Origin: Candidatus Latescibacterota bacterium | GTDB lineage: Bacteria > Latescibacterota > UBA2968 > UBA8231 | DNA: 64,000 nucleotides | NCBI GenBank assembly: GCA_965215195.1 | Contig: CBDCDC010000002.1 | Location: 1,824,001-1,888,000, forward strand | Direction: 5' to 3' | Notes under the pieces: model-generated | What the model was told of the DNA's origin: nothing | Database searches by the model: none | What the model saw: the letters and a program-made list of their open reading frames with translations, nothing else | Made by a program: the position numbers and the translations under genes | In this document: piece by piece, positions 1 to 64,000 of the stretch | Position numbering within the stretch: the first letter of the stretch is position 1 | How the letters are laid out: every line of letters begins with the position of its first letter

Positions 1-1071
1 ATACGCGATTGTACTCGCATTATCTTCAATCGATCTGCGAATAGGGACAATACCCCTCGTGATTGGAGAGAGGTAGAGAAGTCATTGAGTGAGTTCGCGT
101 TTGGCCTATTTAAGGAGTTCTATGATGACAGAAACGCCGTTCAAGAGGTGCAAAACCAGAACTATAATGAGGGAGATGAGATACAAAAAAGATCAAGGCT
201 AGCCAAACCACGGATGTCTGAGGCAACACCACGTTTACCGGGTATGGATCCTCACATCCAGAAAACAATAGGACTTCCTCCAGGTGAAAACAGATGGAAA
301 ACGCTAATCGAACAAAACGTTCGAGACCCTCAAGTGGCGCACCACGCCCCTGATTCGGTTATATTTGTCAGCCAATGGATGGCCTTTCCCCTATTCGCTA
401 TCGACAATTTGAGGCAACTGCACGCAGCATACGAAAACAACCTTCTTAGAATGCCGCAAAATGTATACCGTCGCTACACGACCAAGGACTATATCAAATA
501 TCCGGAGGTCCTACCGCCTAAAGACGACGACGAAGCGCAAATGCTAGTGGATGCCCTACAACCGCTCATTGGTGGTATCCTACTCGGGGTAGTGGCTTAT
601 GACAAACGACGATTCTACCGAACTTACCGAGCACAGGGCCGAAGGCGCGAGGAGTATTACGGACTTAATCTCGAGGACGCACGCCGGACTTTGGCCCGAG
701 ACCAGATCATACGAGATAGACTGCGCCAAGAGGTACAAAACATTCAGGATAACTGGCGATTGAATGGCAATAACCTCGCTTTTGAGCAGTACTTGGCCCT
801 CCAAAGACATTTAGTGGAGCATGTATATCCAGATACCAGAGTTGTGATACGCGGCCAGAGTGAGGATGTGGACGTATTCCACAGCTTGCTTAGCGAGGCT
901 TTCGGCGAGAGTTTCAATAAGGAGCGGCAGCACTTGGACATCAGCGAAGAAGAATTGGACGGCCGTATCTACGAACACTTGCAGGACAAAGATCGTTTTG
1001 CCAAACCCCTAGACTACCGCGATCCTCACTGCAAAGACGATATATATGTGATGGATGGTGCCAATGCCTAG
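1..1071 (+). CDS. C-terminal part of a large protein truncated by the window edge; possibly tubulin-like (Tubulin_2 type) domain protein
   Basis: Frame is open from base 1 to TAG at 1069-1071. Segment VIFVSQWMAFPLFAIDNLRQLHAAYE resembles, from memory, C-terminal regions of bacterial tubulin-like domain proteins. No GTPase motif lies inside the window. Confidence 0.5.
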   Translation: MRDCTRIIFNRSANRDNTPRDWREVEKSLSEFAFGLFKEFYDDRNAVQEVQNQNYNEGDEIQKRSRLAKPRMSEATPRLPGMDPHIQKTIGLPPGENRWKTLIEQNVRDPQVAHHAPDSVIFVSQWMAFPLFAIDNLRQLHAAYENNLLRMPQNVYRRYTTKDYIKYPEVLPPKDDDEAQMLVDALQPLIGGILLGVVAYDKRRFYRTYRAQGRRREEYYGLNLEDARRTLARDQIIRDRLRQEVQNIQDNWRLNGNNLAFEQYLALQRHLVEHVYPDTRVVIRGQSEDVDVFHSLLSEAFGESFNKERQHLDISEEELDGRIYEHLQDKDRFAKPLDYRDPHCKDDIYVMDGANA

Positions 1072-4000
1072 GGAAGCGAGTCAAGAGCGGGTCGATAAGG
1101 CGATAGGTGCTTGCCCTGTTTGTCAGTGGCCTTATGGGAGCGGAAGCATCTTTTGCAGCAGTTGCGGGATTCAACTCGTCCGTCTAGAGGTATTTCCCAA
1201 GCCCAATGAGCTATTGACCCTCTTCGAAGGTTATCCAGTCATCATGCGGTTCGAGAATACCGGGAAAATACCCGTGGAACTGGAACGTCTCGACGGAGTG
1301 GAGTGGGGAGAATGGGTTTCGGAAACGAATTGGCCCGCCTCCTTGGATCCAAAGGAAAAAATAGAAATACGCCGGCTGCATACCGAGCGTCGCGGCCAAC
1401 GAGGGCGGTTGACTCTGCACCCCACGCTGTTGCCGATTTCATTTCGTTACCGGGTCCAAAAGGCTCCCCGAATCTGGCTGACTGACGAGCAGGGGCGAGA
1501 GTTTGAACAAGGCACTGACGGCGCACAGTTGTGGGCGGTAAATCGGGAAGCCCAATGGCACTATCTAGCCCTTCACACCACAAGCGAAGTGATTTTGGCA
1601 AAGCCTCCCCGTCTGTTCAAGGGAGATCAGATGGTGGATATAGTGCCGGCGGAAGAGGTAAGCTATCCCTTCCGCTTGGATCCAGATAAAGCCTTTCCGG
1701 TAAGACTCACCCAAAATCAGCCTCTGCCTGAAGAAGGGCATCCTGTACATCTCGTTTTTCCCATCCAGAACATAGGTGATGTCGATTTTCATCTCAATCT
1801 AAAGTACACTCTTCGGCCGGTGCTCAGAGTGGAGTTTAAGCCGCGGGGTTTCACCGGTGACACGGCACTTATCAGCGGAAGCCGAAAACAGAAGAATGTA
1901 AGTGCTACCATTACGCACTTACGGGGCGCACCACTACGCATAAATGCCGTGACTAGCGATACGTCTTGGCTACAGATCGTTGACAGCAAGGAGACCCCGG
2001 TCGTCCTTAACCCTCAGAATTCAACGGCGGGAGCTGATGAGGAGAGTGTGCTAAATATCCAGTTGCAAATGAAGACTGTTGATATTCCTCGGGTAACAGA
2101 ATCAAAGCACTTTGAACCCAAGATCGTCGTCAAGGGAGAGGCTATAGGAGCGGAAGATTCGGCGTTCGAAAAGGGGTATTCGCTTCCTGTCGGAGTAGTT
2201 CCTCCCAAACCGTTAGATCATCCTATTGGCATCGATTTTGGGACGACCAACTCTTGCTTGGCCTATTATGTTGTTGAAGATGAAGAAACAATGCCTCGCT
2301 TGGCAGAATTCGAGAGCAATGATCCTCGTGCCGAAGTGCCGACTGTCTTTCAGCTTAGAGCAATTAGGAAGAGAGCCGAACGTCTGGAAATTCTCGGAAC
2401 TCTGGAGGCTGACGAGCATCATTTGGTGGCGACCGAGAACGAGGAAGCTATTATGAGCTTTGGACGTAAGCCATTCGACCAGGTCGCCGGGATCAATCGG
2501 GACAACTTCGACGGCAATGATATCTGGAATTCTATGAGCAGTATCTGCTGGAATTTCAAATACGCTCTCAACCGACCCTATGATCCAAATATCTATATTG
2601 ATACCGGGATGTCGGGTATTTTGATCAATGGGCATCGCCCTAATACGCGGAATATCAGTCTGACTCCGGTGGATCAAGTAGCTATTTACCTCCGGTTTAT
2701 GGTAGAACGCTTCATTGAAGAATCCGGGTATTTGCCCAAAGAGATCTTTCTGACTTATCCGGCGGTATTCAACCGCCAAAAACAGGCCCTACAGGACGCC
2801 GCCGAAAAGGCTTTGCAGGAGCGCGACATTGAGACCCGCCTAGAGATCAGTGAACCTGAAGCTATCGCGGTGTATTATGTATGGCAGCTTATGGTTAGGG
2901 CCAATAAAGATAATATGGAAGAGGAGCCTGCCGATAAAGATGATGTGGATGAACGGATCATTGGGGTGTTCGACTGCGGCGGGGGGACGACCGATATCTC
3001 CATCGTACGCTATACTATGGGGGATGGTGAATATCAAATGAATCAAGTGGAAATTCTCGGTTCTGATGGTGACAATCGACTAGGGGGGAACCTACTGACA
3101 TTTTGCTTGGCTAAATACTTCTATGGGGAACTCGTCCCTGAACAGTATCGTAGTCGTTTTCCCTTTCCCAAGGATCTACGCGATGGCTTACGCACTCAAG
3201 AGGCTAGTGTGAAAACGAACTTCCTAAAGCTCTACCAGTTAGCCGAGATGATAAAGACGAACAGCACAACTTATGAGCGATTCCAAGGATGTTTTTCCCC
3301 ACAGCGCTATGAGGAACTGAACCAGATAAGGGATGTGGGATTGCTGGACCTGCTCGCCAGTGGGGAGAAACTGAATTGGCCTAGCATTGAGTTAGCCAGC
3401 CTCGAAGAGAGCGATGTATTCCGGGTCAATGGCTTGAAGCGCAGCATCAACAACGGCGACTTGCCAAGGCAACTTAGCTCTATGGATTATCAGGCTATTT
3501 TTTCTGTGCTTCGCCGAGAATTGGAGCGGGGTTTCAAGAAACTGGACTTGATGCAGAAGGAGCTTTACAAGCGGAAAATTATATCCAATTTCCAGTTGGA
3601 TCATCTTATTTTGGCAGGCAATTCGTCCAAATTGCCGATTGTGAATGAGATCGCTCAAGGTATGGAAACCAAAGAAGTTTCGGCCCCTGCTCTTTCTTCA
3701 CCGGATTTTAATAATGAACGAAAGGTTAGCGTAGCCGCGGGAGCGGCTCTTTACGGAAGGTCTCTACTGGAAGATCAAGAATCCCCCCTCGAAGTCTCTG
3801 GAATACACAAACTAAATTATCCGCTAGGTTCCTACAATACGATGAGAGGCTTCAGGCCCATTTTTGATCGCTGGCTTTCCCTAGAGAAGGGAAAAGTACA
3901 TTCCCGTGCGAGCAAAATTATCTCCAAGCGTCAATCCCGCACTCGACGAATCTTACTGTTCGAATTTTTCGGTTGGAACTACAAAAACCTGAAGGCAGAC

Positions 4001-4210
4001 CGGCAGCAAGTGGCAGCTATTCCCATGCCACTGGAGGAGCGGTCTTTTAAGCAGGCCGCTTATTGGCAGTACAAACTCGAGCTTCGGGGCGACGAAAACA
4101 ATCGCGGTCAGCTCTATTACAACTTCGCGGTAGGACAGGAGAAGGATGGAAGTGATTTTGAAGAAATCTATGATGGATACTTGAAATGCGAGGACTTTAA
4201 CTATAGTTGA
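1055..4210 (+). CDS. Hsp70/DnaK-fold ATPase with N-terminal zinc ribbon and Ig-like region
   Basis: CPVC..CSSC zinc ribbon; Hsp70 NBD motifs IGIDFGTTNS, LTYPA, ISEPEAIA, VFDCGGGTTDISI, LAEMIK, ILAGNSSKLP, SVAAGAA; start overlaps upstream stop. Confidence 0.88.
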   Translation: MVPMPREASQERVDKAIGACPVCQWPYGSGSIFCSSCGIQLVRLEVFPKPNELLTLFEGYPVIMRFENTGKIPVELERLDGVEWGEWVSETNWPASLDPKEKIEIRRLHTERRGQRGRLTLHPTLLPISFRYRVQKAPRIWLTDEQGREFEQGTDGAQLWAVNREAQWHYLALHTTSEVILAKPPRLFKGDQMVDIVPAEEVSYPFRLDPDKAFPVRLTQNQPLPEEGHPVHLVFPIQNIGDVDFHLNLKYTLRPVLRVEFKPRGFTGDTALISGSRKQKNVSATITHLRGAPLRINAVTSDTSWLQIVDSKETPVVLNPQNSTAGADEESVLNIQLQMKTVDIPRVTESKHFEPKIVVKGEAIGAEDSAFEKGYSLPVGVVPPKPLDHPIGIDFGTTNSCLAYYVVEDEETMPRLAEFESNDPRAEVPTVFQLRAIRKRAERLEILGTLEADEHHLVATENEEAIMSFGRKPFDQVAGINRDNFDGNDIWNSMSSICWNFKYALNRPYDPNIYIDTGMSGILINGHRPNTRNISLTPVDQVAIYLRFMVERFIEESGYLPKEIFLTYPAVFNRQKQALQDAAEKALQERDIETRLEISEPEAIAVYYVWQLMVRANKDNMEEEPADKDDVDERIIGVFDCGGGTTDISIVRYTMGDGEYQMNQVEILGSDGDNRLGGNLLTFCLAKYFYGELVPEQYRSRFPFPKDLRDGLRTQEASVKTNFLKLYQLAEMIKTNSTTYERFQGCFSPQRYEELNQIRDVGLLDLLASGEKLNWPSIELASLEESDVFRVNGLKRSINNGDLPRQLSSMDYQAIFSVLRRELERGFKKLDLMQKELYKRKIISNFQLDHLILAGNSSKLPIVNEIAQGMETKEVSAPALSSPDFNNERKVSVAAGAALYGRSLLEDQESPLEVSGIHKLNYPLGSYNTMRGFRPIFDRWLSLEKGKVHSRASKIISKRQSRTRRILLFEFFGWNYKNLKADRQQVAAIPMPLEERSFKQAAYWQYKLELRGDENNRGQLYYNFAVGQEKDGSDFEEIYDGYLKCEDFNYS

Positions 4211-4234
4211 GTGTAAAGCCAGCAAAAGATATTT

Positions 4235-5167
4235 ATGGCAGAATTCCAAGAAAAGGTTGATGCTCTAGGCAACGAAGTTGCCCTCTGGGAGAAAGAACTC
4301 CAAGCTCTGCGAGAAATCGTCGACAAGACAAGACAGATCCGAGAAGAATTACACAAACGCGGTCTCGGCGACCTCGTATTCGCGCAGATCCTCGATGTAG
4401 CCAAGGGTTTCGATGGGGCGGAAGAGAGCTTTGTAGAAAAGGTGAACGAGTTCTTAAACGATATGAACAACTTCAGAGACAAGTTGGCAAAGTTCCGCGA
4501 CATTATGCAAGCGTCCTACGATGACTACGCAGAGCTCCGTCAATTCATCCCTACTAACACCAAATTTCAAGAGCTACAAAAGCTAGAGCTCGATCTGCAA
4601 AATAGATTAAAATCATTCCAAGAAGAAGTACAGGCTGCCTCCGAAAAATGGAATAAAAAATATTCAGATATTACAAATACCCGATATCGTTTCCGAGAAA
4701 TGCTCAACGAACTGCCCCTAGAAGTCGAAGAGATACCGTCGACACAGGATGCTGAGACTATTAACAAGGACATCGAAAAGATCAAGGAGGCCGTGAATGG
4801 GTTGGAGTTGGTCTCCCTTATAGCGAAGGAATCGGATCTCAAAGATCAATTGACGACTATCCAAGCTAAGATAGACAATTTCTGTATTCCGTGGGATACT
4901 GTCCTGACTAATTTAATTGACCAGTTGTTCAAAGAGAAAAAATCTCTAGAACAGAAACCCGCGAAATTGGAAAGATTTGTCCAAGAACGCGGCCTTGAGT
5001 TGATTTGGCCGGAGCAAGGGGACGAACACTCGCTAGCATATCACCGAATTTTAGATGAGCGAGAAGATGATCAGGTAAGCCGCGGTCAAGTGATTCGACC
5101 TGTTACACCTGGACTACGCCGGGGGGCTGAAGTAATTATCAAGGCCGGGATTTGGCTGGCGAAATGA
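4235..5167 (+). CDS. Coiled-coil protein with C-terminal GrpE-like domain
   Basis: Long E/K/L/Q heptad-rich region, then WPEQGDEHSLAYHRIL...RGQVIRPVTPGLRRGAEVIIKAGIWLAK, matching the GrpE beta-domain pattern; directly downstream of the Hsp70-like gene. Confidence 0.7.
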   Translation: MAEFQEKVDALGNEVALWEKELQALREIVDKTRQIREELHKRGLGDLVFAQILDVAKGFDGAEESFVEKVNEFLNDMNNFRDKLAKFRDIMQASYDDYAELRQFIPTNTKFQELQKLELDLQNRLKSFQEEVQAASEKWNKKYSDITNTRYRFREMLNELPLEVEEIPSTQDAETINKDIEKIKEAVNGLELVSLIAKESDLKDQLTTIQAKIDNFCIPWDTVLTNLIDQLFKEKKSLEQKPAKLERFVQERGLELIWPEQGDEHSLAYHRILDEREDDQVSRGQVIRPVTPGLRRGAEVIIKAGIWLAK

Positions 5168-5241
5168 GCAAAATCTTCTCTTACGGTAGAGTGTCTGTCC
5201 TATAACTGAGCATTGCAGCTACAGCAGAGAAAGCCATTTCC

Positions 5242-7026
5242 ATGAGTTTAGACTTCTTAGCCCAGAACAGCGATCAGATTCGGGACTTTTTTGTTTTTCT
5301 TATCATCTTGTTCGGCCTAGCTGCGCTTGTCCTATTTGTCAAAGGGTACAGAAGAACGCAGACATATCGCCTCGGATTGGGTGCTATTGAGAGCTGGGAG
5401 AGAGACAATCCAGATTTCAATATAGAAGAGGAGACCGACCAATCCCCCGAAGATGTTATTAAGGAAGCCAAGCATCCCTTGGCTGTCCGTTGGCTCGAAC
5501 GTTTTATAGCCTTATATCGGCAAAATAAGGCTCCTGATGTAGAAGGTTTGATAGGCTCTATCGAACACGAACTCACCCGGCACGACGAAGCATTCCGCTC
5601 GCTTACCAGCAGCCTCATTCTATTGGGCCTACTAGGCACATTTGTTGGATTAATAATCGTGGTCATACCTATCCCGGGTATTATCCAAGGAGCGCAGACT
5701 TCACCAACATTGAGTCAAGAAGTAAAAATAGAGGATGTATTTAGTACCATCCTAGAAGGGTTGGGGCAGTCAGTAAAAGGGATGCCACTGGCGTTCATTA
5801 CCAGTATAATAGGGCTTTTCGCCACCTTAATCCTAAATGGCTTATACAGCCTTCTATTACTACGCACTAGGAATACGTTGTTGGCAAACATAGAAGAGTG
5901 TTTCAACGCGAAAATCGCCCCTAGGTTTGCTATAATCCCGCCGCAGTTACGTTTGAGCCGCGTCTTCACCCGAACAGTAAACGACCTATACGATAAGTAC
6001 TTCACTACTCTTTCCGACTACTTAGACAAAAGACTCAAGGAAATTGTCGATGTTTACGATAATTATTTCCTTCTCTTTTCTGGCCATTTAGACAAAAGAC
6101 TCAAGGAAATCGTCGATAGTAACGCTCGCTTGGCCACACTTGTAGAAGAGAGCGGCACGAAGCTCAAGGAAAGTAGCGAGGCCAGTCTGAAAAGCGCGGA
6201 GATTTTTGAGCAGCACAAGGAGACGGTAGCTGCGGGGGCAAACGAAATAATGAGAGCGGCTAAGGAGTTTTCTCAACACATCAAGAACTTTGAGCGGCTA
6301 AGCGACCCCCTGAATGCGCTCAAGGACAGCGTCGATACTATGCTCGAGGAGAACAAGCGACTGATGGCCCGACAGTTTCAATCCTTTGATGAGCGGATGG
6401 ACAAACAATCCAAGTTATTTGAGGCGCGAATGGAGACCCTAGGAGACGGCCTAGCCGAGACTCTGGAGACGATAAGAGGATTGAATGACACAGATTATCG
6501 TCCCAATTTCGTGAACATCCAGAACCTGCTCACCGCTGTCAGGGAGAGCCAAGATGCCTTCCTCGAATTTCAGAAGAAGACGCTCAACGAGCAAGGTGAA
6601 GCGTTTGAAAAGGCCAAGCAACCCCTACAAGATGAATTGGAAAGGCTCCGCCAAGATCTGCAAAGATTGGGCAAGGAGCAAGGCGAGGCGTTTGAACAGG
6701 CCAAAAAGCCCTTACAGGATGAATCGGAAAGGTTGCGCCAAGAGCTACAAGGGTTGAACAAGGAGATAGTATTGTTGCAGAACCAGCTAGGCCAAGTGCT
6801 AGGAGCCATCAATCAAGGTTTCAAAAAAACGGACGAGGACCTCCAAGTACTGAAAGCTATCGATCAGGTAATCCCTCAGCTTGAAGACATGCATGCGACG
6901 GCGCAGGCAATAGAAAAACAGTTGGATGGCATGGCGAAATCGCCGCAAGGCATCGCCGGACGATCTCGAAGAAAATGGAATTGGAATAGTATTCGCCGAT
7001 TATTCAAGAAAAAGAGCAAGGAATAG
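5242..7026 (+). CDS. MotA/TolQ/ExbB-family (ZorA-like) membrane protein with long cytoplasmic coiled-coil tail
   Basis: Three hydrophobic helices with LLGLLGTFVGL and AFITSIIGL signatures, followed by >300 aa of helical tail; paired with a MotB/OmpA gene. Confidence 0.82.
   Translation: MSLDFLAQNSDQIRDFFVFLIILFGLAALVLFVKGYRRTQTYRLGLGAIESWERDNPDFNIEEETDQSPEDVIKEAKHPLAVRWLERFIALYRQNKAPDVEGLIGSIEHELTRHDEAFRSLTSSLILLGLLGTFVGLIIVVIPIPGIIQGAQTSPTLSQEVKIEDVFSTILEGLGQSVKGMPLAFITSIIGLFATLILNGLYSLLLLRTRNTLLANIEECFNAKIAPRFAIIPPQLRLSRVFTRTVNDLYDKYFTTLSDYLDKRLKEIVDVYDNYFLLFSGHLDKRLKEIVDSNARLATLVEESGTKLKESSEASLKSAEIFEQHKETVAAGANEIMRAAKEFSQHIKNFERLSDPLNALKDSVDTMLEENKRLMARQFQSFDERMDKQSKLFEARMETLGDGLAETLETIRGLNDTDYRPNFVNIQNLLTAVRESQDAFLEFQKKTLNEQGEAFEKAKQPLQDELERLRQDLQRLGKEQGEAFEQAKKPLQDESERLRQELQGLNKEIVLLQNQLGQVLGAINQGFKKTDEDLQVLKAIDQVIPQLEDMHATAQAIEKQLDGMAKSPQGIAGRSRRKWNWNSIRRLFKKKSKE
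5989..6120 (+). repeat. 66-bp (22-aa) tandem duplication inside the ZorA-like gene
   Basis: TTAGACAAAAGACTCAAGGAAAT(T/C)GTCGAT at 6022-6051 and 6088-6117; protein YDKYFTTLSDYLDKRLKEIVD / YDNYFLLFSGHLDKRLKEIVD. Confidence 0.9.
6589..6762 (+). repeat. 87-bp (29-aa) tandem duplication inside the ZorA-like tail
   Basis: EQGEAFEKAKQPLQDELERLRQDLQRLGK / EQGEAFEQAKKPLQDESERLRQELQGLNK; units start at 6589 and 6676. Confidence 0.9.
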
Positions 7027-7065
7027 TCAGGCCCATCGGCTGAATGCTTGGGAAAGCAGCCTCGG

Positions 7066-7722
7066 ATGAAAAGGGATCGCAGTAGCCATAGTGGGCTCAA
7101 TTTCTGGCCTTCTTTCACGGACGCAATCACGGCTATTTTCATTTGCGTCACTTTTTTTCTCGTCGTGATGGTGATCAAGAATTACGTGGACCTGAGCCGC
7201 TTGCGTGCGCTGAAAGAACTGGTGGGTAAGATAGAGAAGGATCTCGACGAGTTAGAAGAATTCATGGGAGGAGAGGACGTCACCGTAGAAGAAGGTACGA
7301 TTGTAATGCGTAGTGATATCCTGTTCTCTTTTGATGAATCCGCTCTTGATGATATTCCCGTCGAAGGGCAAAATCAGCTCAGGCGAATAGGTCAAAAATT
7401 AAAGCAGTTTATTGAAAAAAAAGACAGTAAATTGTTCAGTATTGTGGTAGAGGGCCACACCGACAGTTACGGCGAGAGGGAATACAACCGCATTTTATCC
7501 CTGAAACGATCTCAAACTGTGGTGGACTATTGGGAGCAGGTCGACTTCACTTGGGAAAATTTCGATATCGTCCCGGTTGGCTTAGGCGAGCGGGAGCTGG
7601 TTGTTTTAACCGGAACAAAGGATGAACAGTCCCCTAACCGACGTATCGTGATCCGATTGGTGCCTAAATTTAGCCAACTAATCCAGAGCCTGAAGGAGCA
7701 GAACATCCTACTGAGGGATTAG
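7066..7722 (+). CDS. MotB/OmpA-family (ZorB-like) protein
   Basis: N-terminal FWPSFTD with the conserved Asp leading into one TM helix; peptidoglycan-binding OmpA motifs VEGHTD, YNRILSLKR, NRRIVI. Confidence 0.88.
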   Translation: MKRDRSSHSGLNFWPSFTDAITAIFICVTFFLVVMVIKNYVDLSRLRALKELVGKIEKDLDELEEFMGGEDVTVEEGTIVMRSDILFSFDESALDDIPVEGQNQLRRIGQKLKQFIEKKDSKLFSIVVEGHTDSYGEREYNRILSLKRSQTVVDYWEQVDFTWENFDIVPVGLGERELVVLTGTKDEQSPNRRIVIRLVPKFSQLIQSLKEQNILLRD

Positions 7723-7927
7723 CAGTGCTCTGTCATAAGTGCTAGCTAAACTGCTCTTGGAACGGCGCACGGCCTTCCATTAGCGTTAGAGGCTGTCCTA
7801 ACGCCCAGCGGCAAAATTATCCGCCGCTGAACGCCGATGCGGAAGGACGCCCACTTCCGCGCCGACTCTCACCCCGATCTAGCTGTTGCGGGATCGAGAA
7901 GTAGCGGGCGACGTGGACTGTGCACTC

Positions 7928-7956
7928 TTGACAGATTCCAACGCAGCCCTTTTAAT
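7928..7956 (+). promoter_or_regulatory. Sigma70-type promoter of the cobalamin operon
   Basis: TTGACA (7928-7933), 17 bp, TTTAAT (7951-7956), immediately upstream of the riboswitch. Confidence 0.7.
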
Positions 7957-7965
7957 AGCCCAAGC

Positions 7966-8160
7966 AAATAACGGCGCAGGTGTCCGCTGTTAGACGCAGC
8001 GGAAGAATAGGGAAGGCAGTGCAAATCTGCCGCGGTCCCGCCACTGTGATCGGTTGACGGCCCACCGGCCGTCGCGTCCCCGACATCAGCCACTGATCCC
8101 CACGTGGATCGGGAAGGAGTCGGGCGGCACATAACCGGAAGTCAGGAGACCTGCCTGCGC
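7966..8160 (+). promoter_or_regulatory. Cobalamin (B12) riboswitch
   Basis: Conserved blocks AGGTG (7978), AATAGGGAA (8006), GTGCAAAT..GCGGTCCCGCCACTGTGA, GCCACTG, GGGAAGG and B12 box AAGTCAGGAGACCTGCC (8139-8155); precedes cobalamin uptake genes. Confidence 0.95.
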
Positions 8161-8199
8161 TGAGGTGAAGACTCCTTCGGCAGAAAGGTTGGTCCACCG

Positions 8200-10464
8200 G
8201 TGCCTAGCACAAGCACCCAGACCCGCTCTCATTCGAGGGTGGGCTTTTTTATTGTTGTTCTCTCACTGGCCCTGCATCCCGAAGCTCTCTTGGCCGGGTC
8301 TCTACAGGGCCGGTTGCTCGACCCGGACGCGGGTCGCCCTGTGTCCGGTGCCGTAGTGACGCTGAGTGTCCCATCCGGCGCAGTCCGCTCCGTCCGCAGC
8401 GATACGACCGGCTCCTTCCGCCTCGAAAACCTGTCGACAGGCACTTGGGATGTGCGCGTGGAGCGGCTGGGTTACCGGCTTCTGCAAGGCCGCATCCAGA
8501 TCGGCGCATCCCCCACCTCAGTTGAGTTGCACCTGCAATCCCTGCCCATGCTCATGGACGCGCTGGTGGTCCGCGCCCGGCGCAACCCCGAAGGCAAGCA
8601 CGTTGCCTCTTTCGTCGAAACCATCGCCTTGGGCAACCAGCGTACTCCCGGCGCGGACCTAGCTCAGATCCTCGACCGCGCCGTGGGCGTCAACACGCGG
8701 CGCTATGGAGGGCTAGGCGCATTCAGTACGCTTTCCATTCGCGGTTCCACCGCCGAACAGGTCCAAGTTTTCCTCGACGGGGTGCCGCTCAACGCGGCTG
8801 TTGGCGGAGGAGTTGATTTGGGCAGCTTACCCGTGGGTGGCGTGGAGAGCGTCGATATATACCGGGGCGCGGTGCCGGCGCGCTTTGGCGGCAACAGCCT
8901 CGGGGGCGTGGTCCACATCCGCACTCGGCCACTCGGCGGCAAGGTTCGTACGCGCTTGCACACGGCCACCGGTTCGCACAGCACCCGCCAACTGGGGGCC
9001 TCGCTCAGCGGCCCTTATAGGGGCTGGGAGTACTTGGGCTTGGTCAACTACCGAGTTAGTCGCAACGACTTCCGCTTTTGGGACGACAACGGCACCGAGT
9101 ACAATGCCCAAGACGACGGCTGGGCGCGGCGGCTCAACAGCGATTTTCGCGGCTTGCGCGGCCTATCCAAAATCGGGCGCAGCTTGGGTGCCAGCCGCTT
9201 GCAAGTCCACAGCATCTTTGACCTGAGCTACAAAGGTATCCCCGGCCTTGGCAACAACCAGTCCCGGCACACTCGCTACGACACCTGGCGTCATGTCGCC
9301 GAAGCTGCGCTCTTCGGTCCGCTGGGCGATGGTCGCGCCGGATACCGGATTAAAGCCCACCATTCCCGCGAAAAAGACGAGTACCGGGATCGGCGCGGCG
9401 AAGTGGGTTTGGGTCGCCAACACGACCGCAACATCACCCAGAGCTTGGGCCTGCGCGGCGAAGTGAATGCCCTGTTGCCCGGCCAGTCTTTGCTCACCGC
9501 TTTTGTCGCGGCCCGGCGCGAAACTTTTGTACCCGACGATTTGCTGCGGCCCGACAGTCGGTTTTTGCGCAGTCGCCGCCGAGCCTTGGCCGTTGGGACC
9601 GAGGTGGAGGTGCCGTTGGGGCCGCGCTTGACCTTTAATGCTGGTACGCAGGCAGAAGGGCTTGACGACCGCTTTTTCGACCGGAAGAACTTCGCTCCCA
9701 GCGCGGTGTTGCCGAGCCGGGACAACGGCGAAATCCTGTGGGGCCATCGCGTGGGCGCGGCCCTAGACTTAGGGGCTGGTTTGGCCCTCAAGGCCCACAA
9801 CGGTCGCTATCGGCGTGCGCCCAATTTCTTTGAACTCTTCGGCGACCGGGGTGCGGTGATCGGCAATACCGATCTCGTCGGTGAAGAAGGGCACAACTGG
9901 GATCTGGGTTTGGTTTTTCGCGGTCCGGTCGACGGAGTGGGGCTGACCTTGGCCGAGGTGGTGTACTATCACAAGCGCGTCGAAAACCTCATTCGCTTTA
10001 TGCAAAACTCGCAGCGGGTGTCGCGGCCCCACAATGTGGGCCGGGCCTTGCTGCGCGGCGTGGAGACGCGGATTGAAGCGCGGTTGTTGCCAAGGCTGGC
10101 ACTGCGCGGCAATTACGCGTACCAGCGGGCTGAAAATCGCACTCCGTTTTCTTTTGAACGGGGCAATGACCTGCCCAATGCGCCGCGCCATCGGCTCAAT
10201 ACGCACGTCTCCTTCGACCTAGGTCGTGCGGAGCTGTACGGAGAATTTAGTCGCGAAAGCCGGCATTTTCTCGACCGGGCCAATCTGCGGACTGTGCCCG
10301 TCCGCACCCTGTACAACCTCGGCGGAACCTTGCCGCTGGTCGAGGGCATTTCCTTGTCTTGGGAGTTGCACAACCTGACCGACAATCAAGTCGCCGATCT
10401 GTGGGGCTATCCGCTGCCGGGCCGCTCGTATGGGGTTTCTATGCACTATGCTACGTACCAGTAG
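8200..10464 (+). CDS. TonB-dependent receptor, BtuB-like (start uncertain)
   Basis: Signal peptide, carboxypeptidase-regulatory-like domain, plug motifs (SIRGS..QVQVFLDGVPLN, VDIYRG), C-terminal NLTD..GYPLPGRSY; riboswitch upstream. Confidence 0.9.
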   Translation: MPSTSTQTRSHSRVGFFIVVLSLALHPEALLAGSLQGRLLDPDAGRPVSGAVVTLSVPSGAVRSVRSDTTGSFRLENLSTGTWDVRVERLGYRLLQGRIQIGASPTSVELHLQSLPMLMDALVVRARRNPEGKHVASFVETIALGNQRTPGADLAQILDRAVGVNTRRYGGLGAFSTLSIRGSTAEQVQVFLDGVPLNAAVGGGVDLGSLPVGGVESVDIYRGAVPARFGGNSLGGVVHIRTRPLGGKVRTRLHTATGSHSTRQLGASLSGPYRGWEYLGLVNYRVSRNDFRFWDDNGTEYNAQDDGWARRLNSDFRGLRGLSKIGRSLGASRLQVHSIFDLSYKGIPGLGNNQSRHTRYDTWRHVAEAALFGPLGDGRAGYRIKAHHSREKDEYRDRRGEVGLGRQHDRNITQSLGLRGEVNALLPGQSLLTAFVAARRETFVPDDLLRPDSRFLRSRRRALAVGTEVEVPLGPRLTFNAGTQAEGLDDRFFDRKNFAPSAVLPSRDNGEILWGHRVGAALDLGAGLALKAHNGRYRRAPNFFELFGDRGAVIGNTDLVGEEGHNWDLGLVFRGPVDGVGLTLAEVVYYHKRVENLIRFMQNSQRVSRPHNVGRALLRGVETRIEARLLPRLALRGNYAYQRAENRTPFSFERGNDLPNAPRHRLNTHVSFDLGRAELYGEFSRESRHFLDRANLRTVPVRTLYNLGGTLPLVEGISLSWELHNLTDNQVADLWGYPLPGRSYGVSMHYATYQ
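8222..8250 (+). terminator. Putative riboswitch-controlled intrinsic terminator/attenuator
   Basis: CCCGCTCTC-ATTC-GAGGGTGGG stem-loop followed by CTTTTTT, about 60 nt after the aptamer. Confidence 0.6.
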
Positions 10465-10506
10465 CGGGGTGCCGGGCCGACGCACAGTCAGACCATTGGT
10501 TGGAAC

Positions 10507-10630
10507 CTTAGTACACGACAGTAGGGCCTTAACCTCGGATCGAGGGCATCTTGCCCTCGTCGAGGGCGGGACGCCCTCGATCCCGGACTCATCGCCCATC
10601 AACGACAAGTTATTGGTGTCGTGTAGTTAG
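10507..10630. mobile_element. MITE with 14-bp imperfect TIRs and 9-bp target-site duplication, carrying REP-like hairpins
   Basis: GGTTGGAAC at 10498-10506 and 10631-10639; ends CTTAGTACACGACA / TGTCGTGTAGTTAG (12/14 complementary); internal CGAGGGCATCTTGCCCTCG and CGAGGGCGGGACGCCCTCG palindromes. Confidence 0.8.
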
Positions 10631-10761
10631 GGTTGGAACATAAGCCCTGCGTGTCGGCCCGGTGGGAACGTAGGGGCCGGTAATTAGCGGGCCGAAGGGC
10701 GACCACAAGGGATGACGACGTTTATGAGACAACTTCTAACCACTAACCAAGGAGGATTTTC

Positions 10762-12168
10762 GTGTACCGCATTTCCATTTTAGCCGCCTTTTTGCTGCTG
10801 GCGAACTCGTCGTCGGCCCAGAGCGACCTCTTCGTCATCACCACGGACTTTGCCACTGGCAGCACGGCTTTTTTGGCCGCAAATGCTGCCGAAGCCGAGG
10901 TGAATCTGCTGGGCATCCACGCGGACGCAGTGGGGCACTACCACGACGGCCGCGTCTATATCGTCAACCGCTTGGGGCAGGACAATATCTTGGTGCTGGA
11001 CGCGATGGATTGGCGTACGCCGCTGACGCAGTTTTCGGTGGGCAATGGCACCAACCCGCACGACATTGAGATCGTCGCACCCGACAAGGCGTACATTTCG
11101 CGCTACGACGCGGCGTCCCTGCTGATCGTCAATCCCCAAGATGGCGCGGAATTGGGCCAAATCGATCTGAGTGCTTTCGCCGACGCGGATGGCCTGCCCG
11201 AGGTGTCGCAAATCGTCCGCGTGGGCGAGCGGCTGTACTTGAGTTGCCAACGCCTCGATCGCAATAGCGGGTGGGGACCGGCCGACATTAGCTACCTGAT
11301 CGTCGTCGATCTGACGACGGACACCTTGGTTGACGTGGACCCGGACGCCGAGGGCGTACAAGGGATCGCGCTGAGCGCTGGCAATCCCAACAGCATGGCC
11401 GTGGTCGGCGAGCAGATCGCCGTGGGGGGAGTGGTCAATTTCGGCGACCGGGCTGGCGGCGTGGAAATCGTCGATGTGGCTACCAACCGCAGCCTCGGAC
11501 TGGCCGTCAGAGAGGAGGACTTGGGCGGCGATATCGCGTCCGTGGTACTCGTCGATCAAAACCGGGGCTATGCCGTAGTCACGGACGCGAATTTTGCCAA
11601 CAGCGTCCGGCCCTTTGATTTGTCCAGCGGTACGGTGGGTGCGCCTTTAGAAAATATCAGCGGCGGTTTTATCCCCAGCTTGGCGGTAGATGGCGACCGC
11701 TTAATCGTGGCCGATCGCGGCAGTTTCGACGATCCGGCCAGCGCGGGACTCAAATTCTACGACGCGGCCACCGGAGCTTTTCTGCGCGGCCCTATCGACA
11801 CCGGCCTGCCGCCAGCGAATATCGTGGTCTTGGGCGATGCTGCCATCCCTACGGCTGTGGAGGAGACTGCCGACACTCGCTTGCCGCAGGAATTCGCCTT
11901 GGAAGCGGCCTATCCCAATCCCTTCAACGCCGCGGTGCAGATTCCCTTTGCGGTCTGGCAGGCCAACGCGCCGGTCGAATTGACCGTCCACGACGTCTTG
12001 GGCCGCACCATCCGCACTCTGACTTTTGGTACGGTGGCCGCCGGGTGGCACGTTCTCCACTGGGACGGTCGCAATGCCGCCGGCGAAACGGTGAGCAACG
12101 GCGCGTATCTGGTGCAGTTGCGCGTTGGCGGTCGACGGGCTGTGGGCAAGGTGATGTTGATCAAATGA
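10762..12168 (+). CDS. Secreted YncE/BtuG-like beta-propeller protein with C-terminal FlgD-Ig / T9SS-like sorting domain
   Basis: GGAGG RBS; Sec signal (SSSA-Q); propeller-type repeats (VYIVNR, NPHDIEIV, KAYISRY); C-terminal PTAVEE...AYPNPFN...WDGRN..G..VSNGAY domain. Confidence 0.75.
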   Translation: MYRISILAAFLLLANSSSAQSDLFVITTDFATGSTAFLAANAAEAEVNLLGIHADAVGHYHDGRVYIVNRLGQDNILVLDAMDWRTPLTQFSVGNGTNPHDIEIVAPDKAYISRYDAASLLIVNPQDGAELGQIDLSAFADADGLPEVSQIVRVGERLYLSCQRLDRNSGWGPADISYLIVVDLTTDTLVDVDPDAEGVQGIALSAGNPNSMAVVGEQIAVGGVVNFGDRAGGVEIVDVATNRSLGLAVREEDLGGDIASVVLVDQNRGYAVVTDANFANSVRPFDLSSGTVGAPLENISGGFIPSLAVDGDRLIVADRGSFDDPASAGLKFYDAATGAFLRGPIDTGLPPANIVVLGDAAIPTAVEETADTRLPQEFALEAAYPNPFNAAVQIPFAVWQANAPVELTVHDVLGRTIRTLTFGTVAAGWHVLHWDGRNAAGETVSNGAYLVQLRVGGRRAVGKVMLIK

Positions 12169-12251
12169 CTAACATTACGCACGGGCACCTAGGTATTAGA
12201 TGCTGAGCGCAGCGAAGCATCCCATACCTAATGGCCTTTGCGTAACGTCAG
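12169..12251. mobile_element. MITE-like element, CTGACGTTACGCA TIR family (degenerate left end)
   Basis: CTAACATTACGCA (12169) ... TGCGTAACGTCAG (12251); internal nested palindrome TAGGTAT..GATGCT..AGCATC..ATACCTA. Confidence 0.7.
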
Positions 12252-12271
12252 CTAAGTGAAAGGCAACAGGC

Positions 12272-12832
12272 ATGGTTACGCTATCTAAGCTCTACACCAA
12301 GACCGGCGATGGCGGCATGACGCGGCTGGGCGATATGTCGCAAGTGCCCAAGACGAGCACCCGCATCGCTGCCTATGGGTGCGTGGATGAGTTGAACTCG
12401 GTGATCGGGCTGGCTCGGGCCAGCGGCGCGGAGCACGACGACATCCTCGCCCGGGTGCAAAACGATCTCTTCGACGTGGGGGCGGATTTGTGCGTCCCGC
12501 CAGCCGATGATGAACGCCTGCGCGTCCAGCCGCAGCAGGTCCTGTTCCTAGAGCAGCAAATTGACGATCTCACGCGGGACTTGGCTCCCTTGCGGAGCTT
12601 TATCTTGCCTGGGGGACGGCTTCCCGCTGCTTGGCTTCACTTGGCGCGGACGGTGTGTCGGCGCGCCGAGCGCGCAGCTTGGCACCTCGCGGAGCAAGAG
12701 CCGGTCGGCCAGCCAGTTCTCCAGTATCTCAACCGGCTCTCCGATTTGCTCTTCGCCATGGCGCGGGTCGCCAACGACAGCGGGAAGGCGGATGTGTTGT
12801 GGCAGCCGGGGGAAGGCGCGGACGATGCGTAA
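12272..12832 (+). CDS. pduO: Cob(I)alamin adenosyltransferase, PduO type
   Basis: KLYTKTGDGG, AYGCVDELNS, FILPGG, RTVCRRAER, YLNRLSD motifs. Confidence 0.95.
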   Translation: MVTLSKLYTKTGDGGMTRLGDMSQVPKTSTRIAAYGCVDELNSVIGLARASGAEHDDILARVQNDLFDVGADLCVPPADDERLRVQPQQVLFLEQQIDDLTRDLAPLRSFILPGGRLPAAWLHLARTVCRRAERAAWHLAEQEPVGQPVLQYLNRLSDLLFAMARVANDSGKADVLWQPGEGADDA

Positions 12833-12871
12833 GTGGCTCTTGGTAGGGTCGATTTTTGGTGGAGGTGTTTG

Positions 12872-14029
12872 ATGCACAAGGTGTGTTTTTGGGCTTGGAT
12901 GATCCTCGGCGTACCGGCGGCGAACTGGGCCGACTGCGTCGATACGTACGATCCGGCGCAGGACTATTTTCCCCACAAGGCCGAGCTGCAATACGCCGAG
13001 AGCTTTTCGATTGAATACTTCGGCAACTACAAAGTGATCACCGTGCACACCCCGTGGCCCGGTGCCCAAGAAGCCGTCCAGTACTTATTGGTCCAGTGCG
13101 GCACCCCCGCACCCGACGGGTACGAGGGCATTCAGCGCATCCCAGTACCCATCCGTCGCCTCGCGGCCCTATCGACCACGCAATTGCCGCATCTCGAATT
13201 GCTCAACGCCCTCGAAAACCTAGTCGCGGTCAGCGACATTGAGCTGGTGCATTCGCCCGGCGTCAACCAGCGCTTTGCGGCCGGCAAAATCGCCGAAATC
13301 GGCCACGGTGCCGGGATCAACCTTGAAGTAGTGCTGGAATTGGAAACCGACGTGGTAATGACTGTGGCCTCGGCTCAATCCCAGTACCATGCCCATCCGG
13401 TCTTGCAGCAAGCCGGCGTGGTCGTGGCCATCAACGCCGAGTACACCGAGCCTTCCCTGTTGGGCCGCACCGAGTGGCTCAAGTTCACGGCGGCCTTTTT
13501 CAATGCCGAGGCCCTAGCGGAAGAACGCTTTGCCGACATTGCGGCCCAGTACCAGCAATACGCGGCCTTGGTGCGGGATGTGCCAATGGCCCAACGTCCC
13601 ACCGTGTTCGGCGGCTCCCTCTGGCGCGACACTTGGCACGTGTCGGGCGGCAAGAGCTACGCAGCGCAATTGATCGCCGCGGCGGGCGGCGCGTACCTGT
13701 GGGCCGACGACGATTCCGCGGGGAGCTTGCCCTTGGATTTTGAGGCCGTGTACGAAAAGGCCCACGCGGCCGACATTTGGCTGACCATGCGCAACGAATG
13801 GCACTCGCTGGCCGAGGTGCAGGCCGCGGACGAGCGCTACGCCGCGCTGGCCGCGTTCAACAGCGGCCGGGTCTACAATGCCAACGCCCGGCTCAACGCG
13901 CACGGCGGCAACGACTACTGGGAAAGCGGCCTTGCCGAACCCCATATCGCGTTGGCCGATGTTATAAAAATCCTGCATCCCGATCTCCTGACGGACCACG
14001 CGCTCAAGTTCTATAAAAAACTAGACTGA
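12872..14029 (+). CDS. ABC transporter substrate-binding protein (cobalamin/Fe-siderophore family, BtuF-like)
   Basis: GGAGG RBS then ATG 12872; signal peptide; EY.EPSLLGRTEWLK and DYWESG..PH..LAD motifs. Confidence 0.88.
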   Translation: MHKVCFWAWMILGVPAANWADCVDTYDPAQDYFPHKAELQYAESFSIEYFGNYKVITVHTPWPGAQEAVQYLLVQCGTPAPDGYEGIQRIPVPIRRLAALSTTQLPHLELLNALENLVAVSDIELVHSPGVNQRFAAGKIAEIGHGAGINLEVVLELETDVVMTVASAQSQYHAHPVLQQAGVVVAINAEYTEPSLLGRTEWLKFTAAFFNAEALAEERFADIAAQYQQYAALVRDVPMAQRPTVFGGSLWRDTWHVSGGKSYAAQLIAAAGGAYLWADDDSAGSLPLDFEAVYEKAHAADIWLTMRNEWHSLAEVQAADERYAALAAFNSGRVYNANARLNAHGGNDYWESGLAEPHIALADVIKILHPDLLTDHALKFYKKLD

Positions 14030-14035
14030 GACGCC

Positions 14036-15097
14036 GTGGCGACTGCTTCTACTACCCCTTGGCCTCGGCTGGGTCCGTTCCTCGGGATGGCTGCGGCCTT
14101 GCTCGGCTTTTTTGCGCTCAGTCTGGGCGTGGGGTCGGTGTCCATTCCGCTCGATGCGGTGCTCGCCATCCTGTGGGGTGCAACCGACCAAAAGCCGAGT
14201 TGGAGCCACATCATCTACGCGATCCGCCTGCCGCGCGCACTCACCGCGCTATTGGCCGGCGCGGCCCTGAGCGCCAGCGGTTTGCAAATGCAAACCCTAT
14301 TCCGCAATCCCCTCGCCGATCCCTTCATCCTCGGCATCAGCGCCGGAGCCAGTCTGGGCGTGGCATTGGTCGTCTTGGGCACGGGCGTCACCGGGGCCGG
14401 GCTGCTGGTCGGTCTGGGGCTTTTGGGCCAAGTCGGCGTAGTCGCTGCGGCCGTGGCTGGGGCGGCGCTGGTGCTGGGCTTGGTGCTGTTCGCGGGGCGG
14501 CGCGTACAGCACACCATGACCCTGCTCATCCTCGGCCTCATGTTCGGCTATCTGACCAGTGCCGTGGTCAGCGTGTTGCTCTACTTCAGCATCCCCGAAC
14601 AGGTGCAAACGTATGTCCTGTGGACTTTTGGCAGCTTTGGCGCGGTCGCTTGGGGTCAACTCACCTTTTTAGCGCCGGTGGTGCTGGCCGGTCTGGGGAT
14701 TGCCGGTCTGTTGGTCAAACCGCTCAATGCCCTGCTGCTCGGAGAGACCTATGCGCGCAGCATGGGCTTAGGTGTGCGGCGGGCGCGAGTGTGGATCATT
14801 GCGAGTGCCGCGCTGCTGGCGGGCGCGGTCACGGCCTATTGCGGTCCCATTGGCTTTTTGGGCGTGGCCGTGCCGCATTTGTGCCGCGCCCTCTTCAATA
14901 CCTCGGACCACCGCGTACTGCTGCCGGCCAGCGTGCTGTTGGGCGGCATTTTGGCCCTGAGCGCGGATCTGGTGGCCCGTCTGCCCGGCAGCGAGGCCGC
15001 TCTGCCGCTCAACGCGGTCACCGCTCTGATCGGCGCGCCCGTGGTCACTTGGATCATCCTGCGCCGCCGCACGCTGCGGCAGGCCCTTGCCGCCTGA
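14036..15097 (+). CDS. FecCD/BtuC-family ABC permease
   Basis: IRLPR, QTLFRNPLADPFILGISAGA, GPIGFLGVAVPH motifs; multiple TM helices. Confidence 0.93.
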   Translation: MATASTTPWPRLGPFLGMAAALLGFFALSLGVGSVSIPLDAVLAILWGATDQKPSWSHIIYAIRLPRALTALLAGAALSASGLQMQTLFRNPLADPFILGISAGASLGVALVVLGTGVTGAGLLVGLGLLGQVGVVAAAVAGAALVLGLVLFAGRRVQHTMTLLILGLMFGYLTSAVVSVLLYFSIPEQVQTYVLWTFGSFGAVAWGQLTFLAPVVLAGLGIAGLLVKPLNALLLGETYARSMGLGVRRARVWIIASAALLAGAVTAYCGPIGFLGVAVPHLCRALFNTSDHRVLLPASVLLGGILALSADLVARLPGSEAALPLNAVTALIGAPVVTWIILRRRTLRQALAA

Positions 15098-15102
15098 ACG
15101 CC

Positions 15103-16104
15103 GTGGCCGCGACCATTCTACAAACGCGCGGCTTGTGCATTGGCTACGCGCCCAAGCGCCGCCCGCGCATGGCCGTGGCCGCGGACATTGGCGTGGAATT
15201 GCTCAAGGGGGAACTCGTCTGCCTGTTGGGTCCCAATGGCGCGGGCAAATCCACGCTCCTGCGCACGCTGGCTGGCCTGCAAAAGCCGCTGGCCGGCGAG
15301 GTGCTTCTCGAAGGCCGCGACCTGCACGGGCTGACCGAGAGCGAGCGGGCGCGCCTGCTGGGCTTAGTCCTGACCGAGCGGGTGGATGTGGGCAACCTGT
15401 CGGCCTACGCTCTGGTGGCGCTGGGGCGTTACCCGTACACCGGCTGGGACGGTCGCCTTTCCTCTGCGGACGAAGCGGTGGTGCGCTGGGCTATTGACGC
15501 GGTGGGGGCTAGAGACTTGGCCGCTCGCAGCGTCGGCGAATTGAGCGATGGCGAACGGCAAAAGGTGATGATTGCCCGCGCCTTGGCCCAAGAACCAGCC
15601 GTGCTCCTCCTCGACGAGCCTACGGCCTTTTTGGACTTGCCGCGGCGCGTCGAAATCGTGCAGTTGTTGCGCCGCTTGGCTGGTGACAGCGATCGCGCTG
15701 TCTTGCTTTCCACGCACGATTTGGACTTGGCCCTGCGCTGCGCCGACCGCCTCTATCTGCTGCCGCCGGACGGGCCTTTGCAAACCGGGGCACCGGAAGA
15801 CTTGGTGTTGAGCGGAGCTTTCCAGCGGACGTTTGCAGACGTGGAATTCGACCCGGCCATTGGTTCGTTCCATCTGGCGCACGAGCCGGAAGGCGCAGTC
15901 GGTTTGGTGGGAGAAGGGCTTCATGCCCTGTGGACGGCGCGGGCTTTGGAGCGGGCGGGGTTTTGCGTGGCGGAAGACGCGTCGACATGCGTTGAGATCA
16001 TCGAGGACAACGGCGACGCGACTTGGCGGCTTCACACGGCAACCGGCGAGCGCGTCTGCACCACCCTGTACGAGGTGGTCAAGTGCTTGAAACGGCACCT
16101 TTGA
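15103..16104 (+). CDS. ABC transporter ATP-binding protein (BtuD/FecE-like)
   Basis: GPNGAGKST, LSDGERQ, LLLDEP, STHD; real start at GTG 15103 after the permease stop. Confidence 0.92.
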   Translation: MAATILQTRGLCIGYAPKRRPRMAVAADIGVELLKGELVCLLGPNGAGKSTLLRTLAGLQKPLAGEVLLEGRDLHGLTESERARLLGLVLTERVDVGNLSAYALVALGRYPYTGWDGRLSSADEAVVRWAIDAVGARDLAARSVGELSDGERQKVMIARALAQEPAVLLLDEPTAFLDLPRRVEIVQLLRRLAGDSDRAVLLSTHDLDLALRCADRLYLLPPDGPLQTGAPEDLVLSGAFQRTFADVEFDPAIGSFHLAHEPEGAVGLVGEGLHALWTARALERAGFCVAEDASTCVEIIEDNGDATWRLHTATGERVCTTLYEVVKCLKRHL

Positions 16105-16138
16105 AATTGGAGCATGGAGCACGAAAGAGAACCTCTTA

Positions 16139-16281
16139 GAGGCAGTCTGAAAATTCGCGTCGGGCCGTTAGGGCCTAGGAGGGAGGGCGTCTCGCCCTCC
16201 ACCACGCGAGGGCAAGATGCCCTCGCACCCAAGCATCTAGGGGCCGCAGAGGACCGCACGAGGGGGTTTTCAGAACGCTTC
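16139..16281. mobile_element. IS5-like MITE with TTA target duplication carrying REP-like hairpins
   Basis: TTA|GAGGCAGTCTGAAAA ... TTTTCAGAACGCTTC|TTA; internal GGAGGGCGTCTCGCCCTCC and CGAGGGCAAGATGCCCTCG. Confidence 0.75.
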
Positions 16282-16368
16282 TTAGAAAAGTCGATACAAA
16301 CGCCTACCGCGCCGTTTATACAGTCAAGATCGATAGGAGCCTTTACGTGCTTCATGCGTTGCGGCCCC

Positions 16369-17466
16369 TTACCGCGTCGAAAACTTGTGTATTGTAACCG
16401 TCCGGTAGGTCTCGCCCGGACGCAACACTACCGACGGAAAGCCCGGCTGGTTGATCGAGTCGGGATAGTGCTGGGTTTCTAAGCAAAGGCCGTGGTACTG
16501 ATTGTAGATTGTCCCGCCCTTACCCATCACGCCGTTGAGGTGGATGGCCGAGTAAAACTGCACCCCCGGCTCGGTGGTGTACAGTTCCATCACTCGCCCG
16601 CTCTCTGGCTCGTACACCTCGGCGGCCAGCCCGGGCTCAGCTCGGCCCCCATGGTCGAGCACGTAGTTGTGGTCGTAGCCGCCGACCTGTCCGATTTGCC
16701 CGATCCGCCCGCCAATGGCGGCCGGTTTGCCAAAGTCGAGGGGGGTGCCTGCTACCGGCAAAATGCGCCCCGTGGGGATTTGGTTGGCGTCCGGCTCGGT
16801 GTAGTAGCGGGCGTGGAGCGTGAGGATATGCCCGAGTATGGAGCCGCTGCCGGCCAAGTTGAAATAGGAGTGGTTGCTCAGGTTGATCGGCGTAGGCTCG
16901 TCCGTGGTCGCCTCGTATGCGATGACCAGCTCGTCGTCGTGGGTCAAGGTGTACGTCACGCTCACCGGCACGGTGCCTGGATAGCCCTCCTCGCCGTCTT
17001 GGCTCACGTAGTGCAAGCGCACGGCCGGCCCGCGTGTATCTTCTACCACCTCGGCGTCCCAGACGACCTTGTCGAAGCCCACTAGCCCGCCGTGCAGGTG
17101 ATTGGGACCGTTGTTGACGGCGAGTGTGTACTCTTGGCCATCTAGGGAGAATTTGCCGCCGGCGATGCGGTTGGCGACCCGCCCGGTGATACAGCCAAAA
17201 TACGGATTCTCCTGCTCGTACTGGTCCAAGCGGTCAAAGCCTAGTACGATGTCGCCCAGCATTCCGGCGCGATCGCGCACGAGGAGTTCGGTGATGATCC
17301 CACCATAGGTGATGACGCGGGCCATAGTGCCGCGGTCGTTTGTGAGGGTATAGCGATCGACGGGCTGGCCGGCTGCGGTCGTTCCAAAGCTGTCTTTGCT
17401 CACGTTGGCTGCTCCTGCGGTGGCGGCCAAGGCGACCGCCAGTAACACGGCGCTGGGCTTTTGCAT
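16369..17466 (-). CDS. galM: Aldose 1-epimerase (mutarotase) with signal peptide
   Basis: GGAGG RBS, ATG 17466; GRVANRI, NHLHGG, NLSNHSYFNL, YDHN, CLETQHYPD motifs. Confidence 0.93.
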   Translation of the reverse strand: MQKPSAVLLAVALAATAGAANVSKDSFGTTAAGQPVDRYTLTNDRGTMARVITYGGIITELLVRDRAGMLGDIVLGFDRLDQYEQENPYFGCITGRVANRIAGGKFSLDGQEYTLAVNNGPNHLHGGLVGFDKVVWDAEVVEDTRGPAVRLHYVSQDGEEGYPGTVPVSVTYTLTHDDELVIAYEATTDEPTPINLSNHSYFNLAGSGSILGHILTLHARYYTEPDANQIPTGRILPVAGTPLDFGKPAAIGGRIGQIGQVGGYDHNYVLDHGGRAEPGLAAEVYEPESGRVMELYTTEPGVQFYSAIHLNGVMGKGGTIYNQYHGLCLETQHYPDSINQPGFPSVVLRPGETYRTVTIHKFSTR

Positions 17467-17595
17467 GGCCCCTCCTCCTTGCGCTTCCTTTTTGCCAGAC
17501 GTAACATAGGCATTCCGCATGCGCGGGAACAGCCACGAGGGGCGCGACGGCCGTGAGCGGGCGTCGTCCCTTAAACCTCCTAGCGAGCTACATTT

Positions 17596-18588
17596 ATGCA
17601 AACGCCCTTTTTGCTCCTCGCCGCAATTTTTGTCGCCTGTAGCGACGCGCCGCAACCAGCGGCCAAGCCCCAACTCGCCTTTGTCACCAATGGCGTCGGT
17701 CCCTTTTGGACCATTGCCGCCAAAGGAGTCGAGGCCGCGGCCGCCGAATTTGCCGCCGACGCAGAGGTGCAAATGCCCGGCGAGGGAGTCGCCGACCAGA
17801 AGCGCATCGTCCAAGCCCTGCTGGCCCGCGGCATCGACGGCATGGCCATAAGCCCTATCGACCCGGACAATCAGACCAACCTGCTCAACGAGGCCGCCGC
17901 CCACACCAACCTGATCACCCACGACTCGGACGCGCCGCAAAGCAACCGCCTTTGCTTTATTGGCATCGACAACTACTCGGCCGGACGCGCCTGCGGGGCC
18001 CTGGTCAAAGAAGCCCTGCCCGACGGCGGAAATATCATGATCTTCGTCGGTCGCCTCGAACAGCTCAACGCCCGCCAGCGCCGCCAAGGCGTCCTCGACG
18101 AACTGCTCGATCGCTCCTTTGACCCGACGCGCCGCGACCCCAACAGCGGCCCGATCGCCGGCGACCAATACACCATTCTCGACACCCGCACCGACCAGTT
18201 CGACTACGCCAAAGCCAAAGCCCAAGTTGAAGACGCCATTGCCAAGTACCCGGACCTGCACGGCGTCGTCGGCCTATTTGCCTACAATCCGCCGATGTGC
18301 CTCGAAGCCATCAAGGAAGCCGGCAAGATCGGCCAGATCCAAATCATCGCCTTTGACGAGGAAGCCCCCACCCTCGAGGGCATCATCAACGGCCATATCT
18401 ACGGCACGGTGGTGCAAAACCCGTATCGCTACGGGTACGAGTCGGTGCGGATCCTCGCCGCTCTCGCCCGCGGCGACCGCTCGGTTTTGCCCGCCAGTGG
18501 GGTGCTCGACGTACCGGCGCGGTCCATCCGCCGCGACAATGTCGAAGCCTTTTGGGACGAATTGAAAACCCTGACCGGCACTCGCTAA
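17596..18588 (+). CDS. Sugar ABC transporter substrate-binding lipoprotein (RbsB-like)
   Basis: Lipobox FVAC; [32 protein letters not shown] motifs. Confidence 0.9.
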
Positions 18589-20078
18589 TGGCGCTGTTGG
18601 CTGCCCGCGGCATTAGCAAGCACTTTCCCGGGGTCCTTGCTCTCGACGCGGTGGATATGGCGGTGGAAGCAGGAGAAGTCCTCGCCGTCATCGGCGAAAA
18701 CGGGGCGGGCAAATCCACTCTGATGAAAATCCTCGCCGGCATTGAGACCCCGGACAGAGGCCAGATTGTGCGCGCTGGGGAATCGGTGATCATCGACTCG
18801 CCGCGCCGCGCTGCTGCGCTCGGCATCGCCCTGATCCACCAAGAGCTCAACTTTTGCGCCAATCTCTCGGTCGCCGCCAACCTCTACCTCGGCCGCGAGC
18901 CGCAGAAGTGGGGGCTGATCGACCGCGCCGCCATCCGCCGGGGGGCCGTCCAAGCCCTCGCGCAACTCGGGATCGAGGTGTCGCCGGACGCCCTGATGGG
19001 CGACTTGTCCATTGGCCACCAGCAGCTCGTCGAAATCGCCAAGGCACTCTCGACCCAAGCACGGGTTCTGATTATGGACGAGCCAACCTCCAGCCTCACC
19101 AGCCAAGAGGCCGAGGCTCTATTCGCAGTCATCGACGAGTTGCGCGGGCGCGGCGTGGCTATTGTCTATATCTCCCACCGCCTCGGAGAGGTCGCAGCCC
19201 TAGCGGACCGCGTCTTGGTCCTGTGCGACGGGCAAAACGCCGGTGAGCTGGCCCGAGCGGAGATTAGCCACGACGCCATGGTGGCGAAGATGGTCGGCCG
19301 CGACGTGGCCCAGTACTACGCGCACCAACCGCATCCGGCCGGCGACATCGCCCTCCAAGCCGCGGACTTGGTCCTCCCGGCTTGGCCCGATCACCGGCTC
19401 AACTTCGCGGTGCGGCGCGGGCAGCTCGTCGGCATCGCCGGTCTCGTCGGCGCGGGGCGCACCGAGCTGTTGCAGGTGCTCTTCGGCCTCGTCCCGGCGC
19501 TTGGTGGCCGCGTCCTCATCAACGGCGCACCGCACGCGATCCGCTCGCCGGCCGATGCCATTGGCGTCGGCTTGGCCCTCGTGCCCGAAGATCGCAAGCA
19601 ACAGGGCCTGATCCTCGAAATGGCCCTGCGCGACAACATCGGCCTGCCCGGCTTGGGGCACTACCAGCGCTTTGCCGGTTGGGCCAATTTTGCCCGCCAA
19701 GCCGCGGACGCCGAGCAAATGATCGAGCGTCTCGCCATCCGCACCCCCGGCCCGGCCCAGATCGTCCAGTACCTATCCGGCGGCAACCAGCAAAAGGCCG
19801 TGCTGGCCAAGTGGCTGGCGCTCGCGCCCCGCGTGTTGCTGCTCGACGAACCGACCCGGGGCATTGACGTGGGGGCCAAACAAGCGATTTATCGCCTGAT
19901 GGAAGAGTTGGCCGCCAGCGGCGTGGCCGTGCTGTTTGCGTCGAGTGAGTTGGAGGAAATTCTGGGGATGGCCGATGAGGTGCTGGTCATGCACGAGGGC
20001 CGCATTACCGGCCAACTCCAGCGGGACGCGCTCAGCGAGGAGGCGATTATGCACTTGGCGACCGGGAAGGCGGCTTAG
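18588..20078 (+). CDS. Sugar ABC transporter ATP-binding protein (RbsA-like)
   Basis: GENGAGKST, MDEPT, LSGGNQQK, DEPTRGIDVGAK; TAATG overlap with upstream gene. Confidence 0.95.
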   Translation: MALLAARGISKHFPGVLALDAVDMAVEAGEVLAVIGENGAGKSTLMKILAGIETPDRGQIVRAGESVIIDSPRRAAALGIALIHQELNFCANLSVAANLYLGREPQKWGLIDRAAIRRGAVQALAQLGIEVSPDALMGDLSIGHQQLVEIAKALSTQARVLIMDEPTSSLTSQEAEALFAVIDELRGRGVAIVYISHRLGEVAALADRVLVLCDGQNAGELARAEISHDAMVAKMVGRDVAQYYAHQPHPAGDIALQAADLVLPAWPDHRLNFAVRRGQLVGIAGLVGAGRTELLQVLFGLVPALGGRVLINGAPHAIRSPADAIGVGLALVPEDRKQQGLILEMALRDNIGLPGLGHYQRFAGWANFARQAADAEQMIERLAIRTPGPAQIVQYLSGGNQQKAVLAKWLALAPRVLLLDEPTRGIDVGAKQAIYRLMEELAASGVAVLFASSELEEILGMADEVLVMHEGRITGQLQRDALSEEAIMHLATGKAA

Positions 20079-20126
20079 ATACGTGCCTTGTCCTACAATC
20101 GCAAGAGGGCCGACGCGGGGTTTAAG

Positions 20127-21095
20127 ATGAAGCAGATACTGGGTATTCTCGGCTTGTTGCTGGCGATTTTTGTGGTCACTTGGATCGTCGAACCTAAGTT
20201 TGTCAGTGCCTATAACTTGCAAAATATCACGCGCTGGACCTCGCTATTTGGCATCATTTCCATCGGCGTGGCCTTTGTCATCATCACGGGCGGTATTGAC
20301 TTGTCGATTGGCTCGTTGATCGGCTTGGTGGGGTGTCTGCTGCCCATGCTCTTAGCCGCTGGATGCACACCGGCCACGGCGCTGGTGGCCGTCGTGGTTT
20401 TGTCTCTAACCATTGGGTTGATGCACGGCTTGCTGATCACGCGCCTGCGGCTGCAGCCGTTTGTCGTGACGCTGTGTGGTCTGTTGTTCTACCGCGGCTT
20501 TGCCCGCTGGCTCACCCACGACCAAGTCCAGGGCTTTGGCTCGTCCTACGAGGGCCTGCGCCAACTGGCGATTGGCAAGGTCGCGCTGGGCAGTGGCTTT
20601 GCGCTGCCGATTCCATTTTTCCTCTTGGTGCTTGTCGGGGTTTTGGCCGCCCTCTTTCTCAACCGCACGATATGGGGCCGCTACCTGTTGGCACTGGGCC
20701 GCAACGAGACGGCGGCGCGGTACAGCGGGATCCAAATTGAGCGGATGAAGGTTTTGGCGTACGTCTTGTGCTCGGGCACCGCTGGCTTGGGGGGCATCCT
20801 CTTCGCCCTCGACGTCAACTCGGTGCAACCGGCCGCGCACGGCAATTTCTACGAACTGTATGCAATTGCCGCGGCCGTGTTGGGGGGCTGTTCCCTGCGC
20901 GGCGGCGAGGGGTCGATTTTGGGGGTCGTCATTGGTGCGGCCGTCATGCGGTTGCTCTACAATGCCATCAATGTGTCCGGCATCCCCACCCAACTCGAAT
21001 TTGCCATTATCGGTGCGGTGATTTTGGCGGGGGTCATGGCCGACGAGTTGATCCGCCGCGTGGCCGGGAGGCGACGAGCGGGACGGGGGGATTAG
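20127..21095 (+). CDS. Sugar ABC transporter permease (RbsC-like)
   Basis: GGIDLSIG, QPFVVTL, YELYAIAAAVLGG.SL.GG.G motifs. Confidence 0.93.
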   Translation: MKQILGILGLLLAIFVVTWIVEPKFVSAYNLQNITRWTSLFGIISIGVAFVIITGGIDLSIGSLIGLVGCLLPMLLAAGCTPATALVAVVVLSLTIGLMHGLLITRLRLQPFVVTLCGLLFYRGFARWLTHDQVQGFGSSYEGLRQLAIGKVALGSGFALPIPFFLLVLVGVLAALFLNRTIWGRYLLALGRNETAARYSGIQIERMKVLAYVLCSGTAGLGGILFALDVNSVQPAAHGNFYELYAIAAAVLGGCSLRGGEGSILGVVIGAAVMRLLYNAINVSGIPTQLEFAIIGAVILAGVMADELIRRVAGRRRAGRGD

Positions 21096-21104
21096 GCGAT
21101 GGAC

Positions 21105-21135
21105 CTTAGTACACCTCAAAACTGCGTAACGTCAG
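21105..21135. repeat. 31-bp relic joining the ends of two different MITE families
   Basis: CTTAGTACAC (same as 10507-10516) followed 6 bp later by ACTGCGTAACGTCAG (same as 50434-50448). Confidence 0.6.
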
Positions 21136-21204
21136 AACTTGATAACGCATTCGCATTCAAGGGCGTACCCACAGGAGGGGTCGCGTACTGAGGCCATGAC
21201 GTTA

Positions 21205-21657
21205 TCACGGCTTTGCCGTTCCCAGCCAATCGACGAAAGCCGCTGGCGACTCAACTACCACGCGGCCGTTGAGCGACTCGTGTTCAAAGCCGCACATTTG
21301 GTCGCCGACAAAGGCGAATGCGCCAGTGGTCTGTGGAATAAAGGCCAGCGCAAAGGTCAAATCGGGCACGGCCACCTGCTGTAGGTCGAGATGGGGCAGG
21401 GCAAAGGTGTAGATGTAATCTCGACTCGTCAGTTCGAGTTCAACCGCGATGCCGAGCGGCAGGTGCAATTCCTTCCCCGGCTTGGTGATGTCGTCGGCCG
21501 TGTGCAATGCGCCGTCGGGGCCTGGGTAGCGAAATTGCCAGGTGAACGCTTCCCCGCTGATTTGGATGTGTAGCGGCCCTGGGGGCAGGGCGGGCGTACA
21601 ACCGGCCGCTCCCAACGCGACTAAGCCCCACAGGGCAATCCCCGTACTGTGGCGCAT
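21205..21657 (-). CDS. Cytochrome c oxidase subunit II-like cupredoxin lipoprotein with degenerate CuA site
   Basis: Lipobox AAGC; FTWQFRYPG, ELHLP, LTSRDYIYTF, MCGFEH match the COX2 periplasmic domain. Confidence 0.75.
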   Translation of the reverse strand: MRHSTGIALWGLVALGAAGCTPALPPGPLHIQISGEAFTWQFRYPGPDGALHTADDITKPGKELHLPLGIAVELELTSRDYIYTFALPHLDLQQVAVPDLTFALAFIPQTTGAFAFVGDQMCGFEHESLNGRVVVESPAAFVDWLGTAKP

Positions 21658-21816
21658 ATACCCTTCCTCAATCAGCGGTTTTCCGTCGCTTACTCCAACA
21701 GCTCGGCAGGCGCAAATAAACCGCCTCGTTCCGCCCTGTCAAGCGGCTTTACACGCGCGCTTTGTCTCCCTAAAATCATCCGCACAACTCTCTACAATCC
21801 TCTCAGGAGTACCCCC

Positions 21817-23754
21817 ATGCAAAGCCTGACCGCCAATATCCCGCTCAACGCGCCCGCCCATTGGGCCGTGTGGCAGCGTCGCCTCTTCGAGGCCTTAGAT
21901 CAATCGGTGCAGCCCTTTCTCGACCACTTCACCCGCGAGGACGGCGAATTCATCTGGCAGGACGAGTGGGGCGGCGGCAGCCCCGACGATTTCTACGAGC
22001 CTTTTTTTAATTGGCCACTCGTTTATCTCATGGGCGGCGGCGAGCACCTGTTGCACCTAGCCGACCGCCAGTGGGAGGCCATCACCCGCCAACTGACCCG
22101 CTTGGGCACGGTCAGCAAGGAATACGGCATCCGCGAAGACCAGATGCACCAAGCCGAAAGCGACGTCTGCTTTTACCACTTGTGCCTAGCCCACCCCAAC
22201 GCCCCCCGGCGCGTCGAACGGGCCTGCCGCTTTGCCGGCTTTTACCTCAACGAAGACCCGGAAGCGCAAAACTACGACCCGGAGCACAAAATCCTGCGCT
22301 CGGGCCTCAACGGCAGCCACGGCCCCTATTTCGCCCCGCTGGCCGAGCGCGACCAGCAAAGCTACAACCCCTTGGGCAGCAGCATGGAAGTGTACGACCT
22401 GCCCTTTTTCGACTTGCCCGGCATCACTTGCGTACAGGACTTGGCCGACCCGGCCAAAGCCCGCCTGATGGGGCAGACCCTGTTCGACCGCTGGCGTCAG
22501 GGCGACACCCCGACCAATTTGGCCGTCACCTCGCTGGCTACCAATGCCTTCCTGATCACCGGCGATGAAAAATACCGCGCTTGGGTAGTGGAGTACACCG
22601 ACGCTTGGGTGGAGCGGGCCCGGGCCAACGGCGGTATGTTGCCCGACAACGTCGGCCTGTCGGGCCAAGTGGGCGAATACTGCGCTGGCAACTGGTACGG
22701 CGGGCGCTACGGCTGGACCTTTCCGCACGGCTTTTTGACCTTGCAGAAAGCTACGCTCGACGCGGCCGCCAACGCCTACCTGTTGACCCGCGATCGCGCC
22801 TATCTCGACCTGCCGCGCCAGCAGATGGACCGCATCTTGGAACAAGGGCGCATGGAGGATATTCGCGACCAGTACATGAGCGTGGCCGAGCGCTGGGCGA
22901 GCCAATTTGCCGCCATGGGCGAGCAGCGCGAAACCTTGCTGGTGCCCTACCGCTATGGCGACGCCGGCTGGTTCGACTGGCAGCCCATGAGTCCGGTGTA
23001 CCCGGTGACCCTGTGGAATCTCTCCATGGACGAGGGCGACTGGGAGCGCATGGAGGCCATTCGGCAAAAAGAAGCATTCGACTGGGCCGCGGTGTTCCCC
23101 TTTCACAACAAAGAAGACTCGGGCCACGAGGCCCCTTGGGTGCGCTTTCTGGCCGGGGCCAACCCGGCCTATCCAGAGCACATGTTGCAGGCCACGTACC
23201 AAGTGGCCGGCCGCCGCTTAGCCCAACTGCGCTCCGACCAAGACGTGGGCACTCGCCACCACGTCCACCACTGGCAATGGGGCAACCCCGTCTCCTCCGA
23301 AGCGCTCATCCAGCTCACTATGGGCGGCCCACAGCCCATCTACAACGGCGGTTTGCTGCACGCCCGCCTGCGCTATTTTGACGCCCAGCGCCGCCGACCC
23401 GGCCTGCCCGAAGACGTCGGGGCCTTGGTGGAAAAGCTCGCAGCGGACCGCACGGTCGTGCGCTTGGTCAATTTGAACCACAATGAGCGTAGGGAACTGG
23501 TCATTCAGGGCGGGGCCTTTGGCGAGCACCGCTTTGGCCGGGCTGCGTATCAAAGCCGCACCAGCGAGTACCCGGGCTGGATGGGCGGCTATGCCGGCAC
23601 GTACGCGGCCCCGCCCTTAGAGACTGAAGAGCGCCAAGTAGCCGTCGACGGCAAACACCTGAGCATCACCTTACCCCCCCATTGCGAAATCACCCTCGCT
23701 ATAGAAACCCAGCGCTACGTCAACGAGCCGTCGCACCACGCCGGGCCGTTTTAG
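21817..23754 (+). CDS. Conserved hypothetical protein, possibly alpha/alpha-toroid glycoside hydrolase/lyase-like
   Basis: AGGAG RBS, ATG 21817; 645 aa, Trp/Tyr-rich, DDFYE motif, no signal peptide; fold is a guess. Confidence 0.6.
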   Translation: MQSLTANIPLNAPAHWAVWQRRLFEALDQSVQPFLDHFTREDGEFIWQDEWGGGSPDDFYEPFFNWPLVYLMGGGEHLLHLADRQWEAITRQLTRLGTVSKEYGIREDQMHQAESDVCFYHLCLAHPNAPRRVERACRFAGFYLNEDPEAQNYDPEHKILRSGLNGSHGPYFAPLAERDQQSYNPLGSSMEVYDLPFFDLPGITCVQDLADPAKARLMGQTLFDRWRQGDTPTNLAVTSLATNAFLITGDEKYRAWVVEYTDAWVERARANGGMLPDNVGLSGQVGEYCAGNWYGGRYGWTFPHGFLTLQKATLDAAANAYLLTRDRAYLDLPRQQMDRILEQGRMEDIRDQYMSVAERWASQFAAMGEQRETLLVPYRYGDAGWFDWQPMSPVYPVTLWNLSMDEGDWERMEAIRQKEAFDWAAVFPFHNKEDSGHEAPWVRFLAGANPAYPEHMLQATYQVAGRRLAQLRSDQDVGTRHHVHHWQWGNPVSSEALIQLTMGGPQPIYNGGLLHARLRYFDAQRRRPGLPEDVGALVEKLAADRTVVRLVNLNHNERRELVIQGGAFGEHRFGRAAYQSRTSEYPGWMGGYAGTYAAPPLETEERQVAVDGKHLSITLPPHCEITLAIETQRYVNEPSHHAGPF

Positions 23755-23792
23755 GGGATGGTCCGGCCAAGCCGACGAGGTAGGGTGGCCCT

Positions 23793-25487
23793 TTAGCGGC
23801 GGAACCAAGCAGCAATGGCGTCGCGGCCGAGCGCGTTGGGGACATCGGCGGCGCAAAGCCAGCCCTTGCGGGCGATGCCGATGCCGTAGCCGAGATGGTC
23901 TAGGCCGGCGATGCTGTGGGCGTCGGTATTGACGGCGATTTGGACGCCGTGGTTGCGGGCCTTTTTGACGTGCCGCCAGTCGAGATCGAGCCGCGCTGGA
24001 TGGGCGTTGATTTCGAGGGCGACCTCACAGCGGGCGGCGGCTTCGATGATTTGTTCGACATCGACGGCGTAGCCTTCGCGCTTGAGGAGCAAGCGCCCGG
24101 TTGGATGGCCGACGATGGTGGCCGCCGGATGCTCAATGGCGCGGACGATGCGCGCGGTCATGGCGTCGCGGCTCAGGTTGAATTGCGAATGGACTGAGAC
24201 GACCACGAAGTCGAATTGCGCGAGCAGGTCGTCGTCGTAGTCAAGCGAGCCATCGCCGCGGATATCCGACTCAATGCCCTTGAAGATGCGGAAGGGGGCT
24301 AGCGCCTCGTTGAGCCGGTCGATTTCCTCCCACTGGCGTTGGACCTCGGCAACGCTAAGCCCTCCGGCGTAGGCCGCGGTCTGGCTGTGGTCGGCAATGC
24401 CCATGTACTCAAAGCCGCGTTCCCGCACGGCACAGGCCATGGCCTCCAGGCTGTCGGCTCCATCCGAATAGGTCGAATGCACGTGGAGCAGGCCGCGAAT
24501 GTCGGCGGCCGTTACCAGCTCGGGTAGGGCATTGGCGGCCGCGGCCTCAACTTCACCTTGGTTTTCGCGCAGCTCCGGCCGAATGTATGCGAGGCCCAAG
24601 GCGGCGAACAAAGCCGCCTCATCAGCGCACTCAATGCGCTCGGCACCGCGCCACAGACCGCGTTCATCGAGGACCAGACCGCGCCCTGCGGCCCTATCGC
24701 GCAGTGCGGCGCGGTGGTCCTCGCTGCCTGTGTAGGAGTGTAGGGCTGCGGGGAAGGCCTCGTCTGGGACCACGTGCAAGTTGGCGTGCAGTCCGCTGTG
24801 TAACCTTCCCGCGCTCGGCGCGAGGACTTCGGCGATATCCGGGTGGCCCGCAAAGGCCGCAGCCACGGCATCGGCGTCGGTGGTGCTGAGCACGAGGTCG
24901 AGCTGTTGAACCGTCTCCCGTGCGCGGCGCAGCCCACCGGCGACGGCGAGACGCTGCGCGTGGGGGCGCAGGGCGGCGAGTAGGCTTTGGGCGCTTTGCC
25001 GCGCGCTATCGACGCGGCAGTGGCCCTCGTGAGCGCGGATGAATTCAACGCCCTTGAGGATGGTTGCCTCGGTCTTGGGGCCAAAGCCCTTGAGGGCGGC
25101 GAGTTGGCCGGCGCGGCCGGCTTGCGCCAAGGCGTCGAGGGTCTCAATGCCGAGGGCCTTGCGGATGGCGTTGATCTTGCGCGGCCCCAACCCGGGGACC
25201 CGCAGCATGTCGAGCAGACCTTCGGGCGTTGCGGCCCGCAGCGTTTCATAGGCTTGGGCCGTGCCGGTGGCGGCGAATTCGGCAACCAGCGCGGCCACGC
25301 TGTCGCCGATGCCTTTGACCTCGGTCAAAGTCCCGGCCGCGAGGAGCTCGTCGAGGGGGGACGTTAGGGTTTCGAGGGCGCGCACGGCATTGGCGTACGC
25401 GCGGACGCGGAAGGAGGAAGCCCCGCTGAGTTCGAGGAGGGTGGCGTACTCTTCGACAAAATCCGCTGCAATCCGGGCCGTTATCAT
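23793..25487 (-). CDS. polX: DNA polymerase X-family / PHP 3'-5' exonuclease
   Basis: FRVRAY, HhH motifs (VKGIG, VPGLGP, LKGFG), YIRPELRE; PHP motifs HVHSTYSDG, DHS, GHPTG, NTDAH. Confidence 0.93.
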   Translation of the reverse strand: MITARIAADFVEEYATLLELSGASSFRVRAYANAVRALETLTSPLDELLAAGTLTEVKGIGDSVAALVAEFAATGTAQAYETLRAATPEGLLDMLRVPGLGPRKINAIRKALGIETLDALAQAGRAGQLAALKGFGPKTEATILKGVEFIRAHEGHCRVDSARQSAQSLLAALRPHAQRLAVAGGLRRARETVQQLDLVLSTTDADAVAAAFAGHPDIAEVLAPSAGRLHSGLHANLHVVPDEAFPAALHSYTGSEDHRAALRDRAAGRGLVLDERGLWRGAERIECADEAALFAALGLAYIRPELRENQGEVEAAAANALPELVTAADIRGLLHVHSTYSDGADSLEAMACAVRERGFEYMGIADHSQTAAYAGGLSVAEVQRQWEEIDRLNEALAPFRIFKGIESDIRGDGSLDYDDDLLAQFDFVVVSVHSQFNLSRDAMTARIVRAIEHPAATIVGHPTGRLLLKREGYAVDVEQIIEAAARCEVALEINAHPARLDLDWRHVKKARNHGVQIAVNTDAHSIAGLDHLGYGIGIARKGWLCAADVPNALGRDAIAAWFRR

Positions 25488-26269
25488 TGCTTTTGCTCGT
25501 GCATCAGGTGGAGGATGTGTGATACCAGCGGCGCGTTGCCGGCGGCGAGTCCGCCGGGGATGAGGGGGTCTGCTTGGTTGTAGGTCCGCACTTGGTGGTC
25601 GCACGTGTGCATGAGGCCGCCGGCTTCGCGCACCAATAGGTCGCCAGCGCAGACGTCCCACTCGTTTTTGTCTTGGACGCTAAAGTTGAGGTCGCAGGCC
25701 CCGGCGGCGACTAGGGCTAGCTTGTAGGCGACGCTGCCGACCGGGCGGATTGCGCCGAGGTGCGGGCGAAAGGGGTCAATTTCGCCGCGGCTGGTCTCGC
25801 TGCGGCTGACGACGGCCGTGGCTTGGCCGAGGGACTGGACCTCGCTGCAAAACACGCGCTGGCCATTGCGGAAGGTGCCGCTGCCAGACGCGGCGGCAAA
25901 AACTTCCTCCTGCGCGGGGTTGTAGATAACCGCTAGGATCGGCTCGCCGCCTTCGACTAAGGCTACGGCGACCACGTATTCGGGAATGCCTTCGACAAAC
26001 TCGCGGGTGCCGTCTATTGGATCGACGATCCACACGGCTTCTTTTGCCAAACGTTGGCGATCATCAACGGTCTCTTCGGAGAGCCAGCCGCAGTCTGGGC
26101 GCAGATCCCGCAGGGCTTTTTTGAGGTAGGCGTCGGCTTGGAGATCGGCCGCGGTAAGCGGATCGTTTCGGTCTTTGTAGGCGACTTCGAGTGGCCCGCC
26201 GAAGTACTGCAAGGTCAGCATCCCGGCCTCGCGGGTGGCTGCTATGGCTTGTTGGAGTTGGGCCTGCAT
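25484..26269 (-). CDS. Inositol monophosphatase family / CysQ-like 3'(2'),5'-bisphosphate nucleotidase
   Basis: LSEE, WIVDPIDGT, EWDVCAG motifs; ATGA overlap with polX. Confidence 0.9.
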   Translation of the reverse strand: MQAQLQQAIAATREAGMLTLQYFGGPLEVAYKDRNDPLTAADLQADAYLKKALRDLRPDCGWLSEETVDDRQRLAKEAVWIVDPIDGTREFVEGIPEYVVAVALVEGGEPILAVIYNPAQEEVFAAASGSGTFRNGQRVFCSEVQSLGQATAVVSRSETSRGEIDPFRPHLGAIRPVGSVAYKLALVAAGACDLNFSVQDKNEWDVCAGDLLVREAGGLMHTCDHQVRTYNQADPLIPGGLAAGNAPLVSHILHLMHEQKQ

Positions 26270-26332
26270 GAGAGAATTTGAAAATAGGGGTTGGCGTTGG
26301 AGGGAGCAATGGGCTGCGCCGGGTCATGGTGC

Positions 26333-26362
26333 TTGACAAGACGAAGAAGCGTCGGGTAGATT
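26333..26362 (+). promoter_or_regulatory. Putative sigma70 promoter
   Basis: TTGACA (26333), 18 bp, TAGATT (26357) upstream of the 26399 gene. Confidence 0.5.
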
Positions 26363-26398
26363 GAAAAAGCAGAATCGACAATTTCAAATGAGGTGAAA

Positions 26399-27019
26399 AT
26401 GCGACTATGGATTTGGCTGCCGGCGATTTTGCTGGTGGCCCGCGGGGCCGAGGCGGCCATGGAGACAGAACAGGTGCGGAGCCTGCTACAAGAGATGCAG
26501 GCCGAAGAGACGTGGGGCGAAGCCGTGCTTGCCGATGGCCGGGTGCGCTCGTTGCGCGTGGAGGAGATTGAGGCGGATTCGGTAGCGGTCGTCGAGGTCG
26601 TCGGTGCCTTGCAGGAGCGGGAGGCCGCATACTCGCTGGCCGACATTCGCTCGCTGCGCACGCTGGGGACGCATCGCATTCAGTCGCGCCGCACCGCGTA
26701 CCAACAGCCAAAGTCCGGGCTGTTGGCCTTCCTGCTAGAGCTACCCGTGCCGGGCGCGGGCTATTTCTACATTGGAGAGCACAAACAAGGGCTCGCGCTC
26801 ATGGGCTTGACGGTGACGGCTGTGGGGACAGCTTATCTGACCGGTGCGGAGACCGCAGCCGGTTGGGTGCCGCTGTCAGCGTGGGTCAAGATCGCGTCGC
26901 TAGCCCACCTGCGCGACCAAGTCCAAGCCATCAACGAGGTGGCCACGAGCGTTGAGCTGGGCGCTCTGCCCGGGCGCGAAGCGGCCGTCCCCGCTCTGCG
27001 GCTGAAGCTGTCTTTTTAG
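26399..27019 (+). CDS. Hypothetical exported/membrane protein
   Basis: GAGG RBS; signal peptide; KS..LA.LL..PG.G.FY.G TM2-like motif; ends LKLSF. Confidence 0.7.
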   Translation: MRLWIWLPAILLVARGAEAAMETEQVRSLLQEMQAEETWGEAVLADGRVRSLRVEEIEADSVAVVEVVGALQEREAAYSLADIRSLRTLGTHRIQSRRTAYQQPKSGLLAFLLELPVPGAGYFYIGEHKQGLALMGLTVTAVGTAYLTGAETAAGWVPLSAWVKIASLAHLRDQVQAINEVATSVELGALPGREAAVPALRLKLSF

Positions 27020-27070
27020 GGCGTACGCAGGCTTCTGCTGGCCCTGCGCTACCGGTACGCGGAACACGTC

Positions 27071-27785
27071 TTGCACATCAACTATATAGCCCAACCGGAT
27101 ACCCAACTAGGAAACGTTCTGTCGACGATGCTCGATGCCGACCCTCCGGCGTCGAGCATCGTTTTTGTTTCAGCCTTTGCGAGCGTTCAAACCATCATGC
27201 GCGTGAAACGGCAAATCCTTGGGTTGAAAGAAAGCGGCAGCGATATCCGTTTCGTGCTCGGGTGTGCGGGCACGGCGCACAGCGGCGAAGAAGGAGGCTG
27301 CGGCGGACGACCAAACCCGAGGGCTCCTCCTTCCGGCGGCTTTCTATATGACACTTCCTACCTTGCAGGGAGACATTCCTGGAGAGGGGCGCGTCCCGCT
27401 TGAGGCGATTGAACTGGCGAAGGAGTTTTGGGGTTGGCCAGATGAATACGCAAGAGAAGTTAGTACCCAAGGTAAGAGCATCAGGGTGTACTGGAACTGG
27501 CGGCCCAAGTGGAGGGTATGGAGCGTGGAGGCACCCGGTACTATTATCACGCAAGAGGTCCGTATGTACATGTATGAGAACAGCTCGGATTTTCGCTTTT
27601 ATGTGCGTCCTCTAGTCAACGCCGGCGGCAATTTTGGGGATGTTGTGCGCATGCGACGGATCGCCGAACCCGATGCGGAGTACGAATGCGCACTGGCACG
27701 TCAGAATACGCCTGAATATAAAGAGTGGATCAAGGCGTGTACGCAGCCCGTCCGCAGCAGCACAAGGCGCTTTGGCTACGCCTGA
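27071..27785 (+). pseudogene. Internally deleted, frameshifted phospholipase-D-family restriction endonuclease-like gene
   Basis: N-terminal frame (…IVFVSAFAS…IRFVLG) resembles the start of PLD-type nucleases but switches frame at about 27263 to a C-terminal domain (EFWGWP…YENSSDFRF…TRRFGYA); no HxK motif; convergent with a methyltransferase. Confidence 0.6.
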
Positions 27786-27791
27786 GTGCGT

Positions 27792-30617
27792 TTAAGCCTT
27801 CAGGCGCAATACTACATTCTCAGTGATCGCGTTTTTTATATGGACTAAATTTTCTGTCGTTACGGAGATATCGATCCGTTCAATTAGCTCCATTCCGCAT
27901 TGTATTGCGATGTCCTGAACAAAGTCCGTCGTGGGAATTCGCTCGTAAGCGCCTTCTACGCGCATGCGGTTGTCGCCGATGACGATCATAGCTTCGCCAC
28001 TTGGGCGCAGAACGCGACGGCAATTCTTCAGCACCAATGCCATATCCTGAAAGAACCGCTGCAACAGAGCGGGCATATTCTTGCGTCGGAAACCGACATC
28101 TGCTTGGGAAATCCGTGTGTGTAGATCCTGAAGATAGTTACAAACACTTTCGGGCAAGACGCCCTCACTGGCTGCGATGGCCTGCTCCAACCTACGTCGC
28201 TCTTTAGTCGCGATCTCCCGGCTGCCAATAAGGCCCCGTTCAATGGGTCTCCGCGCCGATGAATCCATTCCAAATAGTACAAGGAGCGATAGTCTATCCG
28301 TATCAATATATGGAAGGGCCGTAGCATACGGTGGACTTGTAAGTACAAGATCCACGCTGTTTTCTGTAAGACCGAGGGTTTCGAAAGTCTTTTGAGTGCG
28401 AGCGTCCCCTTCGACAACTCTGCTAGGACAGAACCGATGTGGGGAATAGCCACGCACGGACCAGAACTTCTCAATGCGCGTGTATTGAGCATCGAGGGCC
28501 TCGAGGTACATTTTGAACACATCGGCGTCCGCGATGGGTTCCTTCCGCCGCCGTATCCTCAAGTCGTTTGGAGCCTGCTGCGAAACCTCGCGGATGATGC
28601 TACTCAAAACCACTTCTAGAAAATCCCTTACGACGCCCTCGCTGACCGATCGAATCGCACCAAGCAGCCAGTTTATCTTTGAAATAACTGGAGTGGGAAA
28701 CCACCTATTAATTTCGCTCAGGCAACTTGGATCAAACTGGTCCTCTCCCTCTGCTGGCTTCGCTGGAGCCTCCTCAATCATACCGACTAGGACGCCGAGT
28801 GTTTCTCGCACGATGTCGGGATTTACTTCGAGCATACCTGTCTTTGCCTTGGCGATCTTGGCCGCGAGAGGATTGATGTCGCAACCAAGCGTCCGTTGCC
28901 CATTCAGATAGCCTTCCAAGAGAGTTGTACCGCTTCCGCAGAATGGGTCGAATACGCTGGCTCCCGCACGGAGGGCACAAACATTCATCAACCCCTTGGC
29001 AAGTTGCGGATAGAACTTACCCTTGTAGGGATGCAGGCCATGCGTGGCGTACTTGGGATCTTTGCGGGCCGAAGGTTGTCGTGCGAAGCCGTTTTCGAGG
29101 ATAGCTTGCCACGTAGGCTCACTGTCAAATGCCGTCAGTCCGACTCCGTGAGTAAATACGAGTTGGCGAGCCTTTGTCGCAGAGTAAGGGTCCAATTCTA
29201 GGCTGGGGCCACGGGTTGTTGGAACGCCTAATACAGACTCAATTTCGCGTTTCCTCAACGCGCTTTCGTAGGGCCACAACTTGTACGGGGGAGACGCCAA
29301 CCATACGGATACCTTCTTAGGGGGCTTGCGGATGACGAGGAGTTTCTCGGTGGTAGCCCTCCTCCCAGCAGCCGCAAAGGAACGCTTTGACGAATGGATT
29401 GCTCGCTCTGTGATACAAACACTTTCAAAGCCAATTTTTTCTGCTGAGTCGCTCAATGCCTCTGCCGCCGGATAAAGGACTTTCTTATAGATCGCGTCAC
29501 CTACAATGAGCACGGCATACCTGCCAGGCTTCAAGAGGCGGTGCATCCCCGACAAGCTTTGTTGCATCTCCGCGAGGTACTCATCGAATCCCGAGGCCTC
29601 CTTCTGATGGCGAAGGTGAGATCCAATCTCGATCTTTGCGAGTTCGCGCGGGTTGTATCCCAACCACAGCAGCCGAAAGCGGTGATAAAGGTGGTAGTCT
29701 GTCGCGTTTCCGTAGGGTGGAGACGTAACAATCAGGTCAATGGTCTCAGGCCTGCATACCCCATGTCCCAACTTTCGCGTATCGGCCGTTGTGAAGTTAC
29801 AGACACCGTACCGAAGCACGGCCTGCGTCCTGACTACATTGCGAATGATCCTATCGAGGGCACCGAGGAATCGCTTTAAGGTCTCGCCTTGTGGTATATC
29901 ACGCGGCTTGCTCGCATAGCGAGTCTCAGAGTCTTGGAACGAGGCAGCTAGAACAATACGCGAAAGGGCCAGCAAGGCTATGTCGCGGGCCTTCTCGCGT
30001 TCAATCCGCTCAATGCGCGACCTGATTAACGCCAATTCTCCCCGTGCAGTGCTGGGGAACCACTTATCGATATTGGGTATGTCTGGTATGTATTCGGCAT
30101 TTGCAGCATACAGGGATTTGGCATCGGGAAGGTCGAAGAAGTAGGTAGTCAGGGAACTGCGAATGGTGTGGAGCTCCCTAGCGGCTTTGCGGTCCAAGTT
30201 GCAGGTTTTTACGCGCCCGATTAGGGTGCCCACTGCATTGGCGTCAACACTCAGTGCCCTTCTCCCCAAGCGAACAGCTTCTAGGGCGGTAGTACCGCTG
30301 CCGCCAAAGGGGTCGAGCACTAACTCGCCAGGGAACGATAGCTGAGAGATACAGGTTCCGGGTAGCTGAGGAATGAATTTCGCGGGATATGGATGCAGGT
30401 CATGGGTCAGGAAACCCGTGTTGTCGGTAGTAAACGACCAATCTATCGTCTGGAAGGCATTTGCGACGCGCTCCGCATTTTGGAGATCATCCGGGGAATG
30501 AATCTCTTCGTACTGAGGAAATGCCTCCTCCCAGTCAAGCGCGTATTGGCCCCCTTCTTCTCGAACAAGGGACGCACTAAGCTCCGTTTCATACAGGTAT
30601 CTTCCCTGCCTCGACAT
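27792..30617 (-). CDS. Double-domain DNA amino-methyltransferase (two fused SPPY-type, probably m4C, modules)
   Basis: Two copies each of HPYxxKF.PQL, DPFxGSGTT and TSPPY; AGGAGG RBS. Confidence 0.92.
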   Translation of the reverse strand: MSRQGRYLYETELSASLVREEGGQYALDWEEAFPQYEEIHSPDDLQNAERVANAFQTIDWSFTTDNTGFLTHDLHPYPAKFIPQLPGTCISQLSFPGELVLDPFGGSGTTALEAVRLGRRALSVDANAVGTLIGRVKTCNLDRKAARELHTIRSSLTTYFFDLPDAKSLYAANAEYIPDIPNIDKWFPSTARGELALIRSRIERIEREKARDIALLALSRIVLAASFQDSETRYASKPRDIPQGETLKRFLGALDRIIRNVVRTQAVLRYGVCNFTTADTRKLGHGVCRPETIDLIVTSPPYGNATDYHLYHRFRLLWLGYNPRELAKIEIGSHLRHQKEASGFDEYLAEMQQSLSGMHRLLKPGRYAVLIVGDAIYKKVLYPAAEALSDSAEKIGFESVCITERAIHSSKRSFAAAGRRATTEKLLVIRKPPKKVSVWLASPPYKLWPYESALRKREIESVLGVPTTRGPSLELDPYSATKARQLVFTHGVGLTAFDSEPTWQAILENGFARQPSARKDPKYATHGLHPYKGKFYPQLAKGLMNVCALRAGASVFDPFCGSGTTLLEGYLNGQRTLGCDINPLAAKIAKAKTGMLEVNPDIVRETLGVLVGMIEEAPAKPAEGEDQFDPSCLSEINRWFPTPVISKINWLLGAIRSVSEGVVRDFLEVVLSSIIREVSQQAPNDLRIRRRKEPIADADVFKMYLEALDAQYTRIEKFWSVRGYSPHRFCPSRVVEGDARTQKTFETLGLTENSVDLVLTSPPYATALPYIDTDRLSLLVLFGMDSSARRPIERGLIGSREIATKERRRLEQAIAASEGVLPESVCNYLQDLHTRISQADVGFRRKNMPALLQRFFQDMALVLKNCRRVLRPSGEAMIVIGDNRMRVEGAYERIPTTDFVQDIAIQCGMELIERIDISVTTENLVHIKNAITENVVLRLKA

Positions 30618-30633
30618 CGGCTTCCTCCTTTAC

Positions 30634-30663
30634 ATTCTGGGAAATAAGGTATGTTCCCAGAAT
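30634..30663. promoter_or_regulatory. Perfect 10-bp inverted repeat (putative operator) in the methyltransferase promoter
   Basis: ATTCTGGGAA-N10-TTCCCAGAAT between minus-strand TTGACA (30671-30666) and the RBS. Confidence 0.55.
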
Positions 30664-30734
30664 AGTGTCAAATACACCTAGTAGGATTAGAAGTCGAGAA
30701 TAGGAAGCAACCGGCCCCGGCAAGGCCCGGTTTT

Positions 30735-33700
30735 TTAGGCCCTCCAGCCGCGGCCGATCCAAGCCCTTAAATCCATGGCCAAGCTGAGGAAGGTGGGCAC
30801 GAGGAAGAGGGTGAATAACGTGGACAACAGCAGGCCGCCGATGACGACGCTGCCCAAGCCGCGGTAGAGTTCGGAGCCAGCGCCGGGGAAGACGACCAGC
30901 GGCAGCATCCCCAAGGCGCTGGTAATCATGGACATGAAGATCGGCCGTACGCGACTGAAAACCGCGTCGCGGATGGCTTCTTTGAGCGGGGTTTGGGGTG
31001 CGTCGCGCAGGATATTGAGCGTCTGGTGGACGATGAGGATGGCGTTGTTGACCACCACGCCGACGAGGATGACGAAGCCGAGCATGGTGAGGATGTCGAG
31101 CGGCTGATAGGTCAGTGTGCGGTTGACGACCTCCAGCCCGAGAATGCCACCGGCCAGGGCCGGGGGTACGCTGAGCATGATGACGAATGGATAGAGGAAG
31201 CTCTCAAAGAGCGCGGCCATCAGCAGATAGGTAATTGCCAAGGCCAACAGGAAGTTCCACTGGAGGGCTTGGCGGGTGCGCCGCAGGTCGTCGGCCGAGC
31301 CGGAAAGCTCGATTTGGTAGGGCGGGGCCAACTCGCCCGAATCGACGAGGGGGTGGACAATTTGGGCTTGGATAGAGTCGAGGGCCGTCTCCAAGGGAAT
31401 GGTTTCCGGGGGGATGACTTGGACCGTGATGGCCCGGCTGCGCTCGATGTGGTTGATCTGCTCCGGACCGGTGGTTACTTCGACGCGGGCTATGGCGCTG
31501 AGCGGCACCAGTTGGCCGCGCGGGGTGTAGATGGGTAGGGCTTCAATGTCTTGGGTGCGAAACCAATCCTCCTCACCCCGCAGCACCAAGTCGATTTCCT
31601 CGCCTTGGAACTGATAGCCATCGACGAGGGCACCGTCTAATAGCGCGTTGACCGCCGAGCCAATGTCCCGCGCCGAAAGTCCTAAATCGGCGGCGCGCAC
31701 CCGGTCGGGAAGGATGCGGACTTCTGGATTGCCCAAGTCGAGGCTGGGAATGGGACGGGCTTGGGCACCGGGCACAACTTGGCGGACTTGGCCGAAGACG
31801 CGGCCCCCCAGCTCGATGAGGCGGCCCAGATCGGGGCCGGTGATCTCAATGTCGATGGCCCGCCCGCTGCCACCGCCGCGCTGGAAGAGGCTCGACTGCT
31901 GTACAATGGCGAAGGTGCCCGGCACCCCGCCGAAGACCGGCCCTTGGATGATCGGGATCAGCTCGCGCACCCGCGCCGGATCGGCCGAGCGCGCACCCAT
32001 GAAGGCCGAGCGGCCAAAGGCCACGAAGAACATGTTGTCAACCGGCGGCCCGGATAGCGCTTGGGCTTGGGGGCTGTCGGGGGCTGCGGCCGCCTCCCAG
32101 TGGGGCCGCAGGGCGTCTTCGATGGTCTGGCCGACTTGGATCAGCTCGTCGAGGTTGTAGCCGGGCGGCGGCAGGACGATGCCGAAGACTAGGTTGCGGT
32201 TGCCAGTGGGCAGGTATTCGGATTTGGGCAGCAGGGTCCAAGCGATGCCCAGCGAGAGGCCGATCAGCCCGGTGATGACCCCCAAGCGCAGCAGGGTGCT
32301 GCCGCTGATGCGGAAGACGCTTTGGGCGATAAAGGTCCGCACCCGGTCGCCCCAAGCGGCCAGCGCGTCCCGGCGCGGTTCGGCGCGGCCGAGGATCTTG
32401 TTGGCCAAGCTGGGGATGACGGAGATGGCCACGATCAAGCTGAGCACCACCGAGCAGGAGACCGCGATGGCGATGTCGCGGAAGAGCTGACCGGCCTCGT
32501 CCTCGACGAAGACGATGGGCAGGAAGATGGCCACCGTGGTCAAGGTGCTGGCCAGCAGTGCCCCCCAGACCTCGGAGGCCCCGTCCAAGGCCGCGCGGGC
32601 GCGGGTTTTGCCCATCTGCTGGTGGCGGAAAATGTTTTCGAGCGCGACGATGGCGTTGTCGATGACCATGCCCACTGCAAAGCTCATCCCGGCCAAGCTG
32701 ATGACGTTGATGTTGCGGCCCAAAAGCCACATGGCCAAAAAGGTGCCGACAATTGAAATCGGGATGGCCGTGGCAATGATCGCCACCGAGCTGACGCTGC
32801 GCAGGAAGATGAAGAGCACGGTCACGGCCAGTGCGCCGCCGACGATGATGTTGGAGCGCACCAAGCCGATGGCGCTGTCTATGTAGTCGGTCTCGTCGTA
32901 CACCTGAGCGAGGTAGAGACCCTCGCGGGCCAGCGGCCCCTCGTTGAGTTCGCGGATGGTGCGGCGGATGCCGTCCATGACTTCGAGGACGTTGGCCCCG
33001 GTCTCGCGCTGGGCGTTGATGGCAATGGCGGGTCGGCCCTTTTGCCGCACGGCCGCAGCGGCGCGGACGTAGCCGAGGCGGGTGCGGGCAATCTCGCCAA
33101 CGGTGACTCGGGTGCCATTGGCCGAGCGGACGACGACCTGCTCGATGTCGCTGGGCTGCTGGTACTGGCCGACGGTGCGCACGATGTAGCGGCGCTTGCC
33201 CTCGTCAAAGGCCCCGGCGCTGGTATTGGCGTTTTCGCGGGCGAGGGCTTGGGCTAGGTCTTGCACGGTGAGCTGGCGTGCGGCCATGGCCTGCGGATCG
33301 ACGATGACCTGTAGCTGGCGGTCGTAGCCGCCATAGACGTTGCTGCGGGCCACGCCGGGTACGCGCTCGAGGGCGGTTTTGACGACTTCCTCGGCGTAGT
33401 CGCGAAAGCGCTCGACATCGAGTTCGTCGCGGCCGGGCCGGGCGTCGAGGATCAGCCACGTGATGGCTCCGCTTGGGCCGGTGCCGCCGGCCGAGAGCAC
33501 GGGCCGCTCGGCGTCGAGCGGATAGCCGAAAACTTGGTCGAGCTTGTTGGAGACCAACAGCAGCACCGCATCTGGATCGACGCCGACGTTGAATTCGAGA
33601 GTTACTACGCCGCGACTGTCGTTGCTCTCGCTGGTCATCAGCACCAGTCCCTCAACGCTTTTGAGCTGTTCCTCTTGGTGCTGGACGATCTCTTGCTCGA

Positions 33701-33875
33701 CTTCTTCGGGGCTAGCGCCCGGCCACAAGGTAGTGACCGTGACGATGGGCCGGTCGACGTCCGGGGTGAGTTGAACCGGGATGCGGAAGAGGGATATCAG
33801 GCCGAAGAGCGCGACAAAGAGCACGCCGACGATCACGCTGACGGGCCGCTTGATGGCCGTATCGACTAGGCGCAT
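30735..33875 (-). CDS. RND efflux transporter permease (AcrB/AcrD/AcrF family)
   Basis: 1046 aa; WPGASPEEVE, GMVIDNAIV, GVVVNNAIL, RVRPIFM motifs. Confidence 0.95.
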   Translation of the reverse strand: MRLVDTAIKRPVSVIVGVLFVALFGLISLFRIPVQLTPDVDRPIVTVTTLWPGASPEEVEQEIVQHQEEQLKSVEGLVLMTSESNDSRGVVTLEFNVGVDPDAVLLLVSNKLDQVFGYPLDAERPVLSAGGTGPSGAITWLILDARPGRDELDVERFRDYAEEVVKTALERVPGVARSNVYGGYDRQLQVIVDPQAMAARQLTVQDLAQALARENANTSAGAFDEGKRRYIVRTVGQYQQPSDIEQVVVRSANGTRVTVGEIARTRLGYVRAAAAVRQKGRPAIAINAQRETGANVLEVMDGIRRTIRELNEGPLAREGLYLAQVYDETDYIDSAIGLVRSNIIVGGALAVTVLFIFLRSVSSVAIIATAIPISIVGTFLAMWLLGRNINVISLAGMSFAVGMVIDNAIVALENIFRHQQMGKTRARAALDGASEVWGALLASTLTTVAIFLPIVFVEDEAGQLFRDIAIAVSCSVVLSLIVAISVIPSLANKILGRAEPRRDALAAWGDRVRTFIAQSVFRISGSTLLRLGVITGLIGLSLGIAWTLLPKSEYLPTGNRNLVFGIVLPPPGYNLDELIQVGQTIEDALRPHWEAAAAPDSPQAQALSGPPVDNMFFVAFGRSAFMGARSADPARVRELIPIIQGPVFGGVPGTFAIVQQSSLFQRGGGSGRAIDIEITGPDLGRLIELGGRVFGQVRQVVPGAQARPIPSLDLGNPEVRILPDRVRAADLGLSARDIGSAVNALLDGALVDGYQFQGEEIDLVLRGEEDWFRTQDIEALPIYTPRGQLVPLSAIARVEVTTGPEQINHIERSRAITVQVIPPETIPLETALDSIQAQIVHPLVDSGELAPPYQIELSGSADDLRRTRQALQWNFLLALAITYLLMAALFESFLYPFVIMLSVPPALAGGILGLEVVNRTLTYQPLDILTMLGFVILVGVVVNNAILIVHQTLNILRDAPQTPLKEAIRDAVFSRVRPIFMSMITSALGMLPLVVFPGAGSELYRGLGSVVIGGLLLSTLFTLFLVPTFLSLAMDLRAWIGRGWRA

Positions 33876-33881
33876 GACGGC

Positions 33882-34892
33882 CTATGGCTGCCGGCGGATG
33901 ATGCGCACGGCTTGGCCGTCCATCAGCCGCTCGTTGCCGCGCACCACGGCTAGGTCGCCGGGTGCGAGTTCGCCCGTGACGGCCACGTAACCCTTGTGCG
34001 CCAGCCCGGTTTCGACGGGGTGCTGGACGACCTTGCCGTCGCGGGCGAGGTACACGACCTGTCCCTGCGGGCCGGAGACTAGGGCGTCCTTATGTACTAG
34101 GAGCGATGCCTTGGCCTGCGCGATCTGGAAGCGCACTCGTGCGGACATATTGCTGCGCATCCGGCCGTCTGGGTTGGCGGCCTCGACGACGACCGGGAAG
34201 GTGCGGGAGGAGGCGTAGCCTTCGGCGAGGATGGCGGTCACGAGGCCGGTGATGGGGTCGCTGCCGAGGGCATCGACGACAATGGCGACGCGGTCCTCCA
34301 CGGCGAGCTGCGGCACGTGGCGCTCGGGCACCTCGACGATCACGCGGACGGTGTCGATGGAGATTATCTGGGCGATCTCGCCGCCGCGCCCGACCCACTG
34401 ACCCACTTCGGTAAAGGTCTGGATGATGTGCCCGGAGAAAGGGGCACGGACGAGGAGGTTTTCTATTTGGGCTTGGAGGCCGGTTAGCTTGGCTTGGGCG
34501 CGGGCTAGTTCGTAGGCCTTGTCGCGCAGGTCCTGCTCGGAGACCGAGTCGGTAGCGCGCAACCGGCGGCTGCGGTCGTGGTTGAACTGGCGCAGCGCGA
34601 AATCGGCCTGCGCTTCGGCCAATGCGGCTTGGAGCGGATCGTTGGCCAGCGCGAACAGGGGGTCGCCGGTGCGCACAGCTTGGCCAGCTTCCTCGAAGCG
34701 CCTGACCACTTGCCCCTCGGTCTCGGCGGCGACGCGGCTGGAGCGCACCGGCAGGATGCGCCCGACAAAGGAGAGGTTTTCGACGAGCGGTTGTTCGAGG
34801 ACCTCGGCGACGATGACCGGCGTCGGTGGGCGCTCTTGGCCCAAGAGCGCACCGGGCAGCACGGTCAGGAGCAGCGAGAAGACGAGGGACAT
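33882..34892 (-). CDS. RND efflux membrane fusion protein
   Basis: Signal peptide, lipoyl/hairpin motifs (VRAPFSG), directly upstream of the RND permease. Confidence 0.92.
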   Translation of the reverse strand: MSLVFSLLLTVLPGALLGQERPPTPVIVAEVLEQPLVENLSFVGRILPVRSSRVAAETEGQVVRRFEEAGQAVRTGDPLFALANDPLQAALAEAQADFALRQFNHDRSRRLRATDSVSEQDLRDKAYELARAQAKLTGLQAQIENLLVRAPFSGHIIQTFTEVGQWVGRGGEIAQIISIDTVRVIVEVPERHVPQLAVEDRVAIVVDALGSDPITGLVTAILAEGYASSRTFPVVVEAANPDGRMRSNMSARVRFQIAQAKASLLVHKDALVSGPQGQVVYLARDGKVVQHPVETGLAHKGYVAVTGELAPGDLAVVRGNERLMDGQAVRIIRRQP

Positions 34893-34963
34893 TTGGATTT
34901 CCTCGGAGGAGTGAAAAGGCTGTTCAAGAAAGTAGGGGTTGGGTTGAACCGGGACAATGGGCG

Positions 34964-35758
34964 CTACTTGCGCCCCAGGACGGCGGTCTCCCGCACAAAT
35001 CGCGCCTGATAGCGCTGACCTCCGCTGACTCCGTACTGGTCGATCAGGCGCTCAATGCGGCGGATGCGCTCGCTGGTAGGCGGGTGGCTGGCGAAGAGTT
35101 TTTCTAAGTCGGAGCGCCGGCGCGCTTCCAACTTTTTCAGTTTTTCAAAAAAGCGCAGCAGGCCGCGCGGGTCGTACCCGGCCTCGACGGCGTAGCGGAC
35201 GCCAAAGGTGTCGGCTTCGCGCTCGTCGTCGCGGCTAAAGCGGGCACTGCCAAGCTGGGAGGCGACCTGCCCGAGTTGGTAGGGATCTTCGCCGAGGGCA
35301 AGGCTGGTGAGGAAGTCCATGCCGAAGCGGGCGGCGAGTTGGTTGGCTGAGTGGCGGCCGACGATGTGGCCGATCTCGTGGGCTAGGACCCCGGCAATCT
35401 CGGCCTCGTCTTCAGCGATCAGCAGCAGGCCGCTATAGACGTAGAGATAGCCGCCGAGGACGGCGAAGGCGTTGATTTGTTTGGGGTCGTCGAGGACCTT
35501 GACGTGGTAGCGGATGCCGGGGCGGTCTTCTAGGGCTAGGGGGAGCAGGGCCTTGGTGACGCGCTGGATATAGGACTGGAGGCGGCGGTCGGGGTGGAGG
35601 CGTTGTTGGGTTTCGATTTGGGCGGCTAGCTGAGTGCCGAGTTTGATTTCGGTTTTGTCGGAAATCAGGGCGTAGCCTAACTCGCGGCGGACGGTGGCGC
35701 AGCCGGACGCGAGGACGCAGGTGGCGATGAGCAGGACGAGAAAAGCGCGTTGGAGCAT
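34964..35758 (-). CDS. M48-family zinc metallopeptidase lipoprotein
   Basis: Lipobox ASGC; INAFA, LAHEIGH, EREAD, SHPP..ERI. Confidence 0.92.
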   Translation of the reverse strand: MLQRAFLVLLIATCVLASGCATVRRELGYALISDKTEIKLGTQLAAQIETQQRLHPDRRLQSYIQRVTKALLPLALEDRPGIRYHVKVLDDPKQINAFAVLGGYLYVYSGLLLIAEDEAEIAGVLAHEIGHIVGRHSANQLAARFGMDFLTSLALGEDPYQLGQVASQLGSARFSRDDEREADTFGVRYAVEAGYDPRGLLRFFEKLKKLEARRRSDLEKLFASHPPTSERIRRIERLIDQYGVSGGQRYQARFVRETAVLGRK

Positions 35759-35813
35759 GGCCGGCAGATTCCTTGCGATGGGTACAGGTTAAACACCAAA
35801 CAGCTAGCGCCCA

Positions 35814-36524
35814 CTACTTTTTATTTTGTCCGCCAAACTCGATCACTTTTTTTTGCGGCGAGAGGTTGATCTCGTCCAGTACCGTGCCAGCGCGCGCTGT
35901 CAGGGCTTGGACGATGACCTCGGCGACGTCTTCTGGCAGGATGGAGTTGTCGGGTGCTGGGCCGGGCCGAAAGTCCAATTCGTCGAAAAAGGGCGATTGG
36001 ACCATGCCGGGATTGACCAACGTGACGCGGACGCCAGCGCGGGCGCACTCGGCGCGCAGGGCTTGGGCGAAGCCGCGCAGGGCGAATTTGGCCGCGCAAT
36101 ACAAGCTGCCTTGGGCCGTGCCGGCGAGCGCGGCTTCCGATCCCATAAAGACCAAGTGCCCGCGCCCGGCCCTTTTGAGAATGGGCAGGAAAGCGCGGGC
36201 CACGAAGACGTGACTGGTCAAGTTGAGGTCGATCAGGGCGCGAATTTGGCCGTAGGAGAATTGCTCTAGCGCACCGAAGCGGCCGACGCCGGCGTTGAGG
36301 ACCAAGGCGTCGAGGGCCGGGCAGGTGGCGACGAGGTCCTGTAGGTGGGCGGGGAGTTGGTCGAGGTCGGCGAGGTCGATGGCGCGCACCTCAAAGCGGT
36401 GGTCATCGCAGGGGAACTTGCCGAAGTCGCGGGCAATGCCGATGGCGCGATGGCCGTTGGCGAGCAGCCTTTCGCAGATGGCGCGGCCAATGCCGGAACT
36501 GGCACCGGTGACGAGGACGCGCAT
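35814..36524 (-). CDS. Short-chain dehydrogenase/reductase
   Basis: TGASSGIG, NAG, YCAAK motifs. Confidence 0.93.
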   Translation of the reverse strand: MRVLVTGASSGIGRAICERLLANGHRAIGIARDFGKFPCDDHRFEVRAIDLADLDQLPAHLQDLVATCPALDALVLNAGVGRFGALEQFSYGQIRALIDLNLTSHVFVARAFLPILKRAGRGHLVFMGSEAALAGTAQGSLYCAAKFALRGFAQALRAECARAGVRVTLVNPGMVQSPFFDELDFRPGPAPDNSILPEDVAEVIVQALTARAGTVLDEINLSPQKKVIEFGGQNKK

Positions 36525-36525
36525 A

Positions 36526-37533
36526 TCAGACCTGTAGGGTGGTGGAGGGGCAGGGGAAGAAAAGCTCGGCGGGAATGTACTGGAGCAATTGATCCGCGCA
36601 AAAGTCGTGTAGTTTTTGGGCCAAGGCGGGCCGATAGGAGACCATGCCGTCTTTTTGCTCCAAGCCGTACGCGAGGAGCTTTTCGTCCGGGTAGAGCTTG
36701 TGCATGGTCTTGTACATATCCTGCGGCAGGCGGAACTGGCCCAAGCTGACCGAGTGCAGGCGGTCGCGGCGAACCTTGGAGAACGCGAGGGCGAACAGGT
36801 CGCGGTAGCGCTCCTCGTAAGCGCGATCGTAGATCAGCGGATCAAAGCGCAGCCCAATGGGCCAGCCGCGCTCCTGCAGGGCGGCGATGGCCTGCAAGCG
36901 CCGGGCCACGGCCGGTGCGCCGACCTCGAATTGGTCGGCAAGGGCCGGCGGGGTCATGCTGAAGGCGACGACGCAGTTGGGCAGAGCCTCGGTGGCGAGC
37001 AGGGTTTTGATGCGCACGCTCTTGGTGCGCAGTTCAAAGTATGCCTGCGGGTGGTCGGCAAAGAAGGGGAGGAAGTCGCCTGTAAAGTGGGTAATGCCCT
37101 CCAACGCGAGGCTATCGCAGTCGTAGCCAGAAAAGAAATAGGGCGCATCGGGTGCGTCCGCCTCGATGTGCGCGGCAAGGTCCTGCTGGAAATCCTCGTA
37201 GTTGACAAAAAGGACCAAGTGCGCCGAACGGTACAGGCCTTGCAGGAAGCAGTAGCGGCAGTCGTAGGGGCAGTTGAGCAGGTGCGAAAAATAGTAGTTG
37301 CGCTCGCCGCCGATGCCATAGCCGTCGGGGGCGGGGAGGACGCGCCGCCCGGCCTTGTGGGCGAGGATGAGCGCGGGGCGGCGCTTTTGCAGGCGGAAGT
37401 TCTGCGCCGTGCGGTTGAAGACCTCGCCGTAGCGGGCGCAGGGAACTAGCTGAGCGCGGGGGAAGCGGTCTAGCAGGGCGCGGGTGCGCGGGTGGTCGAG
37501 GATGGACTCTTCAGCGTAGATGAAATCGAACAT
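36526..37533 (-). CDS. Spore photoproduct lyase-like radical SAM protein
   Basis: NCPYDCRYCFLQ, DSLALE, ELRTKS, GLRFDP motifs. Confidence 0.88.
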   Translation of the reverse strand: MFDFIYAEESILDHPRTRALLDRFPRAQLVPCARYGEVFNRTAQNFRLQKRRPALILAHKAGRRVLPAPDGYGIGGERNYYFSHLLNCPYDCRYCFLQGLYRSAHLVLFVNYEDFQQDLAAHIEADAPDAPYFFSGYDCDSLALEGITHFTGDFLPFFADHPQAYFELRTKSVRIKTLLATEALPNCVVAFSMTPPALADQFEVGAPAVARRLQAIAALQERGWPIGLRFDPLIYDRAYEERYRDLFALAFSKVRRDRLHSVSLGQFRLPQDMYKTMHKLYPDEKLLAYGLEQKDGMVSYRPALAQKLHDFCADQLLQYIPAELFFPCPSTTLQV

Positions 37534-37660
37534 GAGGCGGAGAGCACAAGGCTAATCTAAATGATTTCCAAGGTCAGGCGATTTCAAACATCGTTCTGCA
37601 TTGGCCCCTTACTTCAGACCATGCCCGATATTCGGTTGCGCTAGGCCATCCGCTGCCAAA

Positions 37661-38551
37661 TCAGAACTGGTACAGCAGGCTGAGGCCCGCGCCCCAGAAG
37701 TGGGTGTCGTCCGTCGCGATGGTGTATAGGATCGGCTCGCCGCGCCCCACCGTAGAGTCGTGGCTGCGCAGCTGATCCCACTCGGTTTTTTCGCTCGCGA
37801 ACTCGCCGGAAGCCACCCAGCGCAATTTGAAGTCCAAAGCGGCGTGGTCGCCGATCTGATAGGCCGCGCCGGCGAGCAGTTGATAGCCCATGCGGCGGTC
37901 GGTCAATCGCGCTTGGCCGATTGTGGTTGAACCGGCGATTTTCGCGTTCAAATCCGGGTCTGCAAACGTCCCAATCCGGCTGGGGTCGTCATTGCGTTTC
38001 CAATTGGTAAAATAGTAGAGCGACGTGGTCGCCACTCCGGCTCCAGCCCCGGCGTACGACACCAGCGCCGGCCCCAAGGCAAAGTCGTAGTACGCGTTGG
38101 CGAACAGGTTGTGCGATAGCAAATTATCGACCCCGGCGACCGCCAATTCGATTTCCTGATCTTGCTTGTCGAGGGTTATTTCGTCGAAGATGCCGATGTC
38201 GGAGCGCTCGTCATAGGTCGTGCTGCGGTGGAAGTATTCTCCCTCGATTCTGAAGGCCCCCCAGCGATAGCCAAGGGCGAGGCCCGACCCGATTCCGGAG
38301 CCGCCGCCAAATGAATTTTCCCATGCCGTTGGGGGCGGCGCAGAGTCGCATTCATCGGTCACTTCCAGGCCATCTGGATTGATGATCCGGTCGCACTTGG
38401 TGCTCCAGTCGTTGTCCGTGCCCGTCACGTCCATTGCCGGAGCAACGGCGATCCCCAAGCCCATCTGAATGTACGGCCCGTCTTGGCCTAGGGCTTGGCC
38501 GCAGAAACCCAGCAGGGCGACTATCGACAGCAAAAATTTGTGAGGCATCAC
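37661..38551 (-). CDS. Outer-membrane beta-barrel protein (opacity/Msp4-like)
   Basis: Signal peptide; FRIEGEY, ANAYYDF, YAGAGAG, GYQLLAG strands; terminal Phe. Confidence 0.8.
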   Translation of the reverse strand: MMPHKFLLSIVALLGFCGQALGQDGPYIQMGLGIAVAPAMDVTGTDNDWSTKCDRIINPDGLEVTDECDSAPPPTAWENSFGGGSGIGSGLALGYRWGAFRIEGEYFHRSTTYDERSDIGIFDEITLDKQDQEIELAVAGVDNLLSHNLFANAYYDFALGPALVSYAGAGAGVATTSLYYFTNWKRNDDPSRIGTFADPDLNAKIAGSTTIGQARLTDRRMGYQLLAGAAYQIGDHAALDFKLRWVASGEFASEKTEWDQLRSHDSTVGRGEPILYTIATDDTHFWGAGLSLLYQF

Positions 38552-38768
38552 AGTTTCCTTTCTGGAGATAGGTATAGGAGGCTAGCATGTATGAGGTGAA
38601 ACGCAAACGAGCCGCATTATTCGTTGGCCAGCACTATTTTGTGCGCCAGCACGAGGCGGCTACGTCATATTGATGCTACCACACGGAGACTTGAGGAAAA
38701 GCGATCTCCATAAGTAATCCTTCGGAGGTGGTATGCCGATCGCGATGATGTCCACAAATCCACCACTT

Positions 38769-39336
38769 TTACCGGGTTCTTTGGTTGAAAATTTTACTTG
38801 CTAGAGCCTCTGCGAGGGGAGGTGGAACTGAATTGGCAACCTGCCGATGCTGGTCTAAGTTTTTCACGGTGCCCGTCCTACTGCGTATAGGTCCTTTTAG
38901 GATATACGAATCGGGATAGCCGTGAATTCTCATATATTCCCGTGGAGTGAGATACCTATCTTCGACGGGATGATAGAAAATCTCTCCACACCGCAACGTA
39001 TTGGCGGGCCTATCTCTATGCAGTCTTAAGTACTTTGTGGTATCTTTTGATTTTAGATCTCTAAGTAATTTTTTTCCTAAGTGAGGCTGAGCAGCCAAAT
39101 ATGATCCCTCGGGAACTTGTGCGATACGTTCTCTGTCTCTAGCTGGAGTTACATCGACGTGGCTATCCTCGCGATCGTAGAATTTCGCGTTCTCTTGCCG
39201 CACGTAGTGTGTTGCAGCAGTGTCCGTCTATTTCTATCTGAGCGAGAATGTCGAATCCCGCATCTTGTACGCCTATATCCATTCCTCCGGCCCCAGAGAA
39301 AAGACTTAGTGCGTTATATTTTGGGGGACTATTCAT
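38769..39336 (-). pseudogene. DNA cytosine-5 methyltransferase with large internal deletion and frameshift
   Basis: GAGGAG RBS and ATG 39336 give MNSPPKYNALSLFSGAGGMDIG..GF..L.QIEID (motifs I-II), joined out of frame near 39185 to RYLTPREYMRIHGYPD…QVANSVPP (motifs IX-X); catalytic PC motif absent. Confidence 0.85.
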
Positions 39337-39357
39337 TTTGAATTCACTCCTCTATCC

Positions 39358-40167
39358 TCAATAGGTCAAGGTGAACTCCACGTCGGCCAGCAGCCGTTGA
39401 AGATAACGTAACACTTCATCGCGGCTTTGCAAAACCAGCAAGTCGTCGTTGACAATGGGGGTCGTCGGCGCGAGTACCTGCCAGCGCACGAGCAGGCCGC
39501 GCAATTGGTGCTGTTGCGTGGCGGTGAATTGCCAGCGGGCGGTTAGCGCGGCGAACCCGGGCGGATCGGCGTATAGCGCGTGGAGCTGCTGGCTGAGCGA
39601 TTGCAGGTGTTCGCCAACGTGGGTGACCGCATCGAGCTGAGCTTCTATTAACGCTTCCACTTTTTTCGCATTGAGTGTTTGATAAGGAGATTGCGGGTTG
39701 TCGGAGACGACCTTGAGGCAGTGGACTCGCTCGCTGGTGGCAAAGCGCTGGGCGGCTGCGCAAAAGCCGCTGGCCTCCATGTCGCACGCGGCGTCGCCAG
39801 CCGCCGGCTGTACGCGATCTACAGTGTGTAGCCGGGTGGTGCGGCAGGGTGGGGGCGCGGTGAAGGTGGGGTAAAAGGGCTTGGCGCTGGCCGCATCCAC
39901 GACCTTGTGCGCCAGCAGGGCCGTGCCCACCGCTTGGCGGCCGTGTCCGGCGATGCCGATGTTGAGCCAAGCGGCCGGCGCATCGCCGATCAGTGCGCGC
40001 AGGTACGCGGTGGCGGCGGCCGCGGCCACTTTGCCGACGCCGGAGACGATCAGGCGCGTCTGCTCGCCCGCGCAGATGCGATAGGGATGGCCGCCCACGC
40101 CTCGGAGGCGGTAGGAGGCTATCAGCGGGCGGGCTTCGGCCGCTAAGGCGACGATTAAGCACAACAT
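39358..40167 (-). CDS. Nucleoside phosphorylase-like (PNP/UDP_1 fold) protein
   Basis: VALAAEA, SGVGK, LNIGIAG, CDMEASGF, LKVVSDN motifs. Confidence 0.82.
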   Translation of the reverse strand: MLCLIVALAAEARPLIASYRLRGVGGHPYRICAGEQTRLIVSGVGKVAAAAATAYLRALIGDAPAAWLNIGIAGHGRQAVGTALLAHKVVDAASAKPFYPTFTAPPPCRTTRLHTVDRVQPAAGDAACDMEASGFCAAAQRFATSERVHCLKVVSDNPQSPYQTLNAKKVEALIEAQLDAVTHVGEHLQSLSQQLHALYADPPGFAALTARWQFTATQQHQLRGLLVRWQVLAPTTPIVNDDLLVLQSRDEVLRYLQRLLADVEFTLTY

Positions 40168-40264
40168 TGCGGGTAATATACCGGCTGGCCGCCCCTCGGC
40201 AACTCGGATTGACCCTGCTTGAGCAGGGGCCTAAGTTCTGGAAGACAAACGAGAAAGGGCGCGT

Positions 40265-41137
40265 ATGGACAACGAATTTTTCAAGGGACACGGCCTCGGC
40301 AATGACTACATTGCCGTCGATCCGGCCGCGCTCAGCTTCGAGCTGACGCCAGACCATATCCGCGCGATTTGCGACCGCCATTGGGGCGTGGGCAGCGACG
40401 GCATTCTCGCGCTGGCGTCGTCGCCAAAGGCCGACTTTGGCCTGCGGATCTACAACCCCGACGGCAGCGAGGCGGAAAAGTCGGGCAATGGCCTGCGGAT
40501 ATTCGCCCGCTATCTGCACGCCACCGGCCAAGTGCAAAAGCAGCGGTTCACGGTCGATACGGAGGGCGGTCTAGTACGCGTTGCGTTGCACCTCGACGAG
40601 CATGGCGACGCCAGCGCGGCCACGGTGGAGATGGGGCGAGCGACGTTTGCGCCAGCGGCCCTGCCCTGCACCCTAGAGGCCGAAGAGCTGGTCGCGCAGC
40701 CGATCGGCGCCGGCGAGCAGACCTTGACCTTTACCGGCGTCAGCGTCGGCAACCCCCACTGCATCGTCTTTCGCGAAAAGGGTGCGCAATGGACCGAAGA
40801 TGAGTTGCGCTCTTTGGGGCCGGAATTGGAAAATCACCCGCTCTTTCCCCGGCGCACCAACGTGCAGCTCGCCGTGCCCTTAGGACCCCATGCGATCTAC
40901 ATTCTGATCTGGGAGCGCGGGGCCGGCCAAACGCAGGCGTCGGGGTCGTCGGCGTGTGCGGCCGCCAGTGCGGCCGTGCGGCTGGGCTTGGTCAAAAGTC
41001 CGGTTGCGGTTGTGGCCCCGGGCGGGACCTTGCACATCGACGTGAGCGCAGGCTACGACCTAACGATGAAGGGGCCGGTCGCCGAAGTGGCGCACGGCGT
41101 GCTCAGCCCGTCGTTTGTGCGCTCTTTGGGCGAGTAG
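40265..41137 (+). CDS. dapF: Diaminopimelate epimerase (both catalytic Cys replaced by Ser)
   Basis: FFKGHGLGNDY, GVGSDG, NPDGSEAEKSGNG, GNPHC, NVQ, WERGAG.T.ASGSS. Confidence 0.9.
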   Translation: MDNEFFKGHGLGNDYIAVDPAALSFELTPDHIRAICDRHWGVGSDGILALASSPKADFGLRIYNPDGSEAEKSGNGLRIFARYLHATGQVQKQRFTVDTEGGLVRVALHLDEHGDASAATVEMGRATFAPAALPCTLEAEELVAQPIGAGEQTLTFTGVSVGNPHCIVFREKGAQWTEDELRSLGPELENHPLFPRRTNVQLAVPLGPHAIYILIWERGAGQTQASGSSACAAASAAVRLGLVKSPVAVVAPGGTLHIDVSAGYDLTMKGPVAEVAHGVLSPSFVRSLGE

Positions 41138-41239
41138 AGCCGCCATGCCTCGGCCGTTGCGTACGACCTATCCCCCCGGCCCCCTTTCCTGCGGAACGCC
41201 TCCAGCTCCTTCCTTCCCCGCAATCGGGCTCAGCCGTCC

Positions 41240-44014
41240 ATGAGCCTTCTGCTCCGGGCGGTAGGTTGCCTCGCGCTCGTGGCCTCGGCCGCCTTTGGCC
41301 AGGGCTTTGGCCGCAACAAGGTGCAATACGCGGAGTTTGCGTGGCGGAAAATGGAGACCGCGCACTTTGACGTGTACTTCTTTGCCGAAGAGGCCGAGTT
41401 GGCCGCGTATGCCGCACAGATGGCCGAGCGCCAGTTCGTCGATTTAGAAAAGAAGTTCGCCCACACCGTGCAGCGGCGAGTGCCGCTAGTCGTCTATTCC
41501 TCGCACATCTACTTTGAACAGACGAATATCATCCCCAATCTCCTGCCCGAGGGGGTAGCGGGTTTCACCGAATACCTCAAGGGGCGGGTCGCGCTGCCGC
41601 TGAGCGGCTCCCTGCCCGAATTCGAGCGGGTGCTGCACCACGAGTTAGTCCACGTCTTCACATTTGACCGAATTGCGCGGGTGCTGGCGCGGCACGGGGT
41701 GTTGGATTTTCGCCCGGCACCCCTGTGGTTTTCCGAAGGGCTGGCCGAGTACTGGTCGAGCGAGCGCACCAGCTTTGGCGACATGGTGGTGCGCGACGCA
41801 CTCTTTGCGCGGCGGCTGGTGCCCATCGCCGAAATGTACCGCATCTACGGCACCTATCAGCTATACAAGGAAGGCGAGTCGATCTGCCACTTTATGGCGG
41901 CGCGGCACGGAGCCGACGTATTCGAACAGCTCTTTGCCAATTGGTGGCGCGGCGAGACCTTTGGCGAAATTTTTGCCATCACGACCGGCGAGAGCTTGGA
42001 CAAGTTCGACCAGGCTTGGCAATACCACCTGCACAAGCGCCACCTGCCGGCGATTGCCGACCGCGATCCCCCGTCCGAATTGGCCACCGCCCGCACGAGC
42101 CGCGGCTTTAACATCAAGCCCGAAGTCGTCCCCGGCGATAGCAGCGCGTTCTACCACTTCCGCAATGATCAAGGCTATACGCAGATCGTCCGTACGCGCC
42201 GCAATGGTAGTGCGTCCGAGGTCGTGGTCGAAGGCGAACGCCTGCCGCTCTTTGAGTCCCTGCACCCGCTGTCGACGCGGCTGGCCGCCTCCCCGGACGG
42301 CAAGTGGCTGGCGTTTGCAGCCAAGAGCCGGGGCCGCGATCATCTGTACATCTGGGACGTGGAGCAAAAGCGCGTGGTGGGGGATTTGTCGTTTGCCGAA
42401 ATCGTCGCGATTGCGTCGCCGTCGTTTGCGCCCGACGGGCAGCGGCTGGCCTTTGCCGGCAGCGACGAAGGGGGCTGGACCGACATTTATGTGGTCGATG
42501 TAACGGGCGATAGCCTCCGCGCCTTGCGCCGCGACATCTATCACGACCGCGACCCAGACTGGTCGCCCGATGGTCGGCACATCGTCTTCAGTTCCGACCG
42601 CTGGCCCGGGGGGCGGCGCGGCTTCTACAACCTGTTCCTGTGCGATTTGGCGACCGAGCAGATCTCGGCCCTCAGCCGCGGCGAGCACAACGACGGGCAG
42701 CCGCGCTGGTCGCCCGATGGCGAGCGCATCGTCTTTAGCTCCGACCGCGCTGGCGCGTACAACATCTATGCCCTGCAGCTAGCGGGCGAGCGCACTGCGA
42801 CCCGGCGATTGACCCGCGTGTTGACGGGCGCGTTTGATCCGGTGCTGCTAGCCGATGGCCAGCATTTGCTCTTTTCCGGGTATGAGAGCGGGGGCTTCCA
42901 GATCTACGAACTCGCCGTGGATTGGGCCGACAGCGCAGAGGTCAGCTATCAGCGCGTGGAGGAAGCAGCGGCCGAGCCGTGGTCCTTGGCGGGCCTGCGC
43001 GGCCAGAGCGAAGTCGCCAGCCGGCCCTATGAGCGCAAGATGAGTCTCGACATAGCCCAAGGCCAGATCTCGCAGGACCCGGAATTTGGCACCTCGGGCG
43101 GCATCCAAGTGGCCCTGAGCGACGTGCTGGGCAACGACCAGTACCACTTCGTGCTTTCGCACATTGCCGCCAGCCAGGCCGGTTTCTTCGACGGCCTGAA
43201 CGTGGCCTTGACGCGCCTCCACCTCGGCCAGCGGCTCAACGTGTATTGGGGCGCGTTTCGGCTCAACGACCGCTTTTCGAGCCGCTTTGGCCGGTTTGTG
43301 CGCGAAGAGCGTTTGGGTGCCCACATTGGGTTGAGCTATCCCTTTTCCCAGCACGACCGCATCGACACCCGGCTCTCGCTGCGCCACGCCGAAATCGACC
43401 GGCAATTCGAGGGGCGGAAGCTGTCGGGCTGGCTGGCCAACAACTACGTCAGCTATACCCACGACAGCAGCCTGTGGATTCCGACTGGGCCGCTGGAAGG
43501 CCGGCGCTACAGCTTTGGGCTGGCGCAGACGATTGACTTTAAGACCTCGCGGCGGTTCAATATCGCGCTCTTTGGCGACTACCGGCACTACTTTCGCCTC
43601 TCCCAGCGCAGCGCGTTGGCCGTGCGTCTGATGGGCCGGCGCTCCAGCGGCCCAGTGCCCGAGTTCTTCTCCTTGGGGGGCAGTTGGACGCTGCGGGGCT
43701 ATCGCTGGCGCTCGCTGTGGGGCAGCAAGATGGTGCTGTACAACCAAGAATTGCGCTTCCCCTTGGTCGATCGGTTCTTGCTCCGCTTTCCGTTTGGGGC
43801 GATGGAGTTTAGCGCCTTCCGGGGTGCGCTCTTTTTCGACGCGGGCAATGCGTGGAACGACGCCTTCGACCAATGGCGTGCGGCGTTTGGCGCGGGGGTG
43901 CGCTTGGCCTTGGGGGGAGTTTTTGTCTTTCGCTTGGATGCGGCGCGGCGCACGGATTTCAAGTCCATAGATAATGACACGCGCTGGGACTTTTTCTTTG
44001 GCTGGGATTATTAG
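41240..44014 (+). CDS. Peptidase MA-like / PD40 beta-propeller / Omp85 beta-barrel fusion protein
   Basis: Signal peptide; HHELVH..PLWFSEGLAE gluzincin motif; (W)SPDG repeats; C-terminal barrel with LGG..TLRGY lid motif. Confidence 0.82.
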   Translation: MSLLLRAVGCLALVASAAFGQGFGRNKVQYAEFAWRKMETAHFDVYFFAEEAELAAYAAQMAERQFVDLEKKFAHTVQRRVPLVVYSSHIYFEQTNIIPNLLPEGVAGFTEYLKGRVALPLSGSLPEFERVLHHELVHVFTFDRIARVLARHGVLDFRPAPLWFSEGLAEYWSSERTSFGDMVVRDALFARRLVPIAEMYRIYGTYQLYKEGESICHFMAARHGADVFEQLFANWWRGETFGEIFAITTGESLDKFDQAWQYHLHKRHLPAIADRDPPSELATARTSRGFNIKPEVVPGDSSAFYHFRNDQGYTQIVRTRRNGSASEVVVEGERLPLFESLHPLSTRLAASPDGKWLAFAAKSRGRDHLYIWDVEQKRVVGDLSFAEIVAIASPSFAPDGQRLAFAGSDEGGWTDIYVVDVTGDSLRALRRDIYHDRDPDWSPDGRHIVFSSDRWPGGRRGFYNLFLCDLATEQISALSRGEHNDGQPRWSPDGERIVFSSDRAGAYNIYALQLAGERTATRRLTRVLTGAFDPVLLADGQHLLFSGYESGGFQIYELAVDWADSAEVSYQRVEEAAAEPWSLAGLRGQSEVASRPYERKMSLDIAQGQISQDPEFGTSGGIQVALSDVLGNDQYHFVLSHIAASQAGFFDGLNVALTRLHLGQRLNVYWGAFRLNDRFSSRFGRFVREERLGAHIGLSYPFSQHDRIDTRLSLRHAEIDRQFEGRKLSGWLANNYVSYTHDSSLWIPTGPLEGRRYSFGLAQTIDFKTSRRFNIALFGDYRHYFRLSQRSALAVRLMGRRSSGPVPEFFSLGGSWTLRGYRWRSLWGSKMVLYNQELRFPLVDRFLLRFPFGAMEFSAFRGALFFDAGNAWNDAFDQWRAAFGAGVRLALGGVFVFRLDAARRTDFKSIDNDTRWDFFFGWDY

Positions 44015-45076
44015 ATGCGCTACGCCTTGCTCGGATTGTGCCTCTTGACGGCCTGTGGCGAAAAGGTGCTCTACCTCGGCGAACTGGGGCGCGGCGCAGT
44101 GGGGATTGAGCCGCCGCTGCAACTTCTATGGACGCACAAAATGGACGGCTCGCCGCTGGGCGGCGCGCTCTTTGCCGGTGACCTGATCCTGCAACTGACC
44201 ACCGCGCCGACCCTCTATGCGTTGGACCGGAGCAACGGTGCCCTGTTGGGCAAGCATGGATACGACAGGATGGCGTGTGCCCCCGGGCAGTTGGCCGGGG
44301 CACTGTACGCGCTGGGGGTGCTGGGCCGCAAGCCTAGCTTGCGGGTCTTGGACCGGCGGACTGCGACCGAGCGTTGGCGGCATGAGGGCGCGTTTTGTCA
44401 GGTGCCGGTCGTGCGCGGCGATACCCTGATCGCGGTGGATGAGGAGGGCGCGGTGCAGGCACTGCGCCTCGCCGACGGGCATTTGCTGTGGCGCACCGAA
44501 TTGGGTGGGCGGGCGCGGACCGGGCTAGCCCTGAGCGGCGACCTCGCGCTGGCCGGTACTGCGGCCGGAGACTTGGTGGCCCTGAGCGCGGCAACCGGCA
44601 AAGAGCGCTGGCGCACGAGCTTGGGGGAAGCCGTGCGCTCGCGGCCCGTGCCTGCGGGCGAGCACGTGGTTGCGGCTACGGCCTCCGGCCGGATACTAGC
44701 TGCGCACCGCGACTCCGGCCGGGTGGTGTGGGAGCAAGCCTTGGGTGCGCTGCCGACTGCGGAGCTCGCGCTGGCGGCCGGCGCGTTGGTGGTCGGTTGC
44801 GCCGATCGCCACTTCTATGGGCTAGACGCGGCCAGCGGAGCAGTGCGGTGGACGTTTGCCACCGGGGGCGTGGTGCGCAGCAGCCCGGCCGCCACGGCCC
44901 ACACCGCGTATGGCGCTTCCAGCGACGGCCATCTCTACGCCTTAGATTTGCAAGGCGGGCATTTGTTGTGGAAGTACCGATTGGACAGCCCGGTCACGGC
45001 ACCGGTGGCGTTGGGCGCGGAGGTCGTCGCCGTCGCCACCGAGAAGCGGATTCTCTATGTGTTTGGCCGCCGCTGA
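44015..45076 (+). CDS. PQQ-repeat beta-propeller lipoprotein (BamB-like)
   Basis: Lipobox LTAC; repeated ALD..TG...W motifs. Confidence 0.85.
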   Translation: MRYALLGLCLLTACGEKVLYLGELGRGAVGIEPPLQLLWTHKMDGSPLGGALFAGDLILQLTTAPTLYALDRSNGALLGKHGYDRMACAPGQLAGALYALGVLGRKPSLRVLDRRTATERWRHEGAFCQVPVVRGDTLIAVDEEGAVQALRLADGHLLWRTELGGRARTGLALSGDLALAGTAAGDLVALSAATGKERWRTSLGEAVRSRPVPAGEHVVAATASGRILAAHRDSGRVVWEQALGALPTAELALAAGALVVGCADRHFYGLDAASGAVRWTFATGGVVRSSPAATAHTAYGASSDGHLYALDLQGGHLLWKYRLDSPVTAPVALGAEVVAVATEKRILYVFGRR

Positions 45077-45153
45077 GTTGCGGCGGCTTGTTGCGCTATT
45101 TGGGTAACACCCGTTAAAAATTAGAAAAATCAAGTTTCCTACAAGAGGTGATC

Positions 45154-47037
45154 ATGCCCGCGCCCTATCCTCGCGTTCCCTACGGCGAGACCAACTTCAA
45201 GACCATTCGCCTCGAGCGGGCGCTTTGGGTGGACAAGACGCGGTTCCTGCACCGGTTGGAGGCCGAGCGCTACGTCGTGCTGATTCGCCCTCGGCGCTTT
45301 GGCAAGACCAGTTGGGTGTCGGTGCTCGACCACTACTATGACCGCGCCAAGGCCGCCAGTTTCGACGCTGTGTTCGCCGGCACCGACATCGGCCGGTGCC
45401 CCACGGCGGACCACAGCCGCTACGTGGTTTTGCGTCTCAACTTCTCGGCGTTCAAGAATGCTTTGGCGACGTTGGAGGAATACTTCGAGGAGTACTGTCA
45501 GCTCCAGCTACGCGCCGCGCTGGAGCGCAACCCGGACCTGTTCCCCGAGGCGGCACTGCGGCGCATCCGGGCACCCAAGTCCATCAACGGCCAACTCAAC
45601 GAGTTGTTCATTCACGCCGCCGATCACGACGTTCCGCTCTACGTGCTGGTGGACGAGTACGACAACTTCGCCAACACGGTGTTGGCGCATCACGGCGAGG
45701 CGGCGTACCAGTCCCTCACGCACGGCGGGGGCTTCTATCGCAGCTTCTTCGCCACGCTCAAGGCCGGGACAGAGGGGAACGGTGGCATTGAGCGGCTATT
45801 CCTCACCGGCGTGTCACCGGTGACCCTCGACGATGTCACCAGCGGCTTCAACATCGGCAGCAACCTCAGCTTGGAGCCGGAGTTCAACGAGATGGTCGGC
45901 TTCACCGAGGACGAGGTGCGGGGGCTGTTGGAGACCTGCCGGGAGCACGGCGTGTTTGACCAAGACGTGGACGCGGCTTTGGGGGTGATGGGGGAGTGGT
46001 ACAACGGCTACCGGTTCGCTCGGGAGGCCACGGGCGACCTCTACAACACGGACATGGTGCTCTATTACATAAAGAAGTCCATTTCGCTGGGGCACATGCC
46101 GGATCAGCTAATCGATCACAACGTCCGCATCGACTACGGCAAGCTGCGCCATTTGCTGGTGGCTGGCCAAGAAACGGCCGCTCGTGAACGAGCCGCCTCG
46201 GCGGCCCTCCCAAGCAGCCAACGCGCCGCGCCGCAAGCGGTGCGCCCAAACGGCAACTTCGACCTGCTGCGCGACGTCATCGGCGAGGGACAGGCACTGG
46301 CCATGATCGAACCAAGCTTCCCCCTAGAGCGGCTGACCGTGCGGGACAACTTCCTTTCCCTGCTGTACTACTTCGGCCTGCTCAGCATCCGCGGCGTTTC
46401 TGAGGGCCTGCCCCGCCTCGGCGTTCCCAACCAAACCGTCTGGCGGCTGATGTACGGCTACCTGAACGACGCCTACCGAGACTTGGGCGTGTTCTCCGTT
46501 GGAAAGTACGAGTTCTCCCGCTTGGCGCACGAAATGGCCTACCGGGGGGCTTGGCGTCCGGCCTTCGAGTTCCTGCGCGACGCCCTTGTCGAGCAAACCG
46601 GCATCCGCGACTACATCGACGGCGAGAAGGTGGTGCAGACCTTTCTCGCCACCTACTTTGGCTTGCCGGACTACTTCCAGCCTCGTTCCGAACCCGAACT
46701 GAACTTGGGCTACGCCGACCTGTACTTGGCCCCGAACTTGGCTCAGCACCCCGGCATGGCCTACGCCTACGTGATCGAACTGAAGTATATCAAGCGCAGC
46801 GAGTCCCTGAGCGAGTCCCTGATGGCCGACACCACGCGGGCGGCCCAGGAGCAACTGCGGCACTATCTGGCGGACCAAGCCCTGCGCCGTCGGCATCCGT
46901 CGGTGCAGCACGTCGGCGTGGCCGTGGTGTTCCACGGTTGGGAGATGGTGGCCTGCGAGGCGGCCGAGGGCGACCTTGGGAATTCCCGCGATAACCCCCT
47001 GCCGCTCGCCGCCAGCAACTCGGCGGCAATACGCTAA
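45154..47037 (+). CDS. AAA-ATPase-like protein with C-terminal PD-(D/E)XK nuclease domain
   Basis: PYG..F..IR, VDKT, RPRRFGKT, LVDEYD, WYNGY, GYADL…VIELK motifs. Confidence 0.9.
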   Translation: MPAPYPRVPYGETNFKTIRLERALWVDKTRFLHRLEAERYVVLIRPRRFGKTSWVSVLDHYYDRAKAASFDAVFAGTDIGRCPTADHSRYVVLRLNFSAFKNALATLEEYFEEYCQLQLRAALERNPDLFPEAALRRIRAPKSINGQLNELFIHAADHDVPLYVLVDEYDNFANTVLAHHGEAAYQSLTHGGGFYRSFFATLKAGTEGNGGIERLFLTGVSPVTLDDVTSGFNIGSNLSLEPEFNEMVGFTEDEVRGLLETCREHGVFDQDVDAALGVMGEWYNGYRFAREATGDLYNTDMVLYYIKKSISLGHMPDQLIDHNVRIDYGKLRHLLVAGQETAARERAASAALPSSQRAAPQAVRPNGNFDLLRDVIGEGQALAMIEPSFPLERLTVRDNFLSLLYYFGLLSIRGVSEGLPRLGVPNQTVWRLMYGYLNDAYRDLGVFSVGKYEFSRLAHEMAYRGAWRPAFEFLRDALVEQTGIRDYIDGEKVVQTFLATYFGLPDYFQPRSEPELNLGYADLYLAPNLAQHPGMAYAYVIELKYIKRSESLSESLMADTTRAAQEQLRHYLADQALRRRHPSVQHVGVAVVFHGWEMVACEAAEGDLGNSRDNPLPLAASNSAAIR

Positions 47038-47062
47038 AAGTCCGTTTGAAAGGGAGCTTGTC

Positions 47063-47497
47063 GTGAACAAGACAATCGCTGGGGGCTTGCTGCTAGTGTT
47101 GGCCGCGGGCTTACCAACGTGGGCCGAGCCGTTGGAGCTGCCGCGGCGGCTGCCCCAATTGGAAGCGGCCTTAGCGGCACAATGGGCCGAGCTGCCAATG
47201 CTTAGGCCGCAGTCAATGCCAACCGTGTCTGCGGCCCCGAGCAAAGAGAAGCACTCGCGCAAGAAGCTCTACTTGAGCGCGGCCTTGGCCGCGGGGGCCG
47301 GCGCGGTCGCCTACTGGAGCAAGGAGCGGGCCGACGCCGCGTACGACCGCTATTTGCGCTCGGCCAGCACCGTGCGCCAGCAGCGAGAATTGGACGCGGC
47401 CCAGCGCTTTGACCGCATAGCCGGCGCGGCATTTGTCGGCATGGAAGTAGGCATAGTGCTCAGTTCGTACCTGCTCTTTTTTGGTTCCAAGTCGTGA
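47063..47497 (+). CDS. Hypothetical exported/membrane protein
   Basis: GGGAG RBS, GTG 47063; signal peptide and two hydrophobic segments; overlaps next gene. Confidence 0.65.
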   Translation: MNKTIAGGLLLVLAAGLPTWAEPLELPRRLPQLEAALAAQWAELPMLRPQSMPTVSAAPSKEKHSRKKLYLSAALAAGAGAVAYWSKERADAAYDRYLRSASTVRQQRELDAAQRFDRIAGAAFVGMEVGIVLSSYLLFFGSKS

Positions 47498-48735
47498 GAA
47501 GCTGTCTCTGGATAGGATGCTGCCTCGGCGCACTGGTCTTGGCTTGCAGCGACCGCCCGCGGCGCAATCCCCTCGACCCGCAAGCCGAGGACCTGCCGAG
47601 CGAATCGTTCAGCGCTTTGACGGCCTTGGCGCTCGACGGCCAAGTCGAGTTGCGGTGGCATTTCTCCCATTTTTTTGACGTCGAAGGCTACCGGCTCTAC
47701 CGCCGTCAGCGCGAAGGCGAATGGGCGCCGATCACCTCGGTGCTAGCACCGGATGCGACCGCGTACGCGGACGCCGGGGTGCAAAACGGGAGGCACTACG
47801 AGTACCAGCTCAGCTTGCTCGTCGCCGGGGAAGAGGAACGCCCTAGCGGCAGGCCCGTGCCCGCTACGCCCGGCCCGGAAGTCGCTTGGGTGGCCGACCG
47901 CCACAGCGGGCTGGTGTGGAAAATCAGCGCGGATGCGCGCAGCGCGCATTTTGCACAGGGGCGCTTTTTCGACTTGGCGACGATTGCGCTCGACGTGGCC
48001 GATGGTTCGTGCTGGGTCAGCGATCGGGGATTTGCCGGGCTGTACCGGATTGCGGGAGACGGCGCGTTGGCCGCGCTGGCCGCGGCCGTGGAGATGCCCG
48101 GTGCTCTGGCCATTGACGCCGAAGCGCGGATTGGCTGGCTGGTCGACGCCGGGCGGCAGCGGGTCTTTTTCTTTTCTTTAGACGCGGCCGATGCGCTCCC
48201 CCTCGTCCCGGTCGATGCCACCTTTGTCCAGCCCGTGGCCTTGGCCGCGCAGGCCGGGGGCTGCTGGATCGCCGACCAAGCCCAAGGCCGGGTGCTGTTT
48301 TACCAGACCGACGGCACCCGCGCCGCTGAATTCCATGCACTCGCCACCCCGGAGGCACTGGCGGCGGGCGCAGAGAGAACCGCGTGGCTGTTGGGCGATG
48401 CGGGCCGCAGCTTGACGCGGTTGGACCGCACGGGTGCCGTCCTCAGGGTGGACCTGCCTTTTGCCGCGGCCGTGGGACTGGCCGTGGATGGCGCGAGCGG
48501 CGATTGCTGGGCGCTGGGGGAACGGGACTTGGCGGTGTTTGCGGCCGACGGAACTTTGGAGCAGCACTGGTCCGACGTGCCCGGAGGCAGCGCCCTGTCC
48601 TTTGACGCGGTGCAGCAGCGGGCGTGGATTGCGACCGGCGACGCGCTGTTGAAGTTCGCGGCCGAGGGCCAACCTCTTGCGCGGCTCGACGGCTTTTCGT
48701 CCATCGTCCGCATTGCCGTGGATCCGGGCCGCTGA
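47494..48735 (+). CDS. Lipoprotein with FN3-like domain and NHL-type beta-propeller
   Basis: Lipobox VLAC, RNPLDP; V.LRW..GYRLYR..Y.Y FN3 pattern; WVAD/WVSD/WIAD repeats. Confidence 0.75.
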   Translation: MRSCLWIGCCLGALVLACSDRPRRNPLDPQAEDLPSESFSALTALALDGQVELRWHFSHFFDVEGYRLYRRQREGEWAPITSVLAPDATAYADAGVQNGRHYEYQLSLLVAGEEERPSGRPVPATPGPEVAWVADRHSGLVWKISADARSAHFAQGRFFDLATIALDVADGSCWVSDRGFAGLYRIAGDGALAALAAAVEMPGALAIDAEARIGWLVDAGRQRVFFFSLDAADALPLVPVDATFVQPVALAAQAGGCWIADQAQGRVLFYQTDGTRAAEFHALATPEALAAGAERTAWLLGDAGRSLTRLDRTGAVLRVDLPFAAAVGLAVDGASGDCWALGERDLAVFAADGTLEQHWSDVPGGSALSFDAVQQRAWIATGDALLKFAAEGQPLARLDGFSSIVRIAVDPGR

Positions 48736-48801
48736 GCTTGCATGGGATTTGCTCCTTAGCGACCTTCCTTAGGTGCAACTCCAACCTCACGAGAACCAAT
48801 T

Positions 48802-49770
48802 ATGAACGAGCAAGCCCCCATTCACAGCATGACCGGCTTTGGCCGCGCCGCGGCCGAGCAGCAGGGTTGGCGGCTCGCCGTAGAGCTGCGGTCGGTCAAC
48901 AGCCGCTACCTCGACGTACAGGTGCGCTGCCCGGCCGAGCTCCAGCCCTTTGAGCTGGCCATTCGCGAGCGGATTCAGGCGCGGGTCGGCCGCGGCAAAA
49001 TAAGCGCGCATCTCGCTTGGGCCGAGGATAGCCAGCCAGAGGCCCTGCCCCAGCTAGACGAGGAGGTCGCCAAGCACTATCTGGCCCAACTGCGGCGGTT
49101 GGCTGAATTGGCCCACCTCGAAGCTGCGGAGAGCCGGGCAGGGCTGCCGCGGCGGAAGGCGTTTTTTGCCCGCGTTAAAAGGCTAGAGCAGCTCGACGTG
49201 GGGATCGAGCGAGTGCTGCTGGCGAAGCTGCCCAACCTCTTTCGCGTCCAAGCTACAGAGCTAAATGCCGCGCTCGTGCAAGAGGTACTGTGGGCGGGGC
49301 TGGACGACGCGCTGGCCGAGTTGGTGGCCATGCGCACGGCCGAAGGATGCGCCCTCGCCGCGGACTTGCGCGGCCGCGTCGAGGCGGTGGGAACGCATCT
49401 GGAGCGCGTGGCCGAGCGCACACAGGCGATTCGCGGGCAGGTTGCCGAGCGGCTGCGGGAAAAGGTCGCCGCCCTGCTCACGCCCGGGGCGGTTGCCGAA
49501 GATCGCCTCGCCACGGAAATTGCCCTGATCGCCGAGCGCAGCGACATCGTCGAGGAGATTGTCCGCTTCCGCAGCCACAATGCCCAGTTCCTCGACACCT
49601 TGGCGCGCGGCGGCGAAGTGGGGAAGCGCTTGAACTTTCTCTTGCAAGAAATGAACCGCGAAGCCAATACCATCAGCGCCAAGGCCGCAGACGCCGAGAT
49701 CGCCCATTGGGTGGTCGAGATCAAAGAGGAAATCGAGCGGCTGCGCGAACAGGTGCAAAACTTGGCGTGA
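48802..49770 (+). CDS. yicC: YicC/YloC-family endoribonuclease
   Basis: SMTGFG, LRSVNSRYLD, GKRLNFLLQEMNREANT, IERLREQVQN. Confidence 0.93.
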   Translation: MNEQAPIHSMTGFGRAAAEQQGWRLAVELRSVNSRYLDVQVRCPAELQPFELAIRERIQARVGRGKISAHLAWAEDSQPEALPQLDEEVAKHYLAQLRRLAELAHLEAAESRAGLPRRKAFFARVKRLEQLDVGIERVLLAKLPNLFRVQATELNAALVQEVLWAGLDDALAELVAMRTAEGCALAADLRGRVEAVGTHLERVAERTQAIRGQVAERLREKVAALLTPGAVAEDRLATEIALIAERSDIVEEIVRFRSHNAQFLDTLARGGEVGKRLNFLLQEMNREANTISAKAADAEIAHWVVEIKEEIERLREQVQNLA

Positions 49771-50321
49771 GAGCCTCCGCGACACCGGTGCAAATCATCA
49801 CCATCAGCGGCCTGCCCGGCAGCGGCACCAGCACCGTCTGCGGCTTGCTCTGTGCGCGGCTGGGCTGGGCTTATGTCAACGCCGGGGCCGTCTTTCGGAA
49901 GCTAGCCCAAGAGGCGGGCTTGAGCTTGGCCGAGTTTGGCCAGCGGGCCGAAGCCAATGGCTGTATCGACCGCCAGCTCGACGTGCGCATGGTGGCGCAA
50001 GCGCGGGGGCGTGCGCCGGTCGTGGTCGAAGGGAGGCTCACCGGCTGGATGGCGCACCGCCACCGGCTTCCGGCCGACAAGGTTTGGCTGGCGGCTGCGC
50101 CCGACGTGCGGGCCGGGCGGGTGGCACAACGGGAGGGGGAGACGACGGCAGAGGTGCTGGTGGGAATGCGCCGGCGCGAGGCGTCCGAGGTCCTGCGCTT
50201 CCGGGCACATCACGGCATCAACCTTGGCGATCTGTCGATTTACGATGCGGTTATTGCGACGGACGACATGGGGGCTGAGGCGGTCGTCAAGCGGATAGTG
50301 GCTTGGCGGCGGCCTGATTGA
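49767..50321 (+). CDS. cmk: Archaeal-type cytidylate kinase (CmkB-like)
   Basis: ITISGLPGSGTST, AGAVFR, IDRQLD, VVEGRL, DLSIYD; GTGA overlap with yicC (alternative start 49788). Confidence 0.8.
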   Translation: MRASATPVQIITISGLPGSGTSTVCGLLCARLGWAYVNAGAVFRKLAQEAGLSLAEFGQRAEANGCIDRQLDVRMVAQARGRAPVVVEGRLTGWMAHRHRLPADKVWLAAAPDVRAGRVAQREGETTAEVLVGMRRREASEVLRFRAHHGINLGDLSIYDAVIATDDMGAEAVVKRIVAWRRPD

Positions 50322-50358
50322 CATTTGGCTTTACCCTTTTACTCCTCTAACTAAAGAA

Positions 50359-50448
50359 CTGACGTTACGCAGTCGCTCTCTATCAAGACTGTTGACCCAA
50401 GATATTGGGGTGAAATTGAGAATTTTCTGGAAAACTGCGTAACGTCAG
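50359..50448. mobile_element. MITE with perfect 15-bp TIRs (CTGACGTTACGCAGT)
   Basis: CTGACGTTACGCAGT (50359-50373) ... ACTGCGTAACGTCAG (50434-50448); flanks TAAAGAA / CAAAGAA resemble an imperfect target duplication. Confidence 0.8.
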
Positions 50449-50490
50449 CAAAGAATTCACCGGGGCCGGCGCGGCCGGCCGCGCACTGCC

Positions 50491-51681
50491 ATGAGCTTAC
50501 AACAGCGCCATATCCTGCTCGGGATCACCGGCGGCATTGCCGCGTACAAGACGCCGGAGATCGTGCGGCTGCTGACGGCTGGCGGGGCCGAAGTGCGGGT
50601 AGTGCTGACCCGTGCGGCTGGCGAGTTTGTCGCGCCCAAGACGTTGGAGGTGCTTTCTCGCCATTTGGTGTACAGCGACTTGTTCAGCCGCGACGCGGAA
50701 TTTCCCGTTCTGCACGTAGGGTTAGCCGAGTGGGCCGACTTGATTTTGGTGGCCCCGACCACGGCGCACTGCTTGGGGCGCGTAGCCGGCGGCTTGGCCG
50801 ACGACTTGCTCACCGCGGTGTTGTTGTGCGCGGACGTGCCCGTCCTGCTGGCCCCGTCAATGGAGGAGAACATGTTTGCCAATCCCGCGGTGCAAGCCAA
50901 TGTGCAGACCTTGGCGCAGCGGGGGTTCCACCTGCTCAACCCGGGGGTAGGGCCTTTGGCCTCGGGTGCGGTTGGCCGCGGGCGGATGCCCGAGCCGGCC
51001 GAGTTGGTCGCGGCCGTGGCGGCGCATTGCAGCGGCGACTTGGATGGGCTGAAGCTGCTAATAACGGCCGGGCCCACGGTCGAGGACCTCGATCCGGTGC
51101 GCTTTATTTCTAATCGCTCGTCCGGCAAGATGGGCTATGCGCTAGCCGAGCGAGCCGCTGCCCGCGGGGGGCGCGTGTGGCTGGTCTCCGGGCCGACTTC
51201 ACTGCCCGCGCCTGCTGGCGTAGAGCGGCAGTTGGTGCGCTCAGCGCTCGACATGCAGTGCGCCGTGGAATCCTTGTTCGAGCAAGTAGATGGGGCGATT
51301 TTGGCGGCGGCCCCGGCCGACTACCGCGCCAAGGAGGTGGCCGCGCAAAAAATCAAGCGCGGCGCAGCGTCTTGCTCTATTGAGTTGGTCGAAAACCCGG
51401 ACATTGCCGCCGGGCTGGGTCGGCGCAAGGGCCAGCGGTTGCTGGTCGTCTTTGCGATGGAGACGGAAAAGGGGCCGGAGCGGGCGCGGGAGAAGCTAGT
51501 GCGCAAAGGGGGCGACTTAATCGCGCTCAACATGCTCAACGACGAGGGAGCTGGTTTTGCCGGCGACACCAACCGCGTTACCCTGATCGACATCGCCGGC
51601 CGCGAGGAAGCCCTGCCCCTGTTGAGCAAATCCGCGGTCGCCGACCGCATCCTCGACTGGGTGCGAGCGCGGCGCAGTTGA
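50491..51681 (+). CDS. coaBC: Phosphopantothenoylcysteine decarboxylase/ligase
   Basis: GITGGIAAYK, G.GRMPEP, TAGPT.E.LDPVRFISNRSSGKMG, ENPDI motifs. Confidence 0.96.
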   Translation: MSLQQRHILLGITGGIAAYKTPEIVRLLTAGGAEVRVVLTRAAGEFVAPKTLEVLSRHLVYSDLFSRDAEFPVLHVGLAEWADLILVAPTTAHCLGRVAGGLADDLLTAVLLCADVPVLLAPSMEENMFANPAVQANVQTLAQRGFHLLNPGVGPLASGAVGRGRMPEPAELVAAVAAHCSGDLDGLKLLITAGPTVEDLDPVRFISNRSSGKMGYALAERAAARGGRVWLVSGPTSLPAPAGVERQLVRSALDMQCAVESLFEQVDGAILAAAPADYRAKEVAAQKIKRGAASCSIELVENPDIAAGLGRRKGQRLLVVFAMETEKGPERAREKLVRKGGDLIALNMLNDEGAGFAGDTNRVTLIDIAGREEALPLLSKSAVADRILDWVRARRS

Positions 51682-51712
51682 GGCGGTTTTGCAGTGAGGG
51701 AACGCTTGTGAT

Positions 51713-52137
51713 ATGAGAGTGTACCTCGATAACTGTTGCTTCAACCGCCCGTTTGACGACCAGCGGCAGATACGCGTGCGATTAGAAGCAGAAGCCATGT
51801 TGTACATTGAGGATTGCATTCGCAAGGGTATGTTTGAACTCGTCTGGTCCTACATGCTGGACTTTGAGAATGCAGCCAACCCTTTTGACGAGCGACGCAC
51901 GACGATTAGCGGTTGGCGGCAATATGCGGCGATAGATGTCAAGGAGACCCCGCCGATCCTCCAACAGGCCAACAAACTGGCTGATGCAGGACTGAAAGCA
52001 AAGGATGCCTTGCATATTGCCTGTGCCATTGTCCGTATTTCGTGACGACGGACGACGACCTCCTCAAGCGTCAGCAAGATATACAGGATACTGCGATTAT
52101 CGATCCAACCGCGTTTGTCCGGGAGAATAACTTATGA
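51713..52137 (+). pseudogene. PIN-domain toxin, frameshifted
   Basis: MRVYLDNCCFNRPFDDQ…DALHIACA; the expected continuation YFVTTDDDLLK…IDPTAFV is in another frame after about 52031 and ends at TGA 52135-52137, overlapping the next ATG. Confidence 0.82.
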
Positions 52138-52358
52138 GCACCGATACCGAGGTTCGCGTCCGCGGCTTTAGTGCCTTAGTAGAGGCCCTGGGGCCTGTGG
52201 AAGCCGAGCGCTTTATTGCCTTACTGTTGCGCGAACCGTTCGACTATACTCAGTGGCAGCGATCGTTGTGGGCCGAGCAGGGAGTACATGAACTTAGCCA
52301 AGCGGCCATGACCCTGCGGTGTGCCTCGCCGAATGAAGGCATGGAGCCGGAAAGCTAA
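52134..52358 (+). CDS. Small putative antitoxin
   Basis: DTEVR..G..ALVEALG.VEAERFI..L.RE.FDYT.W pattern; ATGA-coupled to the PIN gene. Confidence 0.78.
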   Translation: MSTDTEVRVRGFSALVEALGPVEAERFIALLLREPFDYTQWQRSLWAEQGVHELSQAAMTLRCASPNEGMEPES

Positions 52359-52380
52359 AGATACCCGTGCGGGCTAGCAC

Positions 52381-52557
52381 TTCGTGGGCAAAGCCGGTCA
52401 ACTACTGACCAAGATCATCGAGGCTATGGGCCTATCCCGCGGCAAGGTTTATATCTGCAACATACTCAAGTGCCGCCCGCCGAATAACCGCGACCCTTGC
52501 CCTGTTGAGCAAATCCGCGGTCGCCGATCGCATCCTCGACTGGGTGCGAGCGCGGCG
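52381..52557 (+). repeat. Chimeric duplicate: internal udg fragment fused to the 3' end of coaBC
   Basis: 52381-52500 matches udg about 54453-54575; 52498-52557 matches coaBC about 51614-51674; junction at shared TGCCC. Confidence 0.92.
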
Positions 52558-52640
52558 GGCACCGGGCGGTTGACAGGGTTGCGGAAGGCGGATATGTACC
52601 TACTGAAAGCAGGCGAGATTCAGGCAACCCATTCCCGACC

Positions 52641-54014
52641 ATGGAGGACCATGTGAGCACCCCCATTGACCAGTTATCGCTTTTTGCCGATGAGACCCCG
52701 CCCACGCGAGAAGACACTGTCAAAAGCTGGGGAACGTTTAAGGACAGCCTCCGAGCTCCTGTTCACCGGTGGTTTACGTACCCTGCTGGCTTTTCATACA
52801 AGGCTGTAGCGCATTCATTTGAGCGGTTTGGAATTGCCAAGGGAATGATCGTTTACGATCCTTTCATGGGTTCGGGGACGACAAATGTAACGGCCAAGGC
52901 AATGGGCATTGATTCCGTCGGAACCGAAGCGCATCCTTTCGTGTACGAAATAGCAAAGGCAAAAATGGAATGGGAGGTTGATAAAAAGGCGATTAGAGCA
53001 TTTATCGATCACTTAAATGAAAACTTTGAATCCCGATATAGTGCTTTAACTGGAAATACTAATTTTGCGATATCTAATCACTTTCCAGAATTAGTATTAA
53101 AGTGCTACAAAAAAGAAACATTGAGTAAACTTCTTACCTTGAAAAAAATATATAATGACTACGAATTTCCCCCAAGGGAAAGCATGTTTATTTTTGTCGT
53201 ATTGACGTCCTTGCTTAGAGAAGTTTCCAGCGCAGCCACAGGATGGCCTTATATCGCGCCAAAAAAGGAAAAAATCACCTCTGAAGATAAAGATGCTCTG
53301 CTAGAATTTAACGCACTTGCAATGTCTATGCTAGGCGATCTTACAGCTATTAAAAGATGGGCTGATGAAGAGTACCTAAAATCAAAACATCGCTTAATTT
53401 TTGGTAGCTCTACGGACGTATCGGCGCATCTCTCTAACGAGAGCGTGGACCACGTTTTCACTTCTCCTCCGTACTTGAACAATTTTGACTACTCTGATAG
53501 GACGCGACTGGAACTCTACTTTTGGGGATTTGCAAAAAACTGGAAGGATATTACGGATAAAGTGCGATCTAAGTTAATGACATCCGCCACAACTCAAATA
53601 GCGAGGAGTGATCCCAAGTATTCACTAGACGAAGAGATCAAAGAAAATAGTCCCGCAATAGCGCGATTCATACAAGAAGCTGCAAATAAACTGAGCGAAT
53701 TGCGAAAAATCAAAGGCGGAAAGAAAAGCTATGACCTCATGATAATTGGATATTTTAATGACATTTACAAGGTGGTAAAGGAAGTATATAGGGTACTGAA
53801 ACCCGGTTCTAGTGCCTTGTTTGTGTTGGGCGATTCTGCGCCTTATGGCGTTCACATTCCAACGGATAGGCTAATCGGAGAAATAGGTTGCTTGATTGGC
53901 TTTAAGTCCTATTCGTTAGAGGTGCTGCGCAAAAGAGGCGACAAGTGGAAGGCAAATCCTCAGAGGCATGGAGTATTTTTACAAGAATCCATTGTCATAT
54001 TAGAAAAGGGGTGA
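52641..54014 (+). CDS. DNA amino-methyltransferase (SPPY type, probably m4C)
   Basis: [34 protein letters not shown]; markedly AT-rich; alternative start GTG 52653. Confidence 0.92.
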
Positions 54015-54017
54015 AAG

Positions 54018-54149
54018 ATGAATTATACGGTTGTTGCATCCGTTGCTAATCCTGGAAGTGCATTAGGAGAAGCCATCGGTTCTTCTATGGAAAACGCACT
54101 AAAAAAATTGCTGAATGATTTGGAAATTCCGCCGAAATTTGACGATTAA
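54018..54149 (+). pseudogene. 43-codon remnant of a probable restriction endonuclease
   Basis: ATG 3 bp after the MTase stop, AT-rich, MNYTVVASVANPGSALGEAIGSSMENALKKLLNDLEIPPKFDD*; identity inferred from position. Confidence 0.5.
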
Positions 54150-54164
54150 ACAGAGGATGTCTCC

Positions 54165-54848
54165 ATGCAAGAGCGAAGCGAAGACGCCCTAGCCGAGGCC
54201 CGGCGCTATCTGTCCGACTTAGTGGCTTTTGAAGGGACCCAATTCACTGCACCGGAGTCGGTTGTCGCGACCGGCGCGGCCGAACCAGTGGCCGGTGCTT
54301 TAGAGGCCTTTCGCCGCCAGATCTGCGAATGCACCCGCTGTCGGCTGGGTGCGACGCGGCAACAGTTCGTGTTTGGCAGCGGCGATCCCGCGGCCGGCAT
54401 TATGTTCATCGGCGAGGCCCCAGGGGCCGAGGAAGACCGCGCCGGCCAGCCCTTTGTAGGCAAAGCCGGTCAACTGCTGACCAAGATCATCGAGGCCATG
54501 GGCCTGTCCCGCGACGAGGTCTATATATGCAACATACTCAAGTGCCGCCCGCCGAATAACCGCGACCCCCTGCCCGACGAAATCGAGCAATGCGAGCCAT
54601 ATCTCAAGCGCCAGATCGAAATCGTCCAGCCCCGCGTCATCTGCACCTTGGGCCGCTTTGCCGCGCAGACCCTGCTCCGCAGCCGCGAGCCCATGGGCCG
54701 CTTGCGCGGCCAGTCGCACCACTACGAGGGCATCCCCTTGGTGGCCACGTACCACCCGGCCGCCCTCTTGCGCAACCCCCAGTGGAAGCGCCCGACTTGG
54801 GAGGACGTCAAGCGGGTGCGGAAGCTCTACGACGGAGTCGAACTCTAA
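54165..54848 (+). CDS. udg: Uracil-DNA glycosylase, family 4
   Basis: [36 protein letters not shown]. Confidence 0.95.
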
Positions 54849-54865
54849 GTTTTTGGAGCCACACC

Positions 54866-56248
54866 ATGACCCAGAATCCAATGGAGGCGCAGGCTCTCGG
54901 GCGGATGCCGCCACAGGCCGTAGAGGTTGAGCAGGCCGTGCTCGGGGCGATGATGCTAGAGCAGCGGGCCATTGTCCGCGCCGTTGAAATCCTCGACGAA
55001 AGCTGTTTCTACCACGCCCCGCACAGCCGGATATTTGCAGCCATGATCGACCTTTTTGAGCGGGGCACGGCCGTTGATCAGCTAACCTTGACCGAGGAGC
55101 TCAAGCGCCGCGGCCAGCTTGGCGATGTCGGCGGAGTCGTCTATCTGGCCAAGCTAGGGTCTGAAGTGGCCACGACGGCCAATATCGACTTTCACGCGCA
55201 GATCGTTTTGGAGAAGGCACTGAGCCGCAAGTTGATCGAGACCGCCAGCGAGGTCATCGAGCGGGCCTACGCGGCCGACGAGGACGTCCAGACCTTGATC
55301 GACAAGGCCGAGCAGCAGCTTTTCAGCCTGAGCGAAAACCAACTCGGCGACGGCTTTGAGCCCCTGACCAAGGTGATGGGCGAAGCGTTCGAGCACATTG
55401 AGCGCATCCACGCGAAGACGGGCACGGTCTTGGGGGTGGATACGGGGTTTCCCGCGCTCAACGAGCTGACGTCGGGCTTTCAGAAGGGCGATCTGGTCAT
55501 CCTCGCGGCGCGGCCCAGCGTCGGCAAGACGGCCCTCGCGCTGACGCTGGGCCGCAACGCGGCCGTGGAGGCCGGGGTCGGGGTGGCGATTTTCAGCTTG
55601 GAAATGTCTAAGATGCAACTGGCCCAGCGCCTGCTCAGCGCGGAGACCAAGGTCGATTTGCACAAGCTGCGCACCGGCCGGCTGCGCGAGGAAGACTGGA
55701 TACACCTAACGCGCAATATCGACCGCTTGGCCCAAGCGCCGATCTACATCGACGACACGCCCGGCATCTCGGTGCTCGAAGCGCGGGCCAAGGCGCGGCG
55801 GCTACAGCGCGAGTACGGGATCGGCATGGTGGTCATCGACTATCTCCAGCTCATGAGCGGGCACATTCGGGCGCAGAGCCGCGAGCAGGAGATTTCGCAT
55901 ATCTCGCGCGGTCTCAAGGCCATGGCCAAAGAATTAGACGTGCCGGTCTTGGCCTTGTCGCAGTTGTCGCGCGCCGTAGAAAGCCGCACGGACCGCCGGC
56001 CACAGCTATCGGACCTGCGGGAGTCGGGCAGCTTGGAGCAGGACGCCGATGTGGTGATGTTCATCTATCGCCCGGAGATGTACGGGCTCAAGTCCCCGGA
56101 TGGCGAAAGCCTCGAAGGCATTGCCCAGATCATCATCGGCAAGCAGCGCAACGGCCCGGTTGACTCCGTGGATTTGATGTGGCACAAGGAAAGTGCTGCG
56201 TACGAGGCGATGGCACCCGAGTGGCGGACGGAGCCGGAAGAGTATTAG
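54866..56248 (+). CDS. dnaB: Replicative DNA helicase
   Basis: PPQA.E.EQAVLG, AARPSVGKT, FSLEM, IDYLQL, LSQLSR, DLRESGSLEQDAD, KQRNGP. Confidence 0.97.
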   Translation: MTQNPMEAQALGRMPPQAVEVEQAVLGAMMLEQRAIVRAVEILDESCFYHAPHSRIFAAMIDLFERGTAVDQLTLTEELKRRGQLGDVGGVVYLAKLGSEVATTANIDFHAQIVLEKALSRKLIETASEVIERAYAADEDVQTLIDKAEQQLFSLSENQLGDGFEPLTKVMGEAFEHIERIHAKTGTVLGVDTGFPALNELTSGFQKGDLVILAARPSVGKTALALTLGRNAAVEAGVGVAIFSLEMSKMQLAQRLLSAETKVDLHKLRTGRLREEDWIHLTRNIDRLAQAPIYIDDTPGISVLEARAKARRLQREYGIGMVVIDYLQLMSGHIRAQSREQEISHISRGLKAMAKELDVPVLALSQLSRAVESRTDRRPQLSDLRESGSLEQDADVVMFIYRPEMYGLKSPDGESLEGIAQIIIGKQRNGPVDSVDLMWHKESAAYEAMAPEWRTEPEEY

Positions 56249-56256
56249 TCGGGTCC

Positions 56257-57258
56257 ATGTTCATCGACGAAATGACCATCACGGTGGAGTCGGGCGGCGG
56301 CGGCAGTGGCTGCTGTTCGTTTCGGCGCGAGAAGTACGTGCCGCGAGGCGGGCCGGACGGGGGCGACGGAGGCGACGGGGGGAACGTGATCTTCCGCGTC
56401 GATGCCCAGCTCAACACGCTGCACGACTTCCGCTACCAACGCCACATCCGCGCCGGTCGCGGTGCCCACGGCGAGGGCAAGCGCAGGACGGGCCAGCGCG
56501 GCCAGCACGCGGTCATCTGCGTGCCGCCGGGCACCATCCTGCGCGACGAAAAGGGCTCGCTGATCCGCGACATGGTCGAGGACGGGCAGGAGCTGGTGCT
56601 GCTGGCGGGTGGGCGCGGGGGCCGGGGCAATGCTCGCTTTACCACGTCCCGCGTACAGGCTCCGCGGCGCACCGACCCCGGGCAAGAGGGCGGGCAAATG
56701 GTGGTGCGGCTCGAGCTGAAGTTGCTGGCGGATGTGGGGCTGGTGGGCTTCCCCAACGCGGGCAAATCCACGCTGCTGGCGCGGCTTTCCGCGGCTCGTC
56801 CCAAAATTGCCGACTATCCCTTTACGACCTTGGAGCCGAACTTGGGGATCGTGCAGTGGGCCGAGGGCGAGAGTTTTGTGTTAGCCGACTTGCCCGGGCT
56901 GATCGAGGGGGCCCATGCGGGCAAGGGCTTGGGCACGCGGTTTTTGCGCCACATCGAGCGCACGCGCATCCTGCTGTTTGCCATTGATTGCACCAGCCCG
57001 GATCCGCGCGGCGAATTGGAGGCCCTCCGCCGCGAGCTGGAATTTTTCGACGACGGAATGCGCCACAAGCCCGCTGGCATCGCCCGGACCAAGGCCGACT
57101 TGCTGGGGCCGGACGCGGCGTTCAAAGACCCATTCGCCGACCTGCGCACGCCGCGCTTTTTGATTTCGGCTGTCAGCGGTCGCGGGGTGCCCGAGATGCT
57201 GCGCGGGGTGGGGCAGGCGGTGAAGAAGTTGCGCGCTGCGGAGCAAGACGCTCCATGA
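56257..57258 (+). CDS. obgE: GTPase ObgE/CgtA
   Basis: MFIDE, FRREKYVPRGGPDGGDGG, GFPNAGKST, YPFTT, DLPG. Confidence 0.96.
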   Translation: MFIDEMTITVESGGGGSGCCSFRREKYVPRGGPDGGDGGDGGNVIFRVDAQLNTLHDFRYQRHIRAGRGAHGEGKRRTGQRGQHAVICVPPGTILRDEKGSLIRDMVEDGQELVLLAGGRGGRGNARFTTSRVQAPRRTDPGQEGGQMVVRLELKLLADVGLVGFPNAGKSTLLARLSAARPKIADYPFTTLEPNLGIVQWAEGESFVLADLPGLIEGAHAGKGLGTRFLRHIERTRILLFAIDCTSPDPRGELEALRRELEFFDDGMRHKPAGIARTKADLLGPDAAFKDPFADLRTPRFLISAVSGRGVPEMLRGVGQAVKKLRAAEQDAP

Positions 57259-58502
57259 GGGACTTCGCGGAACCGCTGCCCCAAGCGGCTCTGAATATTG
57301 AAGGGCGGAAGCGCTCCAATATTTTCGCGTGGCGGGGACAGTTTTCTCCCCAGCTCGTGGAATCTCTGCTCGTCGAGTACTGTCCTCCAGATTCGCTCGT
57401 CGTCGATCCATTTGCCGGAAGTGGGACCGTTCTCCACGAAGCGGCTCGCAGGTCTCTTCCGGCCTTCGGATTTGAGATAAACCCATCCGCGTGGTGTTTC
57501 AGCAAGCTCTACGAACTTACGGCCGTGTCTCAAGAAACGCGGCGAGAAGCGACCTTGGAGCTCCAAGACCAGATAAATCGGGAATTTCCGCTCGCCTTCT
57601 TCTCCGAGGATCGCGAATTGGGGGAAGAAGAGGTCAAAGAAAAGGTGATTCGCATGGGTGAATCGCTCACTGCGCGGGCCAAAATCATATGCAATGCACT
57701 GGTCGTTTTGTTGGACATCTACAAGAACCGAATCTCCAGCGATTTCGTGCAGAGTCGGTTCGGCTCCTTGGTGTCGCTGATACGGAGATTGCCGCTTGCG
57801 GACCGCCCGATCAAGGCGGATCTGCAGGACGCGAGGGCGCTCCCCCTTTCCAATGGGTTGGTCGATTTCGCGATCACGTCGCCACCGTACATCAACGTTT
57901 TCAACTATCACCAAAACTACAGGCGCTCAGTCGAGTTGCTCGGATGGGATCTGCTGCGCGTAGCACGGTCTGAAATCGGCTCTAATCGCGCCAATCGCGC
58001 CAATCGCTTTTGCACGGTGGTGCAGTACTGCATCGACATGGGTGGTGCGTTGCAGGAATTGGCCCGCATCCTCCGACCCGGTGGCCGTGCCATACTGATC
58101 CTTGGGCATCAATCCAAGGTGCTGGGGACGCCCTTTTTTAACGCGGATATTGTCGCACGGCTCGCCTGCGAATCGGGGATGTTCGGCCTTGCCCTCCGCC
58201 AGCAGCGCGTCTTCAAAAATCGCTATGGCGAGCCGATCCGAGAGGACGTGCTGAGCCTGCGGAAAGAGGAGCACGGGAATGCCGTCATGCCTGTCACTCT
58301 GGGGAGGAATATGGCTCGCGATTTCCTGCGCTCGGCTTTGCAGAGAGCCCCGGAGAAGAACAAGGCTCTGCTGATTGATGCTATTGATCGCATCGACCAG
58401 ATCGACGGAACGCCGATCTTTGACAGCTCATGCTACACCCACTACCAGACTAGGGCTGGCGTTGCGATGGTAAAGGAAGGCAAGCAAGCAGATGAACAGT
58501 GA
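57255..58502 (+). CDS. DNA amino-methyltransferase (SPPY type) of a type II RM system
   Basis: WRGQFSPQL, DPFAGSGT, ITSPPY; ATGA overlap with obgE stop. Confidence 0.92.
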   Translation: MRDFAEPLPQAALNIEGRKRSNIFAWRGQFSPQLVESLLVEYCPPDSLVVDPFAGSGTVLHEAARRSLPAFGFEINPSAWCFSKLYELTAVSQETRREATLELQDQINREFPLAFFSEDRELGEEEVKEKVIRMGESLTARAKIICNALVVLLDIYKNRISSDFVQSRFGSLVSLIRRLPLADRPIKADLQDARALPLSNGLVDFAITSPPYINVFNYHQNYRRSVELLGWDLLRVARSEIGSNRANRANRFCTVVQYCIDMGGALQELARILRPGGRAILILGHQSKVLGTPFFNADIVARLACESGMFGLALRQQRVFKNRYGEPIREDVLSLRKEEHGNAVMPVTLGRNMARDFLRSALQRAPEKNKALLIDAIDRIDQIDGTPIFDSSCYTHYQTRAGVAMVKEGKQADEQ

Positions 58503-59415
58503 GACAGTGGCTTTACCGACACCGCATCGAGATAAGCTCAAAGCTCTCCTTGAGAACAGACGGCTTCCCAGTGATGATCGGGGTCAAGTAGAAGAAGCGC
58601 TTCGTCGCTATTGCGACTGGATCGGTGAGATCGAGACGGTGGAGAGAGGGCAAAGAGATGTGGTTCAACGACTGGTGGAAGCGACGAATCGGTACAGAAA
58701 CTTTATCGACTTAGAGCTTATTTTTGACAGCCGGAAGGACTTCCTCTACCGACAGAAAGGACAGTTGAAACTCGACAATACGATCATCGAGGAGTTCCTG
58801 CCGCATTTGTTCTATCGGGGACTGAGCTTGAGGGATGACATTTTCGAGCTAGGCCCGCGCCAAACGTTTGCCGGTTTGAGCTTTGCGTCGTCGCTGGCGG
58901 AGCCGGGATCTGCAGGTTATCCACAGCTCAGGACCAAGAATCAAGATTTCGTCCTTGGAAAGCGTCTGTACATGATGCTGTCTTTTGACGAAAACTTTCT
59001 CGACGCTGAGCGCGTAGAGTCGCATCTGGGATACGTTTGCGCGGAATGCAAGATCAATCTCGATAAAACGATGTTTCAAGAGGCTGTGGCCACGAGCAGG
59101 GACCTGAAGACCGCTGTCCCTTCTTCCCTCTATTTCATCGTATGCGAATTTCTGGACATGACGCCGGTTTCTCTCACAACGACGCATATCGACGAGGTCC
59201 TAATCGTCAGAAAGGCGAAGCGGATGCCGGCAAACCTTCGTCAGGAGTACCGGACGGCAGACGAGAGACAAGCCCGCAGAGACGAGTACGTCCGCTTCCT
59301 AAAATCGTCGGAGTACTGTGTGGACGTATTTCAGCGCATGATCGACAAAGTTCAACATGTCCTAGATACGGCGGCCCCGCAGACACACGACGTGCTGAAT
59401 CGAGGGCATTTTTGA
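58492..59415 (+). CDS. Bpu10I-family type II restriction endonuclease
   Basis: FLYRQKGQLKLDNTIIEEFLP, K.QDF, ECKINLDKTMFQEA motifs; overlaps the MTase stop. Confidence 0.88.
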   Translation: MNSETVALPTPHRDKLKALLENRRLPSDDRGQVEEALRRYCDWIGEIETVERGQRDVVQRLVEATNRYRNFIDLELIFDSRKDFLYRQKGQLKLDNTIIEEFLPHLFYRGLSLRDDIFELGPRQTFAGLSFASSLAEPGSAGYPQLRTKNQDFVLGKRLYMMLSFDENFLDAERVESHLGYVCAECKINLDKTMFQEAVATSRDLKTAVPSSLYFIVCEFLDMTPVSLTTTHIDEVLIVRKAKRMPANLRQEYRTADERQARRDEYVRFLKSSEYCVDVFQRMIDKVQHVLDTAAPQTHDVLNRGHF

Positions 59416-59435
59416 TCGCACGGGGTGGCCGTCCG

Positions 59436-60278
59436 TCATCTAAAGCCGAGGAAGCGCCGCGCGGTCTTGCCCATGATGAGTTGGCGCTGAGCGCTGCTCA
59501 GGTTGGGCAGCAGGTGGTCGAGGACCTCGACGCACTCGCCGTAGCCGGGGTCGGCTACAATCCAGGGAAAATCCGAAGCCCACAGCAGGCGTTCAGCACC
59601 AAAGGCGGCCAGCAGGCTGCGGTGCCAAGCGGCCAAGTCGAGATAGGGATAGGTCGCCTTGGTCATGGCGTATTGACCCGACAGGTGGACGCAGACGTTG
59701 GGCGAATCGGGCGCGGGATCGAGGCACCCGGTCGGCGGCGGCATCTCTACGTCGATCTGCGGGCGGCCCTTGGCATCCCAAGTAAACCGGTCCTCGCGTG
59801 GGCAGACCATGAGGTGATTGATCGCAACGCGCACTTGGGGAAAGGCGGTGAGGAACTGGGGCAGCAGCGGCGCGGCAGCGGCGCGCAGGTAGAGCCAAAG
59901 CACGTAGTCTTTGCGGGCGGCGTGTTCCCATATAGGACGGGAAAAGTCGCCGAGCGAGCGGAGTCGGAAGCCGATGATCGAGCCGTTTTCAGCGAGGCGA
60001 TCCATGTGATCGGCGGGTGCGGGTGCGTCGGGCGGGATCAAGCCGATGCCCAAGAAGCGGTCGGGATAGGTGTGCAGGCAGTGTTGTAAATAGGCGTGGT
60101 GCGCGAGGCTGGTGCCGCCGGTTTGCACGAGCACGGCCTTGTCGATGGCGTGGGCGGCCATGTGCGCCAAGAGGTCCTCAACGGGTGCTTGGCGCTCGGC
60201 GGGCATACTCGGGGTGATTTCGCGCGGGAACTCGGCGCTGGGGCGGGCGAAGACGTGCAGATGGGAGTCGATACGCAT
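59436..60278 (-). CDS. Amidohydrolase family 2 protein
   Basis: IDSHLHV, AVLVQ, INH, FGAERLLWASDFP. Confidence 0.9.
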   Translation of the reverse strand: MRIDSHLHVFARPSAEFPREITPSMPAERQAPVEDLLAHMAAHAIDKAVLVQTGGTSLAHHAYLQHCLHTYPDRFLGIGLIPPDAPAPADHMDRLAENGSIIGFRLRSLGDFSRPIWEHAARKDYVLWLYLRAAAAPLLPQFLTAFPQVRVAINHLMVCPREDRFTWDAKGRPQIDVEMPPPTGCLDPAPDSPNVCVHLSGQYAMTKATYPYLDLAAWHRSLLAAFGAERLLWASDFPWIVADPGYGECVEVLDHLLPNLSSAQRQLIMGKTARRFLGFR

Positions 60279-60591
60279 AGTTTTAGCGGGTTGGAATGAG
60301 AGTTATTCTAAGCGACGTGAACCTGCGTCTTGGCGACCATCTTATCGGCCAACCCGTGCAGCATCCGCCGTTCTATCACTTGGCGCGTCTGGTCATCATA
60401 ATAGAAGCACCCTTGTTCGTACTCCGCCCGTTTAATGATAAACTTCGATCGGCGGTTGGACGGGAAAGTGCGTGACCCGCTCGTGGCGCGGCAGCCCCCA
60501 TTGCATTTCAGACGCCACATGAGACCTATGCAAGGAAACAGGTGTGCAACCCGCGATCATAATGTCTAGAAACAATAAGGAGCCGCAGACC

Positions 60592-60855
60592 ATGACCACC
60601 CCTCACGAACTGAATCCCGACCCGCTGCAAGTCGTCGCCGAGCTATCCAAGCGCTTAGACAGCATCAAGCACCGCCTTGACCGAATCGAGACCCACCAGC
60701 GCGAGGATATCGCCTCCCTCCGGCAGGCGATGGCCCGCTGGATGCGCTGGATTATTGGTATCGGCATCACCGGCTTTCTAGCGATAACCGGCTTGCTGGT
60801 GCCCCGCTGCACGAAGGATACGAAAAAAGAAAACGACGATACAAATTTATTTTAA
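60592..60855 (+). CDS. Small coiled-coil protein with one TM helix
   Basis: AAGGAG RBS; LSKRLDSIKHRLDRIE coiled coil then WIIGIGITGFLAITGLLV. Confidence 0.6.
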   Translation: MTTPHELNPDPLQVVAELSKRLDSIKHRLDRIETHQREDIASLRQAMARWMRWIIGIGITGFLAITGLLVPRCTKDTKKENDDTNLF

Positions 60856-60892
60856 TGAATAATTTGAACAATCTCGTAGAGCAACTTTTTTC

Positions 60893-60921
60893 TTGACAGC
60901 CTCTTGGCAGGGGTTTATTAT
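60893..60921 (+). promoter_or_regulatory. Sigma70-type promoter
   Basis: TTGACA (60893), 17 bp, TATTAT (60916); palindrome TGAACCGTTCA just downstream. Confidence 0.65.
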
Positions 60922-60976
60922 GAACCATGAACCGTTCAAATTTTTCATCCACTTCTCAAGCTAAGGAGATGCAGTA

Positions 60977-61935
60977 ATGAAGAAGTTGACCCTTTTGGCT
61001 GCTAGCGCGGCCTTTTGCTTTACTACGCTGGCCAGTGCTCAGCCACCGGTGCGCTACTTCGACTTGCCCAAGTTCACCCAAGCACCCACGCTCGACGGTG
61101 ACCGCGCAACGGTTGCTGACGAGTGGGCCGGTGCGCTAGAATTTCCCTGCTCGCCAGACCAGATCCAACTTGATGGTCAAGAGTATGGCTGGCGCAGCAT
61201 TGAGCAGGGGTACAGCGAGGTAAGCGCGAACCAGCTCAGCGAAAACGGCGAGACCGAGGTTGCAGGCGAGGGGCGTACCAACGCCGATTTCGAGTCGGTG
61301 ATTTTGCAGGCGTGGGACGACGATGCCTTGTATTACCTCACCGAGGTCAGCGATAATGTCCGCGACACCGAAGGCGGTGGTGAGGCCCGGCTTGGTGGGA
61401 GCGCGACAGCATGTCCCTGTATCTCGACTTGAACAATGAGGATTGCGCGTGCGGCGACCCGGCCCCGACTAGCTACGTCAACCTGAATGTGGTCAACTTC
61501 ATGGCTCTGCCTTTTGGCTCGCACGAGCTGTCTGTCTGCTTAATCACCACCGTAGATAATGCGCGCGTGGATGTCCACGATCCCGACGCGCTTGAGGGGT
61601 TTGAATACGGCTTCCGCGACGCCGGCGACGAGTTTGGCGAAGATGGCGATGCGGACTACGTGATTGAAGGCAAGCTGCCGTGGGATACCTTCCTGCGCAA
61701 CGGTAACCTCTTTGAAGCCCCCACGACTGGCTCTGAGATGGGCTTTGCTTGGCTGCCTATCGATTCCGATGGCGAAGATGGTTATGGCGGTCAGATTCAG
61801 TGCGTGGCTTGGGCTGGCGGCAACATGTCCGAGTTCGCCAACTATGTCTTTGTGGATACGCCGGCTGGCCCGCAAGGAGGTACAGCGGTCGAGGAAGATT
61901 CTTGGGGCCGAGTAAAGGAGACCTTCATCCAGTAG
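60977..61935 (+). pseudogene. Secreted CBM9/DOMON-like sugar-binding protein split by one frameshift (or sequencing error)
   Basis: Signal peptide, PTLDGD..EW, AWDDDALY…VSDN; continues in another frame from about 61390 as AWWERDSMSLYLD…YVIEGKLPW…TAVEEDSWGRVK. Confidence 0.72.
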
Positions 61936-61964
61936 TCAATGGCCTCTGGATAAGTTTATAAAAG

Positions 61965-62003
61965 ACGGGAAGTGGGCTTGACGCCTGCTTCCCGTTTTTT
62001 TTT
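61965..62003 (+). terminator. Rho-independent terminator
   Basis: ACGGGAAGTGGGC-TTGAC-GCCTGCTTCCCGT followed by a T run. Confidence 0.88.
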
Positions 62004-62093
62004 CTTGACCCGCGAGATTTGGCAGATATATGTTTGCGCCCGTTGATTTTCAGTTAATCAATACCAAGACCAAGTGACCCGCGAGGGGTTTTC

Positions 62094-64000
62094 ATGCTGT
62101 GTTTTCTAAAATGCCGCGTTGTCAAGTGCTGGGTGGTCTTATCCGCGCTGGTTTGCGCTGGCTTGTCCGCGCCGGCCGAGGCGCAGCGCCACCCCGAATC
62201 CGGCGGCCCGCTGCCCTATTACGACCCTACTCCCGGCACACCGCAAGATCCCCCGTGGAAAAAGCGCCCCCCCTTCCTGCGCGGTCCCCAAGACCGCTAT
62301 GACCGAGGGCTGGGGAGGACTTTTTTCAACGCCGCAGTCAGCGTCCCCTATCTCAACTACGCCGATGAAAAGTACATTGCGTACTACCGCGAAACGGTTG
62401 CTTGGGCCACCCCATCGGGCCGCTCGCCAAGGACCCGCAACGTGGGTTGGGACCGGATGGGCAACTACATGGGCGGGGGCTATCAGCGGGTCCTGACGAT
62501 AGAAGAGTCGCGCAGTGGCAACGACTTTAGTGGGTATAGCTATATCGACCACAAGTATCGGTCGTTCCGGATCGGCCACTATACGCACAAGGATTTGCAC
62601 TGGACTGCCACGTTGGGCAACTTGACCACAAGATCGGATGTGCGCACCATTTTCACGCCGCTCACGCTGGCCAACAGCAAGCTGAACGCGCTGCGCATGG
62701 ACATCAACTACAAGGAGCGCGACCGGGCAACTCTGCTCTACTCGCGCGGCGGCGACCACTCCGGGGCCCAGCTATTCTCCAAATGGGCGTTTGGCCAAGA
62801 AGGCGACGACGCTTGGGACAACTCACCGGTGCTGCTCTTTGGCGGCCACTATCAGCGCGAAGTAGGGAGCTTCGCCAGCGTTGGCGGGACGCTAATCAAC
62901 CAGATCATGGCTTCGCCGGCCCTGTCGCGCTCCAGCGCTTGGCGCGGCGATTTGCCCTATGAGATGCTCGGCCCCAAGACCATCCGCGTCTTCGTGGCCG
63001 ACGACTCGCCCGACGACGCACAGGCCAATGCTATTGTCTATGGCGTGGATATTGTCATAGAGGGTGCGCGCAGCACAGAGCCGGTGCGCCTGACCAGCCT
63101 CGACGACGACCCGGACTACGACCCAATCCTAGAAGCTGGGCCTCCCGAAGGCGGCACTGTCCGCTCCGGCGGCGAGCGCGAGGCCGAGGGCAAGGTGCCG
63201 GTGGTGTACACCTTTGTTATCCCACCGGACGTGACCGTGCGCTCGGTGCGCTTTGTCGCCGATGTGGCCGGCGATTACCGGGTCGGCGTCAGCCAGACCC
63301 ACGACTTCTTCAATATCAGCCGCCGGGGCGACGCGACGATTACTGAGGCGGCTTGGCCAGCTCCTATCGCCAGCGCCGGTGAGCGGGCCATCCGGCGTCC
63401 GTTCAAATGGTACACAGACGAGGATGAGGAACTCTACTACACCATCATCCGCGCCGATGGCAGCGACGGCAGTGGTGCCAACCGGCGGATGGTCTCCTTT
63501 GACTACGGCATTCCCACCGGGCAGAGTTTGGCCTCAATCAACTATCAGGTCGATTTGGTAGGGCTGGAAGTCAGCGGCGAGATGGCGCACAATCTGCAAA
63601 ACTTCATGTTCCCAGTCGGCAATAACGAGGGCGAGCGCAGCAGCGAGCGCGCCTTGGCGTGGTGGGTCAAGGGCGTCAAGGATCTGGCCGGTGGTCTAGC
63701 GCTGGGCGGCGAGATATACCGCATAGAGCCTGACTACGGCGGCGGCTACGATAGCTACCGCGGCGGCATGGCCTTCCACTACGATGGCCAGCCTGCTCCC
63801 GGCGAGAGAATCTCTACGGTCACTGAGGAGTTCCCCCTCCACGAGGACAACGACGATCACGACCGCTTCCCCGACAGCCACACCGAAGATACCGCCACTG
63901 CCGAGCCGCGTTTGCTTTATCCAGGCAATCCCAGTGCTCAAGTGTACCCCGGTCTCGACGAGAACGTCGATAACATCCCGGACATGGATCGCAACGAGAA
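62094..64000 (+). CDS. Large exported protein, truncated by the window edge (absent from the ORF track)
   Basis: GAGG RBS, ATG 62094, signal peptide MLCFLKCRVVKCWVVLSALVCAGLSAPAEA-Q; frame appears open to the end; acidic DxDxD-type motifs (EDNDDHDRFPD, GLDENVDNIPDMDRNE). Confidence 0.8.
   Translation, partial: MLCFLKCRVVKCWVVLSALVCAGLSAPAEAQRHPESGGPLPYYDPTPGTPQDPPWKKRPPFLRGPQDRYDRGLGRTFFNAAVSVPYLNYADEKYIAYYRETVAWATPSGRSPRTRNVGWDRMGNYMGGGYQRVLTIEESRSGNDFSGYSYIDHKYRSFRIGHYTHKDLHWTATLGNLTTRSDVRTIFTPLTLANSKLNALRMDINYKERDRATLLYSRGGDHSGAQLFSKWAFGQEGDDAWDNSPVLLFGGHYQREVGSFASVGGTLINQIMASPALSRSSAWRGDLPYEMLGPKTIRVFVADDSPDDAQANAIVYGVDIVIEGARSTEPVRLTSLDDDPDYDPILEAGPPEGGTVRSGGEREAEGKVPVVYTFVIPPDVTVRSVRFVADVAGDYRVGVSQTHDFFNISRRGDATITEAAWPAPIASAGERAIRRPFKWYTDEDEELYYTIIRADGSDGSGANRRMVSFDYGIPTGQSLASINYQVDLVGLEVSGEMAHNLQNFMFPVGNNEGERSSERALAWWVKGVKDLAGGLALGGEIYRIEPDYGGGYDSYRGGMAFHYDGQPAPGERISTVTEEFPLHEDNDDHDRFPDSHTEDTATAEPRLLYPGNPSAQVYPGLDENVDNIPDMDRNE

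Follow-up and report, generated by a model that had tools for sequence, protein, structure and literature searches.

A patchily distributed Latescibacterota gene cassette joining an FtsZl1 tubulin-like protein, an Hsp70/GrpE-type pair and a Zorya-type stator

What is a long-tailed, Zorya-type stator doing beside a tubulin-like protein and an Hsp70-type ATPase? The question is raised by the first 7,722 nucleotides of the 64,000-nucleotide stretch of Latescibacterota DNA analysed here (the window), in which an earlier note had seen five co-oriented, closely spaced genes of a candidate new Zorya-related system. We found five plus-strand open reading frames, at 1-1071 (open at the 5' end), 1055-4210, 4235-5167, 5242-7026 and 7048-7722, with spacers of -17, 24, 74 and 21 nt. 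Orientation and spacing are thus as described, except that the first "gene" is only the 3' end of a longer one. The extent of the operon had been underestimated: its 5' end lies 6.5 kb upstream of the window, and the upstream contig supplied three missed genes, encoding a Zn-ribbon protein, a vWA-like protein and a protease. The complete block comprises eight genes in 14.2 kb, the window genes being its 3' part; all eight are on the plus strand, with overlaps or spacers of at most 76 nt. Its AT-richness is also as reported, with a GC content per 500 nt of 0.42-0.54 over 1-7500 versus 0.61-0.69 over 8001-10500, and of 0.50 for the block versus 0.60 for the genome. No gene lies between the last reading frame and a cobalamin riboswitch, the B12 element of the earlier note, which precedes a TonB-dependent receptor gene. 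A glycogen-debranching (GDE) gene flanks the block on the other side, and both flanks are the same in close relatives. From 5' to 3', the features are as follows.

L001 11510-12880, plus strand: Zn-ribbon protein, true start probably near codon 35
L001 12840-14468, plus strand: vWA-like protein with signal peptide, MIDAS motif and one TM segment
L001 14484-15533, plus strand: trypsin-like protease, lipoprotein-type, with C-terminal TM segments (hydrophobic segments)
L001 15610-19071 (G000:C2:1821610-1825071), plus strand: tubulin-like protein (Tubulin_2/FtsZl1), 1153 aa
Window 1..1071, plus strand: 3' end of the FtsZl1 gene, last 356 codons
Window 1055..4210, plus strand: Hsp70-type protein (Zn ribbon and Hsp70 nucleotide-binding domain, NBD), 1051 aa, overlapping the tubulin-like gene by 17 nt
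Window 4235..5167, plus strand: GrpE-type coiled-coil protein, 310 aa, C-terminal beta-domain at about residues 245-310
Window 5242..7026, plus strand: stator A subunit (ZorA-fold), 594 aa, three TM helices followed by a helical tail (about 365 residues)
Window 5989..6117, plus strand: tandem duplication in the A-subunit tail, 66 bp x 2.0
Window 6585..6765, plus strand: tandem repeat in the A-subunit tail, 87 bp x 2.1, 29-aa unit
Window 7048..7722, plus strand: stator B subunit (ZorB-like OmpA protein), 224 aa, with motif, one TM helix, linker and OmpA-type peptidoglycan-binding domain
Window 7961-8172: cobalamin riboswitch, RF00174, 114 bits

The suspected tubulin-like protein matches Pfam Tubulin_2 (PF13809; E 1.6e-64, 218.9 bits, residues 28-390) and contains the GGGTGSG motif. 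The protease gene matches Trypsin_2 (E 1.2e-29), and the MIDAS site of the vWA-like family is intact, with D45, S47, S49, T105 and D126 invariant in a 16-sequence alignment (A6).

The Hsp70-fold and GrpE-like calls of the earlier note hold as well. The Hsp70-type protein starts with a Zn ribbon (CxxC...CxxC, residues 20-38), followed by about 350 residues that have no family match and look beta-rich by eye, an NBD at about 388-900 and a C-terminal domain of about 150 residues. It matches PF00012 (E 2.6e-11), and a profile of its 19-sequence family matches E. coli DnaK NBD chains in three collinear pieces (E 5e-23). The phosphate-binding motifs DFGTTNS and DCGGGTTD and the motifs EPEA and LxGN are invariant in the family down to 26% identity; all nucleotide-binding motifs of a DnaK-type NBD are present. 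Unlike DnaK, the protein has about 385 additional residues at its N-terminus (the Zn ribbon and the unassigned region); a substrate-binding domain and lid are not recognisable, a short C-terminal domain standing in their place. The operon also differs from DnaK-GrpE systems in that domain searches of its proteins found no J-domain partner.

As in DnaK-GrpE, the neighbouring gene encodes a partner that combines a long coiled coil with a C-terminal beta-domain of GrpE type. The C-terminus of this family aligned end to end with 30 housekeeping GrpE proteins in hhalign (probability 86.8%, E 4.3e-6), whereas four controls gave at most 0.2%. Pfam GrpE was the commonest match of the C-terminal fragments (10 of 14, all below the cut-off), and an HMM iterated on operon-linked GrpE-type proteins alone recovered 22 of the 30 housekeeping proteins. 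The AF2 model of the GrpE-type protein is poor (pLDDT 52), and its GrpE fold is a sequence-based prediction. A separate housekeeping GrpE is encoded elsewhere in the genome. Complex prediction with the NBD (385-905) and the GrpE-type protein (P0002, 100-310) gave a score of 0.43, the best of three controls reaching 0.00; 58 of 80 solved complexes pass this mark, as do 2 of 110 mismatched pairs, and scores up to 0.60 include only 7 of the 80 solved complexes, yet both passing mismatched pairs. Run agreement was at least 0% of contacts, with a partner pLDDT of at least 80. The prediction hints at a pairing of the two proteins, and since the DnaK-GrpE complex has already been solved, it may reflect likeness only.

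The stator has the architecture that the earlier note ascribed to it. The A subunit shows three hydrophobic segments (11-38, 120-153, 178-208) with GLLGTFxG and AFxTSxxGL motifs in the TM region, and the remainder is predicted to be all-helical. In the B subunit, FWPSFTD precedes the single TM segment, and the OmpA domain scores 46.2 bits against PF00691 (cut-off 27.2). The motif, N[FVI]WPSF[TA]D, includes the predicted channel aspartate D25 and is kept by all 12 sequences of the alignment. A long-tailed three-TM A subunit, paired with a B subunit containing a TM aspartate and a peptidoglycan-binding OmpA domain, is likewise described for Zorya types I-III in the accounts consulted (PMC11946911, PMC11890865, PMC12422006). 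The top defence-library matches are PADLOC ZorA3 (E 7.5e-12; Pfam MotA_ExbB gives only 0.088) and ZorB1 (E 2e-21, nearly full length), and the B subunit aligns across the TM region with a solved ZorAB chain (8qyd_F; E 3.6e-6, residues 7-159). However, the scores of 16.9 bits against NCBIfam ZorA_4 (cut-off 500) and 34.8 bits against NCBIfam ZorB1 (cut-off 400) fall far below the curated cut-offs; the similarity of both subunits to Zorya models is weak, and the label "Zorya-related" would reflect distant similarity. The tail itself varies: the 66-bp duplication is shared by only one of six close relatives (L031; alignment A2), and the 87-bp repeat occurs in close relatives in one to three copies. 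Of the 150 top-ranking relatives found with the stator TM domain, 112 are at least 400 aa long, so that most are long-tailed, and a ZorA model matches 51 of the 98 scanned.

The AF2 model of A-subunit residues 1-230 (pLDDT mostly 80-90) lacks the beta-sheet in the cytoplasmic TM1-TM2 part that the text of PMC12505986 gives as a Zorya hallmark. Its VIA Z-scores are 12.1-13.1 for ExbB/TolQ, 11.5-11.9 for ZorA, 8.7 for PomA and 7.9 for MotA, so the modelled fold is no closer to ZorA than to ExbB/TolQ. This nearness would suit a stator that powers a periplasmic or surface process of the vWA protein and protease (processing, export or adhesion), much as ExbBD/TolQR energise their partners, with the tubulin/Hsp70 part as a separate cytoplasmic regulator; the vWA and protease domains are indeed predicted to be periplasmic and membrane-anchored. 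Nevertheless, we regard such a process as improbable: unlike ExbD/TolR, the B subunit combines an OmpA-type domain with a ZorB-like N-terminal region; a partner resembling TonB or TolA is missing from the operon; NCBIfam models of TolQ or ExbB were not matched at E <=0.1; and the long cytoplasmic tail would direct output inward.

Thirteen other Latescibacterota genomes have the genes in the same order, seven of them close (68-96% identity) and six from other families (25-50% identity). The cassette is patchy: of 168 genomes in the phylum, 16 carry it, and within the genus it is present in 7 of 30 others. In four of five cassette-less relatives from the genus, the GDE and TonB-receptor genes lie 0.3-1.1 kb apart; the flanking genes are thus side by side, indicating clean insertion or deletion. 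The sole alternative cargo observed at this site is a surface protein. Cassette GC is below that of the flanks in 13 of 13 other loci, and in four of these one gene is damaged: the tubulin gene is interrupted by an IS5-like transposase (G146), the ZorA-like gene is split over two frames (G103), and two ZorB-like genes lack the OmpA part (G053 and G085). Decay of this kind is typical of dispensable systems.

The core also recurs outside these genomes. Among 80 metagenomic FtsZl1 loci, the vWA-tubulin-Hsp70-like core is found repeatedly, with an Hsp70-like gene in 29. Since a stator accompanies that gene in only 6 of the 29 (a lower bound, as flanks are short), the core does not require it. L109, L111 and L112 share the order vWA-like, tubulin-like, Hsp70-like, GrpE-like, MotA_ExbB, OmpA; in L109, MotA_ExbB (24.8 bits, cut-off 22.9) and OmpA (62.8 bits, cut-off 27.2) both exceed the Pfam cut-offs. 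Long proteins downstream of the Hsp70-like gene end in a GrpE domain in L089 (30.4 bits) and L082 (28.5 bits), both above the Pfam cut-off of 25.8. Could the cassette then be two unrelated neighbours, with an orphan ZorAB-like pair lying by chance next to an FtsZl1-vWA-Hsp70 system? The 23 of 29 core loci with no stator within the DNA covered would fit, as would the size of the long-tailed ZorA-like family (3656 representatives at E <=0.001). Chance adjacency is highly improbable, though, given that core and stator keep their adjacency and order in all 13 other Latescibacterota loci and in the distant L077, L082, L109, L111 and L112/L113, that the same-strand spacers around the A-subunit gene are 74 and 21 nt, and that gain or loss affects the entire block at once.

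How new is the system? Operons of FtsZl1, vWA and OmpA proteins were predicted in 2010 by Makarova and Koonin (PMC2875224), and as that text describes them, they share with the cassette a tubulin-like FtsZl1 protein that is extended by a large region at its C-terminus, a MIDAS-intact vWA protein encoded next to it, a protein with an OmpA domain, numerous partners associated with membranes, and sparse occurrence. Two of the frequent partners named there, a P-loop GTPase and a protein kinase, are absent from the cassette. The main text mentions no Hsp70, DnaK, MotA or ExbB; supplementary families A1-A2 and B1-B9 may include some. In 2020, Kaur et al. (PMC7159879) reported tubulin, HSP70 and GrpE modules from conflict systems. 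According to the text consulted, the DO-GTPase and GAP1-N2 systems have in common with the cassette tubulin-like proteins with C-terminal helical extensions, TM-bearing vWA proteins, HSP70 with GrpE, trypsin-like peptidases, Zn ribbons and a proposed NTP-driven thresholding logic. Unlike them, the cassette has no DO-GTPase, judged by the absence of an [AG]xxxxGK[ST] P-loop motif from all eight proteins. Tubulin and HSP70/GrpE are presented there as non-overlapping themes largely confined to Firmicutes and Actinobacteria, whereas the cassette unites them in one Latescibacterota operon; a MotA/ExbB-type stator is absent from that main text. The parts had therefore been predicted earlier and, of the novelty originally claimed, the combination apparently stands.

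As for Zorya, no ZorC, ZorD, ZorE, ZorF or ZorG model matches any partner, upstream genes included; the partners are tubulin- and Hsp70-fold NTPases, with no nuclease, and the stator pair did not group with flagellar MotAB/TolQR in preference to ZorAB. With these genes missing and ZorA/ZorB similarity weak, the locus reads as a stator-bearing variant of the FtsZl1-vWA-OmpA system and not as Zorya proper.

Our best explanation, to which we give a probability of about 0.45, is a horizontally acquired, envelope-spanning cassette with a role most likely in conflict (defence against phages or mobile elements) or in the response to envelope breach. Such a role would be plausible. Among the flanking ORFs, some have matches to models of defence or mobile elements (pAgo, TIR, SIR2, Csx1, TnpB-like, TnsB), 16 models among 52 ORFs being a raw count over pooled loci without a baseline. 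Against defence, there is no recognisable defence island around the cassette in the host genome or close relatives, and domain searches of the cassette found no nuclease or other classical effector. In addition, ZorB-like, vWA-like and protease identities among relatives are 86-96% versus 84-88% for a flanking core gene, usually not the pattern of fast-evolving defence genes, though a recent exchange between relatives might account for this.

A rival reading is a non-defence cytoskeletal or membrane-remodelling machine, in which the tubulin-like polymer, aided by Hsp70/GrpE, would act on the inner membrane to shape it or repair it (vesicles, invaginations, envelope maintenance), and the stator would supply ion-motive energy and a peptidoglycan anchor. 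Makarova and Koonin predicted such a role for their operons (PMC2875224), every predicted component lies at or beside the membrane, several are highly conserved, toxin as well as nuclease domains are lacking, and the neighbours in the host genome are non-defence genes. We consider it rather unlikely, since the long variable tail and the ZorB-like TM/plug region resemble a defence stator and not Tol or Exb. A housekeeping role is excluded because the cassette is patchy, cleanly inserted or deleted, foreign in GC and repeatedly inactivated; an accessory physiological role would be compatible with these findings.

For the conflict or envelope-breach reading, signal peptides and TM segments suggest a layout. 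The membrane-anchored vWA-like protein and protease and the ZorB-like peptidoglycan-binding domain would face the periplasm; an ExbB/TolQ/ZorA-fold stator, assumed by homology to be 5:2, would lie in the membrane; and the stator tail, Zn-ribbon protein, FtsZl1 GTPase, Hsp70-type ATPase and GrpE-type exchange factor would be cytoplasmic. Components, order, conservation, mobility and decay are observed, whereas every functional step that follows is inferred. The vWA-protease pair may sense or process an envelope disturbance, upon which the stator would engage peptidoglycan and conduct ions, as modelled on the Zorya proposal. Tail movement would be relayed to the cytoplasmic module, where the Hsp70/GrpE cycle may control whether the tubulin-like polymer assembles or disassembles at the membrane. 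Local membrane remodelling or sealing, or cell arrest, would be the output. By its predicted domains, then, this is a mobile cassette in which a little-studied tubulin-like protein of bacteria is combined with its own Hsp70/GrpE pair, two periplasmic proteins and a Zorya-type stator.

The five plus-strand ORFs at window 1-7722 overlap or are separated by short spacers, and their GC content is 0.42–0.54 compared to 0.61–0.69 downstream. In the source genome (G000), the window spans C2:1824001-1888000. The low-GC tract starts 6.5 kb upstream of it, where the 20 kb examined (locus L001, whose end lies within the window) contain three further plus-strand genes. Since these share the low-GC tract, we consider the cassette to comprise eight genes and 14.2 kb, with a GC content of 0.50 (0.60 for the genome). 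The group of five co-oriented, AT-richer genes described in an earlier note on this DNA is thus borne out by ORF positions and GC contrast and grows to eight; the three genes obtained by retrieving the upstream contig complete the operon, and none of them matches a PADLOC model of a Zor partner. One flank of the cassette is a glycogen-debranching gene (GDE_C/GDE_N) and the other is a cobalamin riboswitch; the neighbours in the source genome are ordinary metabolism and transport genes. A terminator-like hairpin is found at window 8222-8243, just within the start of the TonB receptor-like ORF.

Features of the cassette and its downstream flank, in order
Upstream of the window, + strand: P0006, 456 aa if the longest ORF is taken (alignments of relatives begin at residue 34), N-terminal CxxC...CxxC Zn ribbon
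Upstream of the window, + strand: P0007, probable vWA-like protein, 542 aa, signal-like N-terminus, DGSGSM motif, one TM segment (416-447), cytoplasmic tail of ~95 residues
Upstream of the window, + strand: P0008, protease, 349 aa, lipoprotein-type signal, Trypsin_2 (E 1.2e-29), hydrophobic segments at the C-terminus
Running into the window, + strand: P0009, tubulin-like, 1153 aa, Tubulin_2 PF13809 (E 1.6e-64), GGGTGSG, then ~750 more residues
Within window 1-7722, + strand: P0001, Hsp70-like, 1051 aa, Zn ribbon, ~350 unassigned residues, Hsp70 nucleotide-binding domain (NBD)
Within window 1-7722, + strand: P0002, GrpE-like, 310 aa, helical at residues 1-250 (low-confidence model)
Within window 1-7722, + strand: P0003, ZorA-like, 594 aa, three TM segments, then ~365 helical residues
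Within window 1-7722, + strand: P0004, ZorB-like, 224 aa, PADLOC ZorB1 (E 2e-21, residues 8-218, nearly the whole length)
Window 7961-8172: cobalamin riboswitch (RF00174, 114 bits), directly 5' of the TonB-dependent receptor-like gene
Window 8200-10464: TonB-dependent receptor-like gene, 754 aa

P0004 matches a solved ZorAB entry (8qyd_F) over residues 7-159 with an E-value of 3.6e-6, and this match covers the TM region. Its OmpA domain is recognized by PF00691 (46.2 bits) and is the only part of the protein matched by NCBIfam flagellar MotB models (E 7e-5). All 12 aligned ZorB-like sequences, three of which come from distant metagenomes, contain N[FVI]WPSF[TA]D without exception. P0003 is matched by PADLOC ZorA3 (E 7.5e-12), whereas Pfam MotA_ExbB reaches only 0.088. 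The ZorA/ZorB-like stator proposed in the earlier note is therefore borne out by ZorA3, ZorB1 and 8qyd_F, at scores far under the NCBIfam cut-offs (34.8 bits versus 400 for ZorB1 on P0004; 16.9 bits versus 500 for ZorA_4 on P0003). Searches of PDB sequences with P0003 alone and with its family profile returned coiled-coil noise, with ZorA and ExbB absent. A tblastn search of plasmids with P0004 yielded 78 records, every match being confined to the OmpA domain, and no annotated ZorB is among them.

We compared the fold of the P0003 TM domain with known stators by VIA and Foldseek, using residues 1-230 of the model, which are confident. VIA Z-scores are 12.1–13.1 for ExbB/TolQ, 11.5–11.9 for ZorA, 8.7 for PomA and 7.9 for MotA, and Foldseek concurs; in the trimmed rows, P0003 superimposes on ZorA chains with an rmsd of 3.7–3.9 over 194–208 residues. 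On these scores, the modelled fold rules out a flagellar stator and does not separate ZorA from ExbB/TolQ. Arguing against membership of ExbBD/TolQR, which the A-subunit fold would fit, are the tail, an OmpA domain in the B subunit and the lack of an NCBIfam ExbB/TolQ match at E ≤0.1. A beta-sheet between TM1 and TM2, a mark of Zorya according to the available text of PMC12505986, is absent from the P0003 model. The stator is Zorya-like by architecture only, namely the long helical tail and the OmpA-domain partner.

The tail of P0003 contains two tandem duplications (66 bp × 2 and 87 bp × 2.1), and the copy number of the repeats varies between close relatives. When 1.84 billion representatives are searched with a TM-domain profile, 3656 proteins reach E ≤0.001, only 8 of them ≤1e-30. 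Among the best 150 of these 3656, 112 are at least 400 aa long; a ZorA model matches 51 of the best 98, with best E-values of only 1e-17 to 1e-19. These weak ZorA matches place P0003 in a large set of long-tailed stators distant from Zorya types I–III. A word-based homologue search with the TM region returned close relatives only (26 proteins). Outside the window, a 519-aa ORF of the same genome (G000:C1:383842-384057) matches MotA_ExbB below the threshold (22 bits) and may be a further long-tailed A subunit.

No PADLOC model of ZorC, ZorD, ZorE, ZorF or ZorG matches any of the six other cassette proteins (E up to 0.1 or 0.01), and canonical Zorya is therefore rejected. The cassette shares with Zorya types I–III the architecture of the long-tailed A subunit and a B subunit with a TM Asp and an OmpA domain, but it falls outside the curated ZorA/ZorB families and lacks the type-specific partners.

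The P0001 NBD contains the phosphate-1, phosphate-2 and adenosine motifs of the actin-fold Hsp70 NBD, and its nucleotide-binding motifs do not vary among 19 sequences with identities down to 26%. Together with the match of the family profile to DnaK NBD chains (E 5e-23), this invariance bears out the Hsp70 fold that had been claimed from the window. Beyond the NBD, neither Pfam nor the profile search against the PDB gives coverage; by eye, the C-terminal 150 residues give the impression of an SBD-beta. Pfam detects no J domain among the operon proteins.

P0002 on its own scores 22.9 bits with Pfam GrpE (cut-off 25.8), and the match is confined to the coiled coil. Its AF2 model has a mean pLDDT of 52, with 27–45 in the C-terminal domain, and is useless for a fold search because of these low values. 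When C-terminal 110-residue fragments of P0002 and 13 orthologues are searched, GrpE is the commonest Pfam match (10 of 14 fragments, best E 0.003), and the P0002 fragment aligns with positions 99-159 of the 165-position profile. Alignment of the family C-terminus with 30 housekeeping GrpE sequences from genomes of the phylum by hhalign gives a probability of 86.8% (E 4.3e-6) and reaches both C-termini; the controls, a reversed GrpE alignment and three unrelated alignments, give ≤0.2%. An HMM iterated solely on operon-encoded proteins finds 22 of the 30 housekeeping sequences, all at E ≤0.00025. At two distant loci, the C-termini of long proteins encoded downstream of the Hsp70-like gene exceed the Pfam cut-off for GrpE (protein lengths, 907 aa in L089 and 739 aa in L082). 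The C-terminal profile of P0002 finds no GrpE among PDB sequences at E ≤10. On the strength of the hhalign result, with its clean controls, and of the HMM result, we accept the earlier claim of a GrpE-like factor at the level of C-terminal homology, with a putative exchange activity. A second GrpE-domain ORF of this genome lies outside the window (G000:C2:1039294-1039791; 47.4 bits, above the cut-off); it encodes 366 aa with an internally duplicated N-terminal region and is distinct from the housekeeping GrpE on contig C1.

A predicted complex of the P0001 NBD with P0002 scores 0.43 (best control, 0.00), with a contact agreement of at least 0% and a partner pLDDT of at least 80. Of 80 solved complexes, 58 attain this score, as do 2 of 110 mismatched pairs; scores this low are given by only 7 of the 80 solved complexes and by both mismatches. 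The prediction weakly suggests that the two proteins pair, and since the DnaK–GrpE complex has already been solved, it may reflect memory of a known structure.

P0009 matches Tubulin_2 with 218.9 bits (cut-off 27) and is encoded by the sole Tubulin_2 gene of the genome. PF13809 confirms the tubulin-like protein that had been suspected earlier, when just the last 356 codons of the gene were at hand. In the P0007 family, D45, S47, S49, T105 and D126 are invariant among 16 sequences with identities down to 17%, a set of residues that corresponds to the MIDAS pattern of vWA domains. Pfam gives no vWA match for P0007, and among PDB sequences the family profile reaches a region of a TROVE-domain protein, which we take to be that protein's vWA domain, only at a weak E-value of 0.25. 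The best PDB match of the family alignment (A6) is 8s05_A (E 1.2e-6, residues 32-143), deposited as 'Conserved protein'; the protein solved there may come from a related operon. For P0006, neither Pfam nor PADLOC yields a family match; its nearest ESM Atlas clusters are nameless (0.91), and clusters of beta-propeller (PQQ) proteins at 0.77–0.78 make this fold a weak lead. A Walker A motif, searched for by regular expression, is absent from all eight cassette proteins.

Of the 168 genomes of the phylum, 16 encode the Hsp70-like protein, the source genome included: 7 of 30 other genomes of the genus, 8 of 75 of the family, 6 of 31 of a second family and 1 of 22 of a third. Seven close relatives carry all eight genes in identical order at the same chromosomal site. 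Among them, sequence identities are 90–96% for the ZorB-like, 86–93% for the vWA-like, 86–92% for the protease, 73–88% for the ZorA-like, 72–86% for the tubulin-like, 69–81% for the Hsp70-like and 68–83% for the GrpE-like protein, with 84–88% for the flanking GDE protein. The order is also kept in six genomes of other families at 25–50% identity; there, the GrpE-like gene is invisible to BLAST and its product has an N-terminal TM segment. Gene order is the same in all 13 loci compared with the source genome (fragmented G118 and G075 were left out), which answers in the affirmative whether the arrangement first noted in one genome is conserved.

In four of five complete relatives without the cassette, the flanking genes are 0.3–1.1 kb apart. 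The site is variable, since in G133 it holds other cargo: the gene there (L033 2619-8402) encodes 1927 aa, with Ig domains of the He_PIG type and, at the C-terminus, a type IX secretion signal. A gene is damaged in 4 of the 13 other loci. In G146, an IS5-like DDE transposase (L032 10652-11662; DDE_Tnp_1_5, E 7e-39) splits the tubulin-like gene into two ORFs; in G103, the ZorA-like gene is divided over two frames; and in G053 and G085, the ZorB-like genes lack the OmpA part.

Tubulin_2 relatives of similar length extend beyond the phylum: 517 of 7999 candidates scored reach E ≤1e-5, and their source names include Pseudomonadota, Acidobacteriota, Gemmatimonadetes, Fibrobacteres and others. A scan of metagenome contigs with a 25-sequence alignment gave 374 pattern matches, 212 of which encode relatives. 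The best 80 loci were retained and searched with HMMs of the Latescibacterota families, iterated on the loci. An Hsp70-like gene is present in 29 of these 80 loci and in 25 of the 42 whose sequence continues downstream of the tubulin gene for 3 kb or more; a vWA-like gene is present in 32 of the 56 that have 2 kb or more upstream. At least 10 of the 29 Hsp70-bearing loci encode a GrpE-type C-terminus, a count that is too low because the Pfam-positive L089 and L082 proteins were missed. A ZorA-like gene occurs in at least 6 of the 29 (L077, L082, L109, L111, L112 and L113, the last two near-identical), a lower bound since flanks of at most 10 kb would miss stators further downstream. In L109, L111 and L112, its immediate neighbour is a ZorB-like gene; L139 supplies the fourth ZorB-like match, at another position and on the opposite strand. 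Among the subunits scanned with PADLOC, five of six A subunits match ZorA (E 1e-8 to 1e-12) and four of four B subunits match ZorB.

The core of the system is therefore vWA, tubulin, Hsp70 and GrpE-like. By the locus counts, only a subset carries the stator, as an accessory module; in the Latescibacterota lineages it is fixed.

Variation in the GrpE-type genes was also seen. L109, L111, L112 and L139 encode two tandem proteins with a GrpE-type C-terminus, one short (208–250 aa) and one long (485–728 aa); the window cassette encodes one. In a more distant relative from a metagenome (L068 16814-23546), a trio of genes (~109 aa, 304 aa and a third gene) occurs three times in succession after the Hsp70-like gene; the third gene has a GrpE-type C-terminus in trios 1 and 3, and there is no stator within 6.9 kb.

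The definition of FtsZl1 goes back to Makarova and Koonin (2010), who in the main text of PMC2875224 predicted a membrane-remodelling system with vWA, GTPase and OmpA-family proteins. Our cassette shares with this FtsZl1–vWA–OmpA system the FtsZl1/Tubulin_2 protein and a linked OmpA-family protein; Hsp70, DnaK, MotA and ExbB are absent from that main text. Kaur et al. (2020), in the available text of PMC7159879, describe conflict systems built around DO-GTPases and GAP1, in which the tubulin and HSP70+GrpE themes are non-overlapping and come from Firmicutes and Actinobacteria. In contrast to these systems, the cassette has no DO-GTPase, as there is neither a Walker A motif nor a GTPase family match. 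As far as their available text goes, the Zorya and stator papers PMC11890865 and PMC12505986 contain neither 'Hsp70' nor 'tubulin', the Hsp70-like proteins of CoCoNuT belong to another context, McrBC (PMC11090510), and a 2023 paper still treats the FtsZl1 family as an unexplained outlier (PMC9871819). Literature searches turned up no paper that joins a ZorAB-like stator with tubulin-like, Hsp70 or GrpE proteins, and the supplements of PMC2875224 and PMC7159879 may list related neighbourhoods. The earlier suggestion of an undescribed type of system thus holds in part: the merger of a ZorAB-type stator and a dedicated Hsp70/GrpE pair with the FtsZl1–vWA system is apparently new, but the FtsZl1–vWA system itself had already been predicted. 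The cassette is a variant that joins the three.

We favour a role in which the stator would be triggered by envelope breach or infection and the Hsp70/GrpE pair would gate assembly of the tubulin-like protein in answer to it. Homology, topology and the accessory, decaying and mobile character of the cassette point to this reading. A remodelling function outside defence is a serious rival, and membrane remodelling is what had been predicted for the FtsZl1–vWA system. On the side of defence, 52 ORFs on the flanks of 14 loci with a stator match 16 PADLOC models, including pAgo, TIR, SIR2, Csx1, TnpB-like Cas12f and TnsB; these matches, pooled over the loci and counted without a baseline, are suggestive only. 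For the full form of the stator-triggered reading, we estimate a probability of roughly one in five: a Zorya-type, peptidoglycan-anchored ion motor would sense a breach, and its output would be an Hsp70/GrpE-gated tubulin-like polymer at the membrane rather than a nuclease, amounting to cytoskeleton-based anti-phage or anti-invasion immunity.

If true, this would give the FtsZl1 family, unexplained since 2010, its first function; members of the family (Tubulin_2) are widespread, with source names from several phyla. One conserved operon ties FtsZl1 to three machines that are better understood, namely a stator of the ZorAB type, an ATPase of the Hsp70 type and an exchange factor of the GrpE type, so that a vague prediction of 'membrane remodelling' becomes a set of specific hypotheses that can be tested with mutants. 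The operon also suggests, for the field of 5:2 ion motors, that the partners of long-tailed stators reach far outside the Zorya effectors.
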